A stretch of DNA of 64,000 bases from Acidobacteriota bacterium (GTDB lineage Bacteria; Acidobacteriota; Vicinamibacteria; Vicinamibacterales; UBA8438). Made by a program: the position numbers and the translations under genes. The stretch lies in contig VXRJ01000032.1 in the NCBI GenBank assembly GCA_009838525.1, positions 65,186-129,185 of the forward strand. The letters are read 5' to 3'. Position 1 is the first letter of the stretch; each line of letters starts with the position of its first letter. A model generated the notes under the pieces. That model worked only from the letters and a program-made list of their open reading frames with translations, searched no databases and was not told the origin of the DNA. Below, piece after piece: positions 1-64,000 of this stretch.

Positions 1-1
1 T

Positions 2-625
2 GTGGACGAGCACCTGATCCACCTCCGGCACGCCGCTGCGGAATATGCCCACGACGCGGAGCAACTGCGCCGAGATCTCGTGGTGCGCATCCTGCGCCTG
101 CACGACCATGCGCGAACCGAGTTCCAGCTCCAGACTGTTCGCGAGACCCACCCCGATGTACGCGGCAAGGCGATCATCCGGCTCCAGGTAGCGGCCCTCG
201 GCCACCTGATTGTCGACCATTCCGAATGTCGCCTCCGCCACCGGATCGACCGCGAAGATCTGCGCGGGCCGGGCCCCGGCGGCGGAGCTGGCAAGGCCCC
301 GGATGGTGAGCTTGGAGGAACGCGCCGCAACGAGGGGGGCGATCTCGGCGGTGACGAGCGCCGCCTCGGCCACCTGCCTGACGCCACTGGGCAGGCGGTC
401 CTCGAGCCGGCGGGTGACGCGGAACTCCGGCCGCTGAACCGTCACATGCCCCGTGCTCATCCGGACGCCGGCTTCGATCCACGCTTCGTGGGCGCCATCG
501 CCGAGCGCGAACGAAAAACTCAGCAGCCCGCCGCCCACCACCATTGCCAGCATCGTCAACACCGTCCGCCGTAGGTGCCGGCGCAGGTTGCGCAACGCGA
601 ACATGGTCAACACGCCCAGATGCAT
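2..625 (-). CDS. ABC-transporter permease, FtsX/MacB-LolE-like (partial; 3' end beyond window start)
   Basis: Not in the supplied track because it runs off the edge. My manual reverse-strand translation from ATG at 625 reads MHLGVLTMFALRNLRRHLRRTVLTMLAMVVGGGLL...VVGIFRSGVPEVDQVLVH, with no stop down to position 2. The 'ALRNLRR..RRT.LT' TM1 signature is typical of FtsX-family permeases. It is tandem with the 631..1899 paralogue. Listed + ORF 2..574 is its antisense shadow. Confidence 0.65.
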   Translation of the reverse strand, partial: MHLGVLTMFALRNLRRHLRRTVLTMLAMVVGGGLLSFSFALGDGAHEAWIEAGVRMSTGHVTVQRPEFRVTRRLEDRLPSGVRQVAEAALVTAEIAPLVAARSSKLTIRGLASSAAGARPAQIFAVDPVAEATFGMVDNQVAEGRYLEPDDRLAAYIGVGLANSLELELGSRMVVQAQDAHHEISAQLLRVVGIFRSGVPEVDQVLVH

Positions 626-630
626 CGTCG

Positions 631-1899
631 TCAGAGTCCCGAGAGCGTGTCGGCGGGCGGCGTCCGCGCAGCGCGGATCGCCGGATAGAACGCCGCGACC
701 ATCGCCGTCAGAATGAGCGCCCCCGCGGCATAGATAGTCACCGGCAGGTTGTACTCGACCCTAAGGTCGATCTCCAGCAACGCCCCCATCAACGTCACGT
801 CGTCGAAGAAGAACCCGAGTCCGGGTGGCGCATTGTGCCACCAGAACAACAGGGGCATCGTGATCGCGAGGCCGACCGCGAGACTGAAGAAACCGATGGC
901 CAAGGCCTCCCAGAGCACGGCGCCCACCACGGCGCGCGGCGTCGCGCCGAGCGCCAGCATCACCGCAAACTCGCGCCGCCGCTCGAACGTTGCCATCAAC
1001 ATCGTATTCGCCACGCCGAAAATCGCGATCGAAAAGACGATCACCAGGATGATCCAGTAGAAGCTCTCTCCCAGAGCGACGTACTCCACCATCGCCGGGT
1101 TGAGCTCGGTCCAGGAAATGACGGCGAGGGACCGACCACCAGTATCGACAGCTTCGAGGCTGCGGCCCAGACGCTCGGCCGTCGCATCGGCGAGACGGAA
1201 GTCCGACGTGGCGGCGATCACCTCGTGGATCCGATCGGGCTCGAGCACGACCAGTTCCTGCAGGTCGCTCAGCACGAATACGGCAGTCGAGGCATCGAAT
1301 TCCACCAGTCCGGAGCGAAAAATGCCGGATACCGTGAAGAGATCGTTCGCCATCGACCCGTCGGCCCCGGACGCCACGACCACCAGCTCGTCGCCGACGC
1401 CGACGTCGAGCTGAAGCGCCATCTCGTCGCCGATTACCAGCTCGCTCGCACCGGCGGCGGGCAGCACGCCGTCCACCAGGGAATCGAGGAACCGTGTGAG
1501 CGTCACCTCGCGTTCCGGATCGACGCCGAAGAAGGCGCCCGCCGTGGTGGCGTCGCCGGAGCTGACCAGCCCGCCCGCATAGACGCGGGGCGCCGCCGCG
1601 ATGACCGCTTCGTCCGCGTCAATAGCACGGAGCAGCGCTTCCACGTCCACGCCGTCACGCCCGCCGATGGTGTCGAACAGCCTGCGGTCGGGACGGAACT
1701 CCGCGTCCTGAATCTCGAGCTGCCCGCTGATCAGGGAGGTCCCGCTCTCCACCATCTGCGTCTGAATGCCCTGCGTCCATCCGACGATCAGGACGCAGGC
1801 CATGAAGCCGACAGCGAGGCCGAGCGCGGTCAGAAGGGTCCGTTTCCGGTTCCGGCCGAGATTGCGCCAACCGATGCGCCGCCAGGGGGACTGGGGCAT
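631..1899 (-). CDS. ABC-transporter permease, FtsX/MacB-LolE-like
   Basis: 422-aa ORF. N-terminal 'WRNLGRNRKRTLLTALGLAVG' TM1, a long periplasmic insert, and a C-terminal FtsX-type helices block ('FGVANTMLMATFERRREFAVMLALGA'). Confidence 0.85.
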   Translation of the reverse strand: MPQSPWRRIGWRNLGRNRKRTLLTALGLAVGFMACVLIVGWTQGIQTQMVESGTSLISGQLEIQDAEFRPDRRLFDTIGGRDGVDVEALLRAIDADEAVIAAAPRVYAGGLVSSGDATTAGAFFGVDPEREVTLTRFLDSLVDGVLPAAGASELVIGDEMALQLDVGVGDELVVVASGADGSMANDLFTVSGIFRSGLVEFDASTAVFVLSDLQELVVLEPDRIHEVIAATSDFRLADATAERLGRSLEAVDTGGRSLAVISWTELNPAMVEYVALGESFYWIILVIVFSIAIFGVANTMLMATFERRREFAVMLALGATPRAVVGAVLWEALAIGFFSLAVGLAITMPLLFWWHNAPPGLGFFFDDVTLMGALLEIDLRVEYNLPVTIYAAGALILTAMVAAFYPAIRAARTPPADTLSGL

Positions 1900-1910
1900 C
1901 TGCCGCCTGG

Positions 1911-2681
1911 CTAGCGTCCGCGCTGCAGCGTCCGGAGGGAGAAGAAAGACTCCTCGAGATCAACGTCGAACTCCAGCTCCTCGTAGCGGAAACTGGTCCG
2001 TTCGTCCGGCTTGTCAGCGGGCTGCATGTCCATCACCCCGGGCACCAGGCGTCCGCCCATCTCCGTGAATGCGCTGTATTCCATGGTGCGGGCGAGATCC
2101 CCGCCCTCGTCGTAGAAGCGCGTCCACAGCGGCATGTAGTCGTCCTGACGAACGCGGTACTCGATGTGGCCCCAGACGACCGGGGCCTCCGGCTTCGGCG
2201 TCAGGCGGAAATCCCACACCGACACGCCTTCGTCGGCCCCGTCGAACGTGATTTCGATGTCGTAGTCCTCGATCAGTCGGCTGTCCTTGACGAGGTCGTC
2301 ATTGGTGAAGTGCGACCCCATCCACGCGCCGCCCATCATCGACGCCGGCACCTTGATGGTCCGATCCACCTTCGGCAGGTAGTTCCAGATGTCGTCCACG
2401 GCCTTCAGCGTGGCGGTTCCCGCCTCCCGGGGCGGCGTGCGCAGGCGGACGAGGGAGAAGTCGGTGCCGAGCGACCAGATCTCCATCGTCATCTCGCGCT
2501 CCCAGTTCTCGGTGACCACCTGCATGGTGGCAACGCCGCGGCTCGAGTCGCCCCGCATCATCCGGTCGACCCGGTCCATGATCTCGAGGGGATCGGTCTG
2601 CGCGGCAACGGGTGCGGCAAGGGTCATCGACGCGACCGCCATCGCGACGAGGACGGCGCGCGAACGTGAAGCTCGAAGCAT
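1911..2681 (-). CDS. Outer-membrane lipoprotein-sorting (LolA-like) protein
   Basis: 256 aa with a signal peptide (AAPVAAQ). The 'DPLEIMDRVDRMMRGDSSRGVATMQV...MEIWSLG' N-terminus is typical of the LolA-like family that accompanies FtsX permeases. It lies 12 nt upstream of the permease genes on the same strand. Confidence 0.6.
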   Translation of the reverse strand: MLRASRSRAVLVAMAVASMTLAAPVAAQTDPLEIMDRVDRMMRGDSSRGVATMQVVTENWEREMTMEIWSLGTDFSLVRLRTPPREAGTATLKAVDDIWNYLPKVDRTIKVPASMMGGAWMGSHFTNDDLVKDSRLIEDYDIEITFDGADEGVSVWDFRLTPKPEAPVVWGHIEYRVRQDDYMPLWTRFYDEGGDLARTMEYSAFTEMGGRLVPGVMDMQPADKPDERTSFRYEELEFDVDLEESFFSLRTLQRGR

Positions 2682-2715
2682 CGCTACCTCCAGCCGTCGA
2701 TGGTATCATCCGCGC

Positions 2716-3870
2716 ATGACACGCTTGCTCTTCGCGGGATTCCTCGTCGGGACCGTAGCCGTCATCCTCTCCGGGGCGGCGGCAGCGCAGACCCTCGAAC
2801 CGATCGACGTCTCCGCGCTGGGACCGCAGGTCGGAGAGGCGGTTCCCGACTTCGCGCTGCCGGATCAGACCGGGACGATCCGCACGCTCGACTCCATCAT
2901 GGGCGAACGGGGCGCGATGATCGTTTTTCACCGTTCCGCCGACTGGTGACCGTACTGCAAAGCGCAGCTCGTGGAGCTGCATGACCGTCTCGATGACCTG
3001 CGAGCCCAGGGTCTCGGCGTCGCCGCCATCAGCTACGACTCGGTAGAGGTTCTCGCCGCGTTCGCGGAACGGCGTGGCATCACGTCCGAACTGCCGCTCC
3101 TGTCGGACGATGACTCCGCGGCAATCCGCGACTTCGGCATCTACAACCACGTTGCCGAAGCGGGCGTCGGCCCGAACGCGGAGGAGGCGGACGTCAAGGC
3201 GGCGGTGGAACAGTACGTCTCCGTGTTCGGCGCGAACCCGATGATCATCGGAACACCGTTCCCGGGGACGTTCATCGTGGACCGGCAGGGACGCGTCACC
3301 TCCCGCTTCTTTGAGGAGTTCTACCGCGAGCGGAACACCGCGGCGAACATCATGCTGAAGCTGGGAACACCGATCTCGGGGATCGCGGGCAGCTCGGGCG
3401 AGACGGCGCATCTGGAGATCGAAGCGTCGCAGAGCAACCCCGACATCACCGTCGGCAGCCGCTTCCACTTGGCCCTGGACATCACGCCGAAGCCGGAAAT
3501 GCACGTCTACGCGCCCGGCGCGGAAGAGCTGGGCTACCGGGTCATCAACCTCGCGCTCGAGACGCCGCCGTTCCTTCGCCTGCTGCCGTCCGAGTACCCG
3601 GCATCGGAGATCTACCACTTCAAGCCGCTCGACGAACGGGTGCCGGTCTACATGCGGCCGTTCCGCCTGATTCAGGAGATCGTGGTGGAGGGTGATCCGG
3701 AGTCGACCGCGGCGCTGGCCGAACTCGACGCGGTCACGTTGACCGGGCGCCTCGACTACCAGGCGTGCGACGACGAGATCTGCTTCAACCCAGCGTCGAT
3801 TCCGCTGACCTGGACGATCACGGTCGCGCCGCTCGACCGCCAGCGCGCGTTGCCCGCGGACGGGCAGTAG
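2716..3870 (+). CDS. Secreted AhpC/TSA-type redoxin fused to a DsbD-N-like domain, with in-frame UGA (putative selenocysteine) at 2947..2949
   Basis: Track ORFs 2389..2949 and 2971..3870 are in the same frame, separated only by TGA. Read-through gives ...GAMIVFHRSADW-U-PYCKAQLVELHDRL..., i.e. the W-C-P-Y-C redoxin motif with UGA at the first Cys. Signal peptide MTRLLFAGFLVGTVAVILSGAAAAQ from ATG 2716. The C-terminal half ends 'LDYQACDDEICFNP', typical of DsbD N-terminal domains. Confidence 0.6.
2964..2980 (+). promoter_or_regulatory. Hairpin downstream of the in-frame UGA (candidate bacterial SECIS apical stem-loop)
   Basis: GCAGCUC-GUG-GAGCUGC forms a perfect 7-bp stem with a G-first loop. 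The stem starts 15 nt after the UGA and the loop starts 22 nt after it, within the UGA-to-loop distance I recall for bacterial SECIS models. Confidence 0.35.
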
Positions 3871-3889
3871 CTGCGGGCGACGGGCGTCG

Positions 3890-6247
3890 TCAGAACCGGA
3901 ACAGCCGGTTCATCTTTATGACGAAGCCACGGTTCCGCAGGTCGGAGTAGCGGATCGGGCGGAGCGGATCGGTTTCCCGGTCCTCCGTGTAGACGACGAA
4001 CAGCTCGCTGCCGGGCGAGTATTCCCACCGCAGCCGCAGGTTGCTGCTGATGGTGTTGCTGTTCGAGTTGTATTGAATCAGGCCGCTGAAGAACATGCGC
4101 GGCGTGAACGTGTAGTTCACCCGCGTGACGACCAGGTTGGTGTTGAAAGTCCCGGCCGCGGTGTCGATCCAGTTGAACGAGATGGTCGGCTCCAACGAGA
4201 GTCGCTGCGTCAGCTCGGCGCGTCCCCGGCGGAACTGGACGGAGACAATGTCGCCGTTGAAGTACTCGCCCGCCAGCACGGAAAAGCTGCCGTTCAGGCG
4301 ACGCTGGGCACCCGGCGAATACGACAGCTCGACGTCGCTGAACTTGTAGGCGCCGGGCGCGAAGGCCGCCCCCGCCGCGGGCTCGAACGTCCGGGCCAGG
4401 AACTCGTAGTTCTCCGCCAGCGAGATGCCGAATCGATCGCTGTTCTCCAGCTCGACGGCAAACGCTAGCTGCGCCTGCCGGGTCTCGACCACGCCGGTGC
4501 TGGCCGATTCGATGTAGTCGCGGCTCGCCTCCAGGCGGAACTGCCGGATCGACTCGATGCCGCGGGGGCGCGGGCTGTAGCGCAGGGTGCCGTAGCTGCG
4601 CCGGAAGTCGTCGCGCCGCAGGAAGCCCACTTCCGGCTTGAAGTTGTCCTCAACCGCCAGGTGCTCCACCTGCATGCCGAAGAGGTCGCCGGAGTAGTCG
4701 AACCGCCCCTGCCAGCTTCCGTCGCGTCCCCGGGCGCCCGGAGTCTTCGTCCGCGCGCCGTACGCCAGGAAATTGACGTTCTCGTAGAAGGAGAAGTTGG
4801 CATCAATCCCGTAGGCCTGGCTCGACCCGTCCCCTTCCAGCGCGACCGACCGGTTTGTGAAGATGGCGCCGACGCTGCTGCGTCGCAGGATGTCGCGCTT
4901 CAGCCGAACCACGGTGAAGTTCGTCGCCGCGACGCTCTGACCCACGGAGTCGGCCTGCATGTTGATGGCGCCGACGTCGAACGCGCCGACCTTTCCGGTT
5001 ACCCGCCCGCCGCCCACGATTGGGACGATCGATCCGCCCTGCAGACCGATGCGGCGGCTGTAGAAGATGGTCGGCGCGTTGCCGCCACCGAAGAACCCGC
5101 CGCCCTGGCGCCGCAGCGCGCCGCCGAACCCGCCGCCGAAGGCGCCGCGCGCGAAGTCGAAGATGCCGCGTCCTTCCAGAAAAAACTCGCGTTTCTCGGG
5201 GAAGAACAGATTGAAACGAGTCAGGTTGACCTGTTGTTCGTCCACCTCGACCTGGGCAAAATCGGTGTTGAATGTGAAATCCGCCGTCAGGTTCTGCGTC
5301 AAGCCGTACTTGACGTCGAGTCCGGCATCACCCGATCCCTGGTTTGTGAACGGGTCGGCCGCAGTCAGATCGGTCGCGACGCCGCCGATTGCATACGGTT
5401 TGATCTCCAGGTTCTTGCTGCCGCTCGGCGCGTCGATCCCGACCAGCGTCGCCGCCGCGGAGATGCGGAAGATCCCTCCCGGGCCGTTGCCCGCCGAGAT
5501 CGGCACCTGCGTGATGTACGCCCACTCGTTCTTGCGCCGCACGTTACGGCGGAGCTGTATGCCCCAGACCTGCGACGGACCGGGCCGGTAGCGGAGCGAC
5601 CGGAACGGGATCTCCATCTCCACCGTCCACCCACCGTCAAACCGTCCGGTGCGCACGTCCCACACCGGGTTCCAGTCACTGTTCGGGTTGCCTTCGTTGG
5701 TGATCGCGAAGTCGGCGAGGGCGCCAAGCGGGTTCGTGTAGAACGCGACCGCATTACGACGGTCGTAGAACGTATCGAGGATCACGGCGAACGTGTCGTT
5801 TTGGCGGAGCTGTCGCGTGTCGCGCCGCAGCTCGTTCGCCACCCATTCGCTCTCCGGCGCCGAATCCCAGATGCGGCCGGCTACGTAGAGATTGGAGTCA
5901 TCGAAGGTGATCCAGGCCTCGGTCCGCTCCGTCGCGGGCGCCCCCTCGTCCGGCGCCTGCTGCAGGAACCCCGTAATCGCCGGAAGGGTCTCGTACATGG
6001 CCTCGTCGAGGACACCGTCGAGTCGGGGCGGCTCGTCGACACGGACGGCGCGGATTGTCGCCCGGCCCTCCGCGTCGCGATTGATCACCGCCGGTTCGAC
6101 CGGGGGCGGCGGACCGTCGATGACGAACTCGAACAGTGTCTCGCCCGGGGCGGAAGACGCCCCTTCCTGCGCCTGCGCCTGCTCCTGCGCCGCCGCCGGG
6201 GCGACGGCAAGGGAGAGGAGCAAACCAATCCAGGACGGGGTCCGCAT
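3890..6247 (-). CDS. Outer-membrane protein, CBM9-like N-terminal domain plus beta-barrel (DUF5916-type)
   Basis: 785 aa with signal peptide (AVAPAAAQ). 'IDGVLDE..Y..LP..TGF.Q..P.EG..A...TE.W...D..NLYV..R..D' matches the carbohydrate-binding family-9-like module of this family. The long beta-rich C-terminus ends in aromatic 'NRLFRF'. Confidence 0.6.
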   Translation of the reverse strand: MRTPSWIGLLLSLAVAPAAAQEQAQAQEGASSAPGETLFEFVIDGPPPPVEPAVINRDAEGRATIRAVRVDEPPRLDGVLDEAMYETLPAITGFLQQAPDEGAPATERTEAWITFDDSNLYVAGRIWDSAPESEWVANELRRDTRQLRQNDTFAVILDTFYDRRNAVAFYTNPLGALADFAITNEGNPNSDWNPVWDVRTGRFDGGWTVEMEIPFRSLRYRPGPSQVWGIQLRRNVRRKNEWAYITQVPISAGNGPGGIFRISAAATLVGIDAPSGSKNLEIKPYAIGGVATDLTAADPFTNQGSGDAGLDVKYGLTQNLTADFTFNTDFAQVEVDEQQVNLTRFNLFFPEKREFFLEGRGIFDFARGAFGGGFGGALRRQGGGFFGGGNAPTIFYSRRIGLQGGSIVPIVGGGRVTGKVGAFDVGAINMQADSVGQSVAATNFTVVRLKRDILRRSSVGAIFTNRSVALEGDGSSQAYGIDANFSFYENVNFLAYGARTKTPGARGRDGSWQGRFDYSGDLFGMQVEHLAVEDNFKPEVGFLRRDDFRRSYGTLRYSPRPRGIESIRQFRLEASRDYIESASTGVVETRQAQLAFAVELENSDRFGISLAENYEFLARTFEPAAGAAFAPGAYKFSDVELSYSPGAQRRLNGSFSVLAGEYFNGDIVSVQFRRGRAELTQRLSLEPTISFNWIDTAAGTFNTNLVVTRVNYTFTPRMFFSGLIQYNSNSNTISSNLRLRWEYSPGSELFVVYTEDRETDPLRPIRYSDLRNRGFVIKMNRLFRF

Positions 6248-6307
6248 CCGCCCTGTACCAGACGCCTTCCGGAGCGGCCCTGTTTAGCTCCCGCCCGCGG
6301 GTTCAAG

Positions 6308-7006
6308 CTAGGGCGGGCCGAATTGCACGCCGATGCTCGCCGTAAAGCCACTCAGCCGGCCGTTGGCTTCACCGGCCGCGCCGATGAAACGGTACCCGGC
6401 GCCGCCGCCCACGCGGAGCCAGTCCTTCAGGTTCAGGTGAACCGTGGCCTGCGGTTCGGCCACGAAGAACTCCTGCCGGTAATGGCGGCGGCCGAACCAG
6501 GGGATGCCGAACCACCCGTCGTCATGACCGCCGCCCCATCCGGGCCACCAACCGTGACGGACGTGGTGTGCGCCGCGACCGTCGAAGGGAAACGCGGTGC
6601 CGCCGAACAGGGCGACGCCATCGGTCAGGGTGGCGGTTCCGGCTCCCAGCAACCCGCTGACGCTGAAGTCCACGAGACCGTCCGGATTCGCGAACCATTC
6701 GACGAGGCCGCCGCCGTACCACATCTCCAGCCCGTCGCGCGTGCCGGGCAGCCAATAGCCGGCGCCGCCGATGAACAGCCGGCGATCCGTCACCAGGCCC
6801 CCGCGCACGCCGAGCAGCCCCGCGGATATGCCGTCCACTTCCGTGAACTTGTAGTCGGGAGCGACGACGAAGCCGCTCCGGATCTTCTCGATCTCGAGAC
6901 CGCCGGTGACGGGCTGGACGGCCGGCTCCTGCGCCGCCGCGGGCACCGCCGCGACTCCGGCGAGGAACAGTGCAATCGCTCCCGCGCCCCGCCAACGCGC
7001 CTTCAT
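6308..7006 (-). CDS. Hypothetical secreted Gly/aromatic-rich protein (possible small OM beta-barrel)
   Basis: 232 aa with signal peptide (AVPAAAQE). It has alternating Gly/aromatic segments and a 4-nt overlap with the upstream PEGA gene. Confidence 0.4.
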   Translation of the reverse strand: MKARWRGAGAIALFLAGVAAVPAAAQEPAVQPVTGGLEIEKIRSGFVVAPDYKFTEVDGISAGLLGVRGGLVTDRRLFIGGAGYWLPGTRDGLEMWYGGGLVEWFANPDGLVDFSVSGLLGAGTATLTDGVALFGGTAFPFDGRGAHHVRHGWWPGWGGGHDDGWFGIPWFGRRHYRQEFFVAEPQATVHLNLKDWLRVGGGAGYRFIGAAGEANGRLSGFTASIGVQFGPP

Positions 7007-7917
7007 GACTCCCTCCCGTCGGAATCGGCGCGCGGCAGGCTCACGTTGACGACCGTGTCCTCACCCGGCACGATCTCCACGTCGACGGCGTAGGGATGAT
7101 GACCGTCGCGACTCACCTCGAGCCGGTGCGCGCCGACGCCCAGGTCGAGCATCAGCTCACCCACCGCCTCGTGCCCCATCCACCGCTCTCCGTCGACGAC
7201 AATCGTCGCGTCGGCCGGCTGCACGCGCACGACCAGGGTGCCGAACCCGGCCGGGTCGGCAACCGCGACTCCGGGACCGGCGGGCGGCGCCGTGGACGGC
7301 GGGCCGGCCGTAGAAGACGGTGCGGCCGGCGGCGGTGGCGGCGGTTCCGGACGCGTCGGCGCCGGAGCGCCGGCCGCGAGCGGCATCATCTCGTGTCGCA
7401 CCCGATAGGTCTCACCTGGCGCCAGGTATAGCGTTCGCTGGATACTCTCGTGTCCGTCCAGGTAGAGCTCGATCTCGTGATCGCCCGGTGGCAGCCGCAG
7501 CCGCTGAAAAAAGCCGTCGAAGCTGTCGACGAGGCCGACATAGTAGCCGTCGACGTACACCTCCGTCTCCGGCGGAACCACCTGAAGCCGGACGGCGCTG
7601 CTCGCGCCATAGCCGCCGTACTGGTAGTACGGGTAGCGCCAGGCGCGATAGCCGTACGGCCCGTAGAACGGACGCCAGAACGGATCGTAGTAGCCGTAGT
7701 AATACGGCCCGTAGAAACCGGCGCCGACCCAGACACGGCGCCCCGGCGGACGGGCCACGCGCACGGGCGGACGCGCGGCTGGCCGAGGCACGGCGCGTTG
7801 CGTCCGCTGCACCGCACGGTCACGCTGGACTTCGGCCGTTGCCGGAGCCGCCGCGATAGGCGCGGCCATCGCGGCCACCGCCAGCATGGTGACGGTTATC
7901 TGTCGAGTTGTCTGCAT
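7003..7917 (-). CDS. PEGA-domain protein with Tyr/Pro/Gly-rich low-complexity linker
   Basis: Start moved to MQTTRQITVTMLAVAAMAAPIAAAPATAEV (signal peptide, ATG 7917). There are two PEGA-like modules ('VPPETEVYVDGYYVG...GDHEIELYLDG' and 'VRVQPADATIVVDGERW...GAHRLEVSRDGHHPY'). Confidence 0.6.
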   Translation of the reverse strand: MQTTRQITVTMLAVAAMAAPIAAAPATAEVQRDRAVQRTQRAVPRPAARPPVRVARPPGRRVWVGAGFYGPYYYGYYDPFWRPFYGPYGYRAWRYPYYQYGGYGASSAVRLQVVPPETEVYVDGYYVGLVDSFDGFFQRLRLPPGDHEIELYLDGHESIQRTLYLAPGETYRVRHEMMPLAAGAPAPTRPEPPPPPPAAPSSTAGPPSTAPPAGPGVAVADPAGFGTLVVRVQPADATIVVDGERWMGHEAVGELMLDLGVGAHRLEVSRDGHHPYAVDVEIVPGEDTVVNVSLPRADSDGRES

Positions 7918-8142
7918 CAGGTCCTCCGCGTGGCAGGCGCTGGCTGATACGCCCTCCGACCACTTCAAGGCCTTACAGCCCGTGGTGGATGGAGCAAGAC
8001 CCGTGCCGGATTCACAACGCCCCAAAAACCCCATTCTCCGGGCCTTCCCGAGCGCCACCGGGGCCGAAGGATGTCGCCACCGTGCGACAGGATTGTCCGG
8101 CGCGGAGTACACGCAGCTGTTCGCCCTAGAGCAAGTGCTAGG

Positions 8143-8820
8143 CTAGCGTTCCTGCAGGTCGTAGACGCGGCGGAACTCACGGCTACCGCCTCGGCCGCGT
8201 TCGACGCGGGACGTGACGATCAATTGGCTGCCTGTTCCGCCGTCCGTCCGTACTTCGTACGCCTGCTCTATCCGGAATGGGAACCGCGTCTCCAGTTCGA
8301 TCTCGGCCACCAGCCGGCCCCCGTCCCAGCGGGTCCGGCGCTGCACCTGCATGTTCCCGGCGAGGCCCGCGTGCTCGCGGTCGTCCGGAATCAGCCGCAC
8401 CACGCGGCCGTCGTCGTACGTGAGGCCAATCTCGTCGGCGCGCGAGACGATCGTCATGCGGCGCGGCGCGCCGAGCAGGTCTCGTATCGCCCCCTGCATC
8501 GATTCGCGCAGGCGGGCCATCTCCTGCGGGTCGGGCCGGTTGCCACCACCGCCGCCGAAGCCACCGCGACCTCGCCCAAACCCTCCGCGCCCGCCACCGA
8601 AGCCGCCGGGATCACCTCCGAAACCGCCGCCCGGGCCAAGACCACCCCGGCCGCCCTGCTGGCCATCGCCGAGCCGGCCGCTCGGGTCGTCACTCAGTTC
8701 CTGGTTCAGCACCCACTCCCCGTCGATGTTGCCCTCCTGCGCCTCGCCCACGTCCGCCGCCCCCAGCACGCCGATGAAACCGACCACCAGTACCGCCGCC
8801 GACTGTTGCCATCGCATCAT
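8143..8820 (-). CDS. Hypothetical secreted protein with RGG/GGF low-complexity tract
   Basis: Start at MMRWQQSAAVLVVGFIGVLGAADVGEAQ (ATG 8820, GGAGGAG 3-4 nt upstream). The internal tract is GGRGGLGPGGGFGGDPGGFGGGRGGFGRGRGGFGGGGGN. Confidence 0.5.
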   Translation of the reverse strand: MMRWQQSAAVLVVGFIGVLGAADVGEAQEGNIDGEWVLNQELSDDPSGRLGDGQQGGRGGLGPGGGFGGDPGGFGGGRGGFGRGRGGFGGGGGNRPDPQEMARLRESMQGAIRDLLGAPRRMTIVSRADEIGLTYDDGRVVRLIPDDREHAGLAGNMQVQRRTRWDGGRLVAEIELETRFPFRIEQAYEVRTDGGTGSQLIVTSRVERGRGGSREFRRVYDLQER

Positions 8821-8899
8821 CCGCTCCTCCACATCAACATCCCTAGCCACAGACTGGTCGGGCGCCGCGTTTATTTCGATTTGCCCGCCAGCCCCACCG

Positions 8900-8905
8900 T
8901 ATAAT
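8900..8905 (+). promoter_or_regulatory. Candidate -10 box (TATAAT)
   Basis: A perfect TATAAT in a roughly 70% GC background, 38 nt upstream of ATG 8943. I found no convincing -35. Confidence 0.25.
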
Positions 8906-8942
8906 CTCCCCGTCTCCCGTCCGCGGCCGGGCGGATGCCGTC

Positions 8943-10175
8943 ATGAGCAAGATAATTCGCGGCGCGGCCATCGCGCTGGCTGTCTTGACGCTGGCCGGCT
9001 GCGGCGATCCGACGAATGCCTCGCGCGATGCGCTCAGCCACCCCGTAGCCCCGCCCGGACCTCCGAACCTCGTCTGGATAATCGCCGAAGCTGACACGGT
9101 AGCTCTCGAGACGTTGGCGGCCGAGGGCGCCCGCTTCACGCAGGCCTTTGCCGTGACCCCGAACCGCGGCGCCGGACGCTCGGCGATCCTCACCGGGATG
9201 CCCCCCGCGGCATTCGGCGCGCACGGGCCGGGAGGAAAGACCGCGCCACCGCCAACTGTCCGCAGCGTAGCGGAGAGGCTCCGGGCAACAGGCTACTTCA
9301 CGACGTTCGCCTCGCACGACCCGGAGACCGCCGCCTTGGGCGACGCGTTCCGGCCTTCACCTCGGGACGGTGCGCCTCCGGGAGCGGACCGCGTCCCGCT
9401 CGGCTCCTGGGATCAGGTGGGCGCCGAGGCGCACTGGCGTCACCGTGACCGCCGGCAACCCTTCTTCGCGGTGCTTGATCTGACCGGCACGGGCATGCGC
9501 ACGAGTGACAGCGATCAGCGGATTGCGCAGATCCTGGCGGAACTCGACGCGGACGAAGCGGCCGGCAATACCGCGGTCTTCGCCTTCACGGAACCCCGTC
9601 CGCCCGCCCGGACCGTGGACCGGACGCTGACGGCGGCCGACCTGCAGATCACGCTCGCCGTCCGCTGGCCGGGCCACATCCCGCCCGGAACTGTCCGCGA
9701 CGACCCGGTGACCACCGTCGACTTTGCGCCCACCCTGCTTTCCCTCGGCGGCGCGCCGATCCCGGACCATCTGCCGGGCCGCGTGCTCCTGGGCGACTCC
9801 GAGATGGACGTGGCGCACCCGTCCAGTGCGCTCGCCGACGTGCGCCGCACGATTCGCGACTGGATGGTGTCGGCGGACCGTGCGCCCTCCGACGAAACGG
9901 CGGCCGGCCAACGTCCGACCGCGGCGCGGCCCGAGTCGTATCCCCGCGGCGGCATCTTCCACGTCGCGCCGCGGGTCAGCATCACGTGCCCGACGGAAGG
10001 TGCGGTGATCGAGTACACGACGGACAGCTTCGAACCGTTTCGCTGGAGGCTGTACACCGGTCCGTTCCGGTTCGTCGACTGGCATCTCCGTTTCCGCTGC
10101 GGCCGTCTCGGCTATCACGACAGCGAGGTCGTCAAGTACGACTTCGACGTGGAATACAACTGGTGGGACTACTGA
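8943..10175 (+). CDS. Sulfatase-like lipoprotein (degenerate active-site motifs) with C-terminal chitobiase/Fn3-like module
   Basis: Lipobox LTLAGC. 'PNLVWIIAEAD...LAAEGARFTQAF...GRSAILTGM' parallels the sulfatase 'PNIv.IlaDD...LA.eG.rF.nay..C.P.RaslLTG', but the C/S-x-P-x-R position reads R-G-A-G-R. C-terminal 'GAVIEYTTDSFEP...LYTGPF' resembles CHB_HEX_C-type modules. Confidence 0.45.
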   Translation: MSKIIRGAAIALAVLTLAGCGDPTNASRDALSHPVAPPGPPNLVWIIAEADTVALETLAAEGARFTQAFAVTPNRGAGRSAILTGMPPAAFGAHGPGGKTAPPPTVRSVAERLRATGYFTTFASHDPETAALGDAFRPSPRDGAPPGADRVPLGSWDQVGAEAHWRHRDRRQPFFAVLDLTGTGMRTSDSDQRIAQILAELDADEAAGNTAVFAFTEPRPPARTVDRTLTAADLQITLAVRWPGHIPPGTVRDDPVTTVDFAPTLLSLGGAPIPDHLPGRVLLGDSEMDVAHPSSALADVRRTIRDWMVSADRAPSDETAAGQRPTAARPESYPRGGIFHVAPRVSITCPTEGAVIEYTTDSFEPFRWRLYTGPFRFVDWHLRFRCGRLGYHDSEVVKYDFDVEYNWWDY

Positions 10176-10196
10176 CCGCGGGGCCGGCCGCGACCC

Positions 10197-10202
10197 TATA
10201 AT
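10197..10202 (+). promoter_or_regulatory. Candidate -10 box (TATAAT)
   Basis: A perfect TATAAT 53 nt upstream of the preferred start at 10255. There is a weak -35-like CTGACC 19 nt upstream. Confidence 0.25.
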
Positions 10203-10254
10203 GAAGGCCGCCGCCGGGCGGCGCTCCGACCGCCCACGTCATGGAGGACAAGTG

Positions 10255-12312
10255 ATGACCCGCAGCATCCCGGCCTTCGTCGCCATTGTCGTCGCTACGC
10301 TTCTTGTCGCCGCGCCGGCCTCGGCCGAGGTGAAGCGCGTCGTCGTCGATTCGCGCGTCGATGTAGCCGACGGCCGCGCGTACGGACTGGCCGGCCCGTA
10401 CGAGGCGATCTCCGGCATGGTCTACTTCGAGGTCGATCCGTCGAACCCGGCCAATCGGATCGTGACCGACATAGACCACGCCCCCCGGAACGACCGCGGC
10501 CTGGTGGAATTCAGCTCCAACTTCTACCTGTTGAAGCCGAAGACGATCGGGCGGGGCAACGGCGCCGTCCTCTACGAGGTATCCAACCGCGGCGGCAAGG
10601 GGATGCTCGGCTACTTCAACAACGCTGCGGGCAGCCGCACGCCGGTCAGCGCCGAGGAGATGGGCGACGGGTTCCTGCTCGAGAACGGCTTCACGCTGCT
10701 GTGGCTCGGCTGGCAGTTCGACGTGCCGGTACGTGACGGGCAGATGCGGCTTCACACGGTGAACGCGGTGGACGAAGGCGGCGCACCCGTCACGGGACTG
10801 GTCCGAAGCGAGGTAATCGTCCGGGAGCGGGCGTTCGACCGCTCGCTCGCCGACCGCAGCCACATCGCGTATCCGGTGTCCGACCCGAACGATCCGGCGA
10901 ACGTCATGACCGTCCGGGACGGCGTCGGCCAGACGCGGCGCGTGGTCCCGCGCGATCAGTGGCGTTTCGCCCGCGTCGATGACGGCGGCAACGTGGTCGA
11001 CGATCCGACGTACGTCTGGCTCGACGGCGGCTTCGAACCGCACAAGATCTACGACATCGTCTACGTCGCCAGGGATCCGGCCCTGGTCGGCCTGGGTCCC
11101 GCCGCGCTGCGCGACATGATCGCGCGTTTGAAGTACGCCGCCACGCCCGAGTTGGGCGTCGCGGTCGACTCGATCGACCGCGCCATCGCCTGGGGCGTCT
11201 CCCAGAGCGGGCGCTTCCTGCGGACGTTCCTCTACCACGGGTTCAACGCCGACGAGACAAACCGGCGGGCGTTCGACGGGGTGATCGCGCACGTCGCCGG
11301 CGCGGGCCGCGGCAGCTTCAACCACCGCTTCGCACAACCGTCGCGCGACGGCCATCCGTTCCTCAACAAGCTCTACCCGAGCGACATCTTCCCGTTCACG
11401 GACATCACGCAGCACGACCCAGAGACCGACATGCGCGACGGCCTGCTGTCCGGCATCCAACCGGGCCACATGCCGAAGGTGTTCTATACGAACTCGTCCT
11501 ACGAATACTGGGGACGCGCCGCGTCGTTGATTCACACGACGCTCGACGGCGCGGACGACGCCCCGCTGCTCGACAACGTTCGTATCTACTCGTTCGCGGG
11601 CGGGCAGCACGGCCCGGGCCGGTTCCCTCCGCAACGGACCAGCGGCCAACAGCCGAGCAACCCGAACGACTATTCATGGTTCCTTCGCCCGCTGCTGCTG
11701 GCGATGGAGCGGTGGACGGCCAAAGACGACGCCCTGCCGCCACCGAGTGTCTATCCGCGGGTCGCCGACGGCGACCTCGTCCTCCCCGGACAGCTCGGCT
11801 TCCCGGAACTGCCGGACGTAGGCCAGCCGGCCGAGCCGCATCTCGCCTACCGCGCCGTCTACGGCCCGGAGTTTCGGAACCGCGGCATCGCGTCGGTGCA
11901 ACCGCCGGAGGTGCTCTCGGCGTTTCCGGTTCTGGTGCCCGCCGTCAACGACGACGGGAACGAGACGGGCGGCCTGATGATGCCGGAAGTCGCGGTGCCG
12001 CTCGCCACGTACACCGGCTGGAACCTCTTTCACGCCGATGCGGGCCCGCCCGACGTCCTGTCGAGCATGCAGGGCTCGTACATTCCGTTCCCGCGGAACC
12101 AGGCCGAGCGCGAGCGGACCAGCGACCCGCGCCCGTCCGTTGAGGAACGCTACGGCAGCCGCGCGGAGTACCTGGGGCGTGTCACCGAGGCGGCGCTCGC
12201 CCTGGTGGAGGACGGCTACCTGCTGGCCAGCGACCTGCAACCGATTCTGACGCAGGCCGCACGCCACTGGGATTACCTGATGGCGGACGGCGGCGGGGGA
12301 ATCCAGCCGTAG
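10255..12312 (+). CDS. Secreted hypothetical protein (possibly alpha/beta-hydrolase-domain family)
   Basis: Start at MTRSIPAFVAIVVATLLVAAPASAEV (GGAGGA upstream). 'GLAGPYEAISG.VYFEVDPSNPAN..ITDID.AP.N..G.VEFSS.FYLLKP' resembles, from memory, a conserved bacterial family annotated as an alpha/beta hydrolase domain. This is not verified. Confidence 0.45.
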   Translation: MTRSIPAFVAIVVATLLVAAPASAEVKRVVVDSRVDVADGRAYGLAGPYEAISGMVYFEVDPSNPANRIVTDIDHAPRNDRGLVEFSSNFYLLKPKTIGRGNGAVLYEVSNRGGKGMLGYFNNAAGSRTPVSAEEMGDGFLLENGFTLLWLGWQFDVPVRDGQMRLHTVNAVDEGGAPVTGLVRSEVIVRERAFDRSLADRSHIAYPVSDPNDPANVMTVRDGVGQTRRVVPRDQWRFARVDDGGNVVDDPTYVWLDGGFEPHKIYDIVYVARDPALVGLGPAALRDMIARLKYAATPELGVAVDSIDRAIAWGVSQSGRFLRTFLYHGFNADETNRRAFDGVIAHVAGAGRGSFNHRFAQPSRDGHPFLNKLYPSDIFPFTDITQHDPETDMRDGLLSGIQPGHMPKVFYTNSSYEYWGRAASLIHTTLDGADDAPLLDNVRIYSFAGGQHGPGRFPPQRTSGQQPSNPNDYSWFLRPLLLAMERWTAKDDALPPPSVYPRVADGDLVLPGQLGFPELPDVGQPAEPHLAYRAVYGPEFRNRGIASVQPPEVLSAFPVLVPAVNDDGNETGGLMMPEVAVPLATYTGWNLFHADAGPPDVLSSMQGSYIPFPRNQAERERTSDPRPSVEERYGSRAEYLGRVTEAALALVEDGYLLASDLQPILTQAARHWDYLMADGGGGIQP

Positions 12313-12322
12313 AGGCCCAACC

Positions 12323-13504
12323 GTGGCGCCACGACGCGCTCCACGGGGCTGCCAGGCCGCGCTGTTCCTGGCGCTGGCACTGGCGCCGGGCCTGCAGGCT
12401 TGCGCGGCGGATCACGGACCCGCCGGCGGCGGCGACCCGGAGGCCAACACCGTCGCCGGCGCGGCCCAGGGGGCCGACCCCGCCCCGTTGACCCTCGACA
12501 TGTACCGTACCGGGGGCACTCCCTGCTACGATCGGGCGACCCGGCCGCAGACGGCGGTGGTCGACACCCACATCCACTTCCGCCCCTTCGGCGGCCCCGC
12601 CGTGCCGTTTGACGAGATCGTCGGCTACCTGGAGGCGACCGGCGTGCTGTTCGCCAACGTCTACGGCATCGGGCAGGTCTTGCCCGACGGTTCGTCATGC
12701 ACGTACTACCTCGACTGCCCCGGCACCCCCGTGACCCCGTCACTCCGCAACGACCTGGCGAACGCGGCGGACTATGCCGCGCACGCGCCGCACGATCGCC
12801 ACTTGACGCTCTCGATGACATTCCCCGATTTGGCTGATCCGGCGTCAATCCTTCCGCAGATGGAACAGCTCGAGGCGGAGTTCCCGGGTGTCTTCCGCTG
12901 GATGGGCGAGGTGAACCTGGTGAAGCAGGCGCTCTTCGCAAACGGACACGCGCCGGTGACGGTCGAGACGATCGACGCGTGGGGGCCCTTCATGGAAGTC
13001 CTGCGAGACCGGAACATACCGCTTGGGCTGCACGCCGACCTGGGTAGCGACGACGACCCGACGCGCTACCTGCCGCTGATGGAACACGCGCTGGAGCGTT
13101 ATCCTGACAATCCGATCGTCTGGATGCACATGGGACTCTCGCGGGAGCTTATGACGATGGACCCCGCGCGCCATGTCGAGCTGCTGTCGGCGATGCTCGC
13201 GCGCTACCCGCGCCTGATGCTGGATCTGTCGTGGCGCGTCCTCGACGATGGCTATTTCTCCGACCCGCAGCACCGCGACACGTATGTCCCTTTCCTGAAC
13301 GCCCACGCCGATCGCATACTGTCGGGGACCGACTTTCTCGCGTCGCGCGACAAGGACTTCAACGTCTACCGGACGGAGCTGGAAGTGACGAGCCGCATCT
13401 TCCGCCACGTCGACAACCACGCATTCCGGCAGATCGCGCTCGGCGGCAACTACATCAGGCTGCTCGGCCTGCCCTACGAGCCGCCACCGGTCTGTCCCAA
13501 CTGA
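12323..13504 (+). CDS. Amidohydrolase-family (TIM-barrel metal-dependent hydrolase) lipoprotein
   Basis: 393 aa with lipobox LQAC and an 'VVDTHIHF' HxH metal motif. Length is typical of Amidohydro_2. Confidence 0.6.
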   Translation: MAPRRAPRGCQAALFLALALAPGLQACAADHGPAGGGDPEANTVAGAAQGADPAPLTLDMYRTGGTPCYDRATRPQTAVVDTHIHFRPFGGPAVPFDEIVGYLEATGVLFANVYGIGQVLPDGSSCTYYLDCPGTPVTPSLRNDLANAADYAAHAPHDRHLTLSMTFPDLADPASILPQMEQLEAEFPGVFRWMGEVNLVKQALFANGHAPVTVETIDAWGPFMEVLRDRNIPLGLHADLGSDDDPTRYLPLMEHALERYPDNPIVWMHMGLSRELMTMDPARHVELLSAMLARYPRLMLDLSWRVLDDGYFSDPQHRDTYVPFLNAHADRILSGTDFLASRDKDFNVYRTELEVTSRIFRHVDNHAFRQIALGGNYIRLLGLPYEPPPVCPN

Positions 13505-13508
13505 GACC

Positions 13509-14807
13509 ATGACAGCACTCCTTGACCGCTGGTTCGGACTCGCCTCCAACGGCACCACGGTGCGGACGGAACTGGCGGCCGGGGTCACCACCTTCCTGAC
13601 GATGGCCTACATCGCCTTCGTCAACCCGCAGATTCTCTCCGACGCCGGCATGCCGTTCGACGCGGTCTTCGTCGCCACCTGTCTCTCGGCGGCGTTCGCC
13701 ACTCTCCTCATGGGGCTCGCCGCCAACTACCCGATTGCGCTCGCGCCCGGCATGGGGCTGAACGCGTTCTTCACCTACGGCGTGGTGCTCGGAATGGGCC
13801 ACGCCTGGGAAGTAGCACTCGGCGCGGTCTTCGTTTCGGGGCTCCTCTTCTTCCTGGTGAGCATTCTGCCGATCCGGCGCTGGATCATGGAAGCGATCCC
13901 CCGTGGAATGAAGCTGGCCATTTCGGCGGGCATCGGCCTCTTCCTGGCCCTCATCGCCCTGCAGAACGCCGGGATAATCCAGGCGAGCCCGGCGACGATG
14001 ATAACGACCGGCGCACTCTTCGAACCGGAGCCGATTCTGGCATTCCTCGGCTTCAGCACGATTGTGGCGCTGGCGGGCCGCGACGTGCCCGGCGCCGTCA
14101 TGATCGGCATCCTGGGCGTGAGCGCCGCCGGCATCCTGGCAGGCATCTCGGGGTTCGCCGGAATCGCCGCGGCGCCACCCGACCCAAGCCCGACATTCCT
14201 CGCTCTCGATCTCGCCGGCGCGCTCCAACTGAGCATGGTCGCGGTCATCATCACGTTCCTGATCGTCGACCTGTTCGACACCACCGGGACTCTGATCGGA
14301 GTGGGGCAACAAGCGGGTCTCCTCGATTCCCGGGGAATGTTGCCCCGCAGCCGGACCGCGCTGTTGGCGGATTCGGCCGGCACGGTCGGAGGGTCGCTGC
14401 TCGGCACGTCTCCGGTCACCAGCTACATCGAGAGTGCGGCCGGAACCGCGGCCGGTGGACGGACCGGACTGACCGCGGTGACCGTTGCTCTGCTGTTTCT
14501 GGCCTGCCTCTTCTTCGCGCCTCTGGCGCAGTCCATCCCCCCGTATGCCACCGCGCCCGCCATCCTGTACGTAGCCTGCCTGATGGCGCGCAGTCTGACG
14601 GGCATCAACTGGCACGACATCACCGAATCGGCGCCGGCCGTAGTTACCGCGATCGCCGTTCCTCTCACTTTTTCCATCGCGGACGGCATCGGCATCGGCT
14701 TCGTCACCTACGTCGCGGTCAAGGTGCTGTCGGGACGCTGGAGCGAATGCCCGTTGCCGCTGGCGGTCGTCGCGCTGGTCTTCGCCATGAAGTTCGCCTG
14801 GCTCTGA
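13509..14807 (+). CDS. NCS2-family purine permease (adenine/guanine/hypoxanthine, AzgA/PbuG-like)
   Basis: 432 aa. 'VRTELAAGVTTFLTMAYIAFVNPQILS', 'PIALAPGMGLNAFFTY' and 'SYIESAAG' are hallmark AzgA-like motifs. The protein is polytopic. Confidence 0.9.
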   Translation: MTALLDRWFGLASNGTTVRTELAAGVTTFLTMAYIAFVNPQILSDAGMPFDAVFVATCLSAAFATLLMGLAANYPIALAPGMGLNAFFTYGVVLGMGHAWEVALGAVFVSGLLFFLVSILPIRRWIMEAIPRGMKLAISAGIGLFLALIALQNAGIIQASPATMITTGALFEPEPILAFLGFSTIVALAGRDVPGAVMIGILGVSAAGILAGISGFAGIAAAPPDPSPTFLALDLAGALQLSMVAVIITFLIVDLFDTTGTLIGVGQQAGLLDSRGMLPRSRTALLADSAGTVGGSLLGTSPVTSYIESAAGTAAGGRTGLTAVTVALLFLACLFFAPLAQSIPPYATAPAILYVACLMARSLTGINWHDITESAPAVVTAIAVPLTFSIADGIGIGFVTYVAVKVLSGRWSECPLPLAVVALVFAMKFAWL

Positions 14808-14854
14808 GCCGAGGCTGCCCGGACGTCGGCGCGCCTCTGGCGCGTCTCGCAGGC

Positions 14855-14883
14855 TTGACCGTGCAAAAAAGTCATGCTAGGAT
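14855..14883 (+). promoter_or_regulatory. Sigma-70-like promoter for the RiPP precursor
   Basis: TTGACC (14855-14860), a 17-nt spacer, then TAGGAT (14878-14883). An AAGGAGG Shine-Dalgarno at 14927-14933 lies 6 nt before ATG 14940. Confidence 0.4.
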
Positions 14884-14939
14884 GCCGAAACTGCATGATG
14901 TGGCCCGGGTCGCCACGTCGGAAAGCAAGGAGGACTGCC

Positions 14940-15191
14940 ATGAGAAGTGGTGATCAGATGCTGGAGCAAATCGTTGAGAAGTCGGCCCTGGACCCCGACT
15001 TCAGGCAACAGCTCCTCGCAGATCCAAAGGCTGCCATCAGCGCGGAATTGGGCATCACAATTCCCGAGTCGATGAACATCCAGGTCCATGAGAGTGATAT
15101 GCAGACGGTGCATCTCGCGTTGCCACCGGATCCGCACATCACCGAGGAGCAACTCGAAGCTATCTCCGCCGGCCTTTGCTGCTGCTGGTAG
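14940..15191 (+). CDS. NHLP (nitrile-hydratase-like leader peptide) family RiPP precursor; predicted core LCCCW
   Basis: 83 aa from the SD-preceded ATG (the track ORF starts earlier, at 14874). The leader 'ALDPDFRQQLLADPKAAISAELGITIPESMNIQVHESDMQTVHLALPPDP..ITEEQLEAISAG' matches the TIGR03793 pattern, including the 'VLPP' box and a terminal Gly-type cleavage site. Five residues LCCCW follow. Confidence 0.85.
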   Translation: MRSGDQMLEQIVEKSALDPDFRQQLLADPKAAISAELGITIPESMNIQVHESDMQTVHLALPPDPHITEEQLEAISAGLCCCW

Positions 15192-15220
15192 GCAGAATCG
15201 CTGGCCGGACGAACCGCGGA

Positions 15221-15259
15221 GGCCTGCCGGCCGCTGGACGCGAAACCGGTCGGCAGGCC
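15221..15259. terminator. Hairpin between convergent precursor and operon ends (possible bidirectional terminator)
   Basis: GGCCTGCCGGCC (15221-15232) pairs with GGTCGGCAGGCC (15248-15259). This gives 12 bp including one G-U pair, with a 15-nt loop. There is no U-tract on either strand. Confidence 0.35.
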
Positions 15260-15304
15260 ATTGTGCGTCTGCGACACTCGCGCCCGCAGCACCTCGCGGG
15301 CGCG

Positions 15305-16423
15305 TCAGGTAGGGACTGCCGCGGACAGAACCATGAACACATAGGCTTTGGCTTTCCGAAGCTGATCTCCGGAGATCACGAGCTTTATGTGGTGAATGCC
15401 ACGCAGCAGTACAAAACGTCCGGACTTCCCGAAGAGGGCTGTCGGTTTCGAAACCCAGCCTGCCAGCGCCTTGAGCTTCTCCGGAACTACCAGATCCTCA
15501 TGGCTCAGGGCTTCCAGGAACGGATCCCAATCGGTCAGGCCGTCTAGCCAGTAACGTGAGTCCTTGGTATATCTCTGCTTCACGATGAGCGTCAGGCCTA
15601 GCGTCGGGCCGAGACCGCTTTCCTGAACGTCAATATTCACTCCGGTCCTGACAACGTTCGCGCGGTCCTTGAAGCGTGAAATCACCGAGTCGACGGTCGG
15701 AATCCGGCCCGGCCAGCCCGTGTCTTCCAGATAGGAACACAGTTCCTCCTGGGCCTGGAAACCCATGATCGCGAGGCGGATCGAGCGGGTGCGAGACGGA
15801 AACACGCCGAACGAGTCCATGCGGGTATCTTCCGGCTGCGCCAGGTAGGCTCGCTCGACGTTCTGCCGCTCCGCGTCATTCCTCTCCCAGCCTGCGCAGG
15901 AAACGAGCGCGTCCATCACCGTGACGACATCATCCACTTGATCGCGGGCACCGAGAATCGGGCGTTCGCCGGGCCGCAGGAACATCGCCGGTAGGAAACG
16001 TCCACCGTCACGCGCCGAGCCGACGTCGTACTCCAGCATCAACTTGCGGCCGACGATGTCGCGCAAGGGCGAGTTGTCGGCATCCAGTTGGCTGAACAGC
16101 CGCGCAATCGAGCTCGCGGTACCATCCGTCCCGTCGGCCCGCGCGCGCTCCTCGAAGAACGCCGCCGCTCGGGTCCCGCTCGCCAGCGAGACGCCGAAAT
16201 CCGCCTCGGGTCTGCGATCCTGCAGCGGCAGTTCAAAGCCGAATGGAAGGGCGCCCATCGTGATCGGATGTTCCCCGGCGCATTCGAGCAGGCGCCCCCA
16301 TTCGGGGTCTCCGATCAGAATCGGCGAAATCCTGTCTCGAAAGTGCCCGAGCAGGTCACCCATGGTGCCCCCCTCTTCGGCGAGGCGGTCCTGCGTCAGT
16401 GTGACTGCCTGGTCAATATCCAT
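15305..16423 (-). CDS. Uncharacterised protein, last gene of the RiPP operon (putative tailoring enzyme; ABBA-prenyltransferase-like pattern is speculative)
   Basis: 372-aa ORF 10 nt downstream of the cyclodehydratase gene. I recognise no cofactor motif. It has five paired beta-strand-like segments separated by helical stretches (see findings). Confidence 0.5.
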   Translation of the reverse strand: MDIDQAVTLTQDRLAEEGGTMGDLLGHFRDRISPILIGDPEWGRLLECAGEHPITMGALPFGFELPLQDRRPEADFGVSLASGTRAAAFFEERARADGTDGTASSIARLFSQLDADNSPLRDIVGRKLMLEYDVGSARDGGRFLPAMFLRPGERPILGARDQVDDVVTVMDALVSCAGWERNDAERQNVERAYLAQPEDTRMDSFGVFPSRTRSIRLAIMGFQAQEELCSYLEDTGWPGRIPTVDSVISRFKDRANVVRTGVNIDVQESGLGPTLGLTLIVKQRYTKDSRYWLDGLTDWDPFLEALSHEDLVVPEKLKALAGWVSKPTALFGKSGRFVLLRGIHHIKLVISGDQLRKAKAYVFMVLSAAVPT

Positions 16424-16432
16424 AACGCCGAC

Positions 16433-18820
16433 TCACGCGATTACGGGTGCTGGATTCAGATCGGCTTCATCGAGAGGGCGCTCGCGGAAACCCAGGCTGA
16501 CCGGCACATCGTACAGGCGTCCTGGCGCGAATCTCGCCCAGAAATGACGCATGCCCGGCACGACGACCCGCACCACCGGCATGCCGATGTCGGGCCGTGT
16601 CTGGTCCAACACCAGGAACTCCATGCCCCGGGCCTCGACAAGCGCGCGGCAATGCTCCACGTCGTCACGCATGTCCGTCGATTCGATCACCGGAAACTGC
16701 GACGCCTCGCCGAGGGGTACGTCGGCCGCCGGAGCCAGCCAGGAGCAGTCGGCGAGTCGAGCGGTGCGCCACCACCAGAGCGCCATCGGATCGTCGATCA
16801 TGGGTCGCCCGTCCCTGTTTCCGGGACGTGGCAGCCAGGAAAGGCATTGGTTCAATTCGCAAACTGCGCGCAGCGCGGCGGTACGCGGGTCGGCGTGTGC
16901 GCCGGCGCCGTAGATGATGTCCTCGGTCTTCGCGTTGGGTGTGCGCGAGAGCGCGACGAAGGTGGGAATGCCGATGTCGGACGTGACGTCGAGCATCCAG
17001 AGATCCCGCTCGAAGCGGACGTAATAGTCCGCCGCGGAAGCAAGGTACTCGTCGTCGAAGCTGGCAAGATCGACCGCAGGCACTCGTAGCCGGTTGTACC
17101 ACCAGATACCGAACGCGTCGCGCTCGACGAGTTCGTAGAAACCCTGCAGGATGGCCTCTTCCACCGTATTGCCGGCGGCGCAGCCGTTGGAGTCGGCAAT
17201 CAGGTCGGAGGGGCCACGCTGCTCCGGCGCCATGCTGTAGAGCATTGACGTCGGTAGATAGCGATGCCGTCCTTGCGTCAGCGACCACACCGGTGTCCAG
17301 TCGATTTGGGCGTCGGGATCGAGACGCGCCGGGACAATGTTGTACGGGTGGCCCCTGGCGTTGATGCTCTTCGCGTTGTCAAGCTGGTCGTCGCTGAAGA
17401 GCTGAGCGTCGTTGGGATGGATCGCTTCGTCTCCGCTGGCCAGTTCCGCAAACGGCTTACGGAAACGGATCTCGTCGCCATGAAAGGCGCCCGAATAGCG
17501 CTCGACCGCCTCCGAGAGCGCGCTGACTTCGGATTGAGCGCGTGTGCTGCCCTTGCCGGCGCTCTTGCTGCGCAGGCTGCGCCTGAGCGAACTCAAGCTC
17601 CGGCTTCGCATGCCGAGATTGCTTCCCGCCCAATAGACGTGAAGCCAGGAATCCGTCTCGTCGGTCGTTCGTGCAAGCCAGGTCACGACACCGCTGATCG
17701 GGCTTACCAGGTGGCGGTACTTGGCCAAGGTAGCTTCCGGCGCCACGGTGCGCACGCCACCGCTGTTGAAATGCGCTTTGGGACTCGCCTTCAGAAACAG
17801 CGGGACCGGCGGTCGATCCGGCCGATGTAACGCTTCGTCGCCGCAGGCCGGGCATTGGGGCCGGCGCATTACCCGATGGCTGGAAGTCGCGAACGTGCCG
17901 ACGTTCATCGCGACCACCTGTTCGTGAAGCGGGGCCGACTCATCAAGCACCAGCCACTTGACGACCTCCGCTGCGATCAGCCCGTAGAGCGCCTCGAGAA
18001 CGATCGGATCCGCTGCGAACGGCTTGAACGCAGCCTCCTCTCCGGCAACCGCGCGGAGGAAATTATGGACTTCCTGATGGCTGCGCAGGCGGTAGGCCAG
18101 GCAGTCCCAGCAGGGTCCTTGCGCATCCGCGCAAAAGATGGGGCCGAACAGGGCCTCGATGCCGCGTGGCCGCACGAGCGTCCACGGCGCTCTCGCCTCG
18201 AGCTGGCGTCGATTCACTTCCGCAAGTCGCGATTCGAGATAGTCCTCGCAGACGAATACAGTGAGCTCGGGCGCCACAGTTCCCACCCTGGCGCCGGATT
18301 CTTCCAAACGCCGGATCAACGGGCCTTCGTCACCGTCAACCGCAACACAGGATTCCGCCAACCGTTGTTCGACCCAGCGCGGCGATGCGCCAAGCGACGA
18401 CCAGTAGGCCGCTCGGCGTGGGTCCATGCCGTGCTCGGCAGAGACGACGTAGCCCCTGGCAGCCAGTGAACCAAGGGCCGCAAGCACATCCGCGGCGGCA
18501 TGAGCGCCCGCAAGCGCCGCCACAATCTCGTCCTGTGCGTGGCGACCGTCGACCAGCGGCAGCAGTTCGCCATACAGCTTGCCGTGCAGCAAGGTATTGA
18601 ACGACTCCGCCACGAGCAGCGTCTGTTGTTCGCCGATGTCGCGGAATTGGAGGTGCGGCGCAAGCGTGGGAAGCTCGACGAGGCCCTGGTCCGCAGGAGT
18701 CGTTCTCGTCAGGATCCCGGGCCGGGGATTGGCGTCCTTCCGGGATTGCACCTCAGGTTTCCGCGCCGGATCAGCCGGCATCTTCCAGGGTCCCGACGAG
18801 ACGCTCGAGAGCTTCGACAC
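16433..18820 (-). CDS. Fused E1-like/YcaO cyclodehydratase (TOMM-type, azoline-forming)
   Basis: 795 aa. The N-terminal docking/E1-like part has two CxxC pairs ('GPCWDCLAY', 'QCPACGDE'). The YcaO domain has 'SNGCAAGNTVEEAILQGFYELVERDAFGIWWYN'. The C-terminal Pro-rich tail is 'DLNPAPVIA'. An alternative start is M14 at 18781. It overlaps the upstream gene end (18771). Confidence 0.9.
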   Translation of the reverse strand: MSKLSSVSSGPWKMPADPARKPEVQSRKDANPRPGILTRTTPADQGLVELPTLAPHLQFRDIGEQQTLLVAESFNTLLHGKLYGELLPLVDGRHAQDEIVAALAGAHAAADVLAALGSLAARGYVVSAEHGMDPRRAAYWSSLGASPRWVEQRLAESCVAVDGDEGPLIRRLEESGARVGTVAPELTVFVCEDYLESRLAEVNRRQLEARAPWTLVRPRGIEALFGPIFCADAQGPCWDCLAYRLRSHQEVHNFLRAVAGEEAAFKPFAADPIVLEALYGLIAAEVVKWLVLDESAPLHEQVVAMNVGTFATSSHRVMRRPQCPACGDEALHRPDRPPVPLFLKASPKAHFNSGGVRTVAPEATLAKYRHLVSPISGVVTWLARTTDETDSWLHVYWAGSNLGMRSRSLSSLRRSLRSKSAGKGSTRAQSEVSALSEAVERYSGAFHGDEIRFRKPFAELASGDEAIHPNDAQLFSDDQLDNAKSINARGHPYNIVPARLDPDAQIDWTPVWSLTQGRHRYLPTSMLYSMAPEQRGPSDLIADSNGCAAGNTVEEAILQGFYELVERDAFGIWWYNRLRVPAVDLASFDDEYLASAADYYVRFERDLWMLDVTSDIGIPTFVALSRTPNAKTEDIIYGAGAHADPRTAALRAVCELNQCLSWLPRPGNRDGRPMIDDPMALWWWRTARLADCSWLAPAADVPLGEASQFPVIESTDMRDDVEHCRALVEARGMEFLVLDQTRPDIGMPVVRVVVPGMRHFWARFAPGRLYDVPVSLGFRERPLDEADLNPAPVIA

Positions 18821-20078
18821 AAAACGCAGAGGTTACGGATTCAGAGCCATGCCCTATCTGGCCGACGGCGCCCCACTTCAGCGACTGGTCGCCAAACGCG
18901 AGAAGCTCCGGCCAGCTGCCATCCTCGTGTTGCGAACCCAGAATCCTCTCGATTTCGCGCTTCGCGTCGATGCGTTCAAGGCTGCCGACGTGGTAGAGGG
19001 CCGCCATTGCCTGAGCGGTCTGCAGGATGTTGCCGAATTCTCCCTCCGGGTCTCGCAAGCCAAGGATGCGATCCGCGAGGACCGGGCGCAGTCGACCAAG
19101 AGCGGGCTGCGCGCGGACCATGGCACGGGCCGTTGCGTAGTAGATAGCGATCTTGTCCGGATACCACTTGGACGAGCCATCGAGCCGGTCTTCAGTAATG
19201 GCGGATTCCAACCATCGTTGGGCATCCCTGGTCTCGGGGCGGTCGCCAAGGCAGGCGATGACGTTCGCATTGACTACGGGATCGGCCTCGATGCGGAAGC
19301 TCGCCACGACATCGGGTTCGTCTTCCGCCAGCACCCAGGTCATGAAACAACCCCTCTCGTCGCGATTCGCCAGTATTCGGGCAGCGTTCCTTCCCAACAG
19401 AATCCAGGGGTGAGTCCGGATGACAAGTGAACAGAGCGTCGTACTGTCAAGATCCTGGGGAAGATGGCGGTAGTAGCGCCAGAATCCCGGATGCTCCATC
19501 GTGTCGACAAGATACGCCCGGGTACTGGTGCAGATGGCCCGGGCTTGCGCTTCACTGCTACTTTCCAGGGCAAGTACGCAGAGAGCCGAAACAAACGGAG
19601 GCCTCTCGAAATGCCGTGGTATATCCGGGTCAGCGATATTGAACCGGATGCAATGCCAGGCCCCGCGCTCGTCGATGTTCGATTCGATGAAGGCGAGCCC
19701 TCGGCGGATGCTCTCTCGGCCTGCCCTCGCCACTGCCTCGGGGGTAAGGGAACTCAACCGGGGAACCGCCCGTTTCGGGGCGGGGGGCCGAAGCGGCGGA
19801 GCCGGATCGTGCATCGTCCTCTTGAGAAACTCGAGTGAGGCTGCACCGGTCCTCGCCGCTTCCCGTTCTTCCGCGCTGAACCTGCTTCGCGGCGGAAGCA
19901 CCAGATGCGTCGCGAAATCGGTTTCTTCGTGCACGTGGATTTCATGGCGGTCGTCGAGCGGCGAGCCAAGTTCCTGCTCTATCGCATCCCTGGGATTCGC
20001 GAGCAGGCGCGCGCGAAACCCGCTGTCTTTCCCGGCTCTCGCGAGAAGGCGTTCTGTCGCGTTGACGGGTTCCTTCAT
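18771..20078 (-). CDS. NHLP-leader-like domain fused to a prenyltransferase/squalene-cyclase-repeat (alpha/alpha toroid) domain
   Basis: 435 aa. Residues 8-78 align without gaps to residues 8-78 of the precursor (26/71 identical, hand count). After a Pro-rich linker come repeats 'DERGAWHC', 'DERGCFMTW', 'DPEGEFGN' and a QW-type motif 'ILGSQHEDGSW' (QxxxGxW), plus 'DLDSTT'. Confidence 0.75.
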   Translation of the reverse strand: MKEPVNATERLLARAGKDSGFRARLLANPRDAIEQELGSPLDDRHEIHVHEETDFATHLVLPPRSRFSAEEREAARTGAASLEFLKRTMHDPAPPLRPPAPKRAVPRLSSLTPEAVARAGRESIRRGLAFIESNIDERGAWHCIRFNIADPDIPRHFERPPFVSALCVLALESSSEAQARAICTSTRAYLVDTMEHPGFWRYYRHLPQDLDSTTLCSLVIRTHPWILLGRNAARILANRDERGCFMTWVLAEDEPDVVASFRIEADPVVNANVIACLGDRPETRDAQRWLESAITEDRLDGSSKWYPDKIAIYYATARAMVRAQPALGRLRPVLADRILGLRDPEGEFGNILQTAQAMAALYHVGSLERIDAKREIERILGSQHEDGSWPELLAFGDQSLKWGAVGQIGHGSESVTSAFCVEALERLVGTLEDAG

Positions 20079-20082
20079 GGGC

Positions 20083-23028
20083 TCAGGCTACTTGCCTCTT
20101 GACCAGCTCCTTGAACACCCCGTCAACCTCCATAAGTTCCTCGAAAGTACCGCTTTGCACGACCTTTCCGGCCTGCATCACGTAGATGCGGTCAGCCTGT
20201 TCCAGCGTCGACAGTCGATGGGCGATGACGATCCGGGTGGAGGTCAGGAGGGCCAGGTTCTGCATGACCTCGGCCTGGCTCTCGTTGTCGAGCCAGTTGG
20301 TTGCCTCGTCAAGCAGCATGATTCGCGGGGTGCCGATGAGAGCGCGGGCAATCGTGACGCGCTGACTCTCCCCGCCTGACACGACGGATCCGCTGGCGCC
20401 AACCATCGTCATCATGCCCATGGGCATGGCCTTGATTTCGCGTTCGATGCCAGCCGTCCGGGCCGATTGCCACACCTCCTCGGTAGTTGTTCCCTCGTGG
20501 TGCGCGACGATGTTGTCCCAGAGATCCTGGGGGTGGAGTCGCACCGACTGTGGAACCGCCCCGATCTTTCGGCGCACCTGCTTCAGGTTCAGGTGCTTCA
20601 AGTCACGGCCGTCGTAGTACACCGCACCGGCGGATGGCCGGTCGATTCCAAGTGCCAGGCGGAACAGGGTGCTCTTGCCGGCACCGGACTCGCCGGCGAT
20701 CGCGACGAACTCGCCGGGACGGGCCCGAATCGTGACGTCGTCGAGAATCAACGGGCCGTCGGAATCGTAGCGGAAGGAAATATGGTCGAACAGAATCTCG
20801 CCGCCCAGACGTTCGACAGGCGCCCCTTCGACCTCGATTTCCGGCGTTGCAGCAAGTATCGGGCGCATCTGATCGAACGCCGGCAGCAAGGCGGCAACGG
20901 TGCCCAAAGACCCGCCGAGCCGGGCGATGGCGTACTGGAACGCGATGAAGACGGTGTACACGACGAGAAAATCGCCGACCGGGACGTTCCGGTCGCCCAC
21001 CGTTACCACCGCGAACAACAGCACTCCACCGGCCAGAAAGGGGAGCGCGGCGCCGAGTGCCCGCGAATGTCCTTCGAGCGCGCCGAGTTCGAGCTCTGCG
21101 CGCTTCTGCTCACGATAGTCCCGTGCCCAGATGGCGAAAGCCGATCCCTCCGCGTTTTCGACGCGCAGCTTGGCGATACCCTCCACGATCTGGAACAGCC
21201 GGCCGGCGACGCGACGTGATGCGTTGATCATCCGCCCGGAAGGTGACATCTGGCGTAGCCCAATGGCTACGGTAATCAGCAGCGAAGCCAGGCTGAAAAG
21301 CAGAGCGATGACCCCGAGCGCGGCATCGTAGAAGAAGATGACGGCGAAAACGGGAAGTAGAAAAATGACCGAGAGCGCGCTGTCGACGACGACTCCCTGC
21401 AGGCCATCGCGCATATTCTGGAACGTCATTCCGGACATGGCGAGATCGCCGGCTGAATGGCGGTGCAGAATCCCTGACGGAAGGCGCATGAGGCGGTCCC
21501 AGAAGGCAGCTTCGACACGTGACGCCGAGCGCCCCTCGAGCCGCATCATCGCCGTGTTCTGCAGCAGGTGCAGCAACGCGCCGAGCAAGCCGAACGCCGC
21601 TAACGTCACGGCCACTGCGTAGAGCACTCCGGCGCTGCCGCCCGCTACGATGTGGTTCGCAACGAATCCCAGGGCGAGCGCCGGCAGCAGTTTGATCAGG
21701 CCGCCCGGAATGCCGGCAATTACCAGCCGCACGATATCCCCGGCCGATCCATGCAGGGCGATTCGCAGCAGGTCCGCCAGCTTCACGTTCTCCGAAGGCA
21801 ACGGCGGATAGAACATCCACGCATCCTGCTGCAACGCTCCGGCGCGATCCGCGGTCATCCGCACGCTGCGCTTGCTGGCCGGGTCCACCTCGCGGTAGCG
21901 CCCGAACATCCCTGGCAGCAGGGCCACGGGCCGGCCGTCGACGGCGCGAAAGGCCAGCAGTGCGTTGCTGTCGCCGCGCCACCAGTTGCCCTCGGCCCTG
22001 AATCGCACGCGCCTGGCGCGTACGCCTGACGCATCGAGAATGTCAACGAGGCCGACTGGAGCATCGGAAGGTACCGAGCGCGACGGAATCCGGAAGTCGA
22101 TTCCCTGATGCCGGCCGACGATTCTCAAGGCATCGGCAAGAGCCGTGTCCTCCAAATCGGCATCCCGTTCGATCGGCAGGTCGTAGATGTTGAACAGCCG
22201 CCGCCGGGCGGTCTTCTCGGCCGTGCGGTGGCTGGTCGTGCGCTCGCGGTCGAGACTCGCCTCGTCGACCACGGCCAATCGGCGGTTCAGGCGCTCCAGG
22301 GCGAAAGCAACGACGTGAAAGAAGGCAAGTGCCGGCAGCAAGGCGCCTTCCCGCGCCAGCGCTTCAGTTGACTTGGCCGACACCGTCGACTCGTCGAACA
22401 GCGTGAGCCAGCTTGTCCGCGTCAGTGGTATCACTGCGGCGCGCGGGCCGCTTGCCTCGTCGAGTTCCGCCTGGTCGAGCATGTCCATGAACAGGCTTGC
22501 CCCGAGGGACGGTTCCGATACCCAGACGACACCGCGCCGCGCGGATAGCGTGCCAGGACCCAGAGTGCGGGTCATACCGGGTTCGGCCAGCGTCGTCGGT
22601 CGCGGAGAACGACTTACGAATCGAGCAAGTGCATCAGTAATGTCGGTCAGCCAGGTATCGGTGTGTTCCGCCAGTTCTGCCGGATCAACCTTGGACAGCC
22701 GGGATGCCGGCAGGCGTTTCAGAAGCGTGCCTGGCGACCCTTTGGCAATCACCCGGAGCGAGGTGTCTTTGTCGTTGTTGTCTTGTTCGTCCGGTGCGAC
22801 GCCCGGCAGCAGCCAGCCGGACTCGCGGCGCAGCAGATGCTGCGGGGCTGCCTGCTCGACCCCGTCCTTGAATTCGATCAAGAACAGATCGACGGTGCCC
22901 TGATCAATGAACCAGGCGCTATCCGCATCGTCGAGATCCACGGGGAGGTTGCCGGCGCAGGGCACGGATGTGCCGGATCGGGCCGCGAGTTCGGCTATCG
23001 ACGTGTACCGCGTACTGGTGTCCTGCAT
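20083..23028 (-). CDS. NHLP-type bacteriocin export ABC transporter, permease/ATPase subunit with N-terminal cNMP-binding-like domain (TIGR03797-like)
   Basis: 981 aa. N-terminal 'FIDQGTVDLFLIEF' beta-roll-like region, a 6-TM ABC exporter core, Walker A 'GESGAGKST', signature 'VSGGESQRV' and Walker B 'IMLLDEAT'. It has a 1-nt overlap with the upstream ABC gene. Confidence 0.85.
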   Translation of the reverse strand: MQDTSTRYTSIAELAARSGTSVPCAGNLPVDLDDADSAWFIDQGTVDLFLIEFKDGVEQAAPQHLLRRESGWLLPGVAPDEQDNNDKDTSLRVIAKGSPGTLLKRLPASRLSKVDPAELAEHTDTWLTDITDALARFVSRSPRPTTLAEPGMTRTLGPGTLSARRGVVWVSEPSLGASLFMDMLDQAELDEASGPRAAVIPLTRTSWLTLFDESTVSAKSTEALAREGALLPALAFFHVVAFALERLNRRLAVVDEASLDRERTTSHRTAEKTARRRLFNIYDLPIERDADLEDTALADALRIVGRHQGIDFRIPSRSVPSDAPVGLVDILDASGVRARRVRFRAEGNWWRGDSNALLAFRAVDGRPVALLPGMFGRYREVDPASKRSVRMTADRAGALQQDAWMFYPPLPSENVKLADLLRIALHGSAGDIVRLVIAGIPGGLIKLLPALALGFVANHIVAGGSAGVLYAVAVTLAAFGLLGALLHLLQNTAMMRLEGRSASRVEAAFWDRLMRLPSGILHRHSAGDLAMSGMTFQNMRDGLQGVVVDSALSVIFLLPVFAVIFFYDAALGVIALLFSLASLLITVAIGLRQMSPSGRMINASRRVAGRLFQIVEGIAKLRVENAEGSAFAIWARDYREQKRAELELGALEGHSRALGAALPFLAGGVLLFAVVTVGDRNVPVGDFLVVYTVFIAFQYAIARLGGSLGTVAALLPAFDQMRPILAATPEIEVEGAPVERLGGEILFDHISFRYDSDGPLILDDVTIRARPGEFVAIAGESGAGKSTLFRLALGIDRPSAGAVYYDGRDLKHLNLKQVRRKIGAVPQSVRLHPQDLWDNIVAHHEGTTTEEVWQSARTAGIEREIKAMPMGMMTMVGASGSVVSGGESQRVTIARALIGTPRIMLLDEATNWLDNESQAEVMQNLALLTSTRIVIAHRLSTLEQADRIYVMQAGKVVQSGTFEELMEVDGVFKELVKRQVA

Positions 23029-25271
23029 CAGCCTGACTTGACCAGCTTGAAATACGTACCATCCTCGTCCGCAATCAACTCGTCGTGCGTGCCCCGCTGC
23101 ACTTCCACACCCTTGTCGAGCACGATGATCTCGTCACAATCCCGCACGGTGCTCAGCCTGTGAGCCACGATCAGGCAGGTGACGCCGCGACGCCGCAAGG
23201 CGTCATCGACATATTCCTCCGTTGCGGCATCGAGAGCGCTTGTCGCCTCGTCCAGAACGAGCACTGTCGGATTACCCACCAACGCGCGAGCGATTTCCAG
23301 CCGTTGACGCTGTCCGCCGCTGAAATTCGATCCGCCTTCCTGCACGAGAGTGGAATACCCCTGCGGCCTGAGGAGAATGTCGTCATGGATGCACGCATCG
23401 CGCGCCGCGGCGATGATGACTTCATCCGGAACGGCCCGGTTCCACATGGTGATGTTGTCGCGTACGGACGCGGAAAAGAGCACGACCTCCTGATCCACCA
23501 TGGAGATGGACCGCCGCAGCACTTCGTCGGGAATCTCGTCGCGCGGATGCTCATCCAGCAGGATATCGCCCGACCAGGGCCGATAGATGCCGGAAACCAG
23601 ATGCGCCAGTGTCGACTTGCCGGAACCGCTGGGACCGACCACCGCAACCCGCTGCCCCGGCTTGATCACGAGGTTGAAGTCCTTGATCAAGGGAGGCCGG
23701 CTCTTGTTGAAGCCAAAGGTGACGCCTCGCAATTCGAGCTGGCCGGCAAGCTGGAGCCGTCCGTTGAAGGTGGGAATCGACTCGGACTCCGAACTTCGGC
23801 GGCTGAAGACGGGATCTTCAGCGGTCCTGGAAACGTCTTCGAGTCGCTGTAAATCGGTTTCGAGCGCCTGGCGTTTGTCGACGAACTCCAGGAAGCGTCC
23901 GACAGGCGCCAGAAACAGCTCCGCCAGGATGTAGAACCCGACCAGAGCCCCCAGCGTCATGTCTCCGGCGATGACCATGCTTGCCCCGACGGCAAGAATC
24001 GACGCGCTGCGAAGTACGCTGATCAGGCCCGGAAGCGCAGCATTGACATGGCCGAGTTGCGAGTAGAGCTGGCGCGCGTGCAGTTCGCGCGCCTGCTGAC
24101 CGCTCCAACGCGAATAGAACCGGTCGTCCGATCCGGTCATGCGCAGGTTGTCCGCATGACTCAACATCTGCATGCCGACGCCAATCAGCAATCCCTGTTC
24201 GCGCCGCATCGCCTGGCTTCGAACCGCCCGGGGTGAGTGGAGGAAGTAGGCGAGCACTCCGTGCACGACGGCCAGCAGGAGCACGATCAGCGTCAGCGTG
24301 ACGTCGTAGGCCAACATCGCGACGAGTAGCACGACGCTCATCGCCATATCGACAATGAGCACAAGAAACTGGTCCGTCAGATTCTTCGCGATTCTGTCGA
24401 TGGAAGAGACCCGATCGGTCAAGTCGCCGACCAGCCTGTGGGCAAAGAACTCCACCGGCAGGCGAAGCAGCCGCGACAACCCCCGGTCGTAGCCAATCAC
24501 CGAAATTCGAATTGCGAGCCGCTGCAGGAATCGGTGCTTGAGCAGGGACAGGACGTATACGAGGATGCCGCCGCCGAGCAAGGCAGCCACCAATCCGCCC
24601 CAGGGCCCCTGGCCATCCAGAACATCATCCACGAAGACACTGAGGGTTACGGGAACGACGAGTGCCAGCAACGTCAGCATGAATGTGCAGGCAATCGTGC
24701 CGGTCAGAACACTCCATTCTCCGGCAAGCAGGGCGCTCAACTGCGCCAGCAGGCCGGCCTGCTCACCACCGGGCTTGAAATCGGGTCCGCGCTTGAATCG
24801 CAGCGCGATTCCGCTGAAGCCCTTGGTGAACTCCGCGGCGGATAGCCTCCGCCGCCCCGTGGCCGGATCATTGAGATAGAAGAACCGGCTATCAAGCCCT
24901 TCGACTACGACGAAGTGACTGAATTGCCAGAATACGATCAGCGGCAACTGCAGCTTCCGGAGTTGATGGGCTCGTACGCTGAGTCCGCTGCATTCGAGAC
25001 CATAGTGCCGGGCGGCGCGCACAATACTCGCCGCGCTACTGCCGTCCCGGCTCACCTCGCACTTGTCGCGTAATTCGGTGAGCGACACCCAGCGCCCGAA
25101 GTAGCCCAGTACGCTTCCGAGGCAGGCGGCGCCACATTCTGTCGCGTGCATCTGCAACAGAATCGGCGTGGTTACCCTTTGCGTCGAGGGCTCCGGCGCG
25201 GCCTTTCGGCTTGCCCGACTGAAGATGCCCAACAGCATCCGTGGTGAAACCCTGCGTAGCACCGAGAGCAC
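23028..25271 (-). CDS. NHLP-type bacteriocin export ABC transporter with N-terminal C39 peptidase domain (TIGR03796-like)
   Basis: 747 aa. C39 catalytic residues are in 'LLQMHATECGAACLGSVLGYFG' (Cys), 'FSHFVVVEG' (His) and 'LNDPATG' (Asp). Walker A 'GPSGSGKST', signature 'FSGGQRQRL', Walker B 'VLVLDEATS'. Confidence 0.9.
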   Translation of the reverse strand: MLSVLRRVSPRMLLGIFSRASRKAAPEPSTQRVTTPILLQMHATECGAACLGSVLGYFGRWVSLTELRDKCEVSRDGSSAASIVRAARHYGLECSGLSVRAHQLRKLQLPLIVFWQFSHFVVVEGLDSRFFYLNDPATGRRRLSAAEFTKGFSGIALRFKRGPDFKPGGEQAGLLAQLSALLAGEWSVLTGTIACTFMLTLLALVVPVTLSVFVDDVLDGQGPWGGLVAALLGGGILVYVLSLLKHRFLQRLAIRISVIGYDRGLSRLLRLPVEFFAHRLVGDLTDRVSSIDRIAKNLTDQFLVLIVDMAMSVVLLVAMLAYDVTLTLIVLLLAVVHGVLAYFLHSPRAVRSQAMRREQGLLIGVGMQMLSHADNLRMTGSDDRFYSRWSGQQARELHARQLYSQLGHVNAALPGLISVLRSASILAVGASMVIAGDMTLGALVGFYILAELFLAPVGRFLEFVDKRQALETDLQRLEDVSRTAEDPVFSRRSSESESIPTFNGRLQLAGQLELRGVTFGFNKSRPPLIKDFNLVIKPGQRVAVVGPSGSGKSTLAHLVSGIYRPWSGDILLDEHPRDEIPDEVLRRSISMVDQEVVLFSASVRDNITMWNRAVPDEVIIAAARDACIHDDILLRPQGYSTLVQEGGSNFSGGQRQRLEIARALVGNPTVLVLDEATSALDAATEEYVDDALRRRGVTCLIVAHRLSTVRDCDEIIVLDKGVEVQRGTHDELIADEDGTYFKLVKSG

Positions 25272-25277
25272 GGGCTG

Positions 25278-25835
25278 CTAGGACCGCGCCATTCCCAAGA
25301 ATGCGGCCGGAGACTGCCTGCCGAGTTCGATGACGACCCGGCATTCCCTGCCCGCAAGGTCAGCCAGGTCGATGCCTTCCTCGAGGGCGATACCGACGCG
25401 GTGCACGGACACCGGCGCCGCAGGCTCGAACTCCGCCAGTTCCTCGAACAAACGAACAGCGGCAATCGCCACGACCTCCCCGCCCCGTGTATCGGCTTCT
25501 CCGTCCGCCGTGGTCAGCTCGATCTCCGCTGGCATGCCGGTCTCGATGCGCGGGACGACGGTGCCCTCGATCCAGACGAGCACCTGCACGGACCGGCGCC
25601 CCCCGCTCGGGTCGCCGGCGGTGTCGATGAGCAAACCGTCGACCGCAATACTCCGGGCCACGCTGCCGAAGACGAGCCACGCCGCGAGGACGAACAGGAA
25701 CAGCGCAACGGCGACGACAAGCAGACGCTCCCGCGGCGTGGAAATCGTCAGCAGCCGGTCGAGTTGTTCACGCTCTTCCTTCGCTTCGGCGACAGTATCG
25801 TGAAATGAGTTGAATGGATTGTTGAACACGGCCAT
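25278..25835 (-). CDS. Short HlyD-like membrane-fusion protein (NHLM-system type, lacking the coiled-coil hairpin)
   Basis: 185 aa. The N-terminus 'LDRLLTISTPRERLLVVAVALFLFVLAAWLVFGSV' (cytoplasmic tail plus TM) and the beta-barrel-like 'IETGMPAEIELTT...GGEVVAIAAV' resemble the ends of HlyD-family proteins. It is the first gene of the operon, 6 nt upstream of the C39-ABC gene. Confidence 0.55.
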   Translation of the reverse strand: MAVFNNPFNSFHDTVAEAKEEREQLDRLLTISTPRERLLVVAVALFLFVLAAWLVFGSVARSIAVDGLLIDTAGDPSGGRRSVQVLVWIEGTVVPRIETGMPAEIELTTADGEADTRGGEVVAIAAVRLFEELAEFEPAAPVSVHRVGIALEEGIDLADLAGRECRVVIELGRQSPAAFLGMARS

Positions 25836-26187
25836 TCAGGCTGCCCGCGAAAACGGGACAACTTCATGAACGGGGACTGTCACGGAATTATATGCAGTCT
25901 CGCCGAGGAAGGGTCAAGTTCCGAACGGCCCGGAAGGATCGCCTCGGGTGCTCGGCTCGAGTCAGCCGCGGGTGGCTGCCGCCAAGGAACTGGAGCTCGA
26001 TTCCGGGCCAGTGCGCATCCAGCGATCGCCCTGCGCATGAACGGTCATGCCCTCGATGCCGGACGCCTTCTCGTCGCCCGGACACGCGCCAGCGCCTTCT
26101 TCGGATTGTGCTAACTTGTTGTGCACGCGGCGCCGCGAAGTTCCTTAAGACGGGGTCATCGGCCGACGCCCATGGAAGCCAGGTGCG

Positions 26188-27462
26188 GTGATACAACCAG
26201 GTGGCAAGAGTTTACGGAAGATAGCGGTTGTTGGGCGAGGAACCGCCGGGTGCATGGCGGCGGCAAGCGTAACACGCCTTCATCCGGACCCCGACCACGA
26301 GCTACACCACATATATGACTCGCGCATTCCGGTAATCGGAGTGGGTGAAGGCAGTTGGCCAAGCCTCGTTCAGCAATTGCAGGAACTGACGAAACTTCCC
26401 CATGAAGCCGTTCAGCAACGCGTGCAAGGCACGCGCAAGTACGGTGTGGCGTTTGAAGGGTGGGGGCAGCGCAACCGGGACTTCACACACTACTTCACGC
26501 CGCAACAGGTGTCCTACGCCTACCACCTGTCTGCCGATTCAATGGCGGACTTGCTGAACGAAAGCGCCCGCGCGCGCCATATCGACGCGAGAGTTCTCAG
26601 TATCACCAGGGTGGAGGGTGGCGCTCAGGTCGAATTCGAAGGCCTGACGCCGGAACGCTACGACCTGGTCTTCGATGCCCGTGGGTTCCCGGCGGAACTT
26701 CACCCGGACCGGCACATCGACATCTCCTTCATCCCCACGAATACAGCCGTCATCCGCCGCTGTCCGGCGATCGTCCAGGAAAAAGAGGATATGCCGGTTC
26801 TGCAACCCACCTATACGCGTGCGGTTGCGCGTCCGCACGGCTGGATATTCGTCATTCCGCTTACCGTACACACGTCCTATGGGTATATCTTCAACCGCAA
26901 TGTATCGAGCCTTGACGAAGTTGAATCGGACTTTGACGCCTTCCTCGAATCCGATGGCGTATCGGAATTTGAGCAACGCGCCGTCATTTCGTTTCCGAAT
27001 TTCGTCCATCGTCATATTTATGATGGCGCAATAGCCCGGATCGGCAATGCAGCGGCCTTCATGGAACCCCTCGAGGCAACGGCGATCGTATCGGCGCAGT
27101 TGCAGATTGGGATGGTTCTCCACATACGCCTTAACCGTGCGATAGAGAATCTTGAGCGCGACGCTCCGGTGGTCAATCGATTCCTGGTCAACAACATGCT
27201 CTGCTACGGCCTGTTCGTCGGTTGGCACTATTCCTGTGGCTCGAAGTACGAGAGCAGGTTCTGGCGTCACGCTCGTGACCACGCCTGGCCGCAGCACCGG
27301 GAGGCAGCGGACCCCGAGGTGGTGGGTTGCGCCGCGCTCCGGAGATTCGACGAAATGATCGAACTGATGAACCAGTCCGTCATCGACAAGGCGGACTGGA
27401 ACCGGATGTGCGCGGTCCCGCTCACCAGCTATTGCCAGGTGTCCCAGGGCCTTGGTTGCTAG
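26188..27462 (+). CDS. Flavin-dependent tryptophan halogenase family protein (short form)
   Basis: 424 aa with a GTG start. 'KIAVVGRGTAGC' (GxGxxG), 'VIGVGEGS' (IGVGEAT-like), 'TRKYGVAFEGW' (the Lys of the K-x-G-x-x-F-x-x-W box), 'HGWIFVIPL' (WxWxIP variant) and 'FMEPLEATAI' (FxEPLEST box). Confidence 0.8.
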   Translation: MIQPGGKSLRKIAVVGRGTAGCMAAASVTRLHPDPDHELHHIYDSRIPVIGVGEGSWPSLVQQLQELTKLPHEAVQQRVQGTRKYGVAFEGWGQRNRDFTHYFTPQQVSYAYHLSADSMADLLNESARARHIDARVLSITRVEGGAQVEFEGLTPERYDLVFDARGFPAELHPDRHIDISFIPTNTAVIRRCPAIVQEKEDMPVLQPTYTRAVARPHGWIFVIPLTVHTSYGYIFNRNVSSLDEVESDFDAFLESDGVSEFEQRAVISFPNFVHRHIYDGAIARIGNAAAFMEPLEATAIVSAQLQIGMVLHIRLNRAIENLERDAPVVNRFLVNNMLCYGLFVGWHYSCGSKYESRFWRHARDHAWPQHREAADPEVVGCAALRRFDEMIELMNQSVIDKADWNRMCAVPLTSYCQVSQGLGC

Positions 27463-27514
27463 CAGCCCGTGGTCCTGGACCCGGGGGAGGAAACCGGCTG
27501 GCCGGAGCGGCGAG

Positions 27515-29173
27515 CTACTCCGGCAGCGCGAACGAGAAGACGGCGTTGCCTGCCGCGATGGCGACATGCTGCCGGCCATTGACGGCGTAGGCCATCGGGC
27601 CGGCATGGACACGGCCACCGATGTTCTTGTACCAGAGCCGCTCGCCGGTCAGAGCATCGAGCGCGAAGAAGAAACCGTCGGCGGTGCCGCCGAAGACCAG
27701 GTCGCCAGCCGTTGACATCAGGCCGGACGTTGTCCGTGAATCGACCTCGAACTCCCACTGCAGATCGCCGGTCTGCGGCGACAGGGCGCGAACGGCCCGC
27801 GTGTAGTTCTCCAGCGGCTCGGGGGACTCTCCTCCCCCGGCCCGGTAGCTCTGGCCTTCCTGGTACTCGACCGGGCGGATGAAGTATCGCGTCGCAGCGT
27901 CATACGCCATCACGTAGATCAGGCCCGTACGCGGACTGTAGGTGGGTGACCACCAGTTGGAGCCGCCAGTGATCGCCGGTGAGACGACAGTTCCTTCCCG
28001 TGACGGCTCCATCCCGGGAACCAGGATGGGCCGGCCGTTCTCGTCAAGCCCCTCCGCCCACGTCTGCCGGGCGTACGGCTTGCCGAGCAGGAATTCGCCG
28101 GTCTCACGGTCAAGCACGTAGAAGAAGGCATTGCGGTTCGGGAAGAGCATGAGCTTGCGCTCTTCGCCTTCCCATACGACGTCGGCCAGGATGGGGATCT
28201 GCGTCGCGTCCCAGTCGTGGATGTCGTGGGGGGTGAACTGGAAGTACCACTTCAGCTCGCCTGTATCGGCGTCGAGCGCCACCACCGAGTCGGAATAGAG
28301 GTTGTCGCCCTCCCGCACGGAGCCGTCGTAGTCGGGTCCCGGGTTGCCCGTTCCCCAATAGAGGAGATTCAACTCCGGGTCATAGGATCCGGTCATCCAG
28401 GTGGCTGCGCCGCCGGTTCGCCATGAATCGCCGGACCATGTGCGGTTGTCCGGGTGGTCAGGGCTGGGCGTGGTGTAGAAGCGCCATTCGCGCTCGCCGG
28501 TTTCAAGGCTGTAGGCATCAACGAGGCCCCGGATGCCGTACTCGCCACCCGCGACGCCGGTGAACACCTTGTCGCCGACGACTAGCGGCGCCGCTGTCTT
28601 GCTGTAGCCGGACGAAGCCTCGTGCACCTCGGTGTTCCACAGCACGCTGCCAGTTCGCGCGTCAAGCGCGACGATGTGCGCGTCGAGCGTGCTCATGATC
28701 ACCCGATCGCCCTGCACGGCGACGCCGCGGTTGTTCCGCCCGCAGCAGAAGATCAGATCGTCCGGTAACGGATGTTCGTAGCGCCAGTACGGCCGGCCCG
28801 TCGCCGCGTCGACCGCGATGACGGTGCTGGGCGACTCGGTGATGTACATCACTCCGTCGACCACGAGTGGCGTGGTCTCAGCGCGGTCGAGCACGGCCAA
28901 CTGGTAGACCCACGCGATCTCCAGATCCTCCACACTCCGCTGATCAATCTGATCCAGACGCGTGTAGCGCTGCGCCAGGTAGTTGCCCGAGTACATCAGC
29001 CAGTTGTGCGGCTCCGCGTCCGAGTTCAACAGCCGCTCCGGCGTTACCGGCGAGAACGCAGGAGCTTCGCGCTGTTCCTCCTGCGTCTGGGCGTTAACTC
29101 CGCCCGATGCGGCCAGCGCCACGACCGCCGCCAGCGCGACACCGACCGTTACCATCCAGGTTCGTGTCGTCAT
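27515..29173 (-). CDS. PQQ-dependent dehydrogenase, methanol/ethanol family (DxD lanthanide-type signature)
   Basis: Start moved to MTTRTWMVTVGVALAAVVALAASGGVNAQ (ATG 29173). Vicinal Cys pair 'IFCCGRNNRG', propeller W-motifs, and 'TPHDIHDWDAT'. Confidence 0.85.
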   Translation of the reverse strand: MTTRTWMVTVGVALAAVVALAASGGVNAQTQEEQREAPAFSPVTPERLLNSDAEPHNWLMYSGNYLAQRYTRLDQIDQRSVEDLEIAWVYQLAVLDRAETTPLVVDGVMYITESPSTVIAVDAATGRPYWRYEHPLPDDLIFCCGRNNRGVAVQGDRVIMSTLDAHIVALDARTGSVLWNTEVHEASSGYSKTAAPLVVGDKVFTGVAGGEYGIRGLVDAYSLETGEREWRFYTTPSPDHPDNRTWSGDSWRTGGAATWMTGSYDPELNLLYWGTGNPGPDYDGSVREGDNLYSDSVVALDADTGELKWYFQFTPHDIHDWDATQIPILADVVWEGEERKLMLFPNRNAFFYVLDRETGEFLLGKPYARQTWAEGLDENGRPILVPGMEPSREGTVVSPAITGGSNWWSPTYSPRTGLIYVMAYDAATRYFIRPVEYQEGQSYRAGGGESPEPLENYTRAVRALSPQTGDLQWEFEVDSRTTSGLMSTAGDLVFGGTADGFFFALDALTGERLWYKNIGGRVHAGPMAYAVNGRQHVAIAAGNAVFSFALPE

Positions 29174-29252
29174 GATGAACCTCTTATTCGTTTGGCCCCG
29201 CACTCCGAAAGGACGGATTCTAGCAGCCGGGGAATGCGCTAGACTGCGCGGC

Positions 29253-30224
29253 ATGCTTCGGAGAGGCGGGCGAGGCGATGCTCTTATGGCGCCAGGGATC
29301 GCTGCGGCGGTGTGTCTGGCGCTCGCCGTCCCGCTTTCCGGCCAGGGCACGTCGTCGGCGGCCGGCGAGCATCTGAATCCGGTGATCCACCGGCTCGCGG
29401 CGGGCGAGCTGGTCTTCGGCGTCAGCACCTACGACCTCTCGCTGGAGCACGCCCGATCGCTGGCGCGATCCGACATCGACTACGTCTACGTCGACATGGA
29501 ACACGGACCGATGGACTTCACCGCGCTCCAGACGTTCCTGCTGGGGATGATCGACAAGCAGGCAATTGCCGAGACCGATAGTCTGCGGCCCCGCGTGGCG
29601 GCGCTCGCACGGATCGCGCCGTACGGCCGCGAAACATCGGCGTGGGCCGTCAAGCAGGCGCTCGACATCGGACTGATGGGCCTTATCTTTCCGTCCATCG
29701 ACACCGCGGAGCAGGCGGAGCGCGCCGTCCGGTCGATGCGCTATCCGCAGCGTCGCGGGTCGCGGTATCCGCAGCCGCCCGGACAGCGAGGGTCGGGAGC
29801 GGCCATCGCCACCTGGTTCTGGGGCGTGTCGGGGGCGGAGTACGTGCGGCGCGCCGACCTCTGGCCACTCAACCCGGAGGGTGATCTGGTGGCGCTGATG
29901 ATGATGGAATCGGCCGAGGGCGTACGCAATGCGGACGCGATCGCGGCGGTGCCCGGCGTCACGGGGTTCTACGTTGGCCCGAGCGACCTCTCCAACTCCC
30001 TGGGTCTGCCGCGCGACGCCCCGGAGGTGGAAGAGGCGATTCAGACGGTGGCGGACGTCTGCGTGGCGCGAGACATCGCCTGCGGCATCACCGCGTCGGC
30101 GGCCGACATGCCGCGGCGGATCGCGCAGGGCTTCCGGATCCTCGGAGCGGGGCGCGCGGGCGGCGGGTTGACGGCGGGGAACGCGGCGGCGGTGCGGGCC
30201 GGGCGCAGCGCCCCTCGGAACTGA
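29253..30224 (+). CDS. HpcH/HpaI aldolase/citrate-lyase family protein (secreted?)
   Basis: 'DIDYVYVDMEHGP', 'ALMMMESAEGV' and 'GFYVGPSDLSNSLG' are family motifs. An N-terminal hydrophobic signal-like segment is unusual for this family. The start could also be 29286. Confidence 0.7.
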   Translation: MLRRGGRGDALMAPGIAAAVCLALAVPLSGQGTSSAAGEHLNPVIHRLAAGELVFGVSTYDLSLEHARSLARSDIDYVYVDMEHGPMDFTALQTFLLGMIDKQAIAETDSLRPRVAALARIAPYGRETSAWAVKQALDIGLMGLIFPSIDTAEQAERAVRSMRYPQRRGSRYPQPPGQRGSGAAIATWFWGVSGAEYVRRADLWPLNPEGDLVALMMMESAEGVRNADAIAAVPGVTGFYVGPSDLSNSLGLPRDAPEVEEAIQTVADVCVARDIACGITASAADMPRRIAQGFRILGAGRAGGGLTAGNAAAVRAGRSAPRN

Positions 30225-30293
30225 CTCGAATCGGGAAGGCGGAACGGCGGTGGCGGCACGCCCAGGCCCAGCCGCCGTGGACGCCGACGCGCC

Positions 30294-31682
30294 TCAACGC
30301 GACGTCCAGGCCGCGCTCAGGGACTCCCGATCCACCGCGGTACCGGCCAGGTAGACCGCGTCTATACGGCGCGTGCTGGTGATGTCGTCCAACGGGTTGC
30401 CGTCGAGCACGAGGAAGTCGGCGCGGGCGCCGGAGGTCAGCCGTCCGGTATCGCTCAGGCCGAGGCGGTCGGCGGACCGGCTCGTCGCCGTGACGATCGC
30501 ATCCATCGGACTCAGACCGGCCGCAACCATCAGCTCCAGCTCGCGGTGCGCGGAGAAGCCGAAAACGTGATCCTGCACACCGGAGTCCGAGCCGAGGACG
30601 AGTGACGCGCCCGCTGCCTGCAGCTTGGCGAGGCTGCGTTCCATCAGGGCATAGGACTGCGCGGCGCGCTCCGCGGCAGCGGGCTCCCGGCGGCTGAACG
30701 AATCGTCCATCCGGGCCAGGACGGCGGCGCCCACCGTCTCGGCCAGCAGTGGTTCGCCTACCCAGGGCGGTGGCGCGGCATGCCGGCCCCGCTCCGAGAT
30801 CCCGAGGTTCGGCATGACGAAGACATCGTTCTCGACAATCGCGTCTATCAGCGCGTCATCCATCTCCCGGTCGCGGACCAGATGCGCGAAACCATCGACG
30901 CCGGCCGCTACCAGGTCTTCCGCATCATCGTGATAGAAGACGTGCGCGATGACGTCGACACCCTGCTGATGGGCCTCGTCGATGATTGCCCGGTAATAGG
31001 CCGGCGCCAGCTTCTCGACCGTGCCGCCACGGTCGTCCACCCAGATCTTGATGAACGAAACGCCCTGCCCCGCGAGTTCCCTCACCAGGGCTCGTCCTTC
31101 GTCCTCGCTCGTCACACCGGCCGCCGATGGCCGAAGGGCGGCGGCGCCGGGACCGGCCATTGGCGCCGCCAGGCCGCGCCCCGCCGTGAAGAGCCGCGCC
31201 CCGCTGGTTCGGCCAGCCGCCTGATCGCTCTGGATTTCGCGCCAGAGATCACCGGCGTCCGTCCCCATCGAGACGATGACGCCGACGCCGTGGTAGGCGT
31301 AGCGCTGCAGGTGATCCTCAATGTTCTCGCGGGTGTAGTTAGCGCCGTCGTAGGTCAGACCGCGCTGAAATCCGACGTGGCCGTGCAGGTTGACGAGGGC
31401 CGGAATGACGGTTCGGCCGGAGAGATCGACGACGTGCGCCCCCTCGGGCGCCGTAACCGCATCGGCCGGGCCGGCGTCGATGATGACGCCTGTGTCCACC
31501 ACCAGCACGCCACCGTCGACCGGCGCCGCGCCGTCGCCCGGAATCAGCCGAGCGCCGCTGTAGACGACGGCAGTCACCGCCTCGGCGTCGGCGGGCGGAT
31601 TCGCCGCCGGCGCACCGCCGCACCCCCCGGCGAGCAGCAGCGCTCCGAGCACATGCAGGCAGGGTTGTGGACGCCTTCTCAT
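30294..31682 (-). CDS. Amidohydrolase-family lipoprotein
   Basis: Start at MRRRPQPCLHVLGALLLAGGCGG (lipobox, ATG 31682). 'IPALVNLHGHVGF' HxH motif, and 'VLGSDSG' plus 'DFLVLDGNPLDDI' C-terminal motifs of Amidohydro_1/3. Confidence 0.75.
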   Translation of the reverse strand: MRRRPQPCLHVLGALLLAGGCGGAPAANPPADAEAVTAVVYSGARLIPGDGAAPVDGGVLVVDTGVIIDAGPADAVTAPEGAHVVDLSGRTVIPALVNLHGHVGFQRGLTYDGANYTRENIEDHLQRYAYHGVGVIVSMGTDAGDLWREIQSDQAAGRTSGARLFTAGRGLAAPMAGPGAAALRPSAAGVTSEDEGRALVRELAGQGVSFIKIWVDDRGGTVEKLAPAYYRAIIDEAHQQGVDVIAHVFYHDDAEDLVAAGVDGFAHLVRDREMDDALIDAIVENDVFVMPNLGISERGRHAAPPPWVGEPLLAETVGAAVLARMDDSFSRREPAAAERAAQSYALMERSLAKLQAAGASLVLGSDSGVQDHVFGFSAHRELELMVAAGLSPMDAIVTATSRSADRLGLSDTGRLTSGARADFLVLDGNPLDDITSTRRIDAVYLAGTAVDRESLSAAWTSR

Positions 31683-31742
31683 GTTGCCTCCGGTTCCGGG
31701 TCTTGGGAATAATAGCGATTCCGTTCCTGCCCCACTCCTGTC

Positions 31743-32723
31743 ATGACCGTCTTCGTCACCGGCGCCGCCGGCTACATCGGAAGCGTGGTGGCGGAGAGGT
31801 TGCTGGCAAACGGCGATGCCGTCGTCGCCTTCGACAACCTCGTCCAGGGCCATCGCGCCGCCGTACCGGATGGTGCGCAGTTCGTGGAAGGCGACCTGCG
31901 CGATCGCGCGCACCTGGCGGAGGTGCTGGCGGATGTCAGGCCCGACGCCGTCATGCACCTGGCGGCCGAGTCGCTGGTGGGCAAGTCGGCCACCGACCCC
32001 GCGGCGTTCTACGACGTGAACGTCACAGGCGGGCTGAACCTGCTCGACGCGATGCGCAGCGCCGGCGTCACACGCCTCGTCTTCTCGTCAACCGCGGCCG
32101 TGTACGGAGAACCCTCCGAGGTGCCGATCCGGGAGGACGCGCCGCTTCGGCCGGTCAACGCCTACGGCGCCTCGAAGCTCGCGTTTGAGCACGCCCTTCC
32201 GTGGTACGCCTCCGCCTACGGGCTGCAGCATTGCTCGCTCCGATACTTCAACGCCTGCGGCGCCACCGCTGCGCATGGTGAGTTTCATGTCCCGGAAACC
32301 CATCTGGTCGCAATCCTCATCGAGGTAGCGCTCGGTCTGCGCGACGAGATCCGGATCTTCGGGACCGACTACGACACGCCGGACGGCACCTGCATTCGCG
32401 ACTACGTGCATGTCGCCGACATCGCCGAAGCGCATCTGTTGGCGCTGGCCCGGCTCGGCACGCTCGACACGAATGCCGCCGCCCTCAATCTCGGGAACGG
32501 CGCCGGATTCTCCAACCGCGAGGTGGTTGACGCGGCGCGGAGGATCACCGGCCACGCCATCCCAGCCGTCGATGCGCCGCGCCGGCCGGGCGATCCGGCG
32601 ACGCTGGTTGCCAGCGCCGACCGTGCCCGCTCCGTCCTCGGGTGGTCGCCCCGCTACACGACGCTGGAGTCGATGATCAAGACGGCGTGGGCGTGGCGAA
32701 AGAATCGGCCACGACCGTACTGA
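31743..32723 (+). CDS. galE: UDP-glucose 4-epimerase
   Basis: 326 aa. 'VFVTGAAGYIGS' Rossmann motif, 'FSSTAAVYG', catalytic 'YGASKLAFE' (YxxxK) and 'DGTCIRDYVHVAD'. Confidence 0.9.
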   Translation: MTVFVTGAAGYIGSVVAERLLANGDAVVAFDNLVQGHRAAVPDGAQFVEGDLRDRAHLAEVLADVRPDAVMHLAAESLVGKSATDPAAFYDVNVTGGLNLLDAMRSAGVTRLVFSSTAAVYGEPSEVPIREDAPLRPVNAYGASKLAFEHALPWYASAYGLQHCSLRYFNACGATAAHGEFHVPETHLVAILIEVALGLRDEIRIFGTDYDTPDGTCIRDYVHVADIAEAHLLALARLGTLDTNAAALNLGNGAGFSNREVVDAARRITGHAIPAVDAPRRPGDPATLVASADRARSVLGWSPRYTTLESMIKTAWAWRKNRPRPY

Positions 32724-32740
32724 CGTGACTCAGCATTAGG

Positions 32741-33880
32741 CTACCGATCGACAAAGATCGCCTTCGGAACGAACGCCGTGACGACCTGGGTCAGGTCGAC
32801 CGCTTCGGCGACACGGTAGTCGACGGCAATGCTCGCGAGCGAGTAGGCGCGCGCACGGTTGACGCCGTACTCCTCCACCAGGAAGTCGATGGTCGCGGCG
32901 ACCGCCTTGCGCAGGGCGCGATCGAGGTCGAGGTCGATCCCCATCAGGATGTGATGCGTCGCGTTCTCGGCCCGCGGGCCGTCGATCGACCGATCCTTGT
33001 GCAGAACGAAACGGAAGTCACCGGTGAGCGACTGCTCGATGGCGGTCCCGCTCACCTCGCCGTCGCCCTGGACGGAGTGCGGATCGCCCACATAGAAGCG
33101 GGCGCCCGGATGGAAGACCGGCAAGTAGAGCGTCGTCCCGGCGGCCAGATCCTTGACGTCGAGGTTGCCGCCGAACGGACCGGGCGGGCGCGAGCCCTGA
33201 ACGCCGGGGACGTCCACCCCCGGCTGCCCCACTGTCGGGGCCTCCGGCGCCACCGCCATCACCCCCATGAACGGTGCGAGGGGAATTCGGATGTTGTCGG
33301 CGAACAACGCCACCTCGGTTCCGTCCACCTCGGCGGTCCGGATGAAGTGGCGGACCGGCTCCATGTCCATCGGTTCGTCGCCAGGTGACGATCCGGGATA
33401 GTCGGGAGAAAAGACGCCGCTCGTCGCGCTCGTGTTGTTGATGCCGTACGGCACGCGGGTCTCGATCGAGAGGATCTGCACCTCGAGCATGTCGCCCGGC
33501 TCGGCATCCTCGATGTAGATAGGCCCGGTGATGACGTGCGCGCTCCGACCTTCGCGCGGGCGGTCGCCGCGGGTCAGCCAGAAGTCGATCACGTCCTGGA
33601 GAATCTCTTCCGGCGAGACGCCGAACTGGTTGAGGTAGCGTTCCGGATCCTCCGCCTGCGTCGCGCCGGCGTGGGTGAGGGTGTCAATCCGGACCGTTTC
33701 GCCCGACCGGATGGTCAGGACCGGTTCACGGTCGATCGGGAACCAGCCCCAGACGACATTCTCGGGTGTGGAAGGGACATGATGCGCCGGCTCGGCCGGC
33801 TGCGCGGCAGCCAGGCCGGGCGCGACACCAATGGCAGCGCAGAACACCAAGCCGACTAGGCCGTGGCGCACCGTCGACAC
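32741..33880 (-). CDS. Acetamidase/formamidase-family protein (secreted)
   Basis: 379 aa with a signal peptide. 'VVWGWFPIDREPVLTIRSGETVRIDTL', 'GPIYIEDAEPGDMLEV' and 'GGNLDVKDL..GTTLYLPV...GDPHSVQGDGEV' match FmdA/AmdA-family blocks. Confidence 0.8.
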   Translation of the reverse strand: MSTVRHGLVGLVFCAAIGVAPGLAAAQPAEPAHHVPSTPENVVWGWFPIDREPVLTIRSGETVRIDTLTHAGATQAEDPERYLNQFGVSPEEILQDVIDFWLTRGDRPREGRSAHVITGPIYIEDAEPGDMLEVQILSIETRVPYGINNTSATSGVFSPDYPGSSPGDEPMDMEPVRHFIRTAEVDGTEVALFADNIRIPLAPFMGVMAVAPEAPTVGQPGVDVPGVQGSRPPGPFGGNLDVKDLAAGTTLYLPVFHPGARFYVGDPHSVQGDGEVSGTAIEQSLTGDFRFVLHKDRSIDGPRAENATHHILMGIDLDLDRALRKAVAATIDFLVEEYGVNRARAYSLASIAVDYRVAEAVDLTQVVTAFVPKAIFVDR

Positions 33881-33885
33881 GCGAC

Positions 33886-35559
33886 CTACTCCTCGCGCAG
33901 CGCGTAGACGAACAACCCGTTGCCGGATGCCACGGCGACGTATTGCCGGCCGTCAATCGCGTAACTGATCGGGCCGTTCGCGATCATCCCGCCGAGCGAC
34001 CGCATCCAGAGCAGGTCGCCGGTCCGCGCGTCGAGCGCGTGGAAGTAGCCCTCACGGTTGCCGGTGAAGAGCACGTCGGTCGCCGTCGTCAGGATACCGC
34101 TGCTCGTGACGTCGGTCATGTCGTACTTCCAGCGTTGCTCGCCGGTCGCCGGATCGATCGCGATGACCGCGCCGGTCCCCGTCGCCTCGGTCCAGGTGTT
34201 GATGTGGCCCCGCGCCAGATTCGGCAGCGCGCCGCCCGGGATTGGCGGGGCCGGCCGGCCGCCAAGAAAGACGCGACCCTCGACGTACTCCGCCTCTTCC
34301 GCCTCGAAAACCGATCCGTAACCCTCCCACGCCGACAGATAGAACAGGCCCGTTGACGGGCTGTAGGACGGCGAGTACCAGTTGGTCCCGCCCTGAACGC
34401 CCGGGTAGGTCGTCGCGCCGGGGGGCTGCGGCGTGAAGATCGGCCGGCCGTTGTCGTCGAGGCCTTCGGCCCAGTTGAGCTCGATGAACGCCTGACCGTT
34501 GATGAACTGCCCCGTCTCGCGGTTGAGGACATAGAAGAAGCCGTTCCGGTTGCCGAACAGCATCAGCTTGAGCGTGCTGCCGTCCTGGGCCGGGAAGTCG
34601 ACGAGCACCGGCACCTGGACGGAGTCGTAGTCGTACGGATCGTTCGGCGTGAACTGGAAGTACCAGTCCAGTTCGCCCGTATCCGGGTCGAGTGCGACCA
34701 CCGAGTCGGAGTACAGGTTGTCGCCGGGCCGCTGCGCCGGGTTCCAGTCGGGCCCCGGGTTACCGATACCCCAGTAGATGAGGTCTACGTCCGGATCGTA
34801 GGAGCCCGTGATCCAGGCCGACGCGCCGCCGTAGCGCCACGAGTCGCCGCCCCACGTCTCATGGCCCGGCTCGCCGGGGCCGGGGATCGTGTAGAACTTC
34901 CACACTTCCTCGCCGGTCTCGACGTCGTAAGCCGAGATGAAGCCGCGGATGCCGAACTCGCCCCCCGCCACGCTGACGATGACCTTGTCCTTGACGATGA
35001 GCGGCGCGAGCGTCAGCGCGTAGCCGGCCTCGGGGCGCTCGACCGCGGTCTGCCAGATCGGCTGGCCGCTGATCCTGTCGATAGCGATGAGCTGCGCGTC
35101 GATCGTCCCCATGAACAGCGTGTCGCCCAGGATCGCCACGCCCCGGTTGACCCGGCCGCAGCAGGGGCGCGACTCCGCGGAGGGCGTGTACTCGTAGCGC
35201 CAGAAGACGCGGCCATGCTCGGCATCGACCGCGTACACCGTGTTCGGCGCCTCGGTGAGGTACATCATGCCGTCCACGACGAGCGGCGTCGTCTGGAACA
35301 CCTGTAGCGAGCGCGCCTGGAACACCCACTGGAGCTCGAGCCGGTCCACGTTGGCCGGCGTGATCTGATCGAGCGTCGTGTAGCGCTGGGCCTCGTAGTT
35401 CCCCGAGTAGGTGAGCCAGTTGTGCGGTTCGTCCGCCGCGTTGAGCAACCGCTCGAACGTGACGCCACCCTCCTGCGCCTCCGGCGTGGCGATGGCGAAC
35501 GGCAGCGAGACGATCAGCAAGGCGGCCGTTGCGGCCAGCGCGCGGGTCGTTGCGGTCAT
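33886..35559 (-). CDS. PQQ-dependent dehydrogenase, methanol/ethanol family (DxD lanthanide-type signature)
   Basis: 557 aa with a signal peptide. 'RPCCGRVNRG' vicinal Cys pair and 'TPNDPYDYDSV'. It is a paralogue of 27515..29173. Confidence 0.85.
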   Translation of the reverse strand: MTATTRALAATAALLIVSLPFAIATPEAQEGGVTFERLLNAADEPHNWLTYSGNYEAQRYTTLDQITPANVDRLELQWVFQARSLQVFQTTPLVVDGMMYLTEAPNTVYAVDAEHGRVFWRYEYTPSAESRPCCGRVNRGVAILGDTLFMGTIDAQLIAIDRISGQPIWQTAVERPEAGYALTLAPLIVKDKVIVSVAGGEFGIRGFISAYDVETGEEVWKFYTIPGPGEPGHETWGGDSWRYGGASAWITGSYDPDVDLIYWGIGNPGPDWNPAQRPGDNLYSDSVVALDPDTGELDWYFQFTPNDPYDYDSVQVPVLVDFPAQDGSTLKLMLFGNRNGFFYVLNRETGQFINGQAFIELNWAEGLDDNGRPIFTPQPPGATTYPGVQGGTNWYSPSYSPSTGLFYLSAWEGYGSVFEAEEAEYVEGRVFLGGRPAPPIPGGALPNLARGHINTWTEATGTGAVIAIDPATGEQRWKYDMTDVTSSGILTTATDVLFTGNREGYFHALDARTGDLLWMRSLGGMIANGPISYAIDGRQYVAVASGNGLFVYALREE

Positions 35560-36377
35560 CAGTTGATCCCCCTCAAGGTGAGCAGGAACGCCAGCACGTC
35601 GGCACGCTCCTGATCGGTCAGCGTCTCGGCATAGGACGGCATCGCCGATTCAGTCAGGATGGTGTACTCGCGCAGGTCGTCCTTCCGGAGCGACAGCAGC
35701 CGCTCGTTCTCGTCGATGATCTGCACCGAGTACGTATCCTCGTTCAGCCGCCGCCCGTTGTAGCGCGTGCCGTCGTTCGTGACGATGCGCACGGAGCGGT
35801 TGATCGGCAGCATCGCCTCGGTTGGATTCACCAGCGACGCGGCCAGCGATCCGGCCGTCCGTATCGTGGCGATCGTGCTCAAGTTGGGCGCAACCCGCGA
35901 TCCGTCGCCGCCGATCCGGTGGCAACTGGCGCAGTCTCCCTTGCCGTTGTAGATCGCTGCGCCGCGTGCGGCGTCGCCGGTCATTGAACCCGCCGGATCG
36001 AAGTCGCCCATCGTCCGGAGGTAGGCGACCAAACCGGTCAGCTCGGAGGCGGTATAGTCGCCCGCCAGCATCGCGGTGTCCGGAATGCCGTTCGAGATCA
36101 CGCCCATCAGCTCCTGATCGGAACTCGCGTTGCGGAACTGCCCGCTACGCAGGTTCACGCCGTCCACGACGTCGCCGTCCGGCCCGTGGCAACTGACGCA
36201 GTTCGCGCTGTACACCTGCATTCCGAAGCTGATGTCCGCCTGCAGGTACTCGCCCGCATGCGCCTCCTGCGCCGCCGCACCGGTGGCCGTCATTTCCGCC
36301 GCAGCGCCGACCGCCACGACGAATGCCAGCAGGCTGGCCGCGGCTGGGACGCGCCGTCCAAGTGTTCGTGGTTTCAC
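35559..36377 (-). CDS. Dihaem c-type cytochrome (probable electron acceptor of the adjacent PQQ dehydrogenase)
   Basis: 272 aa with a signal peptide and two CxxCH motifs ('CVSCHGPDG', 'CASCHRIGG'). It has a 1-nt overlap with the downstream PQQ dehydrogenase gene. Confidence 0.8.
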   Translation of the reverse strand: MKPRTLGRRVPAAASLLAFVVAVGAAAEMTATGAAAQEAHAGEYLQADISFGMQVYSANCVSCHGPDGDVVDGVNLRSGQFRNASSDQELMGVISNGIPDTAMLAGDYTASELTGLVAYLRTMGDFDPAGSMTGDAARGAAIYNGKGDCASCHRIGGDGSRVAPNLSTIATIRTAGSLAASLVNPTEAMLPINRSVRIVTNDGTRYNGRRLNEDTYSVQIIDENERLLSLRKDDLREYTILTESAMPSYAETLTDQERADVLAFLLTLRGIN

Positions 36378-36505
36378 GCCATCCTCCCTCGCTCGGTTTC
36401 GGTCCGGGTGCCGACCATTCTACCGCCCGCGCGCCCACGAAACCCTGCCTCTAAGCGGTGGTTCAGCTTGCGACTCCACAAAGGGGAGACGGGGCGACCG
36501 TACGG

Positions 36506-36638
36506 CTACTCGCAGACAACCCCGTCGCCGTCACCATCCCGCATGTACGGGTAGGCAGGATGGCCGCGTCGGACTGGCGCGATGCCATGCGCACGCGCTT
36601 CGGCACAGGAGATGCGGCCGTTGCGGTTGTCATCCCAC
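36506..36638 (-). repeat. Direct repeat copy A (Excalibur-coding 3' end), about 86% identical to 39989..40121
   Basis: Hand alignment gives 133 nt, ungapped, with 19 mismatches, starting at the stop codon of both genes (CTACTCGCAGAC...). Confidence 0.75.
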
Positions 36639-37186
36639 ACCGCAACAGAGAGTGGAAGTCCTGAAGCCGTCTGCAGGTCTCCGGCCTGATCTCCCCACAA
36701 ACCGCGACGCGCTTCTCGCGCCTCGCGTTCGTACCGCCGGAACTCCTCGAGGTACTTGAACGGGAATCGCGTGTAAGCGTGTCCGTAGCCCTGACGGATG
36801 ATCTCCGCGTTGATTAACGTTCCATCGAGCAGACGGACGTAGGCCAGCGTCCGCCCGTACCGGTCTGTGCGCTCCCAGTCGTACTCCAGGCGCACGCGCT
36901 TCCCCTCTAACGTCCGTTTCGTGAAGGCGCTCGCCTCTCGGCCGAAGAACTCGACTGGCCTGCGCGGGTCTACGGTCTCCGGAGTATCAACTCCTATGAG
37001 TCGTATTCGCCCCACGCCACGGACGATGATCGTATCGCCGTCTACTACCCGTTCGACTTCATACTCCCGTGTTGACTCCTGCGCCGCTGCTTGATTCTGC
37101 GTGGATGCCAGTTCGGCCGCGGCCGCCAGCCCAACCGCGCACCACACAGAAGCTGTACGTTGCCCCCACGAGTCGCGCCTCGTCAT
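36506..37186 (-). CDS. Secreted thermonuclease (SNase) with C-terminal Excalibur Ca-binding domain
   Basis: 226 aa. 'VVDGDTIIVRGVGRIRLIGVDTPE' and 'RYGRTLAYV' are SNase motifs. The C-terminus 'NGRISCAEARAHGIAPVRRGHPAYPYMRDGDGDGVVCE' is an Excalibur domain (DxDxDGxxCE). Confidence 0.85.
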   Translation of the reverse strand: MTRRDSWGQRTASVWCAVGLAAAAELASTQNQAAAQESTREYEVERVVDGDTIIVRGVGRIRLIGVDTPETVDPRRPVEFFGREASAFTKRTLEGKRVRLEYDWERTDRYGRTLAYVRLLDGTLINAEIIRQGYGHAYTRFPFKYLEEFRRYEREAREARRGLWGDQAGDLQTASGLPLSVAVWDDNRNGRISCAEARAHGIAPVRRGHPAYPYMRDGDGDGVVCE

Positions 37187-37324
37187 TGCCGACCATCCTT
37201 CCCCAGCTAGGTGTCAAGGTCAACGTTACCGTCAGACGATACCGCGTCCTGCTCGACGGACGTTCCGCGACGGATTCCCGTAGAGGCGCGTTTTCGCGCC
37301 GGCTCTCGCGGTCCCGCAGTTCGC

Positions 37325-37354
37325 TTGACACCGCGGCTTTGGCCTCAAGATGAT
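37325..37354 (+). promoter_or_regulatory. Candidate sigma-70-like promoter of the two-gene cassette
   Basis: Consensus TTGACA (37325-37330), an 18-nt spacer, then GATGAT (37349-37354). It lies 30 nt upstream of ATG 37384. Confidence 0.25.
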
Positions 37355-37383
37355 TACTGCCCGGTCAAGACAACACAAGCAGG

Positions 37384-39189
37384 ATGCGGTCACAGGAAGG
37401 CGTACAGACGATGCAGACAGCCAAACGAGCGACGTCCAACATCCGCAGCGTCTTGTGGAGGAATGGGCGGTCACCCGACAAAGATCTCCCCGAGGGCACG
37501 GATACGAGCGTGCTTGAAGACGACATGGCCACAGTTTTCCCGTCGGAGGATCAACCTGCCGTGCCTGATGCGGTTCCCCCACGAGGAGACTGGGACCATC
37601 ACCCCGCCACGGAACGGCAGCTCCGGTACATCAAAGTTCTGGGTGGCGACTCGTCCGGCGTCAGTAGCAAACGGGAGGCGAGCGACCTCATCAACCGACT
37701 GCTGAGGATGAGGGGCCGTTGGCCGCTCGATCCGGAGCTGTTGGCGCAGCGGGGTGCTAGGGCCGGCGCCGAGACCAATGGAGAGTGGAGATCTGCGCAC
37801 GTCAGCTTGCTCGCCAGCTTGAGGCTGGATCTCCAAGAATACGTTGACCATAGCTTGGGCAACCTCCGGGCCAAGCTGAGCGATCCACTCGGACCGGGTG
37901 GCTCTAGTCAGTCTCAGGGTCCCAACGAGATGGTCCGCAGGGCGGAAGCGGAGTTGAAGCAATTAGAGTTGTGCCGGAAGTGGAGGCAACCTCTGGGTAG
38001 TCTGACCTCACTGAGCACGGCTGACGGTTCTTCACCCATGGACCCGGAGCCAGCACACGTGGCCGCTTCGGCACCCGCGAACCCGAGCGACGACGCGAGA
38101 ATTCACTGGGCGCGCTGGCTCGGCCTGATCGCCGTCTTTGCTGTCTTCGTCGTCATTGAGGCCGCTGCAAATATTGGACTACTCATGGATGCGCTGGCAG
38201 GTGGAGCGCTGGCAGCCTTCCTTCTGGCAATCCTTGTTTCTATCGTCAACGTCGGGGGATTCGGGATCAGCGCAGGGCTGTTCCTGTCGTGGCTGCGCCG
38301 CCAATTCGGCAAGACGAGGCACGGACTATACCAGGCCGCCTGGGGATCTTGGATGGCATCCGCCTTCGCATTCAACCTCGTTGCGGGCCGCCACAGAGAA
38401 GCGTATGCGCTTGTGGTCGAGCAGATCAGGCAGAATCCGACTGCCCCGGTTCCGGCTGCTCGGGATCTGCTCCCTGAGGTATCGTTCAATCCCCTCACGT
38501 GGGAATTCCAGGCGTTGCTTTTTGCACTGCTGGGAATGTTCCTCTGTGCCCTCGGGTGCGCCAAGGGATTCACCTTCATACAAGGGCAAGCGGACAACTC
38601 GCAAGCCGATGGCGGAGCTGAGAACGACGAAGACGTTGGGCAGGGCGAGTCTGCGGACGGTCACGGCGTGTCCGAAGCCCCGCCTCCCCAAGAGCGCCAA
38701 CTCTTCGACGCATTCGCCTCGCTGCCGCAGCGCTACCAGAGCAGGTTAACGAGCGACCTGCGACGCGAGGTTGCCGACTGGTACAGAGCACTAGACCACG
38801 AGCGTCGCAACTTGACGACCCTGCTTGAGATGTTGAAAGACAAGCCAAACCGGCAGGCATGCGTGGACGCCGCGGAGCACGCGTTCATCGTGGCGCACAA
38901 CAGCAACTACCCTGACAAGGTTGACGTCCAGAGCGTGGAAGCTCATCGCCTCGAGAAACACCCCGAACCACTCGCCGTAACGGCGTCCGATCCGCAGGTC
39001 ATGGATGAGGCGGGCGCGCTGGTCACTGAGTGGAGAGAGTCTGGACAGGCCGCCTTCGACAAGCAAGTCGCAGCCGCAAACGAGAAGATCGCTGCTAGCT
39101 GGCACAACTACAAGGCACTCGTCCTCGGCAAGCCAGAGCGGCTTACCTCCAATGAGGATGCGGAGCCGCCCGCAACGCCGCGGAGTTGA
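37384..39189 (+). CDS. Uncharacterised multi-domain membrane protein (N-terminal soluble domain, ~4 TM helices, acidic linker, C-terminal helical domain)
   Basis: 601-aa ORF in a lower-GC segment. The hydrophobic block is 'WLGLIAVFAVFVVIEAA...LLAILVSIVNVGGFGISAGLFL...AWGSWMASAFAFNLV...LLFALLGMFLCALGC'. An N-terminal 'ATERQLRYIKVLGG....SKREASDLINRL' helix motif is present. No family assignment is possible by eye. Confidence 0.5.
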   Translation: MRSQEGVQTMQTAKRATSNIRSVLWRNGRSPDKDLPEGTDTSVLEDDMATVFPSEDQPAVPDAVPPRGDWDHHPATERQLRYIKVLGGDSSGVSSKREASDLINRLLRMRGRWPLDPELLAQRGARAGAETNGEWRSAHVSLLASLRLDLQEYVDHSLGNLRAKLSDPLGPGGSSQSQGPNEMVRRAEAELKQLELCRKWRQPLGSLTSLSTADGSSPMDPEPAHVAASAPANPSDDARIHWARWLGLIAVFAVFVVIEAAANIGLLMDALAGGALAAFLLAILVSIVNVGGFGISAGLFLSWLRRQFGKTRHGLYQAAWGSWMASAFAFNLVAGRHREAYALVVEQIRQNPTAPVPAARDLLPEVSFNPLTWEFQALLFALLGMFLCALGCAKGFTFIQGQADNSQADGGAENDEDVGQGESADGHGVSEAPPPQERQLFDAFASLPQRYQSRLTSDLRREVADWYRALDHERRNLTTLLEMLKDKPNRQACVDAAEHAFIVAHNSNYPDKVDVQSVEAHRLEKHPEPLAVTASDPQVMDEAGALVTEWRESGQAAFDKQVAAANEKIAASWHNYKALVLGKPERLTSNEDAEPPATPRS

Positions 39190-39194
39190 TCACG

Positions 39195-39974
39195 ATGTCC
39201 GGACAGAAGCCCTGGACGGTCGTGGTCGCGGTTCTAGGCATCTTGGCGTCGCTCGGTGTCCTCGTCGGAATCGGCTACGCAGCATGGTATGCCGACGGGC
39301 TGATCGTCCGTCCTCCTGATTACTGCCCGACAGGTAGCTATCCTCAGGTTAGAGAGGGTATCGAGGTACCCGGGCACACGGCGATCCTGATTGACACGTC
39401 GGACGAGATTTCGGCGACCGATGCGGGACTGGCGTTTGAGAAGATAGTTGGCTGGACAAGGGACACGGCACCGTGGCTGCAGCGGCTCTCCATCCACGGG
39501 CTGCCGGAGTCGGCAGGCGACCGGGTCGCGCGCCGCCATGGTACTTGGTGCGTCCCAAAGCGAGGCGCCGACGCCAACATGATCTACGAGAACCCGGTCT
39601 ATGTCGAAGCCCAGTTCCAACGGTTCCTGGCGACCTTGCAAGACATGTTCCGAGAACTCGTGCGTCGCGAAGAGGCCGCTCAATCCCCGATCGTGGAGAC
39701 AATTGCGAACTTGATTGAGGATCATGAAGATCTGGATTCCGTCTTGCTGGTGTCGGACATGCTGCAGAACACCTCCCTTTGGAACCACTACACCAAGCAA
39801 GGCGACACGCCGGGTATCCGGTCCGAGTGTCAGAGGATTACCAGTTCGGGTCGGTTGAAGACTGTGTACGTGTACTACATCGACCGGAAGCGTCCGGGGG
39901 TTCAGGCGGCGGAATGGCCAGACCCTTGGTGGAGCCACTGTCTTGGCACCGTACAAACCGAAATGCTCAATTGA
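39195..39974 (+). CDS. Uncharacterised single-pass membrane protein with vWA-like (degenerate MIDAS) alpha/beta domain
   Basis: ATG 39195 lies 6 nt after the upstream stop (the track uses TTG 39186). TM helix 'WTVVVAVLGILASLGVLVGIGYAAW'. 'TAILIDTSDEIS', 'QSPIVETIANL' and 'SVLLVSDMLQN' are spaced like the vWA DxSxS / T / D strands, but the match is not canonical. Confidence 0.45.
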   Translation: MSGQKPWTVVVAVLGILASLGVLVGIGYAAWYADGLIVRPPDYCPTGSYPQVREGIEVPGHTAILIDTSDEISATDAGLAFEKIVGWTRDTAPWLQRLSIHGLPESAGDRVARRHGTWCVPKRGADANMIYENPVYVEAQFQRFLATLQDMFRELVRREEAAQSPIVETIANLIEDHEDLDSVLLVSDMLQNTSLWNHYTKQGDTPGIRSECQRITSSGRLKTVYVYYIDRKRPGVQAAEWPDPWWSHCLGTVQTEMLN

Positions 39975-39988
39975 CGTTCAGCTAGCGC

Positions 39989-40121
39989 CTACTCGCAGAC
40001 GACACCGTCGCCGTCGCCATCCGTCATGAACGGATAGGCAGGATGGTCGCGACGGACCGGGGCGATGCCGTGCGCGCGCGCCTCGGCGCACGAGATGCGG
40101 CCGTTGCCATTGTCGTCCCAC
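39989..40121 (-). repeat. Direct repeat copy B (Excalibur-coding 3' end)
   Basis: See 36506..36638. Same orientation, 3483 bp apart (start to start). Confidence 0.75.
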
Positions 40122-42091
40122 GGCAGGCGATCGGCAACTGGCTCGGGCGCGGCAGGAGCGCTCGTGGGCAGGGTGGATCGAGGCGACCGGGCCCTCCCGG
40201 GCCGTGACGGTTCCGCGGGCCGCCCGCTGAACGGCTGCGCGTAACCCTGACGGATGATCTCCTGGTTGACGGACGTGCCGTCCAGGAGCTCGATGTCACC
40301 AAGGAATCGCCCGTAAGCGTCCACCCCCACCGCGCTCCAGCGGACGGGCCGGTCCTCGAACGTCGCCTGGACCCAGTCTCGCGCTCGATCGCCATCGGGA
40401 CGGCCTAGCTCCGGCGCGTCCAAACCGCTGAAACGGACGCGGAACCGCCGGCACGCGCTGGCGATGTCGGCCGTATCGGCGTCGATCACGCGTTCGATCC
40501 GGCCGTCGGTCCGGGACGGGGGCGTCAGGGTAGCGAAGGAACCCACGTCGTCGGGAGGATACGCGCCGCCGAACAGCGCGAACAGCAACAACGCACCCGC
40601 CGTCGCGCCGATGGCGGCGCCCGCGAGCCGGCCAACACTGGAGAACTCCGGCCCGAAAGAACCGTTAGTGCGGACGGGACGTTCGGCGCCGGCGTCGATC
40701 CGGCCGGCCACGTAATAGGTGGCCAGCGCCACGGTAACCGAGGCGACCAGCGCGACCGCGATGCCGCCAAGCGTGATCAACGGCAACAGCGGTGCGGTCC
40801 GTTGTTCCAGCGACAGCCAGTCGACCAGCGTCACCTGGTAGCCGGAATAGAAGAGCATCGTCGGCACGAGGAAGAAGCCCATCAACTGGGCTCGCCGGAC
40901 GCCGAACAGCAATGGGATCAGGCCCACCGCCGTCGCGCAAATCAGAATCACGAGGCCGCCCGCACCCAGAAGCGCCAGTGTAAGCACCGCCAGGAAGGCG
41001 ACGACACTCCAGTTGAGGCCGGTCTGGTCGACCGCCTGGAACCCGGCGGCGACGGTGGCGCCTGTCCACCACATGATCACCGCCGCCACGATTCCTGCGG
41101 CGATCATGAACAGGGCGATCCACCCCAGGTCGGCCGGGGAGACGATGCCGCCCAAGACTTGCTCAACCGCGATCGACGCGCCACTCCGACTCCGCCCTAT
41201 CAGGTATAGCGCGGCGATTGCGAAGAGCGCCTCTGAGGTATTGAGCGACGACGTGGTTACGAGGTAGGCCCGGTCCTGTGCATCGCGATCACCGTGCCGT
41301 CCGAACCCCCGCTCCAGCAAGAGAAGCAGCGTCGCGGCGTTCGCGGCCCCCAAACCGGGCAGTACGCCAACCAGCAAGCCAGCCAGTCCGCCCCGCACGC
41401 CCGGCCAGGCGACACCCCGCGCCGACGGGTTGGCCGGCACGTCCGGCGGTGGTGGCGGTTCTCCGGCGCTGGTCGTGGCAATCGCGAACAGCAGCCCGGC
41501 GACGCCGAACAGGCCGGCCAGCGCCGGGAACAGCGCATTGACCGGCGCATCGAGGCCGCCCGCGACGAGGGGAGATCCGAACACGGCGACGCCAAGAAGC
41601 CCGCTGGCAAGAAAGACGACGAGCGACCAGCCACGACGCGAATCGCTCACGATCAGAACAAGCGACACCCCGGCCAGAACGAGGAACATCCAGGGACCGA
41701 TCGCCTCCTCCGCCGCGCCGATCAGGTTGCCGAACCCCAGAAGGGCGGCAACCACGACGAGGCCGATCGCAAGCCCCAGCGCGCTGCCGGCTACGGACAG
41801 CCGCAGCGCCAGTGTCCCGCGGCCCTGCCGGACGAGTCGGTGCCCCGGCAGCAGGGCGAACGACTCGTCCCCCGGGACGCCGAGAAACAGCCCCGGCACG
41901 ACATCGAAGAAGGTGTGGGATATCGCCAGCGCGCAGGTGAACGCCAGCAGGGCGGAGTATTCGATGCCTAACGACGCGCAGCTTGCGCTGCTCGCGAGCA
42001 GGAGCGCCGTCACCGTATTGACGTGAATGCCCGGCACCAGACCGGTGAGGATGCCGGTGAGCGCACCGAGCAGCGACGCGGCGATCACCAT
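39989..42091 (-). CDS. Fusion protein: TctA/DUF112-like polytopic membrane domain + SNase nuclease + Excalibur domain
   Basis: 700 aa. The N-terminal ~480 aa are strongly hydrophobic and begin 'GALTGILTGLVPGIHVNTVTALLL' (TctA-family-like). The C-terminal part has 'VIDADTADI...RFSGLDAPE...DAYGRFLGDI' (SNase) and '...DNGNGRISCAEARAHGIAPVRRDHPAYPFMTDGDGDGVVCE'. Confidence 0.6.
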   Translation of the reverse strand: MVIAASLLGALTGILTGLVPGIHVNTVTALLLASSASCASLGIEYSALLAFTCALAISHTFFDVVPGLFLGVPGDESFALLPGHRLVRQGRGTLALRLSVAGSALGLAIGLVVVAALLGFGNLIGAAEEAIGPWMFLVLAGVSLVLIVSDSRRGWSLVVFLASGLLGVAVFGSPLVAGGLDAPVNALFPALAGLFGVAGLLFAIATTSAGEPPPPPDVPANPSARGVAWPGVRGGLAGLLVGVLPGLGAANAATLLLLLERGFGRHGDRDAQDRAYLVTTSSLNTSEALFAIAALYLIGRSRSGASIAVEQVLGGIVSPADLGWIALFMIAAGIVAAVIMWWTGATVAAGFQAVDQTGLNWSVVAFLAVLTLALLGAGGLVILICATAVGLIPLLFGVRRAQLMGFFLVPTMLFYSGYQVTLVDWLSLEQRTAPLLPLITLGGIAVALVASVTVALATYYVAGRIDAGAERPVRTNGSFGPEFSSVGRLAGAAIGATAGALLLFALFGGAYPPDDVGSFATLTPPSRTDGRIERVIDADTADIASACRRFRVRFSGLDAPELGRPDGDRARDWVQATFEDRPVRWSAVGVDAYGRFLGDIELLDGTSVNQEIIRQGYAQPFSGRPAEPSRPGRARSPRSTLPTSAPAAPEPVADRLPWDDNGNGRISCAEARAHGIAPVRRDHPAYPFMTDGDGDGVVCE

Positions 42092-42804
42092 GCGTCGAGG
42101 GGGAACGCGCGCCGCACGTTGAATGACGGCGCTCCCTGGAACATCTCGACTTCCGCCGTCACCAGGAAGGGATCGTTCGACAGCAGCAGGTCGACCTCGC
42201 AGTCGGTCTGTTCGCCCTGAAACAGGATTCCCTCCACCGGCGGGCCCGCCGCGCCGGCGGGCTCACCGGCATCGGCAAGCGTCAACCGCAGATGTTCCAG
42301 GCCGGCCCGGCTCTCGAAGAACTCAGCGTCAACGGCGACGACCGGACCGATCAGCAGCGTCGCGCCGACCTGCTCCGCGGCAGCAGCAGCGGAAACGGGA
42401 TCCCCGGGCAGGTCCAGCACTTCTACGTGCGGCGCCGACAGCGGACGGATCTGCGGCTGCCCGGCATACATGCCCAGGTTGCCGGTGACACGCACCGCCT
42501 CGCCACGCACGGGCTTCAGCGGCAGGCAGCCGAGCGACGGAAAGACCGGCACGTCCACGTAGAGGTCCTCCGCCGGATCGTGGGTCTCGATGATCACGAT
42601 CCCCTGTCGGGTCGCTCGCACGGAGATGACCCGGCCTTCTAATCGGAACGTCGCCCCGGCGTGGCGCGGGTCCACGATGTGCGCCGCCGTCAACGCTGGC
42701 AGCAAGCCGAGCGATTCCGAGTAGACGTAGCGGCGGTTGGTAATGAAGAGGACCGTGAGCGCCACCAGCGCCGCCACGGCAACCGGGTAGCGCAGACGTG
42801 TCAT
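42085..42804 (-). CDS. Hypothetical membrane-anchored protein (7-nt overlap with the downstream TctA-like fusion gene)
   Basis: 239 aa with one N-terminal TM ('YPVAVAALVALTVLFI') and a beta-rich body. I recognise no motif. Confidence 0.4.
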   Translation of the reverse strand: MTRLRYPVAVAALVALTVLFITNRRYVYSESLGLLPALTAAHIVDPRHAGATFRLEGRVISVRATRQGIVIIETHDPAEDLYVDVPVFPSLGCLPLKPVRGEAVRVTGNLGMYAGQPQIRPLSAPHVEVLDLPGDPVSAAAAAEQVGATLLIGPVVAVDAEFFESRAGLEHLRLTLADAGEPAGAAGPPVEGILFQGEQTDCEVDLLLSNDPFLVTAEVEMFQGAPSFNVRRAFPLDAW

Positions 42805-42825
42805 CGCGCTGGCTTCACCACGGGG

Positions 42826-44025
42826 TTACGCCGGCGCCGGCTCGATCGGAGCAGGCTGTGCGCACGCCGCAAGATAGGTCATCGCCGCGTCGACACCGCC
42901 CGCCTGGTGCGGGATGGCGGCAAGGCCGAGACCCATCTCGATCCCGGCGAGCGTACCCATGAGGCTCAGGTCGTTGAAATCACCCAGGTGGCCGATACGG
43001 AAGACCTTGCCGGCCAGCTTCGTCAGGCCGATGCCGAGAGACATGTCGAAGCGGTCCAGCACCGTGTCAATCAGCACGTTGGCGTCGTAGGCGGCCGGCG
43101 TCATGACGGCGGTGATCGACGAGCTGTAGGCGGTCTCGTCGAGACAGAGCAAGTCGAGGCCCCAGGCGCGGACCGCGCGCCGGGTCGCTTCGGCATGGCG
43201 GTCGTGACGGGCGAAGACGTTCGGCATGCCCTCGTCATCGAGCATCCGGAGCGCTTCGCGCAAGCCGTAGAGCAGGTTCGTCGGCGGGGTGTAGGGAAAG
43301 AGTCCGTTCGCGTTGGCCCCGATGATCGGCGACCATTCCCAGTAGCTGCGTGGCAGGGTCGCGCTCTCCGCGGCGGCGCGCGCCTTTTCGCTTACCGCGT
43401 TCAGCGACAGGCCGGGCGGCAGCATCAGCCCCTTCTGCGATGCGCCGACCGTGACGTCGACGCCCCATTCGTCGTGGTGGTAGTCGATCGACGCGAGCGA
43501 CGAGATGGTGTCGACCATCAGCAGGGCGGGATGCCCCACCGCGTCGATGGCGCGCCGCGCCGACGCGATGTCGCTCGTTACGCCGGTCGAGGTCTCGTTG
43601 TGGACGACGCAGACCGCCTTGATCGCCTGGCCGGTGTCGTCAGCCAGATGCGCTTCGATCGCTGCCGCGTCGACCGGATGCCGCCAGTCCCCGGGCAGGA
43701 ACGTCGGCGCGAGACCGAGGCGGAGCGCTATCTCCCGCCAGAGCCTTGCGAAGTGACCGGTCTCCGCCATCAGCACGCGGTCTCCCGGCGAGAGTGCGTT
43801 CGCGAGCGCGGCCTCCCACGCGCCGGTGCCGGACGCCGGGTACAGCACCACCGGCTGGGTAGTCCCGACGACCGGACCAATCCGTTCGAGGACCTCCCCG
43901 GTCAGGTCGCGGAACGCCGGGCCACGATGATCGATGGTGGGTGCCGCCATGGCCCGCAGGACCCGATCCGGCACGTTGGTGGGGCCCGGAATCTGCAGGA
44001 AATGACGACCGCTCCGATGTGTCAT
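42826..44025 (-). CDS. Class-V aminotransferase (serine-glyoxylate / alanine-glyoxylate aminotransferase-like)
   Basis: Start at MTHRSGRHFLQIPGPTNVPDRVL (ATG 44025). 'LYPASGTGAWEAA', and 'ASQKGLMLPPG' (PLP Lys). Typical length of 399 aa. Confidence 0.85.
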   Translation of the reverse strand: MTHRSGRHFLQIPGPTNVPDRVLRAMAAPTIDHRGPAFRDLTGEVLERIGPVVGTTQPVVLYPASGTGAWEAALANALSPGDRVLMAETGHFARLWREIALRLGLAPTFLPGDWRHPVDAAAIEAHLADDTGQAIKAVCVVHNETSTGVTSDIASARRAIDAVGHPALLMVDTISSLASIDYHHDEWGVDVTVGASQKGLMLPPGLSLNAVSEKARAAAESATLPRSYWEWSPIIGANANGLFPYTPPTNLLYGLREALRMLDDEGMPNVFARHDRHAEATRRAVRAWGLDLLCLDETAYSSSITAVMTPAAYDANVLIDTVLDRFDMSLGIGLTKLAGKVFRIGHLGDFNDLSLMGTLAGIEMGLGLAAIPHQAGGVDAAMTYLAACAQPAPIEPAPA

Positions 44026-44242
44026 GGCTCGTAATCCAGCAGTCCGTGGTGAAACCCCCGCTACATTCGAGCGGCGATGCCTCCCGGCTGAACGGTGTTG
44101 CTCCTCGGTCGAATATGGCCAAGCCAATATACTCCCTCGTCGCGCCCTGCCCGCAATCGGGTTCTATACTCCACCCGGATAGCCGACCTTGTGCGTGACC
44201 TGGAAGCGTGGATGAAGACCACCAAAGAGGCCTGCTGACGCG

Positions 44243-44596
44243 GTGACAGGGGGACGGCTCGTCCGGGACCGCATTTCGCGCACCGACCTGGCGCGCCTGG
44301 CCGAGGACCAGTTCGGGGATTGGATCAAGGCCGTGGTCGACGTGTCGCGTGGGATCATGGCGATCGCGGGCGATCTGCACGCCGACGATGAGGCGACACT
44401 CCTTGCCGATGGATCACGCCAGCAGGACTTGTGGGGAATCAACCTGTACCCGCTGGAGTCCGGGGAAGATTGGATCGAGTTCGATTCGATGATCAACCTG
44501 CGTCCGAGCCAGGGAAACCGTTCGCGCGGCGTCGACGACGAACGAACCCGGGGGCGCATTCGGGAGGTTGTCGAATCCCTGGTTCTGACCGACTGA
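44243..44596 (+). CDS. Small conserved hypothetical protein (DUF5674-like, from memory)
   Basis: 117 aa. 'WIKAVVDVSRGIMAIAGDLHADDEATLLADGSRQQDLWGINLYP' resembles a small family of unknown function. Confidence 0.4.
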   Translation: MTGGRLVRDRISRTDLARLAEDQFGDWIKAVVDVSRGIMAIAGDLHADDEATLLADGSRQQDLWGINLYPLESGEDWIEFDSMINLRPSQGNRSRGVDDERTRGRIREVVESLVLTD

Positions 44597-44616
44597 CCTA
44601 ATGGGGCGACCCTGAG

Positions 44617-44988
44617 GTGACCAGGCTTCTGCACCGCGGCGCGGCCGAGAGCTGGCCACGAATGGAATTGGTCGAGCAACTCGGGAACGTCGGGACCGAA
44701 GTGGAACGCGCGATTCGAGCCCACCAGGCGGGGCGGACGGATCGCTTTGACAATGCGCTCGCGCGAGCACTGGAACTGTTCGACCTAACTGCCGCCGACC
44801 CCCGGTGGCAGGGTCACCGCTGCCAAGAGATCCTGCGGGCTAGAGAAGAAGTCTGCCGCCTCTTCTTCGATCCCAACGTCCCGTCGGATTCGGCTCGCGG
44901 ACTCAGCCGGTACTTCTTCGGATTCGCGTGGGCCGCGCGCGCCCTTCACCATCGCCGGCAGTCCGGCCGTAGCGAGCCTGCGCCTTAG
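44617..44988 (+). CDS. Hypothetical protein
   Basis: 123-aa ORF (GTG start). A more likely start is MELVEQLGNVGTEVERA at 44662. No motif recognised. Confidence 0.35.
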   Translation: MTRLLHRGAAESWPRMELVEQLGNVGTEVERAIRAHQAGRTDRFDNALARALELFDLTAADPRWQGHRCQEILRAREEVCRLFFDPNVPSDSARGLSRYFFGFAWAARALHHRRQSGRSEPAP

Positions 44989-45037
44989 CAGCCCGCGACA
45001 CGTCGCTTTCGCGCTTTCTATCTATACTGCGACCGGG

Positions 45038-47983
45038 ATGGCCGACCTGCAGCGCGACCTCGCCGCGCGCCTCGACGGCGAGGTCCGGTTCGACGCCGTC
45101 TCACGCGCGCTCTACTCCACCGACGCCAGCGTCTACGAGATAGCGCCGCTCGGCGTCGCCATCGTGCGGTCGCGCGACGACATGCTGGCCGCCATCGCCT
45201 GCGCCCGCGCGCATGGCGTCTCGATTACGGCGCGCGGCGGCGGCACGTCGCAGGCGGGGCAGGCGATCGGCTCCGGTCTGCAAGTCGACACGTCCCGCCA
45301 CTTCAACCGAATGCTCGAGGTGAACGTCGACGAGCGCTGGGTGCGCGTCGAGCCGGGCATCGTCCTCGACGAACTGAACGCGATGCTGGCCCCGCACCGC
45401 CTCCGCTTCGCGCCCGACATTTCGACGGCAAGCCGCGCCACTATCGGCGGGATGATCTCGAACAACTCGAGCGGTGCGCGATCCGTCCGCTACGGCAAGA
45501 CCATCGACCACGTGATGGACCTCCGGGTTGCCCTTGCGGACGAATCGATCGCCCACTTCCGGCCACTGGGAGCCCCGGAACTCGACGCCGCGTGCGCGGC
45601 AACGACCCACGAAGGCGAGTGCTACCGGACCGTCCGCCGCCTCGCCGCGAGCCACGCCGCCGAGATCGAGCGGCGCTACCCGAAGATCCTCCGACGCGTC
45701 GGGGGCTACAACCTCGACGCATTTGTCCGCAACGAAGAGGGCGGGCCGGGCTCGACGTACGACACGGACCCCTTCAACCTGTCGAAGCTGATCGTCGGAT
45801 CCGAAGGCACGCTCGGACTGATCGTCGAGGCGCGTCTCAACCTGGTGCCGCTCCCGAAGGCGAAAGCGGTGCTGACCATCGAGTATCGGGACCTGCTCGA
45901 CGCGCTGGGCGACACGCCCGCCATCCTCGAACATGACCCGTCGGCCGTCGAAGTGATGGACCACTGCATCCTGGACCACGCGCGCGAGAATCCCGCCCTG
46001 GACGCGATGCGCCGCGCCGTGATCGGCGACGACTGCGGCGCCCTCCTCTGCGTAGAACTGTACGACGAGAGCGCACGGGCGCTCGTCCCGCGCCTGAAGC
46101 AGCTCGAAGCAGCGGTCCGCAAACTGGGCAACGCCAGCCGCACCCGGCGGGCGACGGAGCCGGCCGATCAGGCGCGCATCTGGAAGCTCCGCGAGTCGTC
46201 ACTCGGGCTCTCCATGGCGATGAAGGGCGACGCGAAGAGCATTTCGTTCGTTGAGGACACCGCCGTCGCTCCGGAGCGCCTGCGCCGCTTCATCGAACGG
46301 TTCCTCGCAGTCGTGCGCAAGCATGGCACCACTGCCGGCGTCTATGCCCACGCGTCGGTCGGCTGCCTGCACGTTCGCCCGGTCGTGAACCTGAAGACAA
46401 CCGACGGCGTCCGGCAATTCGAGGCGATCGCGAACGAAATCGCCGATCTCGTGCTCGAGTTCGGCGGGGCCCTCTCGGGCGAGCATGGAGACGGGCTGGT
46501 GCGCGGCCCGTTCATGGAGCGGATGTTCGGCTCCGAGCTGTACGGCGCGTTCCGGACCATCAAGCGGACGTTCGATCCGGAAGGGATCTTCAACCCCGGC
46601 AAGATCGTGGATGCGCCGCCGCTCTCCGCGAACCTGCGCTACGGCGCCGCCTACGTCACGCCCGACCCGCCCGCGGCATTCGATCACACCGGGCACGGCG
46701 GCCTCGGCCGGGCCGTCGAGATGTGCAGCGGCGTCGGCGCCTGCCGCAAGACCCTGACCGGCACGATGTGCCCCTCGTACATGGCGACGCGCGACGAGGC
46801 GCACTCGACGCGTGGACGCGCCAACGCGCTGCGCCAGGCCATGAACGGCGCCCTCGGCAACGGTGGACCCCGCGAGCTCGGCCTGGGTGATCGGGGTGTC
46901 CACGACGTGCTCGACCTCTGCCTGGAGTGCCGCGCCTGCAAGACCGAATGTCCTACGGGCGTCGACATGGCCCGGTTCAAGAGCGAGTTTCTCCACGATT
47001 ACCACCGCCGCTACGGCACACCCCTTCGCGCCCGCGTTTTGGGGAAGATCCACGAACTCTCCGCCGTTGCGAGCCGGCTGGCGCCGGCGCTCAACCCCTG
47101 GCTGGGCAGCGGACTGGTCCGTGCGATGAACGAGCTGCTGTTCGGCATCGACCGGCGGCGTTCGCTCCCCGCGTGGGCGGTAACGACGTTTCGAGAAGCC
47201 TGGCCGGCGCGTACGGACGACGGCAGCGGCCACCCCGCGGGGGGCGCGCGCCGGCGCAGGGAAGTGGTCCTCTTCGCCGACACGTTCACGAACTACTTCG
47301 ACCCGGACGTCGGCCTGGCCGCTGCCGACGTGCTGGAAGCCGCGGGGTTCAGCGTCCACCTCGGCCCCGATGCCTGCTGCGGGCGCCCCCTCATTTCACA
47401 GGGCCTTCTCGACGAGGCGCGCGAGCGGGCAGCGTTTGTCGTGGGCCAACTGCACCCGATCGCCGCCGCCGGCACGCCGATCGTCCTGCTGGAGCCGAGC
47501 TGCCTCTCGGCCCTGATCGACGACGCGCCCGACCTGCTGCGCGGTGAGGCGCAACGACAGGCCCGCGAGGTGGCCGCCGCCTGCGCGTTGTTCGAGGACT
47601 ACCTCGAACGGGCGCTCGAGGATGGCCGAGCCGTTCTTCCCGTGCGCGCGGGCCCGGAACAAATCGTCCTCCACGGCCACTGTCACCAGAAATCACTCGG
47701 GCTGGTCGCCCCCGCCAAGGCGCTTCTCCAGCGGATTCCCGGCGCCACGGTAGCGGACCTCGACAGCGGCTGCTGCGGCATGGCGGGCTCGTTCGGCTAC
47801 GCGAAGGAGCACTTCGAGATCTCCCGGCAGATCGGTGAACGCGTGCTGCTGCCGGCCGCCCGCGACCTTCCGGAGAATGCCGTGCTCGCGGCCGCCGGGA
47901 CATCCTGCCGCCATCAGGTTCACGACTTCGCGCAGACCGAGGCGCTCCACCCGGCCGTCATCCTCCGCGGCCTTTTGACATAG
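45038..47983 (+). CDS. FAD-binding oxidase fused to 4Fe-4S and CCG domains (GlcD-GlcF/YdiJ-like 2-hydroxyacid dehydrogenase)
   Basis: 981 aa. N-terminal FAD_binding_4 ('ITARGGGTSQAGQAIG'), ferredoxin-type clusters ('CPSYMATRDEAHSTRGR', 'CLECRACKTECPTGV') and two CCG motifs ('ACCGRP', 'SGCCGMAGSFG'). Confidence 0.9.
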   Translation: MADLQRDLAARLDGEVRFDAVSRALYSTDASVYEIAPLGVAIVRSRDDMLAAIACARAHGVSITARGGGTSQAGQAIGSGLQVDTSRHFNRMLEVNVDERWVRVEPGIVLDELNAMLAPHRLRFAPDISTASRATIGGMISNNSSGARSVRYGKTIDHVMDLRVALADESIAHFRPLGAPELDAACAATTHEGECYRTVRRLAASHAAEIERRYPKILRRVGGYNLDAFVRNEEGGPGSTYDTDPFNLSKLIVGSEGTLGLIVEARLNLVPLPKAKAVLTIEYRDLLDALGDTPAILEHDPSAVEVMDHCILDHARENPALDAMRRAVIGDDCGALLCVELYDESARALVPRLKQLEAAVRKLGNASRTRRATEPADQARIWKLRESSLGLSMAMKGDAKSISFVEDTAVAPERLRRFIERFLAVVRKHGTTAGVYAHASVGCLHVRPVVNLKTTDGVRQFEAIANEIADLVLEFGGALSGEHGDGLVRGPFMERMFGSELYGAFRTIKRTFDPEGIFNPGKIVDAPPLSANLRYGAAYVTPDPPAAFDHTGHGGLGRAVEMCSGVGACRKTLTGTMCPSYMATRDEAHSTRGRANALRQAMNGALGNGGPRELGLGDRGVHDVLDLCLECRACKTECPTGVDMARFKSEFLHDYHRRYGTPLRARVLGKIHELSAVASRLAPALNPWLGSGLVRAMNELLFGIDRRRSLPAWAVTTFREAWPARTDDGSGHPAGGARRRREVVLFADTFTNYFDPDVGLAAADVLEAAGFSVHLGPDACCGRPLISQGLLDEARERAAFVVGQLHPIAAAGTPIVLLEPSCLSALIDDAPDLLRGEAQRQAREVAAACALFEDYLERALEDGRAVLPVRAGPEQIVLHGHCHQKSLGLVAPAKALLQRIPGATVADLDSGCCGMAGSFGYAKEHFEISRQIGERVLLPAARDLPENAVLAAAGTSCRHQVHDFAQTEALHPAVILRGLLT

Positions 47984-48048
47984 ATCTCGGGCGCCGCGCA
48001 CTCCGCTTGACCCGCCCCGCGGCGCCGATCCACACTCCCGGCAGTTCC

Positions 48049-48297
48049 ATGCCGATTTACGAGTTCCGATGCCGGGCCTGCGATCGGCAGTTCGAGGCGG
48101 TGGTTTTGCCGAAGAGCGATCCCGCCTCCTGCCCCGTCTGCGGTTCGGCCGATCTCGAGCGCCTGATCTCGCAGTTCGCGGTGAGCTCGGAAGGCACCCG
48201 CGCGACGAACCTCAAGTCGGCGAGGAAGGCGGCGGCCAAGATCCGCCGGGACAAGCAGGTCGCCGAACACGAAGCGATCCACCACCACCATCACTAG
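48049..48297 (+). CDS. FmdB-family zinc-ribbon protein
   Basis: 'MPIYEFRCRACDRQFE....CPVCGS' is the CxxC...CxxC zinc ribbon of this family. The C-terminus ends HHHHH. Confidence 0.8.
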   Translation: MPIYEFRCRACDRQFEAVVLPKSDPASCPVCGSADLERLISQFAVSSEGTRATNLKSARKAAAKIRRDKQVAEHEAIHHHHH

Positions 48298-48379
48298 CTG
48301 GTCATCGGCCGGGGCGCAGACACCTGCAGGACGCCGCACCGCGGTCGCCAAACCCGGGAGCGTCGAAGGAGCACACACC

Positions 48380-49255
48380 ATGCGTACCACCATCAACGTC
48401 GCTCTTGCCGTGACTGCCGGCCTGTTCGCGACCGGCCCTGCCGCCGCGCAGTCTGCGACCGACATCCACCCGCCGGACGGCCTCCGCGCCAACCGCACCT
48501 CCTACAGCGCAATCATGGACGTGATCCGCGAGTCCGGCGACCAGGGCACGGTCAGCGACGCCGACCTCGAACGGCTGCGCGGCATACAACTCGAAGACAT
48601 CTGGCGATCGCTCGGCGGCTACCGCGCCAACTACGTCCGCGGATTCCGGTCCACGCAACCGGGCCAGCGCATTGCCGGACGCGCACTCACGATGCGCTTC
48701 CTGCCGCCGCGCCCCGACCTCGTAGCCGCGATTGATACGCTCGCCGCCGAAGGCGACTGGGACCGCCGATACTACGCGCGCGCCTCCGAGGAAGCCCGAC
48801 CGGGAGACATCGTCGTAGCCGAACTCGGCGGCGCCGACGGCCACGTGCTTTTCGGCGGCATGGGCGCCCTCGGCATCAAGCTGCGCGGAGCCGCCGGTGT
48901 TGTCGTCGACGGTGGCAGCCGCGACCTGGCCGAACTGGTGGGCGACCAGTTCGCGGACTTCCCGGTCTTCGCCCGTTTCTTCGACGTCACCACGACGAGC
49001 TGGCTCGGCGTCGAATGGAACGCGCCGGTGCGGATCGGCACGACGACCGTTCTACCGGGGGACGTGGTCGTCGCCGACGAGACGGGCATCCTCTTCTTCC
49101 CACCCGCGCTGGTACCGGAAGTCCTGCGCGCGGCGGAAGAACAGGCAGACGTGGAGGAATACGAGCGCGACCTGCTGCGCTCCGGCGAACACCCCTTCCG
49201 AGACGTCTACCCCCTTTCGCCCGAACTCCGGCGCGAATACGAACGCAACCGCTAG
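48380..49255 (+). CDS. RraA-family protein (aldolase/decarboxylase-like), secreted form
   Basis: 291 aa with a signal peptide. 'GDIVVAELGG...FGGMGALGIKLRGAAGVVVDGGSRD' and 'PGDVVVADETGILFFP' are RraA/DlpA-type motifs. Confidence 0.7.
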   Translation: MRTTINVALAVTAGLFATGPAAAQSATDIHPPDGLRANRTSYSAIMDVIRESGDQGTVSDADLERLRGIQLEDIWRSLGGYRANYVRGFRSTQPGQRIAGRALTMRFLPPRPDLVAAIDTLAAEGDWDRRYYARASEEARPGDIVVAELGGADGHVLFGGMGALGIKLRGAAGVVVDGGSRDLAELVGDQFADFPVFARFFDVTTTSWLGVEWNAPVRIGTTTVLPGDVVVADETGILFFPPALVPEVLRAAEEQADVEEYERDLLRSGEHPFRDVYPLSPELRREYERNR

Positions 49256-49303
49256 CGCGCCGCGCCCGGCGCGTTGTTGAAAGTTCCTCGCGCGCCCAGC
49301 CAC

Positions 49304-51478
49304 CTACGTGAGGTTCGTGCGGGCGTGTGCGGGCATGGAAGCGACAACCACCTGCGCCGTATCGACGTCCCAGAAGTAGTAGATGCGGAGGCAGCGGGTG
49401 CGGTCCCGCGTGTTGCCGCCGTTCTTGATGTGCCACTCGATGTCGACGTTGCGGCCATTCCACTTCATGGGGCTGAAGGGGAGGTCGGCCTCGCCACATG
49501 GTTCGTTGTAGAAACCTTCGAGGACGGGCACACGGGGATTGCCGCCACCGTTGCGACGGCGATCGCGATAGGCGGTTGCGAGCCAGACAAGGCAGCGGGC
49601 CGCCTGCTCGACATCGCGGAAATCGGGATCCTTGACCCCGCGGCGGGCAAGCGGGGCAAGCACGAGCCTGCCGGCCAGCTTCTCTTCGACCCAGGGCGTC
49701 AATGCGGCCCAGGAAGGCGGAACCGGCTCGAACGAGGGAGTCGCCTCTTGCCTGGTGAGCTCCGCCAACCGCGGCAGCTTCCCTTCCAGGTCCCTGATGC
49801 GGTGGCGTAACTGATCCCGTTCGGCTTCCACCTCGGCAGCGTGCGCCAACGCCTGCTCCTCGTGCGCACGGGCGGTCTCCATACGGTTCACGGCTTCCGC
49901 AAGATCCGATTCCGCCTGCGCCGCTCTCGAAAGCGCCTGCGCCTCCGCCTCAGCCGAAACGGCATCCGCCTCGGGCCCACCGGGCGGCCCCTCAGAAGGC
50001 CGAACGCGCAAACCCCTCCATTCGGCGGCGTAGTCGCGGCAGGGATCAAACGGCTCCCCTTTTGGACCTACGATCTCGAGGCACCGCCGGCTGGCCGCGT
50101 GCGCCTCCCGCGTCGCCGTGGCGACGGCGTCCAACAGTTCCGCGGCGCGCCCGTCAGCGTCGACGTGAGCCTGCACGCGCGCCATCCCATCCGCCTTCCC
50201 GTCACCGTCATCGGGGGTTCCTCCGGTGTAGAGGGCGAGCAGTTCGTCACGCAACGCGAGCCGGCGGTCCTCCGCCTTCCGCCACGATTCGGCAGCGCCG
50301 TTCAAGTCCTTGCTCAGGCGCGCGACGTCCTCGCGGAACGCTGACAAGTCGATGGTCTCCCGCATGAGACACGACAGGCGCCACTGGGCGTCTATCTGCT
50401 GCAGGGCGGGCCGGAGCCACTCGGCGCCGGTCTCGTCGAGCACCCGTGCGAGCGCGTCCCGCACACCGCCCATGAGGTCGTTCGCCTGGAGTGCGGTCGC
50501 CGCTGGCCCGCGCAATTCGTCGAGTCTTCCTACCTGTTCGCACAGGGTCTTCAAACGGCGCGGTTGACGGGGATCTTCCACCAGAATCGCCACGGTACCG
50601 ACGACGGCGCGGCAGGCATCCGCCCACGTAGCAAGTACTGTCGCGTGGTCGACCACGCCGTTCGGCACTTCCGCGGCGAAACCGGCCCCGGGCATTGTCT
50701 CGTTCTCGCCGACTCCCGTCACATCGAGCAGCGGCGCGAACTCATCACCAATTGCCTCGACCGCGCGCCCCGCCCATTGCAACAGCCGCGCATCCTCGAG
50801 CAGCGTGGCGACCGCGAAGATCGCCAGCGGAACGGCCTCTTGCACTTTCGGCGCCAGCGCTGCCCAATTGCGGACATCGTCCCGCAGATCGGACAGCACC
50901 GCGAGGGCCAGATCCTGCCAATGCGGCGGGCCGAAGACCGAATCGACGATACCCGGGAAGTCGGCGAGCGCGGCCTCCGCGCGTGCTTCTTCCAGCGGCC
51001 GGTCGAGCAGATTCGGGTCATAGGCAAGCAACGCTTCGTACTCGAGCGACGGCGGAATGCGGCCGTGACTCTCCTCGCCCATCTCGATGCCTGCCTTCCA
51101 GAGCGCCAACCGCTGGTCCGGCATTCCGTAGAAACGGAGCAGAACCTCGCGTTGACGGTCCGCGGTCTGCAGATCCTTTAGGTCCGGTGACCAAATGTCG
51201 GGAACGTGCGCGCGCACCTGCCGGATGATTCGCTCCTGCTGCCTTCGGTTCGCGATCCCAAGAAGACGGGTGAGTCTCGTGCGTCCGGCGTCCGGATCGA
51301 GGAATGTGGCGGGAAGCCCCGCCGGTATGGGTAGGCGCTTCCTGTGAAAGGGTACTTCGGTACCCTCCGGTGCACGCGGGACCGGTACTGCCCGCGGATC
51401 TTCCGGTGTGACTGTGGCGTTTTCGGCCGCGGAATCAGCGGCGTCGGCGCGGAGTGCGGTCTTGCTGTGCTCGTCCAT
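49304..51478 (-). CDS. Large uncharacterised protein (helical/coiled-coil body, distinct C-terminal ~120-aa domain)
   Basis: 724-aa ORF. Ala/Glu/Arg-rich coiled-coil-like stretches around residues 400-600. The C-terminus is 'EGFYNEPCGE...MKWNGRNVDIEWHIKNGGNTRDRTRCLRIYYFWDVDTAQVVVASMPAH'. No family assigned. Confidence 0.5.
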   Translation of the reverse strand: MDEHSKTALRADAADSAAENATVTPEDPRAVPVPRAPEGTEVPFHRKRLPIPAGLPATFLDPDAGRTRLTRLLGIANRRQQERIIRQVRAHVPDIWSPDLKDLQTADRQREVLLRFYGMPDQRLALWKAGIEMGEESHGRIPPSLEYEALLAYDPNLLDRPLEEARAEAALADFPGIVDSVFGPPHWQDLALAVLSDLRDDVRNWAALAPKVQEAVPLAIFAVATLLEDARLLQWAGRAVEAIGDEFAPLLDVTGVGENETMPGAGFAAEVPNGVVDHATVLATWADACRAVVGTVAILVEDPRQPRRLKTLCEQVGRLDELRGPAATALQANDLMGGVRDALARVLDETGAEWLRPALQQIDAQWRLSCLMRETIDLSAFREDVARLSKDLNGAAESWRKAEDRRLALRDELLALYTGGTPDDGDGKADGMARVQAHVDADGRAAELLDAVATATREAHAASRRCLEIVGPKGEPFDPCRDYAAEWRGLRVRPSEGPPGGPEADAVSAEAEAQALSRAAQAESDLAEAVNRMETARAHEEQALAHAAEVEAERDQLRHRIRDLEGKLPRLAELTRQEATPSFEPVPPSWAALTPWVEEKLAGRLVLAPLARRGVKDPDFRDVEQAARCLVWLATAYRDRRRNGGGNPRVPVLEGFYNEPCGEADLPFSPMKWNGRNVDIEWHIKNGGNTRDRTRCLRIYYFWDVDTAQVVVASMPAHARTNLT

Positions 51479-51534
51479 CTCGCATGCCCCCCAGTGGCGA
51501 ATGCGGATGGGAAAGCAAAGTTCATGCCGTCAAG

Positions 51535-53241
51535 TCAGCCGGCGATCGACCCCCACGACTCGGCAAGATGCGCGGCCGTCCGCCAGGCCAGCGCCTGGGC
51601 GGTCAACGTCGGGTTGCGGGCGCCGCTTGTCCCCATTACCGAGGCCCCGAGGATGCCCAGGTTCGGCACCTCGTGCGAGAAGCCCCAGCGGTCGACGACG
51701 TTGGCCTCCGGGTTGTCCCCCATGCGCGTGCCGCCGTACGCGTGTGTGGACGGACCCATGGTGCCGAGACCGGAGCGAATGACCTCCGTGGCCCCGGCCG
51801 CGCGGAACCACTCCTCCATCCGGTCCTGCATGAAGGTGGCTATTCGGCGCTCGTTGTCGTGAAAATCGGCGGTTATCCGGCAGACCGGGTCGCCGTACGG
51901 GTCGGTCACCGTCGGGTGCAGGTCGAGGTAGTTGCCCTCGTAGGGCAGCGTCGTCTTCTGAATGTAGGTATTGCACCAGCGGTCCGCGTTCTCCTTGATG
52001 AACGCCTTCCAGTCGGCGCCCCAGCGCGGTGCGCGGCCGAACGTCGGCATCCGCGCGGCAGCAATTGGGCGGCGGTCCGAGTAGACCCACAGATTGCCGC
52101 CACCTATGAAGTCGACATCAGAGTGATCGAAGTTGTCGTCCGCCCAATCGTCGATCGCTACGCCCTGCGCCGGCAGGCCATACCAGCGGTTCAGCCGGTA
52201 CGGGAAAAGCGCGGTGACGCCCGCGCCGGTCGCATGCGTCATGTAGTGGCGACCTACCTGCCCCGCGTTATTCGACAGGCCGTTCGGGAACGCGGGCGAT
52301 TTCGACAGGAGCAGCAGGCGCACGTTCTCGTAGGTGTAGCCGGCGAGCAGCACGACGTCGGCCGGCTGGACGTAAGTCTCGCCATCCTTCACGTACGAGA
52401 CGCCCGTCACGCGTCCGTTGCCATCCACCTCGATGCGGCGCACGTGCGCGTGGGTCACCACCTCGAGCCGCCCGGTCTCCTGCGCGCGGGGTATGGTAGA
52501 GACCGCCGTCGAGTTTTTCGCGTCGAGATGACAGCCGCCCCGATCGCAGAAGCCGTGGTAACCACACGCCGCACGGTCCTGGTAACGAACTGAGTTGACG
52601 GCGGCGGGACCGGGGAACGGATGCCAGCCGAGGCCGCGCGCCGCCTCCGCCATCTGATCAATGAAGCCGGTCCAGCGTAGCGGCGGCATTGGGTACGGAC
52701 GGCGCCGCTCCCCTTCGAACGGCGAGCCGCGCTCGTCCATCACGCCGCCAACGTTGCCCGCCTGCCCGGAGACGCCGATCGCGTACTCGACCCGGTCGTA
52801 GTACGGCTCGAGTTCTTCCAGGCCGAAGGGCCAGTCCTCCACCGTCGTGCCGGCCGGCAGACGCGACGTCCCGTAGCGGCGGGCCGTCTCGCTGACGACG
52901 GCGAAGTCCCACTGGGGCAGCCGCCAGCTCTGCGCCCAGTAGTGGAGCGTGGTGCCACCCACCGCGTTCATCATCGGGTGGAGCGGTCCACGGGGCGAAT
53001 CGGGCGCAGAAGCGTTCCGTCGATGAACCGGAATCTCGCGGTTGGCTTTCTGCGCCGAGTCCGGCCAGCCACGGTAGTTGTTGTTCAGCTCGTCCGGCGC
53101 ATGGTCGCTCGCGCGCAACCAGCCACCCGCCTCGAGCGCGACCACGTCGACGCCCGCCTCGGCCAGCGGCAACGCGGCCACGCCGCCGACAGCGCCGATG
53201 CCGACCACCACGACGTCGCGCCGCTGCAGCTCAACCGCCAC
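51535..53241 (-). CDS. GMC-family FAD oxidoreductase (gluconate 2-dehydrogenase flavoprotein-subunit-like)
   Basis: Start set to GTG 53241 (AAGGAGGA upstream), giving 'VAVELQRRDVVVVGIGAVGGVAALPLAEAGVDVVALEAG' (GxGxxG). The C-terminal GMC block is 'GGTRMGDNP..VVD..G..H.V.NL.I.G'. It overlaps the subunit-3 gene by 11 nt. Confidence 0.85.
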   Translation of the reverse strand: MAVELQRRDVVVVGIGAVGGVAALPLAEAGVDVVALEAGGWLRASDHAPDELNNNYRGWPDSAQKANREIPVHRRNASAPDSPRGPLHPMMNAVGGTTLHYWAQSWRLPQWDFAVVSETARRYGTSRLPAGTTVEDWPFGLEELEPYYDRVEYAIGVSGQAGNVGGVMDERGSPFEGERRRPYPMPPLRWTGFIDQMAEAARGLGWHPFPGPAAVNSVRYQDRAACGYHGFCDRGGCHLDAKNSTAVSTIPRAQETGRLEVVTHAHVRRIEVDGNGRVTGVSYVKDGETYVQPADVVLLAGYTYENVRLLLLSKSPAFPNGLSNNAGQVGRHYMTHATGAGVTALFPYRLNRWYGLPAQGVAIDDWADDNFDHSDVDFIGGGNLWVYSDRRPIAAARMPTFGRAPRWGADWKAFIKENADRWCNTYIQKTTLPYEGNYLDLHPTVTDPYGDPVCRITADFHDNERRIATFMQDRMEEWFRAAGATEVIRSGLGTMGPSTHAYGGTRMGDNPEANVVDRWGFSHEVPNLGILGASVMGTSGARNPTLTAQALAWRTAAHLAESWGSIAG

Positions 53242-53896
53242 CGATCCTCCTTGCGCGGGCCGCGGCGAATGCCGGGAAGTCGTAGGCGGACACCTGCCGT
53301 GCCGGCGGCATCCGATCGATCCGCTGCAGGTCGGGCGGAACGCTGGTTCGCAGGCCCGGGTAACCGAGCAGCTCCCAGCCGATGAAGTCGGCGTTTCCAC
53401 CGTAGGCCGGGTCGGAGAACGTGCCCTCGATGGTATGCGTGCGCAACAGTTCGAAGAACGCGGATGCGCTCGGCATGAAACCTGTCGCGGCATTCGATTC
53501 GAGGGCCGCCAGCAGGCGGTCCTGAACGGAGGCATCGAGGGCGCGAAAGCGCGCACCTCGTTCGGCCTCTGCGTAGCGATCAAGCGCGGCGAGGCCTGCC
53601 CGGTACGCCGGAAGCGATGGGGCAAGCGCGCCAGCCAGGGCACGGTCGATATAGCGCGCGGCGCCCGCTTCGAGAGCACCCGGGCCCGCAGCGTCCGAGG
53701 GGATCAGGCGGCCGACGACCGCCTCGAGGTTGGCCCCTTCGGCTTCCGTAAGCGTCTCGAAGGGGGTCCCGGACTGGGTCCCCATCCGGGTGGCCGCCGC
53801 ACCCTGGCCGGGCAGGACGGAAGGCCAGGTTAGCGCGGCGCCAGCCACAACCGTCCGCTTCAGCATCTCGCGTCGCGTCAGGTCCCGGGATGGCAT
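53231..53896 (-). CDS. Gluconate 2-dehydrogenase subunit-3-family protein (Tat signal)
   Basis: 221 aa with twin-arginine leader 'SRDLTRREMLKRTVVAGAAL'. It sits immediately upstream of the GMC flavoprotein, as in the three-subunit dehydrogenase family. Confidence 0.7.
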   Translation of the reverse strand: MPSRDLTRREMLKRTVVAGAALTWPSVLPGQGAAATRMGTQSGTPFETLTEAEGANLEAVVGRLIPSDAAGPGALEAGAARYIDRALAGALAPSLPAYRAGLAALDRYAEAERGARFRALDASVQDRLLAALESNAATGFMPSASAFFELLRTHTIEGTFSDPAYGGNADFIGWELLGYPGLRTSVPPDLQRIDRMPPARQVSAYDFPAFAAARARRIGGG

Positions 53897-54062
53897 CTCG
53901 GCTCCCGCCTACCGTATCACGGAGCCGTCAGGGTGGCCTGTGGTACGATCACCCGGCGTCGGGCCGGGGTTGCGTCTGGCCAGGGGCTATCTGATACGGT
54001 TGACCTGGTGTCGCCCGGACTCGGGCCATACGACGCAAGGACTTTCAACTTGGGGCAGCACT

Positions 54063-55208
54063 ATGAATGACCCAAAGACCCGATATACACCGGCTACGGA
54101 CGCGAAACGTGTGAAGTACGTCAGGCGGCTGGACAAAGTGTCCAACATCCCGCCCGATCTTCTCGAGCGCCTCGAGCCGGTCACCCGTGAGTACGTGTTC
54201 AGGGCGAACGACTATTACCTGACCCTCATCGACTGGAACGACCCGGACGATCCGATTCGTCAGCTCATCATCCCGCGCGAGGAAGAGCTGCGCGAGTGGG
54301 GCAAGCTCGACGCCAGCAACGAGCAGTCGGTCACCGTCGCCCACGGCGTGCAGCACAAGTACATCGACACCGTCCTCCTGCTCTGCAACGAGGTGTGCGG
54401 CGCGTACTGCCGCTACTGCTTTCGCAAGCGGCTCTTCATGGACGACAACGACGAGGTGACGAACGACGTCAGCGCCGGGCTGGCCTACATCGCCGATCAT
54501 CCGGAGGTGACCAACGTTCTCCTGACCGGCGGCGATCCGCTCCTGATGAGCACGCGCCGCCTGGTGGAGATATTCGATGCGCTGCGTGGCATAGAACATG
54601 TCCGCATCATCCGGATCGGATCGAAGATGCCCGCGTTCGACCCGTGGCGCGTGCAGCGCGACGAGGAACTGCAGGCCGCGTTCCGGAAGTACTCGACGCC
54701 GGAGCAGCGAATCTACCTGATGGCGCACTTCGACCATCCGCGCGAACTCACGCCGGAAGCAATCGCGGGCATCGACACCTGCATCCGGAACGGTGTCATC
54801 TGTGTCAATCAGTGCCCGATGATCCGCGGAATCAACGACGATCCATACACGCTCGCCGACATGTACGAGACGCTGTCGTTCATCGGCTGTCCGCCGTACT
54901 ACCTATTCCAGGGGAGACCGACGGCGGGCAACGAGCCCTACGAAGTCCCCATCGTCGAGGGATGGCACATCTTCCAGAAGGCGCTCAGCCTTGGCTCCGG
55001 ACTGGCGAGGCGAGCCCGCTTCGTCATGTCGCACGAGAGCGGCAAGGTGGAGATCCTGGGGGTCGACGAGGAGCACATCTATCTCCGCTACCACCAGGCG
55101 AAGGATCCCGACGACCTGGGCCGCTTCTTTGTTCGACGGCGGGACGATAGCGCGTACTGGCTGGATCAGCTCGAACCGGTCGACGCAGCGCTGGCGCTCG
55201 GACGCTAG
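54063..55208 (+). CDS. KamA-family radical-SAM aminomutase (lysine 2,3-aminomutase-like)
   Basis: Start at MNDPKTRYTP (ATG 54063). 'LLLCNEVCGAYCRYCFRKR' is the CxxxCxxC cluster. 'VTNVLLTGGDPL' and 'RIGSKMP' are KamA blocks. Confidence 0.85.
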   Translation: MNDPKTRYTPATDAKRVKYVRRLDKVSNIPPDLLERLEPVTREYVFRANDYYLTLIDWNDPDDPIRQLIIPREEELREWGKLDASNEQSVTVAHGVQHKYIDTVLLLCNEVCGAYCRYCFRKRLFMDDNDEVTNDVSAGLAYIADHPEVTNVLLTGGDPLLMSTRRLVEIFDALRGIEHVRIIRIGSKMPAFDPWRVQRDEELQAAFRKYSTPEQRIYLMAHFDHPRELTPEAIAGIDTCIRNGVICVNQCPMIRGINDDPYTLADMYETLSFIGCPPYYLFQGRPTAGNEPYEVPIVEGWHIFQKALSLGSGLARRARFVMSHESGKVEILGVDEEHIYLRYHQAKDPDDLGRFFVRRRDDSAYWLDQLEPVDAALALGR

Positions 55209-55224
55209 GAGCTTGCGCCGTAGC

Positions 55225-55268
55225 AGTTTCGCGCCAGCGAAACTTCACAACGCGCCCGCAAGGGCGCG
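55225..55268 (+). terminator. Two tandem GC-rich hairpins after the KamA-like gene (possible terminator)
   Basis: AGTTTCGC-gcca-GCGAAACT (55225-55244) and CGCGCCC-gcaa-GGGCGCG (55251-55268, GNRA loop), starting 17 nt after the stop. There is no U-tract. Confidence 0.3.
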
Positions 55269-55384
55269 CAAGAAGCCGGCCCCCACCCGGGGGAACGTGC
55301 ATGCCCGCTCGCCGGGGCCGTTATTCGAAAATCTATGCGCGCGGGCGGTTGCAGTCTGGCCGCGCGTCGGTTAACGTCTGAGAT

Positions 55385-56317
55385 ATGGACAGACAGAGAC
55401 TTACCCTTCCGGCGGTACTGCTAGGGCTCGCGATCCTCACGGCGGGTTGCGCCGAGCCGCCCACGGCCCAGGTGGATGCCGCGAAACAGGCGCTCGGGGC
55501 GCTTGCCGGCGATGCGGCGACCTATGCGCCCACGGCGTACTCGACGGCCGAGAACGCAGTGGCGGAACTCGACGCGGAGCTGGCGACACAGGAAGCGAGC
55601 TTCGCGCTCCTCCGCGACTACGAGCGGGCTATCGAGTTGGTTGGGGCGGTCGAAGCAGCCACGGGTCAGGTTCGAAACGCGATTTCAGCCGAACGGCAAC
55701 GGCTGGCCGACGAAGCGAACGGGCTCGTCGCCGACGCGAACCAGACCATCACCGACACTCGAGCATCGATCGCCGAGATCGACGAGGACGATTTGGAGGA
55801 GGGCCAGACGGAGGCGTGGGAGGCGGATCTCGCGGACGTGTCCACGTCGCTCGGGGAGGTGGCAAACCTGATCACGGCCGATCAACAGGCCGACGCGCGC
55901 CGGGAGGCCGAGGCTGCCGCGGATGCCGCAAGCTCGGTCGAAGGCGCGGTGACGGCGTTCGCAGCCGAACTCGAGGCGGCGCGCCAGGCCGCGGCCGAAC
56001 GAGCCGCGCGCGGGGAGGTGACCATCCCGCGCTCGGTGATGGTCAATGGCCAGTCTCTGGGCGCCGGGATGTATCTCCTGCGACTCGCTGAGGAAGCGCC
56101 GAACGCCGCCGGACGCTGGGTCGAGTTCGTCAGGGAGGACGAAGTAGCCGGACGCGGGCTGGCCGTCGTCATTCCGGATGCCGACATTAGCGAGGTCGAG
56201 AAGAGTCCCGGGCCGCGGAACGAGGCGCGGGTCATGGAGTTGAGGGAAGGCGAGTACGTCCGCGTGTGGCTCAACCGCGACGGCACGAACTACCTGCTCC
56301 ACCTGCCGACGTCGTAA
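55385..56317 (+). CDS. Hypothetical lipoprotein with helical N-terminal half
   Basis: 310 aa with lipobox LTAGC. It has an Ala/Glu/Asp-rich helical region followed by a beta-rich C-terminal domain. Confidence 0.5.
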   Translation: MDRQRLTLPAVLLGLAILTAGCAEPPTAQVDAAKQALGALAGDAATYAPTAYSTAENAVAELDAELATQEASFALLRDYERAIELVGAVEAATGQVRNAISAERQRLADEANGLVADANQTITDTRASIAEIDEDDLEEGQTEAWEADLADVSTSLGEVANLITADQQADARREAEAAADAASSVEGAVTAFAAELEAARQAAAERAARGEVTIPRSVMVNGQSLGAGMYLLRLAEEAPNAAGRWVEFVREDEVAGRGLAVVIPDADISEVEKSPGPRNEARVMELREGEYVRVWLNRDGTNYLLHLPTS

Positions 56318-56339
56318 ACGCGCGGCCCGCCCGCGCCCG

Positions 56340-57782
56340 TTAGCCCGAAGCGCCGGTCAGGCGCTCCAGCGTGTCGATCAATGCGTCTATATGGGTGGCG
56401 TGGGTACGGAACACTTCGACGCAGGGGCGAAGCCAGAAGTGGTCGTTCAGCCAGCTTCCGGTGACGAAGACGTGTCCGTCGGCATGGATCGCATCCTGCA
56501 GGTCGAGCGTCGCCCGATCCGCCTCCTCCTCTGAACTCCCGGACGGACGCCGCCGGAAGCACATCGTGGAGAGTTCCGGGGGCGGACCCGTCTCGAAGCC
56601 GTCCAGGGCGTCGATGCGCTCGTGCAGGTAGCGCGTCAGCACCACCTTTTCCTCGAGCGCGGCGGCGAACGGCGCGGTGCCGTGCAGGAACAGCGGAAAG
56701 AGCATGCGTAGCCCACGAAAGTGCTTCGTCAGCTCGATCGACTGCTCGGACGGAGACGGATCGGCTGTCTCCGACTCCACCAGGTACGGCGCACGGAAAC
56801 GGAGGGCGTCGAGGTGCGCGGCGTCGCGGACCACGACGGCGCCGGCGCCGTACGGTACGAAGAGCGACTTGTGCGGATCGAGCACGACCGAGTCGGACTG
56901 CTCGATCCCGCGGAAACGCGGCCGGAAGGCCTCCACCAGCATGTAGAAGCCGCCGTATGCGGCGTCGACGTGATGCCACAGGCCTTCAGCGCGTGCGATG
57001 ACGCCGATTGCCTCGAGCGGATCGATCGCGCCGCTGTTCACTGTCCCCGCGGTGGACAGCACCAGCCAGGGCGTCAGGCCCTTTCGTCGATCCTCTACCA
57101 CGAGACGCTGCAGCTCGTCCGGCACCATCCGGCGCCGCGCGTCGACCGGCACGGTACGCCAGGACGCCTCGCGCAATCCGACAATGTGCAGCGCCTTGGC
57201 CGCCGCGTAGTGCAGCTCCTCGGTGGCGTATACGACAAGCGCCGGAATCTCTGCCGACGCGACCCCACGGGCGTCTCGCGCCGCGAGGATTGCGGTCAGG
57301 ATGGCCACGCTCCCACCCGACGTGAGCACGCCGCCGGCGGACTCTGGGTAGCCGACAAGATCCGCGATCCAGCGCACCATCCGATGCTCCGTGCGCGCCG
57401 CGCCCGGACACGCCGGGGAGTACCCGGCGAAGGTGTTGGACACCGCGGCCAGGTAGTCGCCCAATGCGCTGGCGAAGAGGCCGCCGCCCGGCACCCAGCC
57501 GAAGTCGCGCGGATGCGCAGGGTTGACGCCCTGTCGCTCCACCTCCGTGGTGACTAGAGCCAGCAGCTCGTCGATCGAGCGCCCTTCAGGGCCGAGGTCC
57601 AGGCCACGCATCGCGGCGCCGTCGTCCGGCGTCCAGTACGCCGGTCCGGTCTCCAGGGCCTCGAGGAACCCCTCGGCATGCTCGACGACCGCCGTCGCCA
57701 GACGGCGACGCTCGTCTGGGCCCGGCTCCAGCGCCGCCGCCGCACGGCGCAAGGCCTCCGCCTGGTCTCTCAGGTCGCGCAT
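56340..57782 (-). CDS. Pyridoxal-dependent (group II) amino-acid decarboxylase
   Basis: 480 aa. 'LTSGGSVAILTAI', 'HVDAAYGGF' and 'DPHKSLFVPYGAG' (PLP-Lys). Confidence 0.85.
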   Translation of the reverse strand: MRDLRDQAEALRRAAAALEPGPDERRRLATAVVEHAEGFLEALETGPAYWTPDDGAAMRGLDLGPEGRSIDELLALVTTEVERQGVNPAHPRDFGWVPGGGLFASALGDYLAAVSNTFAGYSPACPGAARTEHRMVRWIADLVGYPESAGGVLTSGGSVAILTAILAARDARGVASAEIPALVVYATEELHYAAAKALHIVGLREASWRTVPVDARRRMVPDELQRLVVEDRRKGLTPWLVLSTAGTVNSGAIDPLEAIGVIARAEGLWHHVDAAYGGFYMLVEAFRPRFRGIEQSDSVVLDPHKSLFVPYGAGAVVVRDAAHLDALRFRAPYLVESETADPSPSEQSIELTKHFRGLRMLFPLFLHGTAPFAAALEEKVVLTRYLHERIDALDGFETGPPPELSTMCFRRRPSGSSEEEADRATLDLQDAIHADGHVFVTGSWLNDHFWLRPCVEVFRTHATHIDALIDTLERLTGASG

Positions 57783-57821
57783 CCGTCTCGACGGGAGTGG
57801 TCCGGCAGCCGCCCAACGGCG

Positions 57822-59129
57822 TCAGGCAGGGGCCGCCTCCCCCGCGCCGGCGGGCGAAGGAAAGTGGAGCGGCACCGGCTCGTGCCGGGTCAGGTAGCCG
57901 AACTCCTGTCGAAACTCTTCCGGCGAGATCCCGACGGTGGCTGCCAGCCGCGAGAGCTGACGGGCGTCGTCGAAATCCTCCCGTCGCAACCGCAGCATGT
58001 AGCGATGCGCAATCCGATAGCGCGTCGACCAAAAATCGACGAGCCGCACGCGAAAGCGCCCCTGCTTCCGGTCGATCAGCTCGTCGAACGGGATGGGCAC
58101 GAACTGACCCGCGTCGATGGAGACAAGGTCCGCGTTTCCACCCGCCAACAGGTGCCGCGCCGCGCAAAAGCCGAGGTCGCGCGTGTACTCCATGTCCGCC
58201 GGCACCGGATCCGCGCTCCGCAGCTCGTAGCCGATGTTCTTCGCCACCGTGGTCGCCTTGAGCCCGAAACCGGCGAGGCGTCTGGCCACCTGGGCGCGGA
58301 GGATCTCGCCGAGATTCACCTCGGCGATTCGGACATGGCCATGCTCGTCCCGCTCGACGTCGGCGAGCTCGCCCAGATCCTCTTGCGCGATATGGAGGGC
58401 CAGTCCCTCCGCGATCACGGCCACACCATCGCGGCGGCCCGTGGCCAGGCGCTGAATGATCGAGCCGGCGAGCGAGTCCACCACCGTCCGAAGGGGCACC
58501 CGCCCCTGTCGCCACTCCTCGGGGATCAACGTGATCGTCGCGCCCGCCGCCTTGCCGATGCCGAGCGCGAGGTGCCCCGCCTTCCGCCCCATTGTGATGA
58601 CGAAGTACCAGCGCGACGTCGTCTTGGCGTCCATCATCAGGTTCTGGACGATCCCGACGCCGACATGGCGCGCCGTCTGGTAGCCGAAGGTGTCGATGTG
58701 CGGCGGCAGATCCAGATCGTTATCGATCGTCTTCGGGACGTGGGCGGTACGAATGCGCCCCTTCGCCTTCCGAGTGACTTGCATCGCGGAGAACGCGGTG
58801 TCGTCGCCGCCGATGGTGATCAGTTGCGAAACGCCCAACTTGATGAGCGACCGGACGGTTGTCTCGAGCAACGCCGGATCGCTGGTCGGGTTGGCGCGTG
58901 ATGTGCCCAGCACGGATCCGCCCCGGAAGTGGATCCGGCCCACGTCCTCGATCCCGAGCGGTTGCGCCCCCGAAAGATCTCCCGTCATGATCTCCTGGAA
59001 CCCATTCCGAATTCCAACCACCCCGACTCCCGCGAGGCGACTTCGGATGGTCGCGGCGCCGATAACGCTATTGATTCCGGGCGCCGGGCCGCCGCCAACC
59101 AGGATGGCGAGCCGGTTGGGTTGACTCAT
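57822..59129 (-). CDS. pfp: Pyrophosphate-dependent 6-phosphofructokinase
   Basis: 435 aa. 'ILVGGGPAPGINSVI', then 'ITIGGDDT' (Asp instead of the ATP-PFK GGDGS Gly) and 'PKTIDNDL' (Lys instead of Gly). These are the two classical PPi-specificity positions. Confidence 0.85.
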   Translation of the reverse strand: MSQPNRLAILVGGGPAPGINSVIGAATIRSRLAGVGVVGIRNGFQEIMTGDLSGAQPLGIEDVGRIHFRGGSVLGTSRANPTSDPALLETTVRSLIKLGVSQLITIGGDDTAFSAMQVTRKAKGRIRTAHVPKTIDNDLDLPPHIDTFGYQTARHVGVGIVQNLMMDAKTTSRWYFVITMGRKAGHLALGIGKAAGATITLIPEEWRQGRVPLRTVVDSLAGSIIQRLATGRRDGVAVIAEGLALHIAQEDLGELADVERDEHGHVRIAEVNLGEILRAQVARRLAGFGLKATTVAKNIGYELRSADPVPADMEYTRDLGFCAARHLLAGGNADLVSIDAGQFVPIPFDELIDRKQGRFRVRLVDFWSTRYRIAHRYMLRLRREDFDDARQLSRLAATVGISPEEFRQEFGYLTRHEPVPLHFPSPAGAGEAAPA

Positions 59130-59139
59130 GCCGCAAATG

Positions 59140-59550
59140 CTACTCGCAGGCGGGCGCCAGATGGGTGATGGAGACCAGGTTCAGGCGCGTCCCGGTGTCG
59201 TCCTCGATCAGCATGCCCTTCGCCCAGACCTTGTGGCCGACGTGCCGTGCGACGCCGAACTCGTCGAGCGTGCCGATCAGCGCTACGCGGCCCTCGCCGA
59301 GCGGCGCTCCGGGGGGTGGCTCGGGCGGAATGCGATCCTGGATGACTTCCGGTTCGGTGACGCGCGCAAGCTGGAAGCCGTTCGCTTCGTCGCCCTCTAC
59401 GCACCCCACCATCATCATGAGCGGCATTGGTTGGCCTGCGGCGGGCGCCAGAACCGGACCCCCTGCGGACGCCGGGAGCAAAGCGCCCGCTCCGACGATG
59501 CTGACGGCCAACCCCGCCGTTGCGAGGGCGCGGCGCCTGTCACCGGCCAT
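59140..59550 (-). CDS. Hypothetical secreted protein (Tat-like leader)
   Basis: Start at MAGDRRRALATAGLAVSIVGAGAL (ATG 59550, directly after the upstream stop). No motif recognised. Confidence 0.4.
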   Translation of the reverse strand: MAGDRRRALATAGLAVSIVGAGALLPASAGGPVLAPAAGQPMPLMMMVGCVEGDEANGFQLARVTEPEVIQDRIPPEPPPGAPLGEGRVALIGTLDEFGVARHVGHKVWAKGMLIEDDTGTRLNLVSITHLAPACE

Positions 59551-59552
59551 CG

Positions 59553-60191
59553 TCAGTCGCGCCCCGATACGCCGGGCGCGTCCTTGCGCCACCAAGCGTT
59601 ACCGAAGTTCGTGAAAGGCCCGCCGTCCACCGAGATTCGCGCTTCCACGCGGTAGTGGACCGGCGACACCAACCGTGTAACCAGGCGCAGCACAACCTGG
59701 CTACCATCCGCCTCGAACGGAGCGGACTCGTAGTGGATGGTGTAGAAGCCCCCCAGGTCACCGCCTATCCGGCCCGCCATCAACCGCGTAGTGCCTCGAC
59801 CGTCGGCCTCCTGGCGGACGAACGCGCGTTGGCCTTCCAGGTAGATGATGGTGGCCGAGACCTGGAACGGGCCGTCCGGACCCTCCGCTTCTATCGTCGA
59901 GCGGTAGTTCCGGCCGTCGCCGCCCGGATGAAAGGTCTCGATGCCGGTGATCAGGCCGCCGGTACCGAGGGGGCTGTCGGGAACCCGCCACTCGAACGTC
60001 CACTCGCCGGGAAAGTACGCGTCGTAGTCGAACGTCGGCACCTCGTCACCCGCCTGCGTCGGGCGTCCCAGATCGGGAATCTGTCCCTGCGGCAGGGGGC
60101 GGTCGGGGGGCTGTGCCACCGCCGCGGGGGGCAGATGCAAGAGCCCCGCCATCAGGAGCGTGAGGGCAAACGCCACGGACGCGCGAGACAC
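59553..60191 (-). CDS. Hypothetical secreted protein
   Basis: 212 aa with a signal peptide (PPAAVAQP). Beta-rich, with no motif recognised. Confidence 0.45.
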   Translation of the reverse strand: MSRASVAFALTLLMAGLLHLPPAAVAQPPDRPLPQGQIPDLGRPTQAGDEVPTFDYDAYFPGEWTFEWRVPDSPLGTGGLITGIETFHPGGDGRNYRSTIEAEGPDGPFQVSATIIYLEGQRAFVRQEADGRGTTRLMAGRIGGDLGGFYTIHYESAPFEADGSQVVLRLVTRLVSPVHYRVEARISVDGGPFTNFGNAWWRKDAPGVSGRD

Positions 60192-60198
60192 CGCTCAG

Positions 60199-61653
60199 CT
60201 ACTCGTTGTCGTTGTTCGAAGGACGCTGCTTCGTCAGATCCTGGCTCTCGACGGTGTACTCGGTGAACGCCTGGTACATCTCGTCCCAGCTCTGCTGTCC
60301 CCAGTACACCTCGAGGTGCGGACCCGGGTTCCAGCGGTTGTTCAGCGAGTTGTCGTACACGCCGATGCCGGTGATCTTGCTGCCGGCCGGCAGGTACAGC
60401 GGCTCCTCAAGCTCGTAGTGGATCTGCCAGTTGAAGTCGAACTCGGGGACGTCGAGGATCGTTACCTCGCTGCCGTCGGGGTAAGTAACGACCCACTTGA
60501 GGCTCTTGCCCCGCAGGTGCATGTGGGGCGACATCCCGTAGAGCGTGATCGGTTCCAGGATCGGCGTGATGCCGGTGATCTTCCAGTCCTCCTGGTACGG
60601 CGGGATGTTCGGGATCTGCGCGCGCCGGAACTTCCCGTCTTCGTCCCGAGTCGGCTTGATCTCCTCACCCTCGACGATATAAATGTCGGTCCCGAACGGA
60701 TCGGTCGGAAAGGCGTTCCCCGCCTGACGCGTCAATACCTCGTGGGTCACCGGCACGGTGTTCCACCAGAGGCCCAGCTTGCTCCGCTCCCGTTCCGGCT
60801 TGCCGGTCGGGTTGTAGTGCATCGTCCAGCGGATCCACTTGCCGGCGGTCACCCGCTTGCCGGTGCCGGGCCGATGCCGCTCGACCCCGCGTCCCGGGAC
60901 GTACGAGAGGAGCTTGCTCGTCCCCGGCAGGTTCACCTCGTTGAACACCGCCTGGGCGACGCCCCCACCCGTTGCCTCCTCGCTCTCCGGCGCGGCGTTC
61001 GGGTCGTCCAGCAGGAGGCCGTCGGGACCGACCATCTTGCCGGCCGGAAGGTCGACCACGTAGGCGCCCGAATGATGCACCACCGCGTAGTTGCTCGGCC
61101 GCATCTCGAGCACCTCGGCGAAGCGATCTTCCTCAAACGGGATCTTCACGTAGAAGTCGATGTAGTCCTCTTCGCCCTCGGCCGGAATCTCGTACTCCAC
61201 CGGAAGCTCGAAGACGTAGTCCGGCTCGCCGCCCTCATAGGTCCAGCCCTCCGGGAAGTCGGGCAGCGCTGGCAGGTCGGCGTCGTTCCCCTTCGGCGCG
61301 CCCCCATCCACCCAGGCGACGATGGTGTCGATCTCGAACTGTTCGAGCCGCTTCTCGTTCCTGAACTTCAGGCTGCTCTCCGGATCGGCGGGCCAGGGGG
61401 GCATCGTCCGCGATACGACGAGATCCTTAATCGATCGCGCCCACGGACGGCTCTCGACGTACGACGTGAGTGACATCGGCGCAATGTTGCCGGGGCGGTG
61501 GCAGGTGACGCAGTTGTCGAACAGGATCGGCGCCACGTCCTTCGCAAAGGTGGGTACGTCGCCCTGCTCCGCACCTGCAGTCGCGGGGGCGGCCAACACG
61601 AACACCGCCAGCACCGGTGACACCGCGCCAATCAGAAGCCGCTGCATCTCCAT
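60199..61653 (-). CDS. Secreted haem-c-motif protein with copper type-II monooxygenase-like C-terminal region
   Basis: 484 aa with a signal peptide. N-terminal 'FAKDVAPILFDNCVTCHRPGNIAPMSL..Y...RPWARSI...V.SR.MPPW' contains CxxCH. Further on, 'HHSGAY' and 'MSPHMHLRGKS' resemble the His/Met copper sites of the PHM/DBH-like Cu2_monoox fold. Confidence 0.5.
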   Translation of the reverse strand: MEMQRLLIGAVSPVLAVFVLAAPATAGAEQGDVPTFAKDVAPILFDNCVTCHRPGNIAPMSLTSYVESRPWARSIKDLVVSRTMPPWPADPESSLKFRNEKRLEQFEIDTIVAWVDGGAPKGNDADLPALPDFPEGWTYEGGEPDYVFELPVEYEIPAEGEEDYIDFYVKIPFEEDRFAEVLEMRPSNYAVVHHSGAYVVDLPAGKMVGPDGLLLDDPNAAPESEEATGGGVAQAVFNEVNLPGTSKLLSYVPGRGVERHRPGTGKRVTAGKWIRWTMHYNPTGKPERERSKLGLWWNTVPVTHEVLTRQAGNAFPTDPFGTDIYIVEGEEIKPTRDEDGKFRRAQIPNIPPYQEDWKITGITPILEPITLYGMSPHMHLRGKSLKWVVTYPDGSEVTILDVPEFDFNWQIHYELEEPLYLPAGSKITGIGVYDNSLNNRWNPGPHLEVYWGQQSWDEMYQAFTEYTVESQDLTKQRPSNNDNE

Positions 61654-61655
61654 CG

Positions 61656-63308
61656 TCAGTTCCCCCCGGTTCCCGTGTTCAGGCGGTCGAACAGGTCCAG
61701 CTTGGCCCTTCGCACTTCGCGTGTCGTGGCAATGTTATCCCCGAACTCCAGCCACTCGTCGTCCCCCGCGCGGTAGCGAGGCCATGTGGCGAGCCCATCG
61801 CCGTTCGGATCGCCCGTCCGTGCAAAGTTGACCCAGTAGTCGGAAAGCGCGTCCGCAAGCTGATGGTCCCAGTCGCTCCAGCCCAGTCCCACGACGCGCG
61901 TGTTCGCGAACGCATAGGCGAGGTCGCCGGAGTGGTACGCCCCGTACCCGTCCGAGCCGTCTGGCATCTCTATAGCGGCCGCCTCCGGCGTGTAGAGCCG
62001 GAAGACCGGCGGCGGATGGCTGAAGAAATAGAGGTAAGCGTCGTTTCCGCCGGTCTCGATCGCGCGTGCCCAGGTGCGCATCTCCCAGACGAAGCTCCGG
62101 TCCGCCTGGATCATCTGCGCGCCCCACTTGGTCGATTTCGCGATCTCCTCGTCGTACAGGTCGCGCACCACTGTGGCCGCATCGCCGTACTGCTCGCCAA
62201 GGAGCGTCGCCAGTTCATCCATCGTCCGCTCCGGCATCGTGGCGTAGAGGGTCGAGCCCTCGTTCGCGAGGGCGCCGACGATCACGGGGACGTCGTTCTG
62301 CTCGCCCGCCGCGAAGATGGCGGCCGCCGGCCGCGGCATGAAATGACCATCGACGATGGCCCCCGCGTTCAGGTCGGATTCAAGGACCGTCTCGGCGTCG
62401 AGTGCCCGGAGCGCGGACAGCGCCTCGGCATCGTCGCCCTCGACGCCCAGCGCCTCGGCCGCCTCGACGGCGGCCGTGTGGGCGCGCTCGAGATCGGGCC
62501 GGTCGCGTCCGAAACAGCCTCCCGAGTGGCCAATCGCCCGGTGGAACAGTCCCCTGGCGAGCGGTGAAGCCTGCAAATAGCAGACACTCCACGAACCGGC
62601 CGACTGGCCGAAGATGGTGACGTTTCCGGGATCGCCACCGAAGTTCGCGATGTGATCGCGCACCCACTGCAGCGCCGCCACCTTGTCGAGCAGGCCCTGG
62701 TTGCCGGACGACCCGTCGGCAGACTCCGCGGTGAGCGCCGGGTGGGCCAGGAAGCCGAACGGCCCGAGCCGGTAGTTGATGGTGACCAGCACCACGCCCT
62801 TCTTCGCCAGGTTGGCGCCATCGAAGATCTGCGCGCTCCCCCAGCCGCCGGTGTGCCCGCCGCCATGGAACCAGACCATGACGGGCCGCGCCTCGCCGGC
62901 GGTGGAGGCTGCCGTCCAGATGTTGAGATAGAGGCAGTCCTCGCTCCGGTCGAGATCACCGCGCGTATAGACGGAAGTCGCGGGGGTCAGGCGCTGCCAG
63001 CAGGCTGAGCCGAACGTCGTGGCGTCGCGAGTGCCGTCCCAGGCGGCTGGCGCGACCGGTGGCTGCCACCGCAGATCGCCCACCGGGGGTTCTGCGTAGG
63101 GAATGCCCCGGAAGACGAGGACGTTGTCTTCGCCCGTCACGCGTTCGCCCTCGAGCCTGCCGAGACCAGTATCCACCACGGGACCGATCCCGTCGGACAT
63201 CGCCTCGGGCGCGGGCCCGCTGTCGCCCGGGCCGCACGCGGCCACCAGGGCAACCAGCACGACGGACAGGAAATCACGGGAATACTGGCTGGTCATCGAC
63301 TGAGTCAA
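61656..63308 (-). CDS. Carboxylesterase type B
   Basis: 550 aa. 'VFRGIPYAEPPVGDLRWQPP', 'SEDCLYLNIW' and the nucleophile elbow 'IFGQSAGS'. Confidence 0.9.
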   Translation of the reverse strand: MTQSMTSQYSRDFLSVVLVALVAACGPGDSGPAPEAMSDGIGPVVDTGLGRLEGERVTGEDNVLVFRGIPYAEPPVGDLRWQPPVAPAAWDGTRDATTFGSACWQRLTPATSVYTRGDLDRSEDCLYLNIWTAASTAGEARPVMVWFHGGGHTGGWGSAQIFDGANLAKKGVVLVTINYRLGPFGFLAHPALTAESADGSSGNQGLLDKVAALQWVRDHIANFGGDPGNVTIFGQSAGSWSVCYLQASPLARGLFHRAIGHSGGCFGRDRPDLERAHTAAVEAAEALGVEGDDAEALSALRALDAETVLESDLNAGAIVDGHFMPRPAAAIFAAGEQNDVPVIVGALANEGSTLYATMPERTMDELATLLGEQYGDAATVVRDLYDEEIAKSTKWGAQMIQADRSFVWEMRTWARAIETGGNDAYLYFFSHPPPVFRLYTPEAAAIEMPDGSDGYGAYHSGDLAYAFANTRVVGLGWSDWDHQLADALSDYWVNFARTGDPNGDGLATWPRYRAGDDEWLEFGDNIATTREVRRAKLDLFDRLNTGTGGN

Positions 63309-63321
63309 CTCCTCCGGGCGG

Positions 63322-63999
63322 TCACTTCGCCGCGGCCTCGAGATTGCGGGCCACCTCCAGAATGTGGCGCGCGTCGTAGTTGCCCTCGTGGCAGGCGTAC
63401 TCGTAGGTCGGCCCCTCGCGTTTCATGAACGGGAACTCCGCCGTCCACGGCTGCGTCCAGGTGGTCGGATCGGTGACGGTGAACTCGTACCGGATCGTCG
63501 CGTCGTCAATGCGCGTGAACCGCTCTTCCACGTGCAGACCGACACTTGATCCGTTGAAGTGCACCCTGTCATTAAAGCGCGTCGTTTCGACGACGAGCGT
63601 TTCTCCCTCCCAGCGGCCACGCGAATCCCCCGCCCATTCCCGAATTGCATCCGGCGCGTGCGGGCGGCCGTCGAGAGGAATGATCCGCGGAGGATTCGTC
63701 CGCATTTCCTGCGCGACGACCACGTAGTCCTCCGTCTGGAAGATCTGCATGAGATCGTTGTACGACGGGGGAAGCATTGGGGGACCTTCGTGGCGCCAGG
63801 CCAGGCAGCGCTCCTGCAGGGTGCGGGTCTGGTGACTATCGAACGACTGCACCGGATTGTTGTAGACGAGCCACCGGCTCTCCGCCCTCCGGATCGCCTC
63901 GCGCTCCTGCGCCGACGGAATGAGCGGTGGAATCCGGCCGTTCGGCGGATCGGTGATGAGCGAGGTCCGGCGGGTCGTCAGCTTGCGCGGATCCTGCTC
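63322..63999 (-). CDS. Hypothetical protein (partial; 5' end beyond window end)
   Basis: The track ORF starts at M 63852. My manual translation stays open upstream to the window edge (...QDPRKLTTRRTSLITDPPNGRIPPLIPSAQEREAIRRAESRWLVYNNPVQSFDSH...), so the true start is probably outside the window. Confidence 0.5.
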   Translation of the reverse strand, partial: EQDPRKLTTRRTSLITDPPNGRIPPLIPSAQEREAIRRAESRWLVYNNPVQSFDSHQTRTLQERCLAWRHEGPPMLPPSYNDLMQIFQTEDYVVVAQEMRTNPPRIIPLDGRPHAPDAIREWAGDSRGRWEGETLVVETTRFNDRVHFNGSSVGLHVEERFTRIDDATIRYEFTVTDPTTWTQPWTAEFPFMKREGPTYEYACHEGNYDARHILEVARNLEAAAK

Positions 64000-64000
64000 G

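Follow-up and report, generated by a model that had tools for sequence, protein, structure and literature searches.

A conserved fusion of an NHLP leader-type domain to a predicted class II terpene cyclase in a sponge srp proteusin cluster

The 64,000-nt stretch of DNA analysed here (the window) contains a genuine and conserved fusion of a leader-type NHLP domain to a terpene-cyclase-like domain, encoded within a RiPP cluster that is a member of the published sponge 'srp' proteusin family, common among sponge bacteria (SrpE with an LCCCW core, the YcaO protein SrpC and the brominase SrpI; Table 1). Our best reading, which we put forward tentatively, is that the NHLP part is an uncleaved docking domain derived from a leader and that the cyclase would act on a prenylated C-terminal Trp, giving a peptide-terpene hybrid. 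The NHLP 'handle' is normally found on the peptide substrate only; if our reading is true, a cyclase wears a conserved copy of it as a docking module.

Results

A genuine fusion in an srp cluster

The 435-aa protein quoted in a preliminary description of this locus is the translation of one uninterrupted ORF, and inspection of this ORF and its homologues revealed no stop and no frameshift at the junction. The full-length fusion (431-465 aa) recurs in 120/120 of the close homologues listed and, in the search of homologous clusters that the description had suggested, in 80 genome loci and 68 extracted orthologues; length differences between homologues are restricted to the linker and keep the reading frame. 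More than 1000 homologues retain the complete fusion, and the 80 MAG loci span many phyla, so a frameshift can be dismissed. It is also extremely improbable that we are looking at a relic or artefact, i.e. a functionless chance read-through from precursor to cyclase or a sequencing error that shifted the frame, with an internal start yielding a leaderless enzyme. As such an origin would have it, there are leaderless homologues whose genes follow a precursor gene at a distance of 163 bp, but the fusion persists in independent assemblies from many phyla, its NHLP part (residues 1-62) is under purifying selection with a dN/dS of 0.24 and several invariant residues, and Met89, earlier proposed as the internal start, is not conserved, being Leu in 35/68 orthologues. 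The conservation data thus contradict this explanation.

Fusion residues 1-78 align with the SrpE precursor without gaps. BLASTP found 26/70 identical residues (37%, E 2e-14) between residue 9 and Gly78 of both proteins (precursor numbering starts at MRSGDQ), in line with an earlier hand count of 26/71 ending at the same Gly. The LCCCW core is identical in 59/60 precursors from related loci. Both SrpE with this core (PMC10858898) and the function of the brominase SrpI (PMC10858898, PMC10286304) have been described, and SrpE genes are reported to be by far the most highly transcribed of srp clusters (bioRxiv 10.1101/2023.06.09.544420). The published clusters (Nguyen et al., JACS 2021; PMC10858898, PMC10286304) stem from MAGs of sponge symbionts of different phyla. 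They and the window have the same precursor (NHLP leader, ITEEQL/NLTEEQL, core LCCCW) and share a fused YcaO protein, a Trp halogenase and NHLP-type exporters. PMC10858898 and PMC10286304, as distinct from the JACS 2021 original, cover SrpE, SrpC and SrpI only, make no mention of the fusion or of the 372-aa protein and call the product 'cryptic'. The preliminary description had recognised a RiPP cluster with E1-like/YcaO and C39-ABC proteins, while its identity as a known srp cluster, the class II acid motif and the likely prenyltransferase neighbour had escaped it.

The gene order fusion-YcaO-372 aa-SrpE is fixed across the 80 loci, which come from many phyla; the 372-aa gene is syntenic in 71 of them, the 185-aa protein is conserved in 58 and the SrpI-type halogenase was found in 50. 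The SrpC-type protein matches YcaO (E 1e-96), TOMM_cyclo_SagD (1e-82) and cyclo_dehyd_2 (1e-40) and has a winged helix at residues 54-125, and the 185-aa protein matches TIGR03794 (E 9e-6) at positions 6-56 of 421. The NHLP-type ABC transporter has an N-terminal extension of ~290 aa, for which a Pfam search of residues 1-294 gave no match.

Table 1. Features of the srp cluster and segments of the fusion protein
Feature	Coordinates	Strand	Basis or remark
SrpE precursor, 83 aa: NHLP leader, ITEEQL, SAG, core LCCCW	14940..15191	+	leader_NHLP E 5.5e-19, above cut-off
Predicted ABBA-fold aromatic prenyltransferase, 372 aa	15305..16423	-	AF2, Foldseek
Fused E1-like/RRE + YcaO cyclodehydratase, SrpC type	16433..18820	-	ORF start overlaps end of fusion gene
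Fusion protein, 435 aa	18771..20078	-	
Single-domain class II terpene cyclase-type (alpha/alpha)6 barrel, residues 116-435 + stop	18771..19733	-	Foldseek, family profile
D209-L-D211-S212, variant of DxDD/DxDT general-acid motif	19443..19454	-	coordinates checked
Variable linker, residues 98-115	19734..19787	-	mean conservation 0.53
Junction segment, residues 79-97	19788..19844	-	A[AT]SLEFL[RK][KR]T[LM][HY]DPAPPxR
Degenerate L(X)4L/cleavage-region counterpart, residues 63-78	19845..19892	-	[F/L]SxxER..A..TG
NHLP structured nucleus, residues 1-62	19893..20078	-	leader_NHLP, NHase_alpha, 8tb1, AF2
NHLP-type export ABC transporter without peptidase domain, 981 aa	20083..23028	-	TIGR03797 E 8e-209, residues 295-980
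C39 peptidase/permease/ATPase exporter (PCAT)	23028..25271	-	TIGR03796 E 8e-252, Peptidase_C39 E 1e-33
Short protein, 185 aa	25278..25835	-	matches only first 56 positions of NHLP-system HlyD-like secretion protein
Flavin-dependent tryptophan halogenase, SrpI type	26188..27462	+	Trp_halogenase E 4e-45

The cyclase domain and its predicted prenyltransferase partner

The C-terminal domain, correctly anticipated as an enzyme-sized terpene-cyclase-type alpha/alpha domain, is predicted to be a single-domain terpene cyclase of class II that most resembles AsDMS and MstE. The barrel is modelled by AF2 with a pLDDT mostly above 90 and has a dN/dS of 0.16. Foldseek matched it in the PDB to the drimenol synthase AsDMS (9mhs/9m7d; E 1.6e-11) and to MstE (6sbb; E 1e-8), both single-beta-domain class II enzymes of like fold, with further matches to 8pak/8paj, 6ij1 and SHC, and a profile of the cyclase family gave AsDMS at E 3e-29 and SHC at 2e-25. 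Identity to AsDMS and MstE is 16-18%, and these enzymes act on FPP or a prenylated benzoate rather than on a peptide; in AsDMS, the fusion partner is a HAD phosphatase and not a leader domain.

The general acid of class II cyclases is the middle Asp of their motif (PMC12232559). All 60 diverse homologues compared have D211, and all 68 fusions have D209, D211 and S212. HMMER pairs the D-l-D-d columns of the family with DDLDTT of wild-type AsDMS and with DDLNTT of the mutant labelled D333N; therefore, D211 aligns with the Asp mutated in D333N. In the fusion, Ser replaces the third Asp of DxDD, which counts against our best reading, with a precedent in AsDMS, where the fourth motif residue is Thr (DLDT versus DLDS).

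For the 372-aa neighbour, Pfam and NCBIfam searches gave zero matches. Its AF2 model has five alpha-alpha-beta-beta repeats, and the best 50 Foldseek PDB matches are all aromatic or indole prenyltransferases (E 3e-5 to 2e-3, TM 0.4-0.54). It aligns over its full length with the N-terminal domain of two prenyltransferase-cyclase proteins (P0248, E 2e-8; P0218, E 4e-5), Rosetta-stone fusions that join the 372-aa family to the cyclase family, and fusions of DMATS-like or trans-IDS-like domains to cyclases also occur among the cyclase homologues. From its predicted structure and these alignments, the 372-aa protein is likely the partner prenyltransferase of the cyclase. The model is of medium confidence (pLDDT 74) and the sequence links are weak (E 2e-8), which counts against our best reading, as does the absence of an isoprenyl diphosphate synthase from the cluster.

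In L083, a leaderless sister cluster, the order is YcaO, NHLP precursor, 163 bp, cyclase and a homologue of the prenyltransferase (29% identity, E 1e-32). Precursors beside the cyclase/prenyltransferase module repeatedly end in a C-terminal Trp (LCCCW, ..PIW, ..PLW, ..EPW, ..SGW).

The NHLP fold is kept and leader features are lost

The profile check suggested earlier for the N-terminal part gave matches to leader_NHLP (TIGR03793; E 7e-11, 41.8 bits, under the curated cut-off of 50.9) and NHase_alpha (PF02979; E 2e-4), and the NHLP of MprE7, solved by NMR (8tb1), matched at E 0.006. The domain is thus leader-type, as had been claimed, but is not the complete leader copy of that claim, since the alignment with leader_NHLP breaks off at profile position 63/77, before the cleavage-region motif. 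Residues 7-76 have the published NHLP topology of three helices, a beta-hairpin and helix alpha4 in the AF2 model (H7-17, H19-27, H29-37, E48-53, E56-60), and the nucleus is made of alpha1-alpha3 and the hairpin, which ends in VLPP. Proteusin NHLP leaders have the same predicted topology, a significant sequence match and an identical length up to the leader/core Gly; in contrast to them, the fused domain scores below the cut-off, has no core peptide, L(X)4L motif or hydrophobic residues at -4/-7, runs on into an enzyme of 357 residues and probably stays uncleaved. It is about equidistant from SrpE (37%) and the L083 precursor (43%).

The fold-core residues and HEIHVHEE are invariant in the fused domain, whereas helix alpha1 is variable, with up to 11 residue types per position. 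This helix forms the YcaO-RRE specificity surface in the MprE7/MprC study (PMC12455567), and the corresponding SrpE positions in the same loci are nearly invariant. Residues 63-78 (dN/dS 0.32) correspond to the disordered region, the L(X)4L motif and the cleavage site of the leader. There, L(X)4L has become [F/L]xxxxR, with Arg at position 72 (-7) in 67/68 fusions where SrpE has Leu/Met, position 75 (-4) is Ala in 68/68 versus Ile/Val in SrpE, and position 77 (-2) is Thr in 51/68 and Ala in 12/68, leaving T-G or A-G and no strict double-Gly-type site, while Gly78 is kept in 68/68. By sequence, the fused domain thus lacks the leader recognition features: the alpha1 surface, L(X)4L, the hydrophobic -4/-7 residues and the double-Gly-type site.

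These changes make it improbable that the domain is a cleavable secretion tag, as one earlier proposal had it, with the C39-ABC protein recognising it, cutting after Gly78 and exporting the cyclase, which as a cofactor-free enzyme could act extracytoplasmically (class II cyclases require neither ATP nor metal; PMC12232559). Gly78 does lie exactly at the precursor cleavage position, the 12 orthologues with A-G are SrpE-like and the fusion gene adjoins two ABC exporter genes. However, besides the Arg, Ala and mostly Thr at -7, -4 and -2, the L(X)4L leucines, which are contact residues for C39-type proteases (PMC10858898), are not kept, the leader profile match ends too early, the cargo would be a folded 357-residue barrel, leaderless homologues adjoin C39 exporters too, and the prenyltransferase and isoprenoid donor are cytoplasmic.

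Still less probable is a decoy or regulator that competes with SrpE for YcaO, halogenase or exporter sites and so sets flux or step order, also proposed earlier. Several srp enzymes bind NHLP leaders, and the fused domain has its fold and 37% identity in common with SrpE, but both mapped determinants are gone, the second L(X)4L leucine being Arg and alpha1 being variable. Moreover, regulation by a competitor that is attached to an enzyme and needed in stoichiometric amounts would be costly because SrpE genes are the most transcribed (bioRxiv 10.1101/2023.06.09.544420).

Between the NHLP domain and the barrel, residues 79-97 are fusion-specific, occupy the place of the core peptide and do not occur in leaderless homologues. 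They match the barrel in conservation (mean column conservation 0.85, dN/dS 0.15), and residues 91-100 have a pLDDT of 87. An intramolecular role could account for this constraint: the NHLP domain and residues 79-97 would pack on the barrel mouth as a cap or as part of the substrate pocket, standing in for the gamma domain of two-domain cyclases, or would simply make the enzyme more stable or soluble, in either case without docking to another protein, and the active site of most class II cyclases does lie at a domain interface (PMC12232559). We nevertheless consider such a role unlikely, since junction and barrel are separated by an 18-residue linker (98-115) that is near-neutral (dN/dS 0.72) and holds the in-frame length changes, the pLDDT of 51-70 across residues 41-90 leaves the model silent on NHLP placement relative to the barrel, and leaderless relatives have no such cap.

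Discussion

We suggest that the 435-aa gene encodes a two-part maturase of the srp pathway. The SrpE core cysteines are converted to thiazolines by the YcaO protein and the core Trp is brominated by SrpI, the 372-aa prenyltransferase would most likely put an isoprenoid chain on the C-terminal Trp of SrpE, and Asp211 of the cyclase would protonate the terminal double bond, folding the chain into rings. The cryptic srp product would then combine a brominated thiazoline peptide with a cyclised isoprenoid. Against this, the published srp work considered here describes thiazolines and bromination only. PMC13290415 and PMC10853753 provide precedents in the prenylation of Trp followed by cyclisation (NctPC, ChrPC) and in the prenylation of the C-terminal Trp of an NHLP precursor (PalQ). 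NctPC and ChrPC (Hubrich et al., Chem 2024, as reviewed in PMC13290415) combine an MstE-like single-domain cyclase with a Trp-targeting prenyltransferase of ABBA or trans-IDS type in RiPP pathways, including proteusins, and homologues of the window's cyclase occur in such fusions. In contrast to these systems, prenyltransferase and cyclase are separate genes in the window, the cyclase is fused to a leader-type NHLP domain, and the chain would go onto a brominated Trp at the C-terminus, beside three thiazolines.

The fused NHLP domain would be an old paralogue of the precursor leader. It probably stems from a fusion between a leaderless cyclase gene and a precursor gene located immediately upstream. 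It has kept the fold and lost the read-out epitopes and would be neither cleaved nor used in export, and it is because of what was lost and kept that we infer a permanent protein-protein docking or adaptor module. Such a module would keep the cyclase within the maturation complex; candidate partners are the prenyltransferase, the SrpE leader or a free leader site of a dimeric maturase, and docking would stand in for the covalent prenyltransferase-cyclase fusion of related systems. Among the four functions considered in the preliminary description, docking by a cis-leader is the most plausible as a class of explanation, but the same contacts as in a real leader are improbable, because alpha1 is variable and L(X)4L has been lost. 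Since leaderless homologues evidently function in its absence, the NHLP domain may contribute only modestly.

Engineered leader-enzyme fusions, such as the LctM 'ConFusion' enzymes and the LynD-leader fusion, reportedly keep the recognition motif and activate the enzyme in cis, whereas the natural fusion in the window has lost this motif. Nif11 domain/cupin domain proteins (NCBIfam), which are uncharacterised, likewise join a leader-type sequence to a RiPP-related enzyme domain, with another leader family and another enzyme fold.

The srp cluster in the window

The gene row of the window (see table) is the 'srp' cluster (sponge-derived RiPP proteusin) known from the literature. It combines an SrpE-type NHLP precursor, whose C-terminal end reads ...HITEEQLEAISAG-LCCCW, with a fused YcaO and a Trp halogenase. 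The LCCCW core defines SrpE in the published clusters, where the YcaO enzyme SrpC makes thiazolines of the three SrpE cysteines and SrpI adds bromine to the C-terminal Trp (PMC10858898, PMC10286304, bioRxiv 10.1101/2023.06.09.544420). Such clusters occur in sponge microbiomes worldwide and in many bacterial phyla, and their precursor genes are reported to be the most highly transcribed of the cluster genes (bioRxiv 10.1101/2023.06.09.544420). Outside 14940-27462, the genes of the window have housekeeping or catabolic functions unrelated to the cluster, and none of those inspected around this interval encodes an isoprenyl diphosphate synthase.

Features of the srp gene row (window positions) and segments of the 435-aa fusion (residues; dN/dS from 68 orthologues)
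Feature	Position	Strand	Remark
SrpE-type precursor, 83 aa	14940-15191	(+)	divergent, flanks row
SrpE residues 50-58	15087-15113	(+)	invariant His50 and His58
372-aa protein	15305-16423	(-)	no Pfam or NCBIfam family
Fused E1-like/YcaO cyclodehydratase	16433-18820	(-)	same co-directional row
Overlap of fusion 3' end and YcaO ORF start	18771-18820		50 nt or 11 nt, depending on start
Fusion, 435 aa	18771-20078	(-)	same co-directional row
Acid motif D209-L-D211-S212 of fusion	19443-19454		
Hairpin of fusion, residues 45-59	19902-19946	(-)	His-rich, invariant
Second NHLP-type ABC exporter	20083-23028	(-)	gene row of fusion
N-terminal extension of second exporter, residues 1-294	22147-23028	(-)	
C39 peptidase/ABC exporter	23028-25271	(-)	gene row of fusion
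Short HlyD-like protein	25278-25835	(-)	gene row of fusion
Tryptophan halogenase	26188-27462	(+)	flanks row
NHLP nucleus	residues 1-62		dN/dS 0.24
Counterpart of leader's disordered region	residues 63-78		dN/dS 0.32
Junction A[AT]SLEFL[RK][KR]T[LM][HY]DPAPPxR	residues 79-97		dN/dS 0.15
Variable linker	residues 98-115		dN/dS 0.72
Barrel	residues 116-435		dN/dS 0.16

The mechanically called precursor ORF begins 22 codons further upstream (MLGCRNC..., 14874-14939(+)), but on comparison with 59 orthologues the true start is MRSGDQ at 14940, which gives a 252-bp gene, the length reported for srp precursors. The overlap between the fusion and the YcaO ORF amounts to 50 nt if the latter starts at its GTG, or to 11 nt from a downstream ATG (MPADP...), and suggests translational coupling. 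The HlyD-like protein, at 185 aa, covers no more than positions 6-56 of the NHLP secretion-protein model, which has 421 positions; as 58/80 related loci have the same short form, it is not a truncation artefact. The second exporter, a peptidase-less protein of 981 aa, carries an N-terminal extension of ~290 aa beyond TIGR03797 for which a Pfam search gave no match, and which could be another leader-binding candidate.

A conserved fusion of an NHLP-type domain and an enzyme

The ORF of the fusion reads through uninterrupted. By BLASTP it aligns to the precursor without gaps (26/70 identities, E 2e-14), both end at Gly78, and with the precursor numbered from the conserved MRSGDQ the two correspond position for position over residues 1-78. 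Furthermore, residues 7-66 match leader_NHLP (E 7e-11), NHase_alpha (E 2e-4) and the solved NHLP MprE7 (8tb1, E 0.006). The identical database entry, annotated 'hypothetical protein', comes from an Acidobacteria MAG, the close homologues listed, 120 in number and with 73-100% identity, all measure 431-466 aa, and a scan of species-representative genomes recovered 80 loci with 66-85% identity, all of them MAGs and several from sponge-derived isolate series. These include members of Acidobacteriota, Gemmatimonadota, Alpha-, Gamma- and 'Delta'-proteobacteria, Nitrospirales, Binatia, Latescibacterota and Nitrospinota, and most maintain the gene order fusion-YcaO-372aa-SrpE. The in-frame leader-type domain on an enzyme-sized domain proposed in the preliminary description is thus confirmed by the ORF, BLASTP, the profiles and the conserved architecture. 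A frameshift or missed stop at the junction, which it had named as a possible artefact, is ruled out by the continuous ORF and by the same architecture in every full-length homologue. Its suggestion of internal initiation at Met89 did not hold either, this position not being conserved (Leu in 35/68 orthologues).

The fused domain is probably not a working leader

Despite the alignment with the precursor, the fused NHLP is, judged from its sequence, not a working leader. Against TIGR03793 the fusion scores 41.8 bits (E 7e-11), below the curated cut-off of 50.9, and covers positions 5-63 of the 77 in the profile, whereas SrpE scores 67.8 bits over positions 6-77. The fusion's alignment to this profile, leader_NHLP, ends before the cleavage-region motif. 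Small precursors have about 80-100 aa, with a leader followed by a short modifiable core; in the 435-aa fusion, the conserved junction, a linker and the 320-aa barrel come after Gly78, and no Cys/Ser/Thr-rich or Trp-ending core was found downstream of it.

The motifs by which leaders are read and cut are altered as well. Counting back from the leader/core boundary (Gly78 = -1), the fusion lacks the double-glycine signature of Gly-Gly, Gly-Ala or Ala-Gly at -2/-1 plus hydrophobic side chains at -4, -7 and -12: it has Gly at -1 and Ala at -4 in 68/68 orthologues, Thr (51) or Ala (12) at -2, Arg at -7 in 67/68 and Phe/Leu/Tyr at -12, where SrpE has Ala-Gly at -2/-1, Ile/Val at -4, Leu/Met at -7 and Ile at -12. 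The L(X)4L motif (ITEEQL in SrpE), through which SrpI, RRE domains and, by analogy, C39 proteases make contact (PMC10858898, PMC12455567), has become [F/L]SxxER, i.e. [F/L]xxxxR, with Arg in 67/68. Helix alpha1, which determines YcaO-RRE specificity in the MprE7/MprC system (PMC12455567), shows up to 11 residue types per position in the fusion, and the SrpE positions are almost invariant in the same 45 loci. Of the 'complete' leader copy described initially, the ungapped alignment to Gly78 therefore stands, but the profile match, L(X)4L and positions -2/-4/-7 are degenerate.

These losses bear on two functions put forward in the preliminary description. As a cleavable export tag, the NHLP would be cut after Gly78 and the cyclase secreted; Gly78 is indeed present and the gene adjoins exporters, but the determinants at -4/-7/-2 are missing, the cargo is large, and leaderless relatives also lie beside C39 exporters. 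A role as competitor or regulator is made less likely by the loss of both mapped leader epitopes.

The fusion has retained the fold-core residues, and its His-rich hairpin (H45-E-I-H48-V-H50-E-E ... T-H58) is invariant. In the AF2 model (pLDDT 87 overall), the predicted secondary structure of residues 7-76, a hairpin between three helices and a last one, matches the topology described for NHLP by NMR; the pLDDT is, however, 51-70 over residues 41-90, and the L(X)4L borne by the last helix of the NHLP fold is replaced as described above. By conservation and dN/dS, the gene divides into five segments in the 68 orthologues (see table), and the values indicate that the NHLP part is functional, which contradicts, and excludes, the view of it as a relic or artefact. 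It is possible that it serves purely as an intramolecular cap or stabiliser: the constrained junction fits this, but the linker is neutral and the local model confidence low.

His50 and His58, on opposite hairpin strands, are invariant in both SrpE and the fusion, the latter having added invariant His45 and His48. The precursors of L083, a sister cluster, have the pair too, but MprE7 does not; one possibility is a metal or recognition site found only in leaders that travel with the prenyltransferase (PT)/cyclase module.

The fused NHLP shares 37% identity with SrpE and 43% with an L083 precursor, and the latter two share 45%. Being about equally far from both, the fused domain is an old paralogue, and a recent SrpE duplication as its source is accordingly rejected.

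A putative single-domain class II cyclase barrel

The preliminary description had read the C-terminal part as terpene-cyclase-like, which proved right and can be sharpened, on sequence and model evidence, to a putative single-domain class II cyclase whose acid motif is intact. Most of residues 116-435 are modelled as an (alpha/alpha)6 barrel with pLDDT >90, and the best Foldseek PDB matches are the drimenol synthase AsDMS (E 1.6e-11) and the single-domain MstE (E 1e-8), with 8pak/8paj, 6ij1, SsDMS, SHC and OSC also matched (range E 1.6e-11 to 5e-5). A profile of 60 homologues searched against the PDB finds AsDMS (E 3e-29) and SHC (2e-25). Among the best 50 Foldseek PDB matches, class II cyclases occupy the ranks down to 38, and thioester-domain proteins with a single glucuronyl hydrolase make up the rest; LanC-like and protein-prenyltransferase beta-subunit barrels are absent among them and there is no Pfam match to these families, and these assignments are thus not supported.

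The barrel has a DxDD-type motif, D209-L-D211-S212. In HMMER alignments the D-l-D-d columns of the family lie opposite DDLDTT in wild-type AsDMS and DDLNTT in its D333N mutant, so that Asp211 aligns with the mutated catalytic Asp. Across 60 diverse homologues this residue never varies, and neither does DLDS across 68 fusions. In class II cyclases, the general acid is the 'middle' Asp of an occasionally variable DXDD, AsDMS itself having DXDT (PMC12232559). The predicted isoprenoid cyclisation by the barrel is supported only indirectly, by conserved aromatic residues (W200, Y202, F245, W248, Y306, W389) and by the linkage to PTs.

A candidate prenyltransferase next to the precursor

The 372-aa protein encoded next to SrpE is predicted to be an ABBA-fold aromatic PT. 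Its AF2 model, of medium confidence (pLDDT 74), contains five alpha-alpha-beta-beta repeats, the unit from which the ten-stranded antiparallel ABBA (PT-barrel) fold is built, and the best 50 PDB matches of the model are all ABBA aromatic/indole PTs (E 3e-5 to 2e-3), among them AuraA, AmbP3, FamD1, NotF, DMATS, PriB, IptA, FgaPT2, CloQ and NphB. Since Pfam and NCBIfam searches were empty, this membership is at the level of the fold only. The protein also aligns over its full length to the N-terminal half of 670-691-aa proteins (P0248, E 2e-8; P0218, E 4e-5) whose C-terminal half is a cyclase homologue. BLAST found no similarity to the DMATS-like N-domains of two further cyclase homologues, P0183 and P0188. 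The family seems to be an unannotated peptide-prenyltransferase family linked to Trp-ending precursors.

In the sister cluster L083, a leaderless cyclase homologue (P0136, 39% identity) occurs together with a YcaO and three NHLP precursors, all Trp-terminated (..PIW, ..PLW, ..EPW). Upstream of the cyclase gene, at a distance of 163 bp, is one of these precursor genes; downstream of the cyclase gene comes a homologue of the 372-aa protein (29% identity, E 1e-32). A peptide adjoining the PT-cyclase fusion P0248 ends in ...SGW. The gene upstream of the leaderless homologue P0134 is unrelated to the 372-aa protein, and the peptide upstream of P0137 is no recognisable precursor.

NctPC and ChrPC represent two kinds of PT-cyclase RiPP maturases that prenylate Trp and then cyclise the chain, according to a summary (PMC13290415) of Hubrich et al. 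2024. Cyclase homologues found here are fused to a DMATS-like (P0183) or a trans-IDS-like (P0194) domain and correspond to both kinds. Unlike in these maturases, PT and cyclase are not one polypeptide in the window, where they are encoded by separate genes with the YcaO gene between them. The Trp-bearing precursor is shared, as SrpE ends in Trp like the precursors beside related modules, which makes this Trp the candidate acceptor. Prenylation of an NHLP precursor at its C-terminal Trp is known from PalQ/PalX (PMC10853753).

Proposed mechanism and implications

Taking together the PT assignment, the PT-cyclase fusions, the Trp-ending precursors (L083, P0248) and PalQ/PalX, we infer that the most economical reading is prenylation, then cyclisation, on the C-terminal Trp of SrpE. 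The fusion would be an uncleaved two-part maturase: the ABBA enzyme would attach an isoprenoid chain to SrpE and the barrel would cyclise that chain, while the NHLP and the conserved junction would form a permanent docking or adaptor module that holds the cyclase in the maturation complex, doing non-covalently what PT-cyclase fusions do covalently. It likely originated when a cyclase-adjacent precursor gene, a state still seen unfused in L083, fused to the cyclase, after which the core and the recognition and cleavage motifs would have been lost.

A more far-reaching version, which we consider rather doubtful, sees in the fused NHLP a true 'leader in cis': as a natural docking module it would either pair with the leader of SrpE or sit in the leader site of its partner PT, and PT, cyclase and substrate would thereby be brought together in a non-covalent complex. 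No earlier natural case of leader mimicry recruiting a RiPP enzyme would then be known, and the ubiquitous, highly transcribed sponge srp product would be a brominated thiazoline peptide with a polycyclic terpenoid. Pairing with the SrpE leader would perhaps occur via the invariant hairpin HEIHVHEE...TH.

The srp cluster itself and class II cyclases in RiPP pathways are already known. In the literature covered, the JACS 2021 srp and Chem 2024 papers aside, we found no description of an srp PT/cyclase pair, of the split arrangement or of a degenerate NHLP leader domain covalently attached to a cyclase, and a search for further srp gene names gave nothing relevant. Conceptually, the fusion comes closest to engineered fusions of leaders and enzymes and to the Nif11-cupin proteins, which are uncharacterised. 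Should the 372-aa protein be a PT and the 435-aa protein a class II cyclase, the expected srp product would be a peptide-terpenoid hybrid, beyond a small brominated azoline peptide, and the prediction supplies concrete masses and enzymes as search targets. Furthermore, leaders are usually seen as disposable substrate handles; here one has long been retained under selection within an enzyme while its recognition and cleavage motifs were lost. This makes the fusion a natural test of where on the protein-like NHLP fold contacts with other proteins are made, and possibly a design principle for the assembly of multi-enzyme RiPP pathways.

Variation among related loci

The whole cluster is common to MAGs of many phyla at 66-90% protein identity (L001-L080), which indicates extensive horizontal transfer within sponge microbiomes; one MAG has two copies (L020, L021). 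Many srp loci carry an extra gene of ~800 aa between the fusion and YcaO, e.g. L002 11383-13779(+) and L055 6579-9089(-), whose product joins a membrane fatty-acid-desaturase/His-box domain to a GlnE-like nucleotidyltransferase domain; it is absent in the window cluster. Three loci from Paracoccaceae MAGs (L055, L068, L072) have the fusion with an exporter, a halogenase and this desaturase-GlnE gene, and YcaO, PT and SrpE are all missing within 10 kb of the fusion gene; these clusters may be rearranged, split or decaying. At locus L091, a PT-cyclase fusion of the same families lies in another RiPP setting, beside a PqqD-like RRE, a ScmC-like protein, two P450s and a Nif11-type peptide, and the PT-cyclase module is therefore combined with several RiPP classes.
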